From Actinomycetota bacterium (lineage in GTDB: Bacteria; Actinomycetota; Actinomycetes; S36-B12; UBA10799), in contig JAUPKM010000007.1 in the NCBI GenBank assembly GCA_030837445.1, positions 1-33,258 of the forward strand: a stretch of 33,258 nt of DNA, read 5' to 3'. Position 1 is the stretch's first letter. Each line of letters begins with the position of its first letter. Below are positions 1 to 33,258 of the stretch, one piece after another. The translations under genes were made by a program, and so were the position numbers. Under the pieces are notes generated by a model, which did not search any database, was not told where the DNA came from, and worked only from the letters and a program-made list of their open reading frames with translations.

Positions 1-171
1 ATCCGCAATGACGTGATCGTGGTCAATCGAAAGTCGATGGCTGGCGTGGAGCACAGCGGCCGATCCGCCGACGAGGACTGCGTCGGGCACTAACTGCTGG
101 AGTCTGGCGGCGGACTCCCACACCTCGACCATCGCCGCGGGAGAGTTCGATGGGGGAGTTCGCGGTTCCAC
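1..171 (-). CDS. Nucleotidyltransferase, AbiEii/DNA polymerase beta-like superfamily (5' part only; runs off the window edge)
   Basis: Not in the ORF track. Manual translation from GTG171 (or ATG132) gives ...MVEVWESAARLQQLVPDAVLVGGSAAVLHASHRLSIDHDHVIAD, which contains the hGG(S/T)A...hR.S.D.D nucleotidyltransferase signature. A -10-like TAACAT lies 7 nt upstream of GTG171. Confidence 0.7.
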   Translation of the reverse strand, partial: MEPRTPPSNSPAAMVEVWESAARLQQLVPDAVLVGGSAAVLHASHRLSIDHDHVIAD

Positions 172-308
172 GAAAACAATGTTATCAGATCAGATAAGTC
201 GAAGGTGATAGTCGATGTCCTCGTAACTGTCGCTTCGCTCGGGTTCGGCGCTTTGAGCCGAATGCAGACGCAGGTGGCTGAATTCGGCGCTTCGTGGAGG
301 GCCGCTTG

Positions 309-761
309 CTACGGATGCGCCTGCTCGTACTTGCGCAGGCCCGCCATCGCCTGTCCGCGGATCTTGTTCTTGATGATCGGCGACCACCCCAGCAGCAGGC
401 CGGCGGGACCAAGGGCCTGCCGCGACCAGGCCCAGAGGCCGAACGAGTCGCGGTGGGCGGAGATGAGGCCGTCGCGGAGAACGAAGCTGGCCTGGATGTC
501 GTTGACCACGCGACGGCCGGTGCCGCTGAACGTATAGGTCGCCACCCAGTGCGCCGAGTGGTCGGTCACTGAGTCGAAGTTGACGCTGAAGTCCTTCGCC
601 GAGGAGCAGAGCATCCGCCACATATTCCCCACCTGAGAGCCGTGCAGGTCCGTGAAGACGGGGTCGGAGAAGGTGGCGTCGGGGGTGTAGCAGGCGGCCA
701 TGGCGTCGCCGTCCAGCGATTGGAAGGCGGTGTACAACCGAGTGATGACGTCAGAACTCAT
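309..761 (-). CDS. SnoaL-like / NTF2-family protein
   Basis: LYTAFQSLDGDAMAACYTPDATFSDPVF...MWRML...HRDSF is typical of NTF2/SnoaL-fold proteins. TAGAGT lies 6 nt before the ATG (leaderless). Confidence 0.85.
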   Translation of the reverse strand: MSSDVITRLYTAFQSLDGDAMAACYTPDATFSDPVFTDLHGSQVGNMWRMLCSSAKDFSVNFDSVTDHSAHWVATYTFSGTGRRVVNDIQASFVLRDGLISAHRDSFGLWAWSRQALGPAGLLLGWSPIIKNKIRGQAMAGLRKYEQAHP

Positions 762-851
762 CCCACGACTCTAGGTGGGCAGGCCCCCGTGTCTCGCGTC
801 ACACCGGCCGTTTCAGGTCTGAGCGCAGAGCCCAATGGGTACCATCCCGCT

Positions 852-1088
852 ATGACACAAGTTCGGGTCGAACCCGTAGACAAGTCCTGGACGACGACGA
901 AGGTCGTCGCGGTGATCGTCGCCATCCTCACTGTCGGCTACATGCTCCCCTGGGCCATCGCCGCTGTTCGCGATGTGCCGCACTGGTCCGTTTTCTGGGT
1001 GAACCTGCTGCTCGGTTGGACCGTGATCGGCTGGATCGTGGCGCTGATCATGTCGCTACGTGCGCAGCGGCAGGTCATCGTAGGCTGA
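852..1088 (+). CDS. Superinfection immunity (T4 Imm-like) family small membrane protein, 78 aa
   Basis: YMLPWAIAAVR...VFWVNLLLGWTVIGWIVALIMS matches the Y.lP..iA..r...NlllGWT.iGW..AL family pattern. Start taken at ATG852, with TACCAT 6 nt upstream. Confidence 0.8.
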   Translation: MTQVRVEPVDKSWTTTKVVAVIVAILTVGYMLPWAIAAVRDVPHWSVFWVNLLLGWTVIGWIVALIMSLRAQRQVIVG

Positions 1089-1097
1089 CGCGGGCGG

Positions 1098-1289
1098 TCA
1101 GTCCTCGATCCGCAAGGCTCCTGTCGGACAGGCCAATGCGGCCTGGGTCGCCTGGCTGCGGCTCGATTCCGGCGGTGTCGGGTCCAGCAGGGTGAGGAAG
1201 CCGTCAGCGCCGATCTCGAAGAGTTCCGGTGCGACGGCTTCGCACATCCCCAGCGACGCGCAGCTCGATTCGTCGTGCACGATCCTCAT
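1098..1289 (-). CDS. Ferredoxin (3Fe-4S type)
   Basis: CASLGMC...ACPTGAL is a CxxXxxC...CP motif. ATGA overlap with the P450 stop codon. Confidence 0.9.
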   Translation of the reverse strand: MRIVHDESSCASLGMCEAVAPELFEIGADGFLTLLDPTPPESSRSQATQAALACPTGALRIED

Positions 1290-2566
1290 GTGCGAACCTC
1301 CGGTGTGAAGCGTGCGGTCATCTTGTTGACGCCGTGGAAGAAGTTGCCGTTACTGTAGGTCGGTTCGCCGACCACGGCGATATCGGGTAGCCGGGTGAGT
1401 AGCTCAGTGAAGATCGCCGCGAGTTGACGGCGGGCCAGTTGGTTGCCCAGGCAGTGATGGATGCCGCCGCCTCCGAACGACACATGTCGGTTGGGAGAGC
1501 GGGACAGGTTGAACTCCTCCGGAGAGTCGAAGACCTCCGTGTCCCAGTTGGCCGAGGCATAGAACATCACCACTTTGTCGCCGGCTGTGATCAGCTGGCC
1601 GCCAAGTTCACAATCCCTGGCTGCGGTGCGGCGAAAGGTCATGATTGGAGTCGCCCACCGGACGATCTCCTCGACTGCTACGGGCATCCGCGCGGCGAGG
1701 TCCTCCGCGAGCCACGCTCGCTGATCGGGGTAGTCGGTCAATGCCTTCATCCCGTGACTGGTGCTCTGCCGGGTGGTGTCGTTGCCGGCGATCATCAGCA
1801 GGCCGAAGAAGGAGATGATCTCGTCGTCGGTCAGCTTCTCGCCATCGACCTCTGCCTGTACCAGGGCGGTGAGTAGGTCGTCCTGTGGCTCATCTCGCCG
1901 GGCGGCGGTGAGTTCACTGGCCATCGTGCGCATCGTCACGACCGCTTCGAACAGCCTGGTCATCGGGTCCGCGCCCTGCATCAGATCCTCGTCCCGCCAG
2001 CCGCCGGCGAACTGTGCCTCATGCGCCACGGTGCGGCGATATTCCTCCGGGATTCCGACCATGTCGCAGATATTGTCCATCGGTACCAGGGCCGATACCT
2101 CGGCGACGAAGTCGACCTCGCCGCGATCGGCGATGTCATCCACGATTCGCTTCGCGTTGGCATCGATTCGATCGGAGATGCGCGCCATCTGTCGGGGAGT
2201 GAAGGCAGAGACGAGCAGTCGCCTGACTTTGCTGTGTCGTGGCGGATCCATGGCGATGAAACCCTGGCCGGCGTCGAGAAGTTCCTGTGGCATCGACTCG
2301 AACACGATGCCCTCGCCGGAAAGGAAGTCCTGGTGTCGCTTGGTCACCTCCACCAGATCCGCGTGCCGCACGACTGCCCAGAAACCCTGGTCGTTGGGGT
2401 CGACGAACAGGCCGTTCGCCACGGGTCGGTGCCAGGACACGGGGCGTTCGGCGCGAAGCTCCGCGAACACGCGTTCCCGGTCGGCGGCCGTACCCGACCA
2501 GAACTCCAAGGTCGACAGATCGGCCGGGTCGTAAGGGCGTTGGCTGCGGAGCAGGGTGGAAGTCAC
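1286..2566 (-). CDS. Cytochrome P450 (resembles CYP124/125-type lipid hydroxylases)
   Basis: I-helix AGNDTT, EIVR (ExxR) and heme motif FGGGGIHHCLG. Start GTG2566 follows a GGAGGA RBS; the upstream extension to 2929 overlaps tetR and is unlikely to be real. Confidence 0.92.
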   Translation of the reverse strand: MTSTLLRSQRPYDPADLSTLEFWSGTAADRERVFAELRAERPVSWHRPVANGLFVDPNDQGFWAVVRHADLVEVTKRHQDFLSGEGIVFESMPQELLDAGQGFIAMDPPRHSKVRRLLVSAFTPRQMARISDRIDANAKRIVDDIADRGEVDFVAEVSALVPMDNICDMVGIPEEYRRTVAHEAQFAGGWRDEDLMQGADPMTRLFEAVVTMRTMASELTAARRDEPQDDLLTALVQAEVDGEKLTDDEIISFFGLLMIAGNDTTRQSTSHGMKALTDYPDQRAWLAEDLAARMPVAVEEIVRWATPIMTFRRTAARDCELGGQLITAGDKVVMFYASANWDTEVFDSPEEFNLSRSPNRHVSFGGGGIHHCLGNQLARRQLAAIFTELLTRLPDIAVVGEPTYSNGNFFHGVNKMTARFTPEVRT

Positions 2567-2599
2567 ACGTTCCTCCGAGGGTAGGTGTGCCAAGGCTCC

Positions 2600-2653
2600 G
2601 ACATATTGATAGCACTTGTCAAGCAGACGCAACATTGCAGTTTTGACTGTCAA
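2600..2653. promoter_or_regulatory. Candidate TetR operator(s) in the divergent P450/tetR promoter region
   Basis: GACA-N13-TGTC at 2600-2620 and the palindrome TTGAC-T-GTCAA at 2643-2653, in an AT-richer spacer. Confidence 0.5.
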
Positions 2654-2677
2654 CCGATGCCACGGCAGACTGGGGCG

Positions 2678-3289
2678 ATGACGACCGCTGCGGAGATCCG
2701 CGCCGACTCCAGGCTCCGCCTGCGCGAAGCCATGTTGGCGGCCACGCATGACGAGGCTGTCACCGGCGGTTGGAGCTCGGTTCGGATGGGCGCCGTCGCG
2801 TCCCGGGTGGGAGTCAGTCGACAGACGCTGCATGCCGAATTCGGGACGAAGGAGGCGCTCGGTCAGGCTCTCGTGCTGCGGGAGGTGGAACTGTTCCTGG
2901 CCGGTGTCGTGTCTGCGCTGGCTCGGCACCCGGACGACCTGTCTGAGGGAATCTTCGAGGCGGTCACCTTCACCCTGCAGGTCACAGAAGTAAACCCGTT
3001 GCTACAGACCATCCTGGCCAGCACCTCAGGTGCGGGTGACGACACCTTGCTTCCATTGCTGACAAGTCGCGGTCAGCCTCTGCTGCAGCGGTCCTCGGAC
3101 CTCATATCCACGTGGGTGATCCGAGCACAGCCAGGGCTCGACCCGATGGTGGTCACCGACGTGATCGACAGCGTGGTGCGTCTCGTGGTCAGCCATGCTG
3201 TTGCGCCAGGCGGACCGCCCGCCACGGTCGGTCGAAGGATCGCCCGGCTGGCAGTCGCCGGGTTGGGCCCGACGTCGTTGTCGGGCTAG
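2678..3289 (+). CDS. TetR/AcrR family regulator (AlkX/Rv3249c-like)
   Basis: HTH region GWSSVRMGAVASRVGVSRQTLHAEFGTKEALGQAL. Divergent from the P450. CAGACT lies 6 nt before ATG2678. Confidence 0.88.
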   Translation: MTTAAEIRADSRLRLREAMLAATHDEAVTGGWSSVRMGAVASRVGVSRQTLHAEFGTKEALGQALVLREVELFLAGVVSALARHPDDLSEGIFEAVTFTLQVTEVNPLLQTILASTSGAGDDTLLPLLTSRGQPLLQRSSDLISTWVIRAQPGLDPMVVTDVIDSVVRLVVSHAVAPGGPPATVGRRIARLAVAGLGPTSLSG

Positions 3290-3372
3290 GTCGCACTCGG
3301 CCCGACGACCGCCACTCGACCAACCACCCACCGTCAACCCGCACTGCGGGCTCGCACCTGCGCGCTCGCTGG

Positions 3373-3894
3373 CTAGGACGAGGGTGACGCGGACCCGGAG
3401 GCCTCGTCGGTTGGGCCAGCGGACGAGTCGACCGACTCCGCTGCGCCCGAGGCCGATGCGCCGCCGGGAGTGAGGGTTACGCCTGCGGCCTGGCAGACCG
3501 GCTCCAGCACTGCGAACACCTCCGCGGCGGCGGCGGCAACCTGAGCTGAGGCGCTGGCGCGGACTTCCGAAGCGGACGGTGAGGCTGCGGCGCTGAACTT
3601 GGCAACGGCCAACGTGATCGCGGCCTGAACAGCCGGCGGCGCCTCGGCCTTGATGGACTCAAGTTCAGTGCGCAACTCTTCGGCGTTCTCGCCCTTGTTG
3701 TCGATCGCAGTCTGGATCTTGGAGCAAGCGGTGGCAACCGTGAGCTGGGCAGAACTGGCCGCGCTACTCGCAACGCCGCTCAGTGAACTCCGCGCCTCGC
3801 TCGCGCTCGACGTGGATCCGGAGGTCCCCGAACTGCAGGCAGCCAGCGACACGACCCCGACGGCGGCAATTCCAACTGCGACAAGTTTCTTCAT
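3373..3894 (-). CDS. Ala/Ser-rich lipoprotein of unknown function
   Basis: MKK followed by a hydrophobic stretch and lipobox LAAC. GGAGA RBS. Two further Cys residues could form a disulfide. Confidence 0.75.
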   Translation of the reverse strand: MKKLVAVGIAAVGVVSLAACSSGTSGSTSSASEARSSLSGVASSAASSAQLTVATACSKIQTAIDNKGENAEELRTELESIKAEAPPAVQAAITLAVAKFSAAASPSASEVRASASAQVAAAAAEVFAVLEPVCQAAGVTLTPGGASASGAAESVDSSAGPTDEASGSASPSS

Positions 3895-4080
3895 TGGCGT
3901 GGGTTCTCCTCATTTGGTACCAATTCGGTGGCTGTCGCTCCGGGACGGTCGGTCGACCCGTTCCTGGGCAGCAGATTCCTTCGATTGTGACACCTCCCCG
4001 ATTCAACATTGCTGGCGGGCGAGTAGTTTCAGGGGCGCTTCACTGTCGCGACCCACACCCCCACCCAGGGAGCAGCTCGG

Positions 4081-4893
4081 ATGGCCAAGGATCGCATCAC
4101 CGCCCAGCAAGGCGAGTTTTTCTACCGTCACGCCGGGCCCGACCAGTCGGCGCCGGCTGTGGTCCATATTCATGGTTTCGGAATCTCGGGTTCCTACCTG
4201 CTGCCGACCGCGGCGTTGCTTACAGACGAATTCGACACCTACGTCCCCGACCTACCTGGTTTCGGGCGGACGCCGGGTCCCGCGAGGCCGATGAGCATCA
4301 TCGAACTCGGCGACGCGGTGATCCGGTTCCTTGACTCGGTCGGCCTGGAGAAGGCGACCCTGGTGGGCAATTCGATGGGCTGTCCAGTGATCGGCCGGGC
4401 CGCTGAACGGCACCCGGACCGAGTCGAGCGCGCCATCCTGGTCTCGCCTGCGGGCGGAATGCACAACCGCCCAATCGGACGCGGGTTGGCACAGCTGGCC
4501 ATCGACGGGCTGCGCGAGCCGCCGTCGTTGGTCAAGGTCGCTGGACCGGACTACGCCAAGTTCGGCCTGATAAACGGCCTGCGGCTCTTCAGCGAGATGA
4601 CCAAGTCGCCGACGATCAAGATCGTCCGGGAGTTGGATACCCCCTTCCTGCTGGTCGCTGGGTCTGGGGATCCGCTGCTGCCGCCACGTAAGCGGATCGA
4701 TGAACTTGCCGCCGCGGTGCAGGCGCGCGGAAATGTCGCCATCGTCTGGCTGGACGGCCCAGCCCACGCGATCAACTTCTCCCACCCGGACCAGTTGGCC
4801 CAGGTCATTCGCGCCTACCTGCACGACCCCTCGCTGTCCTCGAGTGCGGATCTGCCGGCCAACGCAGAGGTGCTGGCCCACGCGCAGCGCTGA
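4081..4893 (+). CDS. Alpha/beta-fold hydrolase
   Basis: HIHGFG oxyanion motif, PDLPGFG, nucleophile elbow GNSMG, an acidic residue in GSGDP and catalytic His in PAHAIN. Confidence 0.9.
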   Translation: MAKDRITAQQGEFFYRHAGPDQSAPAVVHIHGFGISGSYLLPTAALLTDEFDTYVPDLPGFGRTPGPARPMSIIELGDAVIRFLDSVGLEKATLVGNSMGCPVIGRAAERHPDRVERAILVSPAGGMHNRPIGRGLAQLAIDGLREPPSLVKVAGPDYAKFGLINGLRLFSEMTKSPTIKIVRELDTPFLLVAGSGDPLLPPRKRIDELAAAVQARGNVAIVWLDGPAHAINFSHPDQLAQVIRAYLHDPSLSSSADLPANAEVLAHAQR

Positions 4894-5007
4894 CCACGCG
4901 AATGTGGGTCGCGAGCGATTGACGCGAAAGCGATTACAGTGGGGACCACCAATCAGGTAGCCGGTGATTCGAGCTTCGAGGCGCCGGAGCCACACGAGGA
5001 GGAATGA

Positions 5008-5421
5008 ATGGCACTTGGCCCCGTCGATGTCTACATCATCGGCTTTCCCGGTAACCAGTTCACCGGTCAAATCGCGCCGGAACTGATCGACCTGATCAAC
5101 AGCGGGACGATTCGGGTGATCGACATCCTGTTGGTGATCAAGGATGCGGAGGGCGTTGTGACATCCATCGAGATGTCCGACCTCGCCTCGGACAGCGGTC
5201 CCAGCTTCATGTCCGTCGACATCGCGCAGCCGGGTGCCCTCGGCCAGGACGACGCAGAGGAGATCAGCGATGACCTGCCTCTGAACAGTTCCGCGCTGCT
5301 GCTCGCGTTCGAGAACGTCTGGGCTGGCAAGTTGGTCAGCGCGATGCAGGGTGCCGATGCGTATGTGATCGACTACATCCGCATCCCCGCCGATGTCGCC
5401 GAAGCCGTCATCACGGCATAG
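5008..5421 (+). CDS. DUF6325-like protein
   Basis: GPVDVYIIGFPGNQFTGQIAPEL...IRVIDILLV...ENVWA...RIP. Strong RBS GAGGAGGA. This family typically precedes a SHOCT protein. Confidence 0.8.
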   Translation: MALGPVDVYIIGFPGNQFTGQIAPELIDLINSGTIRVIDILLVIKDAEGVVTSIEMSDLASDSGPSFMSVDIAQPGALGQDDAEEISDDLPLNSSALLLAFENVWAGKLVSAMQGADAYVIDYIRIPADVAEAVITA

Positions 5422-5488
5422 CCGCACCCCTCCCAGCCCGCTCGCCAGCAACTAACCAGCCCTCCACCAGCAACCGAAAGGAATCGAC

Positions 5489-5776
5489 ATGGGACTTCTT
5501 CGCATGGCCACCCGCACGGCGGTCGTCGCCGGCACGGCTACCGCCGTCTCCGGCCGCGTCGCGCATCGACAGGCCGCCAAGTACGACCAGAAGGCGCAGG
5601 AGCAGGCGGCCGCCCAGGCGCCCCCGCCCGCCGACCCGGCCCCGGCAGCGGCACCTGCGGCTCCGGCACAGGATGACTCCATGGTGCAACTGCAGAACCT
5701 TGCGGACCTGCACAGCAAGGGTGTGCTGACCGACGACGAGTTCGCTGCGGCCAAGGCCAAGATCCTCGGGATCTGA
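5489..5776 (+). CDS. SHOCT domain protein
   Basis: N-terminal RTAVVAGTATAVSGRV, a Pro/Ala linker and C-terminal LQNLADLHSKGVLTDDEFAAAKAKIL. RBS GAAAGGA. Confidence 0.88.
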   Translation: MGLLRMATRTAVVAGTATAVSGRVAHRQAAKYDQKAQEQAAAQAPPPADPAPAAAPAAPAQDDSMVQLQNLADLHSKGVLTDDEFAAAKAKILGI

Positions 5777-5818
5777 GGATGGCGACAGCCCAGGCGCGGC
5801 AAGACGTCGAAAGGTGCG

Positions 5819-6613
5819 ATGGCTGCCGACAGAGTTGAACCGTACGCACGGCTGGCAGGGGTCTACGACGAGATAGTCGTGGACCCCTGCTATCCGCGTT
5901 GGGCCGATTTCATCGTCGATCGGTTTCGCTCCTCCTCGGCCGCGGTCGACACTGTGCTGGATGTCTGCTGCGGTACCGGCCTGCTGGCCGCAGAGCTGGT
6001 CAGCCACGGCTATCGGGTCGTCGGTGTCGACTCCTCACCGGCGATGCTGACACGCGCCGAGGCACTGCTCGGACCGGAGGCGACCCTGGTGGCGGCGACC
6101 CTGCCCGAACTGGGCGTCGACACCATCTTCGATGCGGCGATCTCCACCTTCGACGGGCTGAACTACCTGACTCGGTCGGACTTGGGTCTGAGTCTCGCCG
6201 CGATCGCGGAGCGGGTCAGGCCGGACGGTTGGTTCATCTTCGACCTGCACACCGACACCATGATGCGGTTCACGGCTGCCAATCCTGTCGTCTCCGGGGA
6301 AGCGGCGGGCAATCGGTTCGTCATCACCAGCGAGGTCGATCAAATCGCCCGCAGCTGCGACACCACCATTGAGGTGATCGAGGCGCGGCGCGGTGAGCCA
6401 TTCTCGGAACGTCACCGGCAGTACTTCCACTCGGCCGAGACGGTCCGGGCGGAGCTGGCGGCGGCGGGATTCGATGACGTGCAGGTCTTCGACGAATATT
6501 CCGACCAGCCGATCGACGACGTGACGCTACGGGCCACCTGGACTGCCCGTCGAAGCACTCGGCATCCGCGCCGCCTCGTCGAAACCACGCCAGGCACGAC
6601 GGAAGGGCGCTGA
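5819..6613 (+). CDS. Class I SAM-dependent methyltransferase
   Basis: Motif I VLDVCCGTG, GVDSSPAML, FDGLNY and RPDGWFIFD. Confidence 0.88.
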   Translation: MAADRVEPYARLAGVYDEIVVDPCYPRWADFIVDRFRSSSAAVDTVLDVCCGTGLLAAELVSHGYRVVGVDSSPAMLTRAEALLGPEATLVAATLPELGVDTIFDAAISTFDGLNYLTRSDLGLSLAAIAERVRPDGWFIFDLHTDTMMRFTAANPVVSGEAAGNRFVITSEVDQIARSCDTTIEVIEARRGEPFSERHRQYFHSAETVRAELAAAGFDDVQVFDEYSDQPIDDVTLRATWTARRSTRHPRRLVETTPGTTEGR

Positions 6614-7870
6614 CAGCGCTCTGCGGCCGCGGCTACGGTCGACGGCGGTCGAGTTGACCTTAGCCAACATTGACGCCTCCAGGGCATCGGCTTCGGCGAA
6701 GGCCCGTTCACTCAGCTGCCGCCGTCCAGCCGCATCCTCGGCCTGCTCCGCCCACCCGACCAACCGTTGCTCGAGCGCATCCCGCGGATCGGCGAGCAGC
6801 GAAATCCTCGTCGGGTAGTCGGCCAGGATCGCGCGGTGCAACAGTTCGTGCCGCCACCAGCGAGACGCCGGGTTGTAGTACTTCCCGGGAGCACCTTCCG
6901 CGGTCGGGATTCCGGTATCCAGCCAGACCGGTTTGAAGATCGAAGTGCACGGAGCCGAACTTCCTGTCAGCCACACCGTTGAGCTCTCCGGGGTCAGTTT
7001 CACCACCATCGACCCGGTCGACTGCGACACCCGGATGGGACCGAACCCAGCGTGGGCGCAGACCGTTTGGCCCATCATCGACAGGTCCGGTGCCCAGTCG
7101 GTCGCCGTCCCGTTGGGTCCGTGGTCGCGCAGTAGCGCCATCGCGTCGCGGACTTCGATTCGACCACGGTGCGCGGCGAGCCATGCCGATGTCCGGCACT
7201 GACGCGCCTTGGCCGCGCTGAATCGGGTGTAGACGAAGTCGGAGAACCGGTCGGCCACGTCCAACCCGGGACCGGCGGCGTCGATCCCGGCAGAGGCCCG
7301 ATCCCAGTTGTCGTTGGTGGTGATGGCGTTCGAGATCGAGTCGGCGACCGAGATATTGCGGCTCACCCAGTCCCGTCCCATCGTCTCCAGGACCAACGCG
7401 CCAGTGGGGTCGGCGATGATGAACGAGTTGTCGTACAGCAGGTTGTGGGTGTGACCGGCCTGACCGTGTTGACCGTGCCGGGTCAGCAGCTCGGTGATGA
7501 CCGAAGCGGCCTCGGCCGCGGTGGCCGCTCGCTCCAGCGCCAGCCGCAGCAGGTCCATGCCCAGCAGCCCTTCCCGCTTCTCCCGGGGCACCTTCGTGAA
7601 GACCGCCTCATTGCCGATCGCCACCCCGGCATCGTTCACGCCCATCTCGGCGCCCCAGATCCAGTACGGCTTGGCAAGTAGCACTGCCCGAGTCCGTGCT
7701 GCCTGCGCTATCTCTATGTAGGTGCAGTCGACCCTCGCACCCCGCGGGTGCGAGTTGCCAGGGATCAGCACGATCTGGTGCGCCTCGTTGGGCTCCCGGT
7801 CGCTGTTCTTGCCGAGGATTACCGACCCGTCGGCGGTCGCGGGCGCCAGCGCCACGAACGTGTCGCACAT
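6527..7870 (-). CDS. Peptidase C69 (dipeptidase/secernin-like, Ntn-hydrolase)
   Basis: N-terminal M-C-D-T (Cys nucleophile), KNSDREPNE, WGAEMGVNDAGVAIGNEAV and GMDLLRLALER. Confidence 0.9.
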   Translation of the reverse strand: MCDTFVALAPATADGSVILGKNSDREPNEAHQIVLIPGNSHPRGARVDCTYIEIAQAARTRAVLLAKPYWIWGAEMGVNDAGVAIGNEAVFTKVPREKREGLLGMDLLRLALERAATAAEAASVITELLTRHGQHGQAGHTHNLLYDNSFIIADPTGALVLETMGRDWVSRNISVADSISNAITTNDNWDRASAGIDAAGPGLDVADRFSDFVYTRFSAAKARQCRTSAWLAAHRGRIEVRDAMALLRDHGPNGTATDWAPDLSMMGQTVCAHAGFGPIRVSQSTGSMVVKLTPESSTVWLTGSSAPCTSIFKPVWLDTGIPTAEGAPGKYYNPASRWWRHELLHRAILADYPTRISLLADPRDALEQRLVGWAEQAEDAAGRRQLSERAFAEADALEASMLAKVNSTAVDRSRGRRALSAPFRRAWRGFDEAARMPSASTGSPGGP

Positions 7871-7879
7871 GAGTCGAGA

Positions 7880-9403
7880 CTAGTTGGCTGCGGTGGATCG
7901 CCGCAGCAGCCAGTAGCCCACGAAGCCCACCAATAGGCAGACCAGACCGGCGCCGACCATCGTGATGTGGAACGCCTCGTGGTACGAGGTGTTGGCCTGC
8001 GAAAGCGCCTGCCGACCCAGCTCCGTACTGGGGTGAGTGCCAGTGGACCCGAAGGCCGTGACCGCATCGAGGCCGGTACCGACTTGGCTGGGCGGCACGC
8101 CGGCCGCTGTGAGTCGCTCAACGGTGCCGCCCAAGGTGAGTTTGTCGATGCTGAGAGTGGCTGCAGCGATGCCGATGGCATAGGCGAACTGGCCGATCGT
8201 GGTGCGCGATGAGGTGACCGGGCCGTAGTACTCCGCAGGCGCCGTCCCGATGATCAGACTGCCGAACGGAAGTGAGGCGATGACGGTGCCAGCACCGATC
8301 AGGAGCAGTGCAGGGAGGAAGGTCCAGAAGGATCCGCCGCGATGCACGAGCAGTAGGGAGAAGAAGCCCAAGGCTGTCAGGGCAGTGCCGAGCAGCACCG
8401 CGTTCGCATTCGCGAGGCCGTTTGACATCCAGCGTCCGACCAGCAGGGCCCCGATGATGCCCGTGGCCAGATAGGGCAATTGGGCCAGCGTCACCTGCAG
8501 CGCGCCGAATTCGCCGATGTACTGCCAGATGTTTGCCAACTGCAGGAAGGAGGCTGATTGGCCGAAGTTATAGACGAAGCCCGCACAGAGGGCGCCGATG
8601 AACACCGGATTGCGGAAAAGTCGGACCGGGTAGAACGCATTGGACCGATACCGCTGGGACAGGAAGAACGCCACCAACAGCAGGATTCCGACCAGCAAAG
8701 GGATCCAGGTCAGTGGTTTGGTGACGCCGGCCGCCGCGTGGCTCAAGCCGTAGAGGGTGCCGATGACGCCGAATCCCAGCAGCAGTTGCCCCAGAACGTC
8801 GCTCTTGCCCTGGTCGACCGGACTCTGCTCGGGCAGCAGTTTCGGGACGAACAGCATCCCGAGTAGAGACACGGCCGGGACCAACAGGAACGCCAGCCGC
8901 CAGTTCTGCGACGTCAGGATTCCGCCGACGAAACTCATCCCGACCATCGCCACCGCGCCGGCGGCGGTGAAGACGCCGACCGCGGCCGCCAATCGGCCCG
9001 GTCTCGCGAGCACGTTGACGTAGGCGAAGGCGGCTCCGTAGACGGCACCCAACCCCACGCCGGCGAGTCCGCGGCCGATGGCGTAGATGGTGAACCCGGG
9101 GGCCAGCGCCACCACGACATCGCCCACGACTGAGAGAGCCAGAGCTGCGAGTAGGACCCGGCGACGTCCCAACCGATCGGCCAGCAGGCCCGTCGAGATG
9201 ACGGTGGCGGCCATCATGATCGTGAAGATGCTGGCCGCAATAGACGTCTGCCCGCTGGTCATCTGCAACCCGCGGCTGGCAGAGACGAGCGCGGTCGCTG
9301 CGATGTTGGGGTCCGATGCCTGGACCCCGGACAGCAGACCGACGAAGACGACGGCCGCTGCGGAGGTTTCCCCGGTGGTGGAGACTGAGGTGTCGGCGCT
9401 CAC
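7880..9403 (-). CDS. MFS transporter (14-TMS DHA2-like)
   Basis: Motif A GLLADRLGRRRVL and many hydrophobic helices. Start chosen at GTG9403 (TAGTTT 7 nt upstream) to avoid overlap with the cyclase. Confidence 0.88.
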   Translation of the reverse strand: MSADTSVSTTGETSAAAVVFVGLLSGVQASDPNIAATALVSASRGLQMTSGQTSIAASIFTIMMAATVISTGLLADRLGRRRVLLAALALSVVGDVVVALAPGFTIYAIGRGLAGVGLGAVYGAAFAYVNVLARPGRLAAAVGVFTAAGAVAMVGMSFVGGILTSQNWRLAFLLVPAVSLLGMLFVPKLLPEQSPVDQGKSDVLGQLLLGFGVIGTLYGLSHAAAGVTKPLTWIPLLVGILLLVAFFLSQRYRSNAFYPVRLFRNPVFIGALCAGFVYNFGQSASFLQLANIWQYIGEFGALQVTLAQLPYLATGIIGALLVGRWMSNGLANANAVLLGTALTALGFFSLLLVHRGGSFWTFLPALLLIGAGTVIASLPFGSLIIGTAPAEYYGPVTSSRTTIGQFAYAIGIAAATLSIDKLTLGGTVERLTAAGVPPSQVGTGLDAVTAFGSTGTHPSTELGRQALSQANTSYHEAFHITMVGAGLVCLLVGFVGYWLLRRSTAAN

Positions 9404-9440
9404 CCGAGGGAAACTAGCAGGGTCCGCCGTGTCCAGGGTG

Positions 9441-11534
9441 CTATCGGTCAACCGCGGGATCGTAACTGACCGTGCGATTGCGTCCGGTGCGCTTGGCCCG
9501 GTACAGGGCCCGATCCGCGCGCTGAAGTACTTGGTCGGCCTTATCACCGGGTTCGGCCAGCGCAATCCCGATGCTGACGGTGACGGGGATCGCCTGCTCC
9601 TCGACGGCGACCGGTTCGATCAGGGCCTGCTGAATTTTGGCGGCGACCGCCTGCGCGTCGGCGACGGCGCGCACCGCGGGCAGCGCCACGGTGAATTCGT
9701 CGCCGCCGATGCGGGCGACCAGATCATCGGCTCGGACATGGCCACAGACCCGGCGCGAAACCTCCACCAGCACCGCGTCGCCGGCGGCGTGGCCGAAGGT
9801 GTCATTGATCGCCTTGAACTCGTCGAAGTCGATGAATAGCAACGCCAGTCGAGTGCCGACCGGCGCCGGCCGGGCCAGCACACCTTCGATCCGGGCCAGC
9901 AGCTCGTGCCTGTTCGCAACCGAGGTCAGGACATCGTGGCTGGCCAGGAATTGCAGACCTTGCTGCGCCTGGCGTGCGGTTGTGACGTCGACGTATTGGG
10001 AGACGTAGGACAGTGGCGTACCATCCTCGTCGCGCAGCAGCCCGACCGAGTGCTCCACCCACATCTCGCGACCGTCCGCGGCGAAGACCCGATGCTCGTC
10101 GCGGGCAGAGGCAGCCCGGCTGGACCGCACTGCCGCGCGCAGCTGCTGGTCGAGCGCGTCATCCTCGGGGTGCAGGACGTCGGTCACTCGCATCGACAGC
10201 AGCTCGGCCTCCGTCCGACCCAGCATCCGGCAGAGGGCGGGGTTGACCTCCAGGAACCGGCGGTCCAAATCGAGCACCGCCATTCCGGTGGGCGCGGACT
10301 CCATCGCCAACCGGAACCGCTGCTCGCTGTGGGCCAGCGCCAACTGCGCTTTCACCTCGGCGTCGATGTCCTGAAAGCCGCTGATTCGCGCCACCAAGGC
10401 GCCGTCGGCGCCGAGAATCGGGGTCGAGATCTGGGAGAGCCACCGATAGCTACCATCGGCGCAGAGTAGCCGTGCCCGCCCCGAGACTGTCTCTCCGGCG
10501 GCACCCCGGGCGGCGACCTCCGCTGCCTGCGAGACATCGCTCGGGTGGAAGAAGTCGAATCCGCTATGCCCGACGACCTCCTCTGGTCGCCAGCCGAGAA
10601 TCCTCGTCACCGACGGGGAGATCCAGTCGACGATGAAATCCCCGACAGTCCGCAGCGTGAAGTCCGAGGATTCCTCGGCAACCAGCCGGAAGTGCTCCTG
10701 GGAGGCGGCCAACTCCTGCTCGGTCTCTACTTGGCTCGTGACATCGCGAGCAGAGCAGACCACGCTGGCCAACGATCCGTCGTCGGCCCAGAGCAGCCGA
10801 ACGGTGGTATCCACCCAGACGACTCGACCGTCTCCGCGGACCGACTGGGAACGATGCCGCAGTTCGTGGCGCCCGACTCGAAGAGCCTCCTCGACCGCCG
10901 CCACAACCGCCCGCCGATCCTCTGCGGTACTGAGCCAGAATCGGGTGCCGACGACCTCCTCGGGGTTCCAGCCGAAGACGGTCTGCAGCGAGGGGGAGGC
11001 CCAGCGCAGAATGCCGTTGCCGTCGAAGTGCAGCACCGCGTCGCCGACGTTGTCGAGCACCAACCGCAACCTCTCCTCCGATCGGGAGAGTTCCTGTTCG
11101 GCGATCCGCACGGCCGTAATGTCGTGCAGTGTTCCTTCGAGTGCGACCGAAGCGTCCTGTCGGATCCGCCGGCGGACGCTTGCCTGGGTCCAGACTGGAC
11201 GGCCGTCGCGGTGCCGCCAGCGGAGCTCGAACTCGGCGTCCTGATCTGGTTCGCCGGAGATCAGGGCGGTCAGTTTGTCGCGGTCAGCAGGATGGATCAG
11301 GCGTCGGATCAGCGCGGGATCGGTCAGGAATTCGGCGACTCCGAGTCCACCCCAGGTGGAAATTGCGTCGCTGACGAACTCCACCGCCAGATCGGGTGCG
11401 ATTCGCACGACGAAGAAGATGTCACCGGTGCGTTCCGCCAACTCCCGGAACCAGCCGTCGCGGCCGTCCGCGCTGGGCTGTGAGATTTCCACACCCGCCA
11501 CCTCCGATCGCGCCCCACCGACTGCCTCCACCAT
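9441..11534 (-). CDS. Diguanylate cyclase with four PAS/PAC domains
   Basis: Repeated PAS units (IHPADR, FHPSDV, LHPEDD, DVT/DIT ends), HDVLTSVANR, FKAINDTFGHAAGD and I-site RADD followed by RIGGDEF. Start may be ATG11534 or further upstream. Confidence 0.92.
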   Translation of the reverse strand: MVEAVGGARSEVAGVEISQPSADGRDGWFRELAERTGDIFFVVRIAPDLAVEFVSDAISTWGGLGVAEFLTDPALIRRLIHPADRDKLTALISGEPDQDAEFELRWRHRDGRPVWTQASVRRRIRQDASVALEGTLHDITAVRIAEQELSRSEERLRLVLDNVGDAVLHFDGNGILRWASPSLQTVFGWNPEEVVGTRFWLSTAEDRRAVVAAVEEALRVGRHELRHRSQSVRGDGRVVWVDTTVRLLWADDGSLASVVCSARDVTSQVETEQELAASQEHFRLVAEESSDFTLRTVGDFIVDWISPSVTRILGWRPEEVVGHSGFDFFHPSDVSQAAEVAARGAAGETVSGRARLLCADGSYRWLSQISTPILGADGALVARISGFQDIDAEVKAQLALAHSEQRFRLAMESAPTGMAVLDLDRRFLEVNPALCRMLGRTEAELLSMRVTDVLHPEDDALDQQLRAAVRSSRAASARDEHRVFAADGREMWVEHSVGLLRDEDGTPLSYVSQYVDVTTARQAQQGLQFLASHDVLTSVANRHELLARIEGVLARPAPVGTRLALLFIDFDEFKAINDTFGHAAGDAVLVEVSRRVCGHVRADDLVARIGGDEFTVALPAVRAVADAQAVAAKIQQALIEPVAVEEQAIPVTVSIGIALAEPGDKADQVLQRADRALYRAKRTGRNRTVSYDPAVDR

Positions 11535-11610
11535 CCCAGCCTCTCGCTCGTTTCGCTGGCCGGAGGTAATGGCTGAACTCGTTGTCGCCCGCACCCGTCA
11601 TACTGACCCG

Positions 11611-12339
11611 ATGCTCGGCACGCTTCGCAACTACACCACAGGGCTGTACCTGATCACGGCGATCTGCGGACTGCTCGATGCCGTCTGCTTCCTCGCCCTC
11701 GGTGGCGTCTTCGCCGAGATCATGACCGGCAATCTGCTGCTCATGGCGTTCACGTTCGGAGCTGGCGACCCTGTCGAGGACACCACCAAGTTCATGTTGC
11801 CGCTGGCCGCCTTCACCCTCGGCGCCTTGGGCGGCGGTCGGTTACTGCGGGGATCCGCGCAGGTCCGGGAGCGTCGTCTCGGGTTCGCGTTCGAATGGCT
11901 GCTGATTGTGGCGACGGTTGTCATCTCGGCGGTGGCGAGTCCCGATGACAGGAACGGGGTCGGGCTGCTGGTCGTGGCGCTGCTGGCATTCGCGATGGGC
12001 ATCCAGAATGCCATGGTTCGAGTCCATGGCATTCCCGATCTGGCGACCAACGTGATGACCCTCACCCTGACTGCGGTCATCGCCGACTCCCGACCGGCGG
12101 GTGGCGACAGCCGCAATTGGCGCCGCCGGGCTCTGTCCATCAGTTTGTTCGTCGTCAGCGCCGCGGTGGGCGCCTACCTGCTGAGATTCGACGTGCTGTG
12201 GCCGCTGCTGCTGGCGGCTGTCATCTTCTCGGTGGCACTGGTGCCTCTGATCGGTGGAACGCGCCCGGAATCGGTCGGTCGAAGCGGGCCCGACGCCATT
12301 TTCCCGGCAGACGGTGGTGGAGCTCCGGGCAACCAGTAG
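11611..12339 (+). CDS. YoaK/DUF1275 family membrane protein
   Basis: GLLDAVCFLALGGVFAEIMTGN and AFAMGIQNA...TNVMTLTLT are family motifs. CATACT lies 6 nt before the ATG. Confidence 0.88.
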   Translation: MLGTLRNYTTGLYLITAICGLLDAVCFLALGGVFAEIMTGNLLLMAFTFGAGDPVEDTTKFMLPLAAFTLGALGGGRLLRGSAQVRERRLGFAFEWLLIVATVVISAVASPDDRNGVGLLVVALLAFAMGIQNAMVRVHGIPDLATNVMTLTLTAVIADSRPAGGDSRNWRRRALSISLFVVSAAVGAYLLRFDVLWPLLLAAVIFSVALVPLIGGTRPESVGRSGPDAIFPADGGGAPGNQ

Positions 12340-12378
12340 GGTTCGACCCACTGTCCAGTCGAGCGGAAGGCACTTGGG

Positions 12379-13974
12379 ATGGCGCGTAACGGGAGAATCT
12401 CGGTGGCAGTGATTGGTGTCACGGCTGCGGCGGTCGCCTTGGCCGGGTGCTCGAGTTCGGCGAACAACCAGACCAGTCCGAGTACGAGCACCAGTTCGAT
12501 ACCTGGGCTGAGCCAGCAGGTGGTCGACGTCATGAACTCACCGCCGTACTCCCACGCGACCTGGGCGATCTCGGTCACCGACGCGGCCTCCGGTGAGGCG
12601 TTGGTCAACTACAACACGGGCGCGTTCCTGGAACCGGCGTCGGTGACGAAGACCTACAGCGTCGGTGGAGGCTGGCTGCAGTTCGGCCCCGATTCCCGGA
12701 TTGTGACGCCGGTGGTGCGCACCGGTACGGTGACCGACGGACAGCTCGCGGGCGACCTCATCCTGGTCGCCAAGGGTGACATCACGATGGGTGGCCAGAC
12801 CGGGGCCGACGGCAAGGTGGTGTTCACCAACCTTGACCACAATGATGCCAACGCGATCCCGGGCGCGACCATCGCCGACAACAATCCGCTCGCCGGGTTG
12901 GACAAACTGGCCCAGCAGGTGAAGGCCTCCGGGATCGCCAATGTCAGCGGCCGAGTCGAGGTGGACGACAGGCTGTTCGTGACGAAGGATCTCGGTGAGG
13001 AGGACGGTCCGGTCTCGCCTATTGTGATCAACAACAACTTGATCGACATCGTCACCACGCCCGGACAGCCGGGCCAACCCTCCACCTTCAAGATGCGGCC
13101 AGAGGTCGCTCCGTGGACGGTCGACAACAAGGTGACGACGGTGCCGGCCGGTGGGGCCACAAAGATCGCGGTCACATCGACCAGGAACGGCGTCATCACC
13201 ACCACCGGCACCATCGCAGCCGACAGTCCGCCGACGCTGAACGTCTGGCATCTCACCGACCCGGCGACCTTCGCCCGGACTGCCTTCATCGAGGCGTTGC
13301 AGCGGGCCGGAGTGACAGTTTCCGCGTCACCTACGAAGGTCAATACCGTCGCCGGGCTGGGGTCGGAGGCCGAGATCGCCAAACTGCCGAAGGCGGCCAC
13401 GCTGGAGGGGCTCAGCTACGACCAGAACGCCACCTACATCCTGAAGATCAGCTACAACCGAGGCGCGCAGACGCAGGTGTGCCTGCTTGCGGTGGCGGCC
13501 GGCAGCAAGGATTGCGACGACGGCTTCCCGCAACTGGCCAAGGTGCTGTCCAAGGCGGGGATCGATCCGCTGCAGGCCTCCCTCATCGACGGCTCCGGGC
13601 TGCCGGGGAACTTCATCACCGCGGCCAGCGAAAGCCAACTCCAACGGGTGTTCGCGGCTCGCCCGGACGCGGCCGCATGGCGCGCGGCGCTGCCGACGAT
13701 GGGTGTCGACGGCTCGATCGCCACTGTCCAGGTCGACAGCCCTGCGAAGGGGAAGGTGTCTGCGAAGACCGGCACGTTGGGCGCCGCCGACCTGCTCAAC
13801 AGCCGGCTGCGGCTGGAGACGAAGGCGTTGGGTGGCTACATCACGGCCAAGTCGGGCCGCGAGTTGACGGTCACGATCATCATGAATCAGGCCATGTTCA
13901 GCGATATCCAGGGTGTGTTTGCGGCGAATGAGGATCTGGGCAAGATCGCGACCAGCATCTGGGAGGCCTACTAG
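12379..13974 (+). CDS. dacB: D-alanyl-D-alanine carboxypeptidase/endopeptidase, peptidase S13 (PBP4 class), lipoprotein
   Basis: Lipobox LAGC, SxxK (PASVTK), SxN (SYN), DGSGL and KTG (AKTGT). Confidence 0.88.
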   Translation: MARNGRISVAVIGVTAAAVALAGCSSSANNQTSPSTSTSSIPGLSQQVVDVMNSPPYSHATWAISVTDAASGEALVNYNTGAFLEPASVTKTYSVGGGWLQFGPDSRIVTPVVRTGTVTDGQLAGDLILVAKGDITMGGQTGADGKVVFTNLDHNDANAIPGATIADNNPLAGLDKLAQQVKASGIANVSGRVEVDDRLFVTKDLGEEDGPVSPIVINNNLIDIVTTPGQPGQPSTFKMRPEVAPWTVDNKVTTVPAGGATKIAVTSTRNGVITTTGTIAADSPPTLNVWHLTDPATFARTAFIEALQRAGVTVSASPTKVNTVAGLGSEAEIAKLPKAATLEGLSYDQNATYILKISYNRGAQTQVCLLAVAAGSKDCDDGFPQLAKVLSKAGIDPLQASLIDGSGLPGNFITAASESQLQRVFAARPDAAAWRAALPTMGVDGSIATVQVDSPAKGKVSAKTGTLGAADLLNSRLRLETKALGGYITAKSGRELTVTIIMNQAMFSDIQGVFAANEDLGKIATSIWEAY

Positions 13975-14010
13975 CAGCGGGCGCCAGTGTCGTCGACGTA
14001 GACTCCGGCT

Positions 14011-14937
14011 GTGGAGAGGTCCGAACAACCGGTGGTAGCTCCGACGCCGCTGACCCAACAGCAGACCGAACTGGTGCGCACCCGGGTGCGGCTGCTGATC
14101 GAGATCACGGCGAAGGTCGGCACCTACCGGAAGGGATTGTTGGCGGCGGCTCAACGGCTCAGCCCGGAGGAGGCCGCGATCATCACGGACCTCGCCCACC
14201 ACGGGCTGCAGGTGCCACAACTCCGCGATGTCCTGTGTGGCGGCCATGTGCTGGTCGACGACCCGGACCTGTACGACGCTTGGCGGTTCGCCGGGGTCAG
14301 TCACGACCGCATCTCCAGCCATCACCGGACCGTCGACAAGACCAAGTATCCGGACATCGGGATGCGAGGCCCAGTCGTCCGGGAGAAGCTGCATGGCCGA
14401 ACTGCGCAGGGGACCTGGGTTCAGCTGGAGAAGACGCCTGCCGCGATGGGTAAGGGTAAGAAGCTGCCGACGATGTCCGATGTCAGACACCTGATGGACT
14501 ACATCGTGTACCGAATCACCCGCAGCAATGTTGGGCCGTGGGGGTTGTCCAAGGTCACCGAGCGGCGCCCGCTGTACCTGTCCCCAGGACTAGCCGTGGC
14601 GGTCGGGGTACCGGCCGGTGTCGCCGACTCTGTCCGCGCCACCCTGCACCGGTTGGAGGATGATGACGACGTCACCTCCGCCTCGCAGGATCTGGCTCAC
14701 AGGTTCCCACCGCCAGATCGGGTGGATCCACTTGCCGAGATCGGCGGTACGTTGAGCGGCCGAGCTGGTCGCGGGCTGTTCGGCAACTCTGATGTCTGGG
14801 TGACCGAGACGCCTGCGCGAGTCGCCGCCGCCATCCTGGCAGATTCAGGGGTACGTCCCCGAACCCTCGACCTGAGCCAATCAGTCGCGGCCCCGGCGGC
14901 GACGAAGTCCGACACTGAAGAGGCAACCGATGAGTGA
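14011..14937 (+). CDS. Hypothetical protein with an enzyme-like core
   Basis: 308-aa ORF with GC-rich third codon positions and TAGACT 6 nt before the GTG. Its stop overlaps the next start. No family recognised. Confidence 0.75.
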   Translation: MERSEQPVVAPTPLTQQQTELVRTRVRLLIEITAKVGTYRKGLLAAAQRLSPEEAAIITDLAHHGLQVPQLRDVLCGGHVLVDDPDLYDAWRFAGVSHDRISSHHRTVDKTKYPDIGMRGPVVREKLHGRTAQGTWVQLEKTPAAMGKGKKLPTMSDVRHLMDYIVYRITRSNVGPWGLSKVTERRPLYLSPGLAVAVGVPAGVADSVRATLHRLEDDDDVTSASQDLAHRFPPPDRVDPLAEIGGTLSGRAGRGLFGNSDVWVTETPARVAAAILADSGVRPRTLDLSQSVAAPAATKSDTEEATDE

Positions 14938-15685
14938 GTCCACTGGGAGTTCGGCGACTGCGAATGATGGATCGGTTCCAGCCGCCTCCGTCCCGGAGGG
15001 GCTGGTCGCCGCAGTTGTCCACCTGGTGAGCACCGGTCCGGTGCCTCTCGGGGCCTACACCCTCGCGGAGTTGACCGCCGTGGATGCGGTGGTCGACTTT
15101 CTCGAGGTCAGGCCGTCGGATGAGGTGTTGGCGGAGGCGGTTCGTTCGCTGGCGGCGCGACAGCTGCTGGTCGCCGCCGCTGATGGTCAGGTCCAGGTAC
15201 GCGGTGATCTCGGTATCGCGCTGGCCTTCCAGCAGCGGGCCCGGACCGTGCTCGATGCCCGCACCACCGGTTCCCAGCCCGGCGAACCTTGGCGAATTCT
15301 GCTACTTCCGCAACCCGAGGGGATCACCTTGGAGGTGCACATCGATGCCCTCGGTGTGCACGAATTGTGGCTCTATCAGACCACCGATGCATTGGAGCGG
15401 ACCGCGGAGTGGCTGCCCGGGGGAGAGCACGTCGAGCTGGGCGGCAGCACGGACCCAGAGGAGGTGCTGGCTAGCGCTGACCGGAGCGCTCTGATCACCG
15501 CGGTGCGCTACTCGGCGCAAGGGACAGCCGAAGTCGCCGACGAGACCCGCGACCTGGTGATCGCCGTCCGGGACGGCCGACAGTACTTCTTCACCCGCGA
15601 TCAGCAGAACCCGGCGAAACTGGTAGCGACCGAGTCAGTCGGGGACGATGCCAAGGAAATCCTCCAACTCCTGCTGGCCCGGTAG
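14930..15685 (+). CDS. Hypothetical acidic protein (weak EspG-like appearance)
   Basis: 251-aa ORF overlapping the upstream gene by 8 nt, with GAGG upstream. Function is inference only. Confidence 0.72.
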   Translation: MSESTGSSATANDGSVPAASVPEGLVAAVVHLVSTGPVPLGAYTLAELTAVDAVVDFLEVRPSDEVLAEAVRSLAARQLLVAAADGQVQVRGDLGIALAFQQRARTVLDARTTGSQPGEPWRILLLPQPEGITLEVHIDALGVHELWLYQTTDALERTAEWLPGGEHVELGGSTDPEEVLASADRSALITAVRYSAQGTAEVADETRDLVIAVRDGRQYFFTRDQQNPAKLVATESVGDDAKEILQLLLAR

Positions 15686-15695
15686 CCGCTTCGAC

Positions 15696-16403
15696 ATGAC
15701 ACTTGAACTCTATGACCAGGACCCCGGCACGGTGCTCGCGATCGTCGCCCACCCCGATGACCTGGAATATGGTGCGGCCGCCGCGGTCTCGATGTGGACA
15801 ACCGCGGGCAACCGGGTGGACTACCTACTTGTCACCAGGGGGGAGGCCGGGATTGACACTCTGGCACCGGTCGAATCTGCTCGTGTCCGAGAGCTCGAGC
15901 AACGGGCGAGTGCGGCGATCGTTGGCGTCACCGACGTCGAGTTCCTGGACTACCCGGACGGGGTCGTGGAGTACGGCACCGGACTCCGACGGGAGTTGGC
16001 AGCGGCCATCCGCCGCTACCGGCCCGACACATTGCTCTTGTTCAACCATCGAGACTCCTGGGGGTTCCCGGGCAGTCGGAACACTGCCGATCATCGCCAT
16101 GTCGGCCAGGCTGCGCTCGACGCGGCATCCGATGCGGGTAACCGCTGGATCTTCACCGACCTCGGACTTCCGCCACATGCCGTGGCCAGGTGTTTGGTCG
16201 CTGGCTCCCCGCTGGCCGCCCACGCTGTCGATGTCAGCGGGCAGTTGGATGTCGCCGTGGCATCGTTGCGCGCTCATGGCTCCTACCTGGAGGCATTGGG
16301 CGACCATCCGATGGCAGATCCCGAATTCGTCCGGGCATACTGCGAGCAGGCTGGTGTCCGAGCGGGCGTGGCCGCGGCGGTGCCGGTAGAACTGTTCGGA
16401 TAG
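15696..16403 (+). CDS. PIG-L family deacetylase
   Basis: AHPDDLE, VTRGEAG, RELEQRASAAIVGV and ADHRHVG metal-binding motifs. Confidence 0.9.
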   Translation: MTLELYDQDPGTVLAIVAHPDDLEYGAAAAVSMWTTAGNRVDYLLVTRGEAGIDTLAPVESARVRELEQRASAAIVGVTDVEFLDYPDGVVEYGTGLRRELAAAIRRYRPDTLLLFNHRDSWGFPGSRNTADHRHVGQAALDAASDAGNRWIFTDLGLPPHAVARCLVAGSPLAAHAVDVSGQLDVAVASLRAHGSYLEALGDHPMADPEFVRAYCEQAGVRAGVAAAVPVELFG

Positions 16404-16459
16404 AACACGGAAGGTCACAACGGCCCGACGCAGGCGGGCGAGGGGCGGTCGAGGTCGAG

Positions 16460-16903
16460 ATGAACGATCGGAGTGCAGCCGAAATTGTGGCGGAGTACGC
16501 GCTGGCGCCGCACCCGGAGGGCGGCTGGTTCCGCGAGACTTTCCGTGCGTCGGCATCCCTCGGTGAACGTCCGGCGAGCACCTCAATCCTGTTTCTGCTG
16601 GGAGCCGGTGAGAACAGCCACTGGCACCGGGTGGATGCGGACGAGCACTGGCTGTTCCACGCCGGCGATCCGCTGGCCCTGCAGATAGTCACCGCTGACG
16701 GCGGAATCGACGCGCTGATCGGCAATGACCCAGGTCTATCCCCGCAGGCGGTTGTGCCCGCTGGCGCCTGGCAGGCGGCAAGGTCCACAGGCAGGTGGAG
16801 CCTGGTCGGCTGCGTCGTGGCGCCGGGGTTCGATTTCGCTGGCTTCGAGTTGGCGGAGCCCGGCTGGCAGCCAAGCGTGCTGCGCGACCTGCCCGAAGGC
16901 TGA
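16460..16903 (+). CDS. Cupin (DUF985/Cupin_5 family)
   Basis: LAPHPEGGWFRETFR, TSILFLL, SHWHRV, QAVVPAGAWQAA and LVGCVVAPGFDF. Confidence 0.9.
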   Translation: MNDRSAAEIVAEYALAPHPEGGWFRETFRASASLGERPASTSILFLLGAGENSHWHRVDADEHWLFHAGDPLALQIVTADGGIDALIGNDPGLSPQAVVPAGAWQAARSTGRWSLVGCVVAPGFDFAGFELAEPGWQPSVLRDLPEG

Positions 16904-17011
16904 CCGGCCTAGGCGTCAGAAGACCTCGAGGAACAGCCAAGGTTCGTTGACGCCCGGGGTGATCTGCCTCACCCGTCAGGCATGAATCATCCACAGCTAC
17001 GGCTGGCGGAG

Positions 17012-17041
17012 TTGTGAGGCGGGTGAATCCCCACCTACCGT
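17012..17041 (+). promoter_or_regulatory. Putative sigma-70-type promoter of the rpf-like gene
   Basis: TTGTGA-N18-TACCGT, implying a leader of about 130 nt. Confidence 0.45.
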
Positions 17042-17179
17042 CATAGACAGATCCAGCGGTGACCGATCCAGATGGCACCGCATGGGCCGGGCGTAAACCG
17101 CCCAGTGTTCGCCCCTGAGACCACCCTGCGCCGTGCCTTTAGCGGTCGTGTGCGAGGGGACCAACGACAAAGGATTCTC

Positions 17180-17992
17180 GTGCGTAAAGCATTGATCGGT
17201 ACCTCTACCCTGCTCGCCTCCGGTGCGCTCGCGGTCGGCCTCGCAGCCGCACCGGCGACCGCCGCCCCGGTGGTGTCCGCAACCGGAGCGACGACGGCGT
17301 CGGCCGCTGTCAGTGCGGCCAGTTTCACGCCGCGTCAGTCGGCCAACCGGGCGGCCCTGGTGGCGAAGCGCGCCGCTGCGGCGCGCGCCGCTGCGCACCA
17401 GCGCTGGATCCAGGCACGCAACGCCTACCTGCAGGCTGGCTGGACCGTTGGCGCCCTCAAGGTGAAGCTCGGTGCCGCCACGACCGACGAAGAGCGGGCG
17501 GCGCTGTACGCCGAACTCACCGACGCCCGCAAGGCCCACGTCGCCAGCTTGAAGGTCTTCAACGAGGCCAGCCGGGCCCGTACCCGTGCGATCAACGCCG
17601 CCACCAAGGCTGCCGCTGACGCCTGGCGCGCTGAGAAGGCCGCGCGGAACGCCGAACGTCTGGCCGCGTTGGCCCGTTCGGTCGGGATCAGCCCCGCAAC
17701 CATTTCGGCGTACGGCCTGTCGGAGGGCGACATCTCCAGGATCCTTGAGGCCGCCAACTGGGCCAACACACCGAAGGCCCTGTCAGTTGTGGCCTGCGAG
17801 TCCGGTGGCAACTACGGAATCAACACCGGCAACGGCTACTACGGTGCCTGGCAGTTCGCCTACGGCAGCTGGCTCGGAGCCGGTGGCGGCCGCTGGGCCG
17901 GTACCGCCGATCAGGCGCCGAAGTGGGCGCAGGATCTGGTGGCGTACAACTACTACCAGAGCGCCGGCTGGGGTCCCTGGGCCTGCGCCTGA
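17180..17992 (+). CDS. Secreted resuscitation-promoting-factor (Rpf)-like transglycosylase
   Basis: Signal peptide from GTG17180 (RBS AAAGGA), a long Ala/Arg helical stalk and a C-terminal Rpf domain VACESGGNYGINTGNGYYGAWQF...GWGPW with the catalytic Glu. Confidence 0.88.
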   Translation: MRKALIGTSTLLASGALAVGLAAAPATAAPVVSATGATTASAAVSAASFTPRQSANRAALVAKRAAAARAAAHQRWIQARNAYLQAGWTVGALKVKLGAATTDEERAALYAELTDARKAHVASLKVFNEASRARTRAINAATKAAADAWRAEKAARNAERLAALARSVGISPATISAYGLSEGDISRILEAANWANTPKALSVVACESGGNYGINTGNGYYGAWQFAYGSWLGAGGGRWAGTADQAPKWAQDLVAYNYYQSAGWGPWACA

Positions 17993-18012
17993 GGCCAGCA
18001 GCACAGCCTCCA

Positions 18013-18060
18013 CACGTAGTTCGGCCCGCAACCCAACTGGGTTGCGGGCCGAACTACGTG
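18013..18060. terminator. Perfect long hairpin, probable bidirectional terminator
   Basis: CACGTAGTTCGGCCCGCAACCCA-AC-TGGGTTGCGGGCCGAACTACGTG is a 23-bp perfect inverted repeat between convergent genes. Confidence 0.8.
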
Positions 18061-18069
18061 GGACCCCGG

Positions 18070-18528
18070 TCAGCGTTGGTCGTTCCCGGAGTCGATGATG
18101 GTGCGCATCAGTATCACTGCCCCCCAGGGGACGATCACCCAGAGCGGCCAGAAGCCCTGCCATTGGATGGGATCGCTGGTCAAGATGCCGACCAGCCAGA
18201 TCGCAATCATGAACACAGACACCCCGAGCCAGGACAACCACATCGCCCGCATCCCCGAGCCAGCGTTTGCCTGCAGGTCGGTTGGCGTCTGGTGCGAGAC
18301 CGCCGGAGGTCCAGGTGGTGGCGGCGGCGTGGCCGGCAGGTCGGACGTCAGTCGCGTCAATTCGGCCATGGTCACCGCCGCATAGGCCGCCGACATCCGT
18401 TGGTCGTGCTCGCTGGCGTTGATGCGACCGTCGCCCAATGCCTTGTTGAGAATGAGCACAGTGGCCTCGCGGTCGCTGTCGCTCGCCCTGATGCCACCGG
18501 ATCCCGATGGCTGGGAGGAATCACTCAC
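18070..18528 (-). CDS. DUF1707 (SHOCT-like) domain membrane protein
   Basis: IRASDSDRE...GDGRI...EHDQRMSAAYAAVTMAELTRLTSDLP, followed by two C-terminal TM helices (FWPLWVIVPWG). Confidence 0.88.
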   Translation of the reverse strand: MSDSSQPSGSGGIRASDSDREATVLILNKALGDGRINASEHDQRMSAAYAAVTMAELTRLTSDLPATPPPPPGPPAVSHQTPTDLQANAGSGMRAMWLSWLGVSVFMIAIWLVGILTSDPIQWQGFWPLWVIVPWGAVILMRTIIDSGNDQR

Positions 18529-18562
18529 TGCCGTCCCCTCTCGTGGCTAGCGGGCTTCCGCC

Positions 18563-21016
18563 CTAGCCTTCTGTCGCGTGCCAGATACGTTCAAGATAGT
18601 CCCGGATGGCACGGTCCGAGGAGAAGTACCCGGATCTCGCCACGTTCAGAATTGCCTTCCGGTTCCAGTCGTCCTGATCCTGGTAGTTGATATCGACGAG
18701 GTCCTGGGTATCGATATAGGCCCGGTAGTCGGCCAGCACCAGGAATGGATCGCTCTCCATCAGGTGGTCGATCACCGCATGTCCGGCCTCGGTTGCGCCG
18801 TTCAACAGTGCACCGCCGGAGAGTGCATCGATGGCGCGGTGCAGTTCGGGATCCATCTCGTAGTAGTTGCGCGGGCGATAACCGGCGGCCTGCACCTTGC
18901 TCGCCTGCTCCTCCGTCAGGCCGAAGAGGAAGAAGTTCTCCGGCTCGACCAACTCCCGAATCTCAACATTCGCGCCGTCCAGCGTGCCGATGGTCAGCGC
19001 GCCGTTGAGTGCGAACTTCATATTTCCGGTGCCAGAGGCCTCCTTGCCCGCCATCGAAATCTGCTCGCTGAGTTCGGCGGCCGGCACGATCGACTGGGCC
19101 AGCACCACGTTGTAGTTGGCCGGGAATGCGATTCGGAGCCGGCCTGCCACATCTGGGTCTTCATCAATGGCGCGAGCGACCGCAAGGATCAGTTCGATGG
19201 TCTGTTTCGCCATCACGTATCCGGGTGCGGCCTTGGCGCCGAACAGGATGGTCCGAGGAACCACGTTGGCGTTCGGGTCCGACTTGATTCGTTGGTAAAG
19301 CGTGACGGTGTGCAGCAGTTTCAGCACCTGTCGCTTGTACTCGTGAAGTCGCTTCACCATCACGTCGAACATGGTCGCGGGATCCACCGATAGGCCATCC
19401 CGCTCGTTCAACAGGTTCGACAGTCGCGCCTTGTTGACTTGCTTGATCTCTGCGAACTGCGCGCGGAAGGCGGCATCGTCGGCGAGCGGTTCAAGTTCCC
19501 TGAGTCGCTCGAGGTCGATCTCCCAACCAGGTCCGATTGCTTCGGTGATCAGGGCCGACAGGCCGGGGTTGGCCACCCGCAGGAACCGGCGCGGGGTGAT
19601 GCCGTTGGTGACGTTCGTGAACTTCTCCGGCGTCATGGTCGAGAAGTCGACCAGGACCTTGTCGCGCAGCAACTGCGAGTGCAATTCGGCGACGCCGTTC
19701 ACCCGACTGCTGCCGACCACCGCAAGGTGCGCCATTCTGACGCCGCGGTGGGGGTGTTCGGAGATGATCGACATCCGTTCCACAATCCCGTCGTCACCGG
19801 GGAAGGTGGCGCGCACCTCGGCGAGGAAGCGGGAATTGATCTCGTAGATGATCTCCATGTGCCGGGGCAGCAGCCGTGACATCAGTTCCACCGGCCAGAC
19901 TTCGAGGGCCTCCGGCATCAGGGTGTGACAGGTGTAGGCGAACGACTTGTTGACTATCGCCCAGGCGACGTCCCACTCCAGTTGTTCCTCGTCGACCAGG
20001 ATGCGCATCAGTTCCGGGATACCGATCACCGGGTGGGTGTCGTTCAACTGGAAGATGACGCGTTCGGACAGCCGGGTCAGTGGGAAGCCGGCCGGCAGCG
20101 TCTGGTCCAGGAAGTCCCGGATCGAGGCGGCGGTGAAGAAGTACTGCTGGGATAGCCGCAGTTCCTTACCCTGTGGAGTGGAATCCTCCGGGTAGAGGAC
20201 CTTCGACAGGTTCGATGCCCGTACCTGTTGACCGACGGCATTCTCGTAGTCGCCAGCGTTGAAGATCTCCAGATTGAACTCATCCGGCGACTCCGCCGAC
20301 CATAGCCGCAGGGTGTTGACGACACCGTTGCGGAAGCCGGGCACGAGGTAGTTGTAGGGCACGGCGATGACGGTCCGATCTGGAATCCACTCCGTCCGCA
20401 ACTGTCCGAGCGCGTCCACGTGGTTCTCAGTGTGGCCACCGAACCCGATGGTCTGCGTCATGTGAGTGTGCGGGAATTCCCACGGATTTCCGCCGGCGAG
20501 CCACTTATCGGGCATCTCCACCTGCCGACCGTCGACGAACGCCTGCCGGAAGATGCCGTACTCATAGCGGATGCCATAGCCGACCGCCGGGATCCCCAAG
20601 GTGGCCAGCGAATCGATGTAGCAGGCGGCCAGCCTACCGAGGCCGCCGTTGCCGAGCCCGGGTTCGGGTTCGACCGCGACAAGGTCGTCGAGATCCAGTC
20701 CGAGTGAGGCGAGGGCCTCCCGCATCGGGCCTTCCAGGTCATCGGCCAGCATGCTGTTGAGGAGTTGCGGTCCCAATAGATATTCGGCACTGAGGTAGGC
20801 CACAACCTTCGGGCCCTTCTGTAGTTGCCTGCGCAACCGCTCCAACCAGTTGTCCATCAGCAGGCTGCGCACGGTGATGCCCAACGCCTGGTAGAGGTCG
20901 TTCTCGGTGGCCCGGTCGATCGAGACCCCTTGGTGCATGCGCAGGTTCTTCACGAACTCGTCCGCCAGATATGCCGGGTCGTGCTCAATATCGGCGGGGA
21001 CTGGATCGAGCGTCAC
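18563..21016 (-). CDS. glgP: Glycogen/starch/alpha-glucan phosphorylase (GT35)
   Basis: LGNGGLGRLAAC, QLNDTHP, NGVAELHS, VKRLHEYKRQ and PLP-lysine motif EASGTGNMKF. Start GTG21016 follows a GAGAGGA RBS. Confidence 0.95.
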   Translation of the reverse strand: MTLDPVPADIEHDPAYLADEFVKNLRMHQGVSIDRATENDLYQALGITVRSLLMDNWLERLRRQLQKGPKVVAYLSAEYLLGPQLLNSMLADDLEGPMREALASLGLDLDDLVAVEPEPGLGNGGLGRLAACYIDSLATLGIPAVGYGIRYEYGIFRQAFVDGRQVEMPDKWLAGGNPWEFPHTHMTQTIGFGGHTENHVDALGQLRTEWIPDRTVIAVPYNYLVPGFRNGVVNTLRLWSAESPDEFNLEIFNAGDYENAVGQQVRASNLSKVLYPEDSTPQGKELRLSQQYFFTAASIRDFLDQTLPAGFPLTRLSERVIFQLNDTHPVIGIPELMRILVDEEQLEWDVAWAIVNKSFAYTCHTLMPEALEVWPVELMSRLLPRHMEIIYEINSRFLAEVRATFPGDDGIVERMSIISEHPHRGVRMAHLAVVGSSRVNGVAELHSQLLRDKVLVDFSTMTPEKFTNVTNGITPRRFLRVANPGLSALITEAIGPGWEIDLERLRELEPLADDAAFRAQFAEIKQVNKARLSNLLNERDGLSVDPATMFDVMVKRLHEYKRQVLKLLHTVTLYQRIKSDPNANVVPRTILFGAKAAPGYVMAKQTIELILAVARAIDEDPDVAGRLRIAFPANYNVVLAQSIVPAAELSEQISMAGKEASGTGNMKFALNGALTIGTLDGANVEIRELVEPENFFLFGLTEEQASKVQAAGYRPRNYYEMDPELHRAIDALSGGALLNGATEAGHAVIDHLMESDPFLVLADYRAYIDTQDLVDINYQDQDDWNRKAILNVARSGYFSSDRAIRDYLERIWHATEG

Positions 21017-21237
21017 GGGTGTCCTCTCGTGGTGGCGACCGGATGATGGCCCGTCAGTCGCCTCATGCGCGGCCAACGGTCGGGGCGTCGATAGTGCTGG
21101 GCAATGCTCGGCAGCCTAGTCCGTGACCGGCGAGTAGGCCCGACGAACGCATCGGACCGGGAAGGGGCGGCCGTCAGCGCTCTGTCGGGCCCGGTGGATC
21201 CACCATTCTGTCGGAACAGTGCGCGATACTGACGGCT

Positions 21238-22140
21238 ATGTTCGGCACCGACGATCTTCGCGCTTTCGCAGTGCCGGTGGACGGTCGTCCGCATCGGCTG
21301 AGCGTCGGAACGCGCCCAGTTGCGCCGGAGTGCTGGCTGCTGCCCGGATCAGACCGGGAGGCCCAGCTGGCGATCAAAAGGCGACTGTTGGCCGAACGGC
21401 GCACCGACGTCCTCGCCGCGCTGCCAGGTTCGGAGGCTGCCTGCCTGGAGGTGTACGAGCTGGTATCGGCGGCGGTCGAGTGGCGTGGTCAGCGACTGCA
21501 GACGGTCGGCCAGTCAGCTACCGCCCGAGCCGAGCAGGCGCTCGCCTTGGCATCGCTGCAGGTCCAGGAGGACCTGTGCATCATGGCCCCGAGGGCGGGG
21601 GAATGGTTGTTGGTCGCGGCGTCGCTGAGTTTCCCGTCCCGCTGGCGCTTGGCCGACAAATTGGGAGCGTCGCTCGATGGGATCCATGCGCCCGTGCCTG
21701 GCTACCCCGACAGGCTCTCGCGTGCGACCGGAGACCTGTTCGGACGGCTGGCTGACCGTGCCCGCGAGGCCGCCGGGTCGGGCTCCGGAGACGGATCCGG
21801 CACGGAAGTGCTGGGGCGATTCAACTGGACCTTGACCACCGAGGAGGACCTCTACACTCCGGAACCGCCGCCCCGGCAAGTCGTTCTGGCCGTCGCTGAG
21901 GTCCCCGATCGGGTCTGGCTCCGAGTTGAACGGCAAACGCTGCGCTGTCTGCCGGGGTCCGGTGCCGTGCTGTTCACGATCCGGACCTTTCTGACCCCAC
22001 TGGGCGAGCTGGATGCCGTCGAACGGGTCGCGCTGGCCGGTTCCCTTCGTGGTGTCTCCGACGAACTGATCCGCTACCGGGGCTGGGTCGGATACGTTGG
22101 AGCTGTGGTCGAGTGGTTAAGCGGCGGGGAGGTGCACTGA
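21238..22140 (+). CDS. DUF3445 / heme-dependent oxidative N-demethylase alpha-subunit-like protein
   Basis: VQEDLCIM, FPSRWRLADKLG, IHAPVPG, RFNW and LRVERQTL...LFTIRT. Confidence 0.85.
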   Translation: MFGTDDLRAFAVPVDGRPHRLSVGTRPVAPECWLLPGSDREAQLAIKRRLLAERRTDVLAALPGSEAACLEVYELVSAAVEWRGQRLQTVGQSATARAEQALALASLQVQEDLCIMAPRAGEWLLVAASLSFPSRWRLADKLGASLDGIHAPVPGYPDRLSRATGDLFGRLADRAREAAGSGSGDGSGTEVLGRFNWTLTTEEDLYTPEPPPRQVVLAVAEVPDRVWLRVERQTLRCLPGSGAVLFTIRTFLTPLGELDAVERVALAGSLRGVSDELIRYRGWVGYVGAVVEWLSGGEVH

Positions 22141-22188
22141 GGTGGTTGTGACCTGTGGTGCCTCTGGTGCTGGTGGGGCGGCTGTGAC

Positions 22189-22194
22189 TATAAT
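22189..22194 (+). promoter_or_regulatory. Consensus -10 box upstream of the DUF3145 gene
   Basis: Perfect TATAAT in a GC-rich context, about 65 nt before the ATG (RBS GAGGAGG). Confidence 0.55.
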
Positions 22195-22257
22195 CCTCGG
22201 CAGAACGGACCTCGTAGGAGCGCAGGGGAAGGCGACTTCTGACCGAGGAGGACGAAC

Positions 22258-22785
22258 ATGTCCGATGTAGTGCCCAGAACGGCCCGTGGGGTCGTATTCG
22301 TGCATGCCTGCTCCAAGGCGCTGTCAGCGCACGTGGGGTGGGCCCTGGAGCGTGTCCTCGGCCGCCCGGTGCCGCTCGAGTTCACAGCTCAACCGGCACT
22401 GCACGGCAGCCTGCGGGCGGAAGCTGCCTGGACAGGTCCGGCTGGCACTGGTGCGCGGATCACCAGCGAACTCCGCGGGTTCCCGGGACTGAGGTTCGAA
22501 GTCACCGAAGATGCCTCACCCGGCACCGATGGCGAGCGATATTCGTGCACCCCTGATCTGGGTATCTTCAGGGCCACGGTGGCCACCAACGGTGACATCA
22601 TGGTCGGCGAGGAGCAACTGCGTGCGATGCTCGCTCGGTCGGCGGCTGCCAGCATCCTCGGCGACGAGTTCGATATGGAGCGCGAACTGGAACTGCTGAT
22701 GGGTCGGCCCTGGGATGACGAGTTGGAGCCCTTCCGTCACGCCGGCGATGGCGCCCCGGTGCGCTGGCTGAACCAGGTCGGCTGA
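22258..22785 (+). CDS. DUF3145 family protein
   Basis: RGVVFVH...ALSAHVGWA, LRFEVTED, DGERYSCTPDLG and WDDELEPFRHAGDGAPVRWL. Confidence 0.92.
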   Translation: MSDVVPRTARGVVFVHACSKALSAHVGWALERVLGRPVPLEFTAQPALHGSLRAEAAWTGPAGTGARITSELRGFPGLRFEVTEDASPGTDGERYSCTPDLGIFRATVATNGDIMVGEEQLRAMLARSAAASILGDEFDMERELELLMGRPWDDELEPFRHAGDGAPVRWLNQVG

Positions 22786-22835
22786 GTCCAGCCGGCCCGC
22801 CAACCAGCTTTGCGCTGCGCGGCTCTGCCGGTCGG

Positions 22836-25574
22836 TCAGCCCGAACCCTCTGTGTTGCCGGCATCCGCCGCTGTCGGGTCCCACAGTCGGTAGCGCTTGA
22901 TCGCAGTGCCGACCGCGCTGCGGTCGTACTCTCCCCGGTCGGCGAGGGCCTGCAGGGTCTGCACGACGATCGATTCCGCATCCACCAGGAAGTGGCGGCG
23001 CAGTGCTCCACGTGTGTCGGACATTCCCCAGCCATCCGTGCCCAGCGTGTAGTACCGGCCCGGAACCCATTCCCGGATCAGGTCCTGCACTGCCCGCTGG
23101 TAGTCCGAGACCGCCACGAACGGACCGGGTCGGTCGGCCAGTTTAGTGGTGACGTACGCGGTCTTGGCCGGTGCATCCGGGTTGGTCAGGTTGTGTCGGT
23201 CGACCGCGAGACCGTCGCGCCGCAACTCGTTCCAACTTGTGACCGACCAGACATCGGCGTGCACGCCCCACTCGTCGGCGAGGAGTTGCTGCGCCTTCAA
23301 GGCCCATGGCACGCCCACGCCGGAGGCCAGCAGTTGTGCCCGTGGCCGGTCGGCGGCCGCAGCCGGATCGGACGCCGAAATCAGGTGGATACCGCGCAGA
23401 ATTCCCTCTATGTCGGCGTCAGCGGGTTGCGCAGGTTGCACGATCGGCTCGTTGTAGACGGTCAGGTAGTAGAAAATGTCCTCCGAGTCCGGCCCGTACA
23501 TCCGGCGCAGGCCGTCCTTGACGATGTGGGTCAGTTCGTAGGCATAGGCCGGGTCGTAGGCGACACAGATGGGGTTCGTTGCCGCGATCAGCAGGGAGTG
23601 GCCATCCTGGTGCTGCAGGCCTTCACCGTTGAGAGTGGTCCGGCCGGCGGTTGCCCCGATCGTGAAGCCCCGAACCTTCTGGTCCATCGCGACCCAGAAC
23701 TGGTCGCCGGTGCGCTGGAATCCGAACATCGAGTAGAAGATGTAGATCGGGATCATCGGCTCGTTGTGCGTCGAATAGGAGGAACCAACGGCCAGGAACG
23801 ACGACATCGAGCCGGCCTCGTTGATGCCCTCATGCAGGATCTGGCCGGTGGTGCTCTCCTTGTAGGACAGGAACATGTCGCGGTCCACAGCCAGATACTT
23901 CTGACCATCTGGGTTGTAGATCTTCTGCACCGGGAACATCGCGTCCATCCCGAAGGTGCGCGCCTCGTCCGGGATGATCGGCACCAGTCGGGGCCCGATA
24001 TTCGGATCCTTGAGCAGTTCCTTCAACAGCCTGACGAAGGCCATTGTGGTGGCGACCTCCTGCTTGCCTGACCCCCGCGTCATCACCTCGTAGGGTTCGT
24101 CACCTGGCAACTCCAATGGCCGCGAGACGGGATTGCGGGTTGGCACATAGCCGCCCAGCGAGGCGCGCCGCTCGCGCAGGTACTCGAAGTGTTCGTGGCC
24201 CGGGCCGGGGGAGTAGTACGGGGGCAGGTGTGGATCCAACTCGCTGTCGGGGATCTCGATCTGCAGCCGATCCCGGAAGGTCTTCAGATCCTCGACCGTC
24301 AGGTGCTTCATCTGGTGCGTGGAGTTTCGACCCTCGAAGTGTGACCCGAGGCTCCAGCCCTTGACTGTCTTGGCCAGAATCACGGTTGGGCGGCCCTCGT
24401 GCTCCATCGCCAAGCGGTAGGCGGCGTAGAGCTTGCGATAGTCGTGCCCGCCCCGGGAGAGTCGCCAGATATCGGCATCGGACCAGTCGGCCACCATCGC
24501 CGCGGTGCGTGGATCACGGCCGAAGAAGTTCTCCCGGACGAACGCGCCGTCCTCAGCCTTGAACGTCTGGTAGTCGCCATCGAGGGTGTTGTTCATGAGT
24601 TGGACGAGGGCGCCCTCGTCGTCCTGTGCCAGCAGCGGGTCCCAGCTTCGCCCCCAGACGACCTTGATCACGTTCCACCCGGCGCCGCGGAACACCGACT
24701 CCAACTCCTGGATGATCTTGCCATTGCCGCGCACTGGACCGTCCAGTCGCTGCAGGTTGCAGTTGATGACGAAGGTGAGGTTGTCGAGTCGCTCCCGGGC
24801 GGCCAGCGCGATATCGCCGAGGGTTTCCGGCTCGTCGGTCTCACCGTCACCGAGGAAAGCCCAGACGTGTTGTTGGGAGGTGTCCTTGATGCCGCGGTCG
24901 TGCAGGTACCGGTTGAACCTCGCCTGGTAGATGGCGTCGATCGGACCCAGCCCCATCGACACCGTCGGGAACTGCCAGAAGCCGCCCATCAGGCGCGGGT
25001 GCGGGTAGGACGGCAACCCCCCGCCGGGATGGGTCAGCTCCTGTCGAAAGCCGTCCAGGTTGTGTTCATTGAGTCGGCCCTCCACGAATGCCCGGGCATA
25101 GATCCCCGGCGAGGCGTGGCCCTGGAAGAACACCTGGTCCCCGCCGCCGGGGGCCGCCGGGCCCTTGAAGAAGTGATTGAAACCGACCTCGTACAGGGAC
25201 GCCGAAGATGCGTAGGAGGAGATGTGCCCGCCCACGCCGACACCCGGACGTTGCGCCCGGTGGACCATGATCGCGGCGTTCCATCGGATGTAGGCGCGGA
25301 TTCGCTTTTCGATGACCTCGTCGCCGGGAAAGTCAGGCTCATGGGCGGGGCTGATGGTGTTGATGTAGTCGGTCTGTCGGACGTCGGGGACGCCGATATC
25401 CAGTTCGGCTGCGTGGCGTTGCAGTTCCAGCATTAGGAACCGAGCACGCGCCGGCCCCAGCCGGTCCACGACGGCGTCGAACGATTCCAGCCACTCGGCT
25501 CGTTCCGCCGGGTCGACGTCCACGTACTGATGCGGCATTCCGACTGGTTGCAGGTGGTGGCTGTCTTCGGTCAC
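22836..25574 (-). CDS. aceE: Pyruvate dehydrogenase E1, homodimeric type
   Basis: [23 protein letters not shown], ThDP motif GDGE..., [22 protein letters not shown] and YSMFGFQR. Confidence 0.97.
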
Positions 25575-25665
25575 GGGTGGACCTTTCGGCGAGGTGAGCG
25601 GGCGTGAGCGGTGCGGTGCGACGGTGTGCGCTGGGATGGTGTGCGGTGGAATCGGCCGAGTCGAA

Positions 25666-26469
25666 TCAGGAGCCCTTCAGCGGCCCCAACGAATCCGGGT
25701 CATCAAACGATTCCCGGATGGATCGGGCGACGGTCGCTGCCTGGAATCCATCCACGTATCGGTGGTCCAGGGTGGCGGTGATCGACAGTCCCTTTCGCAC
25801 CTCCGGCTTACCGTCGATGGCGAACACCATGTCCCGGATCGCGCCGATCGCGACATAGAGCGGCACCCGGCAGAATGGCGTCGGCGGCACGTAGGCCTCA
25901 TCGACGCCCAGCATGCCGACGCTGGTGATGACTGCGGCCCCGAACGGGAATGCCGGCTGCCCGGCCATCGGCAGCCCCAGCCCGGTGGTGACGAATCCCG
26001 TGAGGGACAGTACCCGCCGCAGGAGGGGTGTGGGCAGCTTGCTCGCAATATCGGCGCTCTTCTTGAAGGATTCGTCCTCGCCGGAGCGGACACTGCTGGC
26101 CTTCGCCTGGAGTTCCTTGGCGACATCAGCGGGAGTCATCTGGTCAATATCCTTGACTCGCACCTGGGCCAATTGCTTGCCGCCGTCGATCTGGACCAGG
26201 AACGACAGGCTGACGTCGTCGTAGGGGTAGTACTTCCCCATGTGGATGCGGCCGTTCAGGGTCGGTTCCAATGCCAGTGCACGGCCCACGCAGGCACCTA
26301 TGAACGACGTGATGGTTACCCGTTCGCCGGTCAGGTCTCGCGCCCGTTCTATGTAGTCCAGGACCTTCGTCGCGTCGAGGGTCAGGGTGCCGTGGATGAC
26401 TCCCTCGTGGGGTGGCTTCCAGCTCGCAATGGTGATCCTGCGCCTGGTGCCCATCATCGGCTTACCCAT
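25666..26469 (-). CDS. 2-oxoacid dehydrogenase acyltransferase (E2) catalytic-domain-only protein
   Basis: C-terminal TLDHRYVDG catalytic motif and ITSVG. No lipoyl domain and no peripheral-subunit-binding domain. RBS GGGAGA before ATG26469. Confidence 0.85.
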
Positions 26470-26477
26470 GGTTCTCC

Positions 26478-26885
26478 CTATCTCCGGGCTCGCGGAGCGA
26501 CAAGGCGCGTGCCCTGCCAATCACGGGCCGCGCTGATCGTGCTGGTCTGTTGCAATCCCGCCACCGGAGCCGCCTCGGAGATGTCCGCCGCTTCGACGTG
26601 GCCGGCCCGCCCCGACTTGGGAGTGAGCAGCCAGATCGTGCCGTTCTCGGTGAGCGGACCGATCGCGTCGACGAGCGCGTCGACCAGGTCGCCATCCTCA
26701 TCCCGCCACCAGAGCAGGACGACGTCCACCATCTCGTCGGAGTCCTCATCCAGCAGGTCCGACTCACATGCCGCCGCGACCGCCGTGCGAAGTCCGTCGT
26801 CGCAGTCATCGTCCCAGCCGACCTCCTGGACTACCCGGCCTGGTTGAACTCCCAGTGTCTGCGACGCTTCCGAGGTCGACAACAC
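26478..26885 (-). CDS. DUF3052 family protein
   Basis: VQEVGWDDDCD, DVVLLWWRDEDGDLVDALVD and IWLLTPKSGR. RBS GGAGGA. Confidence 0.92.
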   Translation of the reverse strand: MLSTSEASQTLGVQPGRVVQEVGWDDDCDDGLRTAVAAACESDLLDEDSDEMVDVVLLWWRDEDGDLVDALVDAIGPLTENGTIWLLTPKSGRAGHVEAADISEAAPVAGLQQTSTISAARDWQGTRLVAPRARR

Positions 26886-26999
26886 TCCTCCGTTTCGATA
26901 ACTGGCACACGCTCGTCGTGACCCTTGTGCCGCTAGTCCACCCGACGCGGGGTACCTCACGCAACAGCAATGGCCAGATCCGCTCCCGGAGAGCAGATA

Positions 27000-27941
27000 T
27001 CAGCCTCGTTTGAACGGGAATCGGGACAGCATGTCCGACGCCCGGGCGATCACCGTGGCAGCGCGACCGAAACTCGCCACCGCCGGTATCCCCGGCACCT
27101 GCTCCAACACCGGCAACAGGGCCGCCATCCCGGTGAGGTCGTGCACCCGCAACTCGCCACGGGCGTAGAGCTTCGCCGCATTGGCCCGCCCGGAGGTGAC
27201 GTCGAGCAGGACATCAGTGGCACCCACCACCGTTGGCCCCAGCACCCTGCTGTCCGAGGTTTCCAGCACCACCGTCCGCCAGTCGTGCTCCCGGGAGCCA
27301 GTACCGACGATGATCTGGGTGCCGACCGCAGACAGCGAACCTGTGGTCCCCGTCCGTGCGATGAAGGCGCCCATCATGTCGACCAGCGCGACCAGCCCCA
27401 GCAGCAGCAGGTTGTCATCGACGACGCAGCCGGCGGGCTGTAGGTCGAGGCTGACGGTCGCCAACTGGTAGCAGATCCCGTGGATGAGCGTCAGCACCGG
27501 CAGCGGCCCCACCGGCGAGGCCGACTCGCGCAGGCCCCACTGGCCCACCGGCCACCGGTCGTCCCCGGTCAGCCAGTCGGCTAGCTCGCCGCGCGCGGAC
27601 TCGAGCGAAGCCATCAGCTCGGCCATCGGAGCATCTCGGTGTGACGAGACGAGTGCAGCAGCCCTGGCTTGGTCGGCCGGCCCCCACTGGCGACCTGCTT
27701 CGGCGTCCCTGAGGATGCCGGCCAGACTTCGACTGTCAGGCCAGTGGCCAAGCGGTGTCAGCAGGTCTCGGACGGTACTTCCGGCGGCCCTGGTTGGGGC
27801 GTCCGGATTCAGGTTCGGCACCCCCACCAGGAATGCGTCCCACGCCGCCAGGGTGGCCGCCCCGACGCTGTCGTGGTCGCCGGAGGCCAGGCCTCGTTCG
27901 CCCACGGATGGCGTCAGGACCTCAGGCAGGGTTCGGCTCAT
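27000..27941 (-). CDS. Degenerate MDMPI/DinB-like N-terminal domain with SCP2-like C-terminal domain
   Basis: DAPTRAAGSTVRDLL resembles the PT.cpGWtVrDl..Hl motif. The C-terminus LLDVTSGRANAAKLYARGELRVHDL is SCP2-like. Confidence 0.55.
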   Translation of the reverse strand: MSRTLPEVLTPSVGERGLASGDHDSVGAATLAAWDAFLVGVPNLNPDAPTRAAGSTVRDLLTPLGHWPDSRSLAGILRDAEAGRQWGPADQARAAALVSSHRDAPMAELMASLESARGELADWLTGDDRWPVGQWGLRESASPVGPLPVLTLIHGICYQLATVSLDLQPAGCVVDDNLLLLGLVALVDMMGAFIARTGTTGSLSAVGTQIIVGTGSREHDWRTVVLETSDSRVLGPTVVGATDVLLDVTSGRANAAKLYARGELRVHDLTGMAALLPVLEQVPGIPAVASFGRAATVIARASDMLSRFPFKRG

Positions 27942-28184
27942 CGGCGCACCCCGCGAAGGATCGGCAACTGCGCGCGGCCACCGGGCGGGCTGGCGCCATT
28001 CTCGACGGCGGTCAACGCGCCCCCGCCTTCACGTTGGACACGACCACGGTCAGACGGTACGCCAGTGTCATTTGTACCCGCACGGTCACTCGGTCAGTCG
28101 ACGGGGGTTTGGCCGGGTGACGAGGGGTTCCCGAAGAGCGAAACCCTAAGTGGCGTCAACTTGATGTAGTCGTGCGTGGCGCCA

Positions 28185-28222
28185 ACGTGCACTATTCTGT
28201 ACGACGTGCACTATTCTGTACG
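28185..28222 (+). repeat. Exact 19-bp tandem direct repeat (2 copies), candidate operator
   Basis: ACGTGCACTATTCTGTACG at 28185-28203 and 28204-28222. Confidence 0.9.
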
Positions 28223-28254
28223 CAACGAGGAGCAATGTAGGACCGGGGGGCGTG

Positions 28255-28842
28255 ATGGACGTTTCAAGTCCGATTGCAGCGGTAATACCTTCACTCGACG
28301 GGGGTGTGTTGATGGCTCTCGCCGGTTCTACATCCGCGAAGAGCCTCAACGATGTCTGGCACCAGACTCCCGGCGCATCGAAAAGCGGCGTGCGGTTAGC
28401 CCTTCTCCGCCTTGCAAGCGAAGGCGTCGTGTTGCAGGTGCCGGGCGGGTACATCTTAAACCAGGAGCACCTGGCCGCACCGGGAATCCTAGCTCTGGCC
28501 GGCATGCGCACCGATTTTCTCGACCGGCTCCGGAAGTTCGTCGCGGACCAGCCAGATAAGCCGCTTCTACTTGGGTTATTCGGGTCGTATGCCCGGCGAG
28601 ATGGGGACTCTGACAGCGACATTGACGTCCTTCTCGTGACACAAGCCACAGATGCAGCCCAGTTGGCCGGCGAGCTGTCCGACAACGTTCGCCGGTGGAC
28701 AGGGAATCCATGCCATGTTGTGGTGCTATCGCTCGCAGATGTGCGAAGGATGCGGGGCAATCAGGAACCCATCTTGGAGGCCTGGGGTCAGGACCTCCTA
28801 GTTGTCACGGGAGACAGCAGGGTCTTGGAAGGTCAGACATGA
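28255..28842 (+). CDS. wHTH plus minimal nucleotidyltransferase (MNT) protein, putative antitoxin
   Basis: N-terminal HTH (SKSGVRLALLRLASEGVV) and GS-x10-DxD motif FGSYARRDGDSDSDIDVL. Start is GTG28252 or ATG28255. Confidence 0.88.
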   Translation: MDVSSPIAAVIPSLDGGVLMALAGSTSAKSLNDVWHQTPGASKSGVRLALLRLASEGVVLQVPGGYILNQEHLAAPGILALAGMRTDFLDRLRKFVADQPDKPLLLGLFGSYARRDGDSDSDIDVLLVTQATDAAQLAGELSDNVRRWTGNPCHVVVLSLADVRRMRGNQEPILEAWGQDLLVVTGDSRVLEGQT

Positions 28843-29258
28843 GCCGAAGCGACAAGGTCAGAACTGGCCCCTGCTCGCGAGCCGACGCCGTCGGCAGGTT
28901 GAAGCAGGCCCAAGCGTCGGTCATGGTTAGCGAGCTTTGCCTCGCCGATGACACCAGTGTGGCCACTCCCGGGGTCGCCGCCGCGCTGGCTGTCCTTGCG
29001 GCGATAGCAGCCTGTGACGCAGCGTGCTGCGCGAGACTTCACAGAAGGGCACGTGGGCAGAACCACGAACAGGCGGTGGACCTCGTGGCCACGGTGGCAC
29101 CCGATGGCGCCAAGATGGCGAAACTGCTGAGGGAGGTACTGGCAGCTAAGGACGACAGTCATTATGGATTCGCGCTCGTTAGTGCGAAGCAAGCACAGGC
29201 GCTCGTCAGGAAGGCGGGGACGCTTACAGCCTGGGCGGAACGAATCGTCAATGCATGA
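28839..29258 (+). CDS. HEPN-domain-like protein, putative toxin
   Basis: ATGA coupling to the MNT gene. All-helical 139 aa with AIAACDA, RGQNH and KDDSHYG motifs. Confidence 0.72.
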   Translation: MSRSDKVRTGPCSRADAVGRLKQAQASVMVSELCLADDTSVATPGVAAALAVLAAIAACDAACCARLHRRARGQNHEQAVDLVATVAPDGAKMAKLLREVLAAKDDSHYGFALVSAKQAQALVRKAGTLTAWAERIVNA

Positions 29259-29313
29259 ACGACCCTCGGCCGCTCGCGTGGCATGACGGCAGTTGGCTCG
29301 AGGGGCAACTCAG

Positions 29314-29386
29314 TGGGCCCGGCCGGACTCGAACCGACGACCTTCCCGGTGTAAGCGGGGCGCGCTACCAGCTGCGCTACGGGCCC
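29314..29386 (-). tRNA. tRNA-Val (anticodon TAC), CCA not encoded
   Basis: GGGCCCG TA GCGC AGCTGGTA GCGC G CCCCG CT TAC AC CGGGA AGGTC GTCGG TTCGAGT CCGGC CGGGCCC A forms a cloverleaf. Confidence 0.95.
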
Positions 29387-29461
29387 GCGGTCGAGGGTAC
29401 GCGAGCCGTTCGGCGCAGGGCAGTCCACCCCGGATCCGGTAGTTCCGCCTAAGTTGGTGCT

Positions 29462-30685
29462 ATGACTGCGCCGATCTCCGCTGGGACGCCTGCGGCCGGT
29501 CCGCCTGCCGCCGACCCGCCTGCCCCCGGCCCACCGGTCACAGTGCGGGACGTGGTGGCCGCGATGGAACGGCTCTACCCCTCTGCGCTGGCTGAAGACT
29601 GGGACGCCGTCGGTCTCGTCTGCGGACGTCCGGAGCGGCCAGTGAAGCGCGTTCTGGTGGCTGTCGACCCGGTCGCTTCGGTGGTAGCCGAGGCGATCGG
29701 CTGGGGCGCGGACCTGCTGATCACCCACCACCCGCTGCTACTGACTGGGGTGCACTCGGTGTCTGCGACCGACCCCAAGGGAGAGGTGATCACAGACCTG
29801 ATCGAAGCCCGCTGCGCGCTGTTGAGTGCGCACACCAACGCCGACGCCGCTCGCCCGGGCGTATCGGATGCGTTGGCCGAGCTGCTGGGATTGGTGGACC
29901 TTCGGCCGTTGGCCTCGGCGGAGCAGTGCTCGGATCCGACCGAAGCGATCGTGGTCTACGTTCCTGACACTCACACCGGGCCGATGATCGATGCGATGGC
30001 CGCGGCTGGCGCGGGCCGGATCGCCGACTACACGCGCTGCGCGTTCACGGTTTCCGGCACTGGCACCTTCGAGGTGCCAGCCGACGGTGACCCCTGGCTG
30101 GGACGGCCGGGGGAACGGTCCGAGGTGGTCGAACAACGAGTCGAGATGTCGGTGCGGCGGTCGGTTCGGGACCGCGCACTCGCGGCCATGTTGACCGTGC
30201 ATCCCTACGAGCAGCCGTCCTACTTCGTGCTTCCGACCACCGCCGCGCCCGCCGTCACCGGCATCGGTCGGGTCGGCCGTCTCCGGACACCCCGAACGCT
30301 GGCCGAATTCGGCTCGGACGTGGCGGCCGCCTTGCCCGCGACCGAGCATGGAGTCCGGGTTGCCGGCGACCCGCACCGGATCGTGTCGACGGTCGCAGTG
30401 TGCGGCGGCGCGGGCGACTCGCTGCTCCCTGCAGCTGCCGGCGCCGACGTCTTCGTGACAGCCGATCTTCGACACCATCGCGCCGACGAGCACCTCGGTC
30501 AGGGTGGAGCGGCGCTGGTCGATGTCGCACACTGGGCAAGTGAATGGCCCTGGTGTCGGCAGGTGGCCGATCTGCTGCCCGCTGAACTGTCGACGCCGGA
30601 TAGCGTGACCGTGCGGGTGTCCGAGATCGTGACGGACCCCTGGACCGCCCACCTGCGCAGTGCCCAGCCGAGGAGAGTTCTGTGA
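29462..30685 (+). CDS. Nif3-like dinuclear metal centre hexameric protein (with PII-like insertion)
   Basis: AEDWDAVGL, ITHHPL, AHTNAD, HPYEQP, TADLRHH and HWASE. Confidence 0.93.
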   Translation: MTAPISAGTPAAGPPAADPPAPGPPVTVRDVVAAMERLYPSALAEDWDAVGLVCGRPERPVKRVLVAVDPVASVVAEAIGWGADLLITHHPLLLTGVHSVSATDPKGEVITDLIEARCALLSAHTNADAARPGVSDALAELLGLVDLRPLASAEQCSDPTEAIVVYVPDTHTGPMIDAMAAAGAGRIADYTRCAFTVSGTGTFEVPADGDPWLGRPGERSEVVEQRVEMSVRRSVRDRALAAMLTVHPYEQPSYFVLPTTAAPAVTGIGRVGRLRTPRTLAEFGSDVAAALPATEHGVRVAGDPHRIVSTVAVCGGAGDSLLPAAAGADVFVTADLRHHRADEHLGQGGAALVDVAHWASEWPWCRQVADLLPAELSTPDSVTVRVSEIVTDPWTAHLRSAQPRRVL

Positions 30686-31422
30686 AGGCCGAACCAACCA
30701 GCCAGTTGATCCTGTTGGAGGTCCAGCACTTGGATCTGGATATCGAACGGAATCGACATCGGGCCCGAACGCTGCCGGAGACGACCCTGGTCGCGGAACT
30801 CACCGCGCGGGATACCGCGCTGCGCGACCACACCACGGCGGCGGCGACCCGCGCCTCGGATTTGGCGCGAGAGGTGCGCAAGGCGGAGGCCGATGTCGCC
30901 CAGGTGCGCGCCCGGGCCGACCGAGACCAGAGCTTGCTGAACTCCGGCCAAGTGACCTCGTCGAAGCAGTTGGCCGATCTCGAGCACGAGGTTGCCACCC
31001 TGGCGAGACGCCAGGCAGCCCTGGAGGATGACGAACTAGTGGCGATGGAGGCGCTCGAAACTGCGGAGGCCGAGCACTCCGAGCTCGTCGACCAGACAGA
31101 GCGCGTGCGAGGTGAGCTGGCCGCCGCAGTCACCGCCCGTGATGAGGCGATGGCACTCCTTGATGCCGAGTTCGCTGAGTTACGACAGGTGCGTGACTCA
31201 ACCGCGGCACCGGTACCGACCGAACTACTCGAGCTTTACGCCCGGATTCGGGCGGACAACGGCACCGGCGCCGCGATGGTCCGGCGGGGTCGTTGCGAGG
31301 CCTGCCAACTGGACCTGCCGCGGGGAGACCTCGATGAGATCGCGGCCGCGGCCCCGGACGAAGTCGTTCGCTGCCCGGAGTGCCGCAGCATCCTGATCCG
31401 CACCTCGGAGTCCGGATTGTGA
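30682..31422 (+). CDS. Coiled-coil protein with C4 zinc ribbon (Rv2229c-like)
   Basis: Long coiled coil followed by CEAC...CPEC. GTGA overlap with the Nif3 gene. Confidence 0.92.
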   Translation: MKAEPTSQLILLEVQHLDLDIERNRHRARTLPETTLVAELTARDTALRDHTTAAATRASDLAREVRKAEADVAQVRARADRDQSLLNSGQVTSSKQLADLEHEVATLARRQAALEDDELVAMEALETAEAEHSELVDQTERVRGELAAAVTARDEAMALLDAEFAELRQVRDSTAAPVPTELLELYARIRADNGTGAAMVRRGRCEACQLDLPRGDLDEIAAAAPDEVVRCPECRSILIRTSESGL

Positions 31423-31892
31423 GCTCCCGCGATCCCGCGATGAAGTACGTGCTCGAGGCGGACGGCGGATCCCGCGGGAACCCAGGACCGGCGGCATACG
31501 GCACGGTCATCCTGCGGGCAGGCGTGGTCGTGCGTGAGCTTGCAGCAGTCATCGGCGTGGCCACCAACAATGTGGCCGAATACCGCGGACTCTTGGCCGG
31601 ACTGGAATGGATCGCGATGGAGACCGAGCGATCGGGGGAGGCGCTGGCCGCTCCACTCGTCGAGGCGCGGTTGGATTCGAAGCTCGTGGTGGAGCAGATG
31701 TCGGGGCGCTGGCGGATCAAACACCCAGACATGAAGGAGCTTGCCCTCCAGGCACGGCGTGCCTACCCACCGGACAATGTTCGCTACCAGTGGGTCCCGC
31801 GGGAGCAGAACAAACGAGCGGACGCACTGGTCAACGAGGTTCTCGATGCCCAGGCCGCCGGTGTCATCCGGGCCGTCGATCGTGGCAGCTGA
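31419..31892 (+). CDS. Ribonuclease HI
   Basis: EADGGSRGNPG, TNNVAEYRG, DSKLVVEQM and WVPREQNKRADALVN. Start is GTG31419 (overlaps the upstream stop) or ATG31440. Confidence 0.92.
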   Translation: MSSRDPAMKYVLEADGGSRGNPGPAAYGTVILRAGVVVRELAAVIGVATNNVAEYRGLLAGLEWIAMETERSGEALAAPLVEARLDSKLVVEQMSGRWRIKHPDMKELALQARRAYPPDNVRYQWVPREQNKRADALVNEVLDAQAAGVIRAVDRGS

Positions 31893-32496
31893 GCCACTAC
31901 GTCTGATCGTCGTCCGGCACGGCGCCACGGCGTTGACGGGCAAGGTCTACAACGGATGTGGAGTCGGTGCGGCCGATCCCGCGTTGAGCGAACCCAGTCG
32001 CCGCGAGCTGCTCGGGCTGGACTGCCCGCCTGCGGTGGACCGGATCGCGGCGGCTACCTCGCCGGCCCGGCGTGCGCGTCAGACCATCGATGAATTGGTT
32101 GCGAACTGGCGCCTCGAACCGCGTGGTGATCCCGAGATCGTCGAGGCGTTGGCCGAAGTTGATTTCGGCGAGTGGGAGGGGCGGTCGGCGGCAAAGGTCA
32201 GGGCTGAGGACCCCCAGCGTTGGCGGGACTGGCTATCGGACCCGACCGTGTCGCCACCAAAAGGTTCGGCCCTCGCCGAGCGAGCCGATGCTCTGCGTGG
32301 GTACCTCAGCCGGTTGCAGTCGTCACCGCTGCGGACCTGGCTGCTGGTCGGTCATGCCAGCACGGTCAGGTTGGTGGTTGCGCAGGTGCTGAGGCTGCCA
32401 CTGACCGAAGTTCAGCGGATCAGTGTCCGCCCAGGAGGCTGGTGCGATGTCCGAATTTGGGCCGACGGGGGTTCCTGCCTGGATCGGTTGGGTTGA
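31882..32496 (+). CDS. Histidine phosphatase family protein (CobC-like)
   Basis: VRHGAT, SPARRARQT, EVDFGEWEG and LVGH. Start inferred at GTG31882. Confidence 0.82.
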   Translation: MAAEPLRLIVVRHGATALTGKVYNGCGVGAADPALSEPSRRELLGLDCPPAVDRIAAATSPARRARQTIDELVANWRLEPRGDPEIVEALAEVDFGEWEGRSAAKVRAEDPQRWRDWLSDPTVSPPKGSALAERADALRGYLSRLQSSPLRTWLLVGHASTVRLVVAQVLRLPLTEVQRISVRPGGWCDVRIWADGGSCLDRLG

Positions 32497-32562
32497 TCGT
32501 CCGTTCGGATGACAGCACGGTCGCCCGGAGGTGCCGAATTGTGATGGTCGACCGATCTGGCC

Positions 32563-32591
32563 TTGTCTCGTGCTGCCCACGCGAGCACACT
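32563..32591 (+). promoter_or_regulatory. Putative sigma-70-type promoter for the candidate ncRNA
   Basis: TTGTCT-N17-CACACT; predicted start site about G32598. Confidence 0.55.
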
Positions 32592-32597
32592 CTGGGG

Positions 32598-32790
32598 GTC
32601 TGAACAGTGCGATTCGTCGCACCAGCGAATCGACTAGGGATCGGGAGTAGCGCAACTGGTAGCCGAACAATCCTGATGCGGGCCCGAACTCGTACGTCGC
32701 ATCCGTGGCCGACGACGAGACCCCGAGATACTGATCAGACGACGAATCCCCCTCCATAGCCAAGAATGGAGGGGGATTCGTCCTGTTTGT
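32598..32790 (+). ncRNA. Candidate structured small RNA, family not recognised
   Basis: Promoter, 5'/3' closing helix (32598-32609 with 32729-32740), four internal hairpins and an immediately following terminator. No convincing ORF. Confidence 0.5.
32741..32790 (+). terminator. Intrinsic terminator-like hairpin
   Basis: GACGAATCCCCCTCCAT-N8-ATGGAGGGGGATTCGTC is a perfect 17-bp stem, followed by CTGTTTGT. Confidence 0.75.
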
Positions 32791-32883
32791 GGGGCCTTCA
32801 CCGACCCGTTCGTCTTGCTCACAGGATGCCCAGTGGGGCGAGCAGGTAGCCGTGAATTGAGTCACACGGGTATCGTCGGTGCA

Positions 32884-33256
32884 GACAAGTCGGCCGGGCG
32901 GCCGCGGTCGGCTTTCGCCGGTCGAGGAAAGTCCGGACTCCAGAGGGCGTAGGTGGTGGGTAACGCCCACCCGGGGTGACCCGCGGGACAGTGCCACAGA
33001 AAACAAACCGCCTCGTGAACTGCGAGGTAAGGGTGAAACGGTGGTGTAAGAGACCACCAGCGCTGCAGGTGACTGCGGCGGCTAGGTAAACCCCACCTGG
33101 AGCAAGATCAAAAGGGTCGCGAGAGCGGCCTGCGCAGACGAGCGGCCCGCTCGATGTCTGCGGGTAGATCGCATGAGGGCGGTGGCAACACCGCTCCCAG
33201 ATGGATGGTCGCCGCCGCGTGAGCGGCACAGAATCCGGCTTACAGGCCGGCTTGTC
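32884..33256 (+). ncRNA. rnpB: RNase P RNA, bacterial type A
   Basis: GAGGAAAGTCCGGACTC, CAGTGCCACAGAAA, GGGTGAAACGGTGGTGTAAGAGACCACC and ACAGAATCCGGCTTA. P1 pairs GACAAGTCGGCC with GGCCGGCTTGTC. -10-like TATCGT at 32871-32876. Confidence 0.97.
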
Positions 33257-33258
33257 AC

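Follow-up and report, generated by a model that had tools for sequence, protein, structure and literature searches.

A candidate structured small RNA gene between an RNase H/CobC gene and rnpB in one genus of uncultured Actinomycetes

Comparative analysis of a 33,258-nucleotide stretch of Actinomycetota DNA (hereafter the window; genome G000) points to an independently transcribed, structured, stand-alone small RNA (sRNA) gene at positions 32598-32790 of the forward strand. This reading is given a probability of roughly three in four, a figure that applies to the gene itself, the mode of action being graded separately. The predicted RNA is self-contained, is about 190 nt long and matches no known family, which was the core claim of a first-pass annotation and is supported here. 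A sequence check recovered every string that the annotation had listed at its proper position. The gene order in the window is RNase H/CobC gene, candidate sRNA and rnpB (RNase P RNA gene). While the annotation described the element as lying upstream of rnpB, which is true in the window, the gene that consistently accompanies it is RNase H/CobC, on its upstream side. The features referred to below are:

32497-32512, + strand: small hairpin UCGUCC-GUUC-GGAUGA directly 3' of the CobC stop codon
32563-32568, + strand: -35-like hexamer TTGTCT at a conserved position, putative promoter element
32586-32591, + strand: -10-like hexamer CACACT (pattern nAnnnT) at a conserved position
32598-32790, + strand: predicted sRNA with predicted ends, comprising a 143-nt core, a 42-nt end hairpin and a short tail
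32598-32607, + strand: 5' strand of stem P1, GTCTGAACAG / GUCUGAACAG, pairing with 32731-32740
32610-32632, + strand: P2 hairpin, 8-bp stem and 7-nt loop CGCACCA
32662-32688, + strand: conserved block GCCGAACAAUCCUGAUGCGGGCCCGAA, near-invariant between short and long forms
32689-32719, + strand: P5 hairpin, outer stem CUCGU/ACGAG, inner stem CGUCG/CGACG, loop CAUCCGUGGC
32731-32740, + strand: 3' strand of P1, CTGATCAGAC / CUGAUCAGAC, from fold and alignment
32741-32782, + strand: end hairpin of 17 bp, core CCCCCUCCAU/AUGGAGGGGG, loop AGCCAAGA at 32758-32765

The sRNA was found in eight of 11 species of one genus, always behind the RNase H/CobC gene. Homologues following CobC are present in G001, G002, G003, G005, G006, G007 and G008 and on a metagenome contig (L097). 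Blastn against 40 relatives gave real matches in G001, G002 and G003 only; a match in G004, which by our reading lies inside a helicase-like coding sequence, was rejected as chance. A pattern scan of species genomes returned 21 loci, of which the seven in Actinomycetes/Actinomycetota MAGs correspond to five congeners (G001, G002, G003, G007 and G008) and the other 14 fall in unrelated phyla, with about 17 chance matches estimated. Scanning metagenomes with the pattern yielded three loci: the new variant L097, the G003-like L098 and a chance match inside a coding sequence (L099). The body measures between about 110 and about 310 nt, with forms of about 110, 190 and 310 nt, and gains or loses blocks of 14-54 nt; G007 and G008 carry mini forms that lack the YCCGUGG loop found in P5. 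The sRNA is confined to one genus, and its body length is highly variable. It was not found in three of the 11 congeners (G004, G009 and G010; 95-96% complete), where the operon is kept and CobC ends 0-20 nt before rnpB, and it is therefore dispensable. In G002 and G003 rnpB is inverted and convergent, and in G005 a distance of 9.2 kb separates it from the sRNA, with a phosphate-transporter gene in front of it; as the sRNA is retained in these genomes, the unit is independent of rnpB.

The annotation had proposed a promoter consisting of TTGTCT and CACACT, which are separated by 17 nt in the window. The hexamers are placed as proposed and their position is conserved, while a simple generic sigma-70 scan scored no promoter at the locus, CACACT included; the promoter reading therefore follows from conserved position and not from a consensus match. 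A hexamer starting with TTG occurs 17-18 nt 5' of the -10-like hexamer in G001, L097, G002, G003, G005, G007 and G008, with differing spacer sequences, and none was seen in G006. The -10-like hexamer reads CACACT in G001, G002, G003 and G008, GAAACT in L097, CATGAT in G005, GAAAGT in G006 and AAGACT in G007. Wherever the 5' sequence GUCUG is present (G000-G003, L097, G005 and G006), it starts 5-7 nt after this hexamer. The spacing of the promoter-like elements is thus held between species while spacer and discriminator sequences vary. A sigma-A-type promoter of this composition would start transcription at or near G32598. A separate -10-like hexamer (TATCGT/TATCCT, by our reading) is located just upstream of rnpB in G000 and G001.

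Metatranscriptome contigs from three of four runs, belonging to two studies, cover 32607-32681, 32653-32723 and 32630-32728 with 0-3 mismatches at depths of 309-3371. Such contigs carry no information on the ends of the RNA, its strand or its level, and they leave uncovered the initial 9 nt, the 3' strand of P1 and the end hairpin. Two of these contigs end in 22-23 unaligned letters. The flanking coding sequence yielded a sole contig in the four runs (depth 7.3, 27 mismatches in 299 nt), and no contig in any run covers 31960-32553 or 32752-32817. Organism-specific rnpB contigs reached depths of 44-640, and the contigs of the sRNA interior are at least as deep as these. In run X18, rnpB contigs were present and none fell on the sRNA, but lack of cover proves nothing. 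The annotation had named a missing transcript as an argument against the gene; contigs from two studies instead cover its interior, with the neighbouring coding sequence empty apart from the one divergent contig.

These data bear on two readings in which no separate gene exists. The RNA could be a stable fragment accumulating from the RNase H/CobC mRNA, whose 3' UTR would be long and structured and end at the large hairpin. Its invariable position directly 3' of CobC on the same strand would fit, as would contigs that show no 5' end and the negative generic promoter scan. Nevertheless, this reading is quite unlikely, given the empty 31960-32553 region (the 3' part of CobC and the spacer) in four runs beside the deeply covered interior, the fixed spacing of -35/-10-like hexamers before the conserved GUCUG while the intervening sequence drifts, and the small hairpin after the CobC stop codon. 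This hairpin probably belongs to the upstream gene and may mark the sRNA as a separate unit; a CCGUUCGG-type motif is found behind the CobC stop codon in L097, G006 and G022. Alternatively, the element could be a leader of the rnpB precursor, or a second rnpB promoter, whose transcript is removed by processing, as rnpB follows on the same strand at a distance of 80-130 nt in the window, G001, G006, G007 and G008. This is very unlikely, however, because the unit persists where rnpB is convergent or distant, no RNA contig spans 32752-32817, rnpB appears to have its own -10-like hexamer in G000 and G001 and, in congeners without the element, rnpB sits directly behind CobC.

The stand-alone sRNA gene is further supported by its structure. 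Taken as a whole, the element has a folding energy of -87.1 kcal/mol (z -5.3), which none of 200 shuffles equalled. The 143-nt core without the end hairpin gave a z of -1.86 and was equalled by nine of 200 shuffles, so that most of the fold-energy signal comes from the end hairpin. The MFE and centroid folds are both multi-branch. The full-core alignment comprises six sequences from about three lineages, whose kinship inflates the numbers of both-side changes: pairing holds in 95% of 241 cells, a share that falls to 28-50% when the partners are slid, both bases have changed in five pairs (a count equalled in 5/500 shuffles) and the covariation score is 0.155 versus 0.100 (reached by 0/500 shuffles). 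Of 241 pairs, 220 can form on the reverse strand and 229 on the forward strand, and the strand is therefore hardly told by structure. Compensatory changes together with conserved loops argue for selection on RNA structure. The structural conservation that the annotation had looked for in relatives is thus visible as compensatory changes in congeners, but it extends to only part of the inner structure that had been proposed.

The proposed closing stem, P1, recurs in relatives. It is invariant in all six aligned sequences, so that covariation neither supports nor contradicts it; GUCUG also opens the forms in G005 and G006. Among the four inner stems that the annotation had drawn, CGATTCG/CGAATCG (P2) and CGTCG/CGACG (inner P5) recur in relatives, while the other two are not supported: the MFE fold does not contain ATCGGGA/TCCTGAT, which loses its 5' partner in the long form, and GCGGG/CTCGT conflicts with the covarying outer P5 stem CTCGT/ACGAG. 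An alternative GTGCGA-TTCG-TCGCAC hairpin, thought to compete with the first stem, exists in the short form only, and the strings of a suggested ACCAG/CTGGT kissing loop are in place in the window but are not conserved. One pair of P2 is changed on both sides in the six-sequence alignment, and the long form (G002, G003 and L098) has another 5-bp stem, UCCGC/GCGGA, with the same loop GGCACCA. The YCCGUGG loop is closed by five different P5 stems (in G000/G001, L097, G002/G003, G006 and, by eye, G005), including a compensated pair that is C-G in L097, U-A in the window and C.A in G001. RNAalifold preferred over P5 an alternative pairing, GAUGCGG/UCGCAUC, that involves invariant bases only. The sequence GCGGRCC(C)GA just 5' of P5 was also seen by eye in G005 and G006.

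The perfect 17-bp hairpin that had been noted at 32741-32757/32766-32782 was confirmed; it was also called by a terminator scan and recurs in relatives. Its CCCCUCC/GGAGGGG stem is present in eight species, with outer and apical pairs changing by compensation, and the loop (A/U)GCC(A/G)AGA is kept, six different outer stems surrounding GCCRAGA. The model CM R1 matches the end hairpin in G005, G007 and G008 with E values of 1.5e-7 to 7e-5. A hairpin pattern occurs once in G000, once in G001, three times each in G002 and G003 (all at this locus) and not in G004; the two further hairpins of the same type in G002 and G003 lie just downstream and carry the loop CACCAAGA. The T-rich tail described after the hairpin is weakly present in the window (CTGTTTGT) but is not conserved in relatives, the U-tract being poor in seven of eight species, which leaves intrinsic termination uncertain. 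The role of the end hairpin would be to stop transcription, to shield the 3' end, or both.

At the equivalent place, other genera have a hairpin similar to CCCCUCC/GGAGGGG, together with spacers that are long and structured. A covariance model of the 3' domain (122 positions) gave weak matches at E 0.004-0.9 in a first search and no match at E<=0.001 in 28 genomes of nine other genera (39 family genomes searched). An nhmmer comparison of a spacer block conserved in another genus (G018/G020/G022) with all spacers likewise gave no cross-match, and homology of the spacer bodies across genera is therefore not shown.

The possibility that the locus encodes a small protein is hardly credible. The window does contain open reading frames of 50 aa (+ strand) and of 62 and 67 aa (- strand), and an ATG lies within the end hairpin. 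However, no frame or sequence is kept between short and long forms, G002 differs from G003, the insertions are not multiples of three, and the ATG of the hairpin reads GCG in G005, G007 and G008. The non-coding reading of the annotation thus stands, as short and long forms have no open reading frame in common.

An origin as a mobile or tRNA-derived element now in decay, or as the scar of recombination where rearrangements are frequent, transcribed without function, would account for the rearrangement of downstream DNA between species (inverted rnpB, 9-kb insertion and contig break) and for a body that gains and loses blocks. Over 17 nt the core also agrees, save for one mismatch, with part of the tRNA gene at 29314-29386 (its D-arm region), a match at chance level (E 7.2). 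This origin is nonetheless highly improbable: the element is single copy with no dispersed relatives, ARAGORN found no tRNA or tmRNA and Rfam no tRNA match, no transposase or integrase was seen in the flanks examined, and the compensatory changes and conserved loops indicate selection on structure.

As to how a stand-alone sRNA of this kind would function, the multi-branch core closed by P1 would present GCACCA in the P2 loop and CAUCCGUGGC in the P5 loop, followed by an end hairpin whose stem resembles a Shine-Dalgarno/anti-Shine-Dalgarno duplex (CCCCCUCC/GGAGGGGG) and carries a conserved 8-nt loop. The favoured though tentative proposal, less likely than not, is that the RNA is a trans-acting regulator whose invariant, exposed C/U-rich sequences AUCCUGAUG and CAUCCGUGG pair with purine-rich ribosome-binding regions of mRNAs. 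Duplex energies with the neighbouring RNase P RNA were no better than those of shuffles (-110.2 versus -109.9 in G000 and -142.8 versus -148.4 in G003). When short blastn was used to look for antisense targets in G000, the best match was 16 nt at E 0.12, inside a coding sequence and on the wrong strand, and was dismissed as chance.

A different role, possible but doubtful, is predicted from the loops: the RNA may be a docking or sponge RNA in which YCCGUGG and GCCRAGA bind a protein and the variable body is scaffold only. The partner might be the possibly nucleic-acid-binding zinc-ribbon protein of the same operon, whose products we take, from their translations, to be a Nif3-like protein, a zinc-ribbon protein and an RNase H. 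In favour of docking, loops are kept while stems and the whole body are replaced, G002 and G003 add two hairpins of the same type, contig depth at least equals that of the organism's own rnpB contigs, as with housekeeping RNAs, and the upstream operon has the composition just described. Against it stand the mini forms without the YCCGUGG loop and the three of 11 congeners that keep the operon and in which the sRNA was not found. More broadly, and unlikely in our estimate, the RNase H/CobC-rnpB spacer may, throughout the family, give rise to structured RNAs that are abundant and evolve fast. The two loops would then form a two-part platform to which a protein, the ribosome or RNase P docks, with the variable body of 55 to 270 nt as scaffold only. 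In this genus the only invariant parts would be the promoter with the 5' GUCUG, the YCCGUGG hairpin and the GCCRAGA hairpin with its Shine-Dalgarno/anti-Shine-Dalgarno-like stem. If true, a new class of RNA-protein particle would be tied to the adjoining RNA-metabolism operon.

We know of no RNA biology for this uncultured genus, DNA of which is present in runs labelled as wastewater, bioreactor, biofilm and freshwater metagenomes. The candidate adds to it an sRNA backed by comparative genomics and RNA libraries, and is suitable for proposal as a new Rfam family. It illustrates that promoter, 5' end and two hairpin loops of an sRNA can be retained as body blocks of 14-54 nt come and go, and it makes the rnhA/cobC-rnpB spacer of other Actinobacteria a site worth searching for RNAs. 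As its range is one genus, the sRNA alone opens no long-standing question.

Comparison with known families was part of what the annotation had recommended, and Rfam matched no family to the sRNA in the window at the gathering score or at E<=10. These searches, and one at E<=0.5 on 16 loci of relatives, gave only rnpB, one tRNA and meaningless matches to miRNA-type hairpins. The portions of article main texts covered (including PMC9130861, PMC11077062 and PMC8628891) describe no sRNA between rnhA/cobC and rnpB. Several known classes were considered and rejected. For a REP or MITE repeat, which the annotation had itself raised as a counter-explanation, a single copy was found: blastn in G000 returned only the query locus, and the hairpin pattern is confined to this locus in four genomes. 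ARAGORN identified no tRNA or tmRNA gene in 32401-32900, and no Rfam model of the tRNA clan matched at E<=10. A riboswitch or cis-acting leader was set aside as no riboswitch model matched and the downstream neighbour varies between species (rnpB in the same or in convergent orientation, or a phosphate-transporter gene). Bacterial Y RNAs (YrlA type, Ro/Rsr-binding) resemble the candidate in an end-formed stem that closes a branched module and in faint tRNA-like strings; they had no Rfam match, and a TROVE/Ro gene is present only in G000 (bin with 6.7% contamination) and absent from the likewise sRNA-bearing G001, G003 and G008 and from G009.

Abundance in RNA libraries and a closing stem between the 5' and 3' ends would also fit the 6S/Ms1-type RNA polymerase-binding RNA of the lineage. 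The 6S model (RF00013) found nothing at E<=10 in 32400-32900 and matched none of four genus genomes at E<=1; as the model also misses a Corynebacterium control, its reach in the phylum is limited. Ms1 sequences are hard to recognise, according to PMC9130861, which also places Ms1 in synteny with a HAD-IB hydrolase gene. However, neither 6S nor Ms1 matches the locus even at E<=10, the fold is multi-branch and not a rod with a central bubble, the length varies from about 110 to about 310 nt, and the sRNA was not found in three congeners. Moreover, sub-threshold Ms1 matches adjoin a HAD-IB gene elsewhere (38.9 bits, E 5e-7, on contig C17 of G000; 37.1 bits, E 2e-6, in G009), and the identification of the candidate as 6S or Ms1 is extremely unlikely.

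The candidate sRNA shares with 6S RNA a length of about 190 nt in the window, a closing stem and abundance in RNA libraries, whereas 6S RNA folds as a rod that opens into a large central bubble and keeps its length at about 180-200 nt, and the candidate is branched and variable. With Ms1 (RF02566), which binds the RNA polymerase core, it has in common that it is an actinobacterial, abundant, stand-alone sRNA with a promoter of its own (a putative one in the candidate), paired 5' and 3' ends and fast sequence drift, best traced by a constant neighbour gene. This neighbour is a HAD-IB hydrolase gene for Ms1 but the RNase H/CobC gene for the candidate, and the RF02566 model is unmatched at the locus. 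Conserved C-rich hairpin loops and covarying stems are shared with 6C RNA (RF01066) and other actinobacterial hairpin-loop sRNAs, and like the 6C-type sRNAs the candidate probably acts without Hfq. In contrast to 6C, it has no model match, presents YCCGUGG and GCCRAGA loops, is 2-4 times longer and has a closing stem; a true 6C match (44.6-52.6 bits) is located elsewhere, adjoining the HAD-IB gene. In general terms, the candidate displays the hallmarks of a stand-alone bacterial sRNA gene, namely a promoter that is probably used, an end hairpin, predicted ends, no conserved open reading frame, compensatory changes and RNA in sequenced libraries.

The predicted ncRNA gene at 32598-32790 (plus strand) is real and is most likely a stand-alone gene for an expressed, structured small RNA, with a range of one genus of uncultured Actinomycetes. 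It is held in a 389-nt spacer between the stop codon of a CobC-like ORF and rnpB, the RNase P RNA gene.

29314-29386, minus strand: tRNA gene (65.5 bits)
29462-30685, plus strand: Nif3-like ORF (translation reading)
30682-31422, plus strand: zinc-ribbon protein ORF (translation reading)
31380-31892, plus strand: RNase H domain ORF (translation reading)
31741-32496, plus strand: CobC/phosphatase-like ORF (translation reading)
32497-32512, plus strand: small hairpin adjoining the CobC stop codon on its 3' side (sequence reading)
32886-33258, plus strand: rnpB, complete bacterial type A RNase P RNA (Rfam, 302.9 bits)

The four ORFs were named from their translations, from conservation in relatives and by analogy with the mycobacterial Rv2230c-Rv2228c operon. 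In mycobacteria a single fused protein contains both the RNase H and the CobC-like part. Here the two ORFs lie in different frames and overlap by ~150 nt, an arrangement that is the same in the congener G001 and appears to reflect a coupled gene pair, not a frameshift introduced by assembly. Several genera have a small hairpin around CCGUUCGG immediately 3' of the RNase H/CobC stop codon (window 32497-32512 and loci L097, L043 and L049). The D-arm region of the tRNA gene has 16 of 17 bases in common with small RNA positions 32647-32663, which is chance level, and the rnpB match runs to the very end of the contig at 33258.

A blastn search of 40 relatives recovered the small RNA with 94% identity and the same layout in G001, and its 3' half in the congeners G002 and G003 (78-80%). 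These two carry a long form of ~310 nt, which keeps the -35/-10-like hexamers, the first and last ten bases of the core, the hairpin loops and the end hairpin, and has three inserted blocks of ~14, 54 and 38 nt. A third short-form variant was present on a metagenome contig (L097). With the covariance model R1, built on the 3' domain, the end hairpin was also detected in G005, G007 and G008 (E 1.5e-7 to 7e-5), and a variant in G006 was recognisable by eye; R1 gave no match at E<=0.001 in the 28 genomes of the family's nine other genera. R1 found no element in the congeners G004, G009 and G010, where the CobC ORF ends 0-20 nt before rnpB and therefore leaves no space for it. The small RNA was thereby seen in 8 of 11 species, all of one genus. 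A hairpin-pattern scan of 185,579 species genomes returned 21 loci, seven of which, in MAGs of uncultured Actinomycetes or Actinomycetota, correspond to five of these congeners (G001, G002, G003, G007 and G008); the remaining loci are dispersed across unrelated phyla in about the number estimated for chance.

The conserved structure was assessed on A2, an alignment of six sequences, by counting the closing helix P1, helices P2 and P5 and the end hairpin T (32741-32782). Of 241 cells, 95.0% were paired versus 28-50% with partners slid by 1-3 columns. Five pairs had changed on both sides (shuffle mean 2.2, matched by 5 of 500 shuffles), and the covariation score (0.155 versus 0.100) was reached by none of 500 shuffles. 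P1 is invariant in A2 and hence without covariation for or against it. Comparison was extended to other species by eye and by script. P5 occurs with five stem sequences: CUCGU-CGUCG and CUCGC-UGUCG, that of G002/G003, GGCGCA in G006, and CGCCUCACGC in G005. Each closes a loop containing CCGUGG, and at one P5 pair G001 holds a C.A intermediate where L097 has the compensated C-G. Six different outer stems of T surround the loop (A/U)GCC(A/G)AGA, and the apical pairs of T switch from A-U/U-A to G-C/C-G. RNAalifold recovered P1, P2 and T, but placed GAUGCGG/UCGCAUC and GCCG/UGGC, composed of invariant bases only, where P5 would be, which counts against the P5 model. The GAUGCGG/UCGCAUC alternative was not visible in the sequence of G006; the RNA might switch between these folds.

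The 193 nt of 32598-32790 gave a folding energy of -87.1 kcal/mol (z -5.3, equalled by 0 of 200 shuffles), with a predicted closing stem, first hairpin, branched middle, last hairpin and perfect 17-bp end hairpin. The reverse strand folds nearly equally well (z -4.7). Once the end hairpin was left off, the remaining 143 nt of core had a z of -1.86 and were equalled by 9 of 200 shuffles, so that thermodynamics by itself backs the hairpin only. All sequence strings named in the first-pass annotation were located where it had placed them, and its perfect 17-bp end hairpin, present in the fold, was also recovered by a terminator scan. Its stems ATCGGGA/TCCTGAT and GCGGG/CTCGT and its competing 5' hairpin are not conserved in relatives, nor is the exact form of the ACCAG/CTGGT contact that it had proposed.

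The plus strand keeps 229 of 241 pairs and the minus strand 220, and these near-equal counts mean that structure scarcely discriminates strand; the putative plus-strand assignment rests on promoter-like signals. A generic sigma-70 scan reported no promoter. A -10-like hexamer nAnnnT (CACACT, GAAACT, CATGAT, GAAAGT or AAGACT) is present in all nine sequences, preceded 17-18 nt upstream by a TTG-starting hexamer in eight (not in G006). Seven sequences start the RNA with GUCUG 5-7 nt past the -10-like hexamer, and the bases intervening between all these elements differ. Conservation of this kind would be expected if the promoter were in use. A separate -10-like TATCGT stands immediately before rnpB and, with the post-CobC hairpin, would be compatible with three separate units.

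The 24 listed public runs include 14 of DNA, with 62-83% of the sampled words, and four metatranscriptomes (X15-X18), with 20-29%. Contigs of these four were compared with 31300-33258. X15 and X16, from one study, and X17, from another, yielded contigs over the small RNA (32607-32681, 32653-32723 and 32630-32728) at depths of 309-3371 with 0-3 mismatches, in a window-like and a G001-like variant. No contig in any of the four runs covered 31960-32553 or 32752-32817, and none fell on the upstream genes except one of depth 7.3 with 27 mismatches in 299 nt. The rnpB contigs specific to the window organism (0-2 mismatches) had depths of 110, 640, 44 and 54.5, depth being a single figure per contig that cannot rank genes; X18 had rnpB contigs and none on the small RNA. 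Contig cover was missing on the first 9 nt, the P1 3' strand and the end hairpin, and two contigs carried 22-23 further letters not fitting the window. Within the limits of contigs, which reveal neither RNA ends nor strand, the interior of the small RNA is present in RNA libraries and its coding neighbour is absent. Carried-over DNA would not produce this contrast.

Every species that has the RNA carries it immediately after the RNase H/CobC gene, on that gene's strand. The position of rnpB varies: it follows ~100 nt downstream on the same strand in the window's own assembly (G000), G001, G006, G007 and G008, is convergent in G002 and presumably also in G003, whose contigs break between the two, and in G005 is 9.2 kb away on the same strand, with a phosphate-transporter-like gene next after the hairpin (L103, contig C82, 9376-12415). 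The small RNA is therefore neither an rnpB leader nor bound to the orientation of rnpB. A riboswitch or leader was likewise rejected, there being no constant downstream gene. G005 also has an extra unpaired copy of GCCCCCUCCG ahead of the end hairpin, which could compete for the 3' arm. Between small RNA and rnpB, G002 (L011/L056, contig C281) and G003 (L010 and L057/L073, contigs C10 and C92) contain two further hairpins of the end-hairpin type (CCUCCAU-CACCAAGA-GUGGAGG) and another GC-rich hairpin, exactly where the G003 assembly breaks.

Across the genus, the invariant parts comprise the 5' terminus, a block GCCGAACAAUCCUGAUGCGG(R)CCCGA, the loop YCCGUGG (Y, C/U; R, A/G) and T, including the loop of T. 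Our best guess is a trans-acting regulator whose exposed C/U-rich segments would pair with ribosome-binding regions rich in purines. The closest alternative would be an RNA that docks a protein through the two loops, with which the extra same-type hairpins in G002 and G003 are consistent. Quick tests gave no sign of pairing with RNase P RNA or of long antisense matches in the genome.

Spacers of 299-652 nt also occupy this place in other genera of the family, each ending in a strong C-rich/G-rich hairpin ~100 nt before rnpB (stem CCCCUCC/GGAGGGG-like in G016, G017 and G012); no sequence homology to the window RNA was detectable in the spacer bodies. In three genomes of another genus, the 545-588-nt spacer from the RNase H gene to rnpB includes a structured-looking conserved block of 260 nt, in which 8 pairs are compensated among the three sequences. 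It has no consistent ORF and no Rfam match, and probably represents another, unnamed structured RNA of this locus.

L038, 1184-1446: 260-nt block of G020
L049, 1985-2245, minus strand: 260-nt block of G022
L050, 1982-2243, minus strand: 260-nt block of G018

The small RNA region matches no known Rfam family: there was no match at gathering score, and E<=10 gave only two plant-miRNA-type matches on the hairpin and one to a 21-nt viral pseudoknot. ARAGORN found nothing in the region, no ORF is common to the short and long forms, and full-text literature searches returned no description of it. It is no dispersed repeat either, matching only itself in its own assembly (4.5 Mb, 677 contigs, 83.6% complete, 6.7% contamination). 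Y RNA was rejected, as the Ro/TROVE gene occurs in G000 only (contig C447, 6968-7837, minus strand) and is absent from four congeners, including G001, G003 and G008; that contig may belong to another organism, given the 4.5 Mb and 6.7% contamination of G000 versus 2.6-3.2 Mb in most relatives. For 6S RNA, no match was obtained at the locus or in four genus genomes, and the small RNA has a branched fold and no conserved length. Ms1 RNA had no match at the small RNA locus. According to PMC9130861, Ms1 is traced by its neighbouring HAD-IB hydrolase gene. Beside this gene, Ms1 matches were obtained in G000 (38.9 bits, E 5e-7) and G009 (37.1 bits, E 2e-6), below the cut-off of 162 bits, and on its other side a 6C RNA match of 44.6-52.6 bits, above the 47-bit cut-off in three of four genomes (L115-L118).

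L117 (G000 contig C17), 1295-1361 and 2310-2446: 6C and sub-threshold Ms1 matches, one at each
L118 (G009), 1144-1331 and 2253-2317: 6C and sub-threshold Ms1 matches, one at each

This layout equals the classical Ms1 synteny, so that an Ms1 of the lineage's own is probably encoded elsewhere in the genome.
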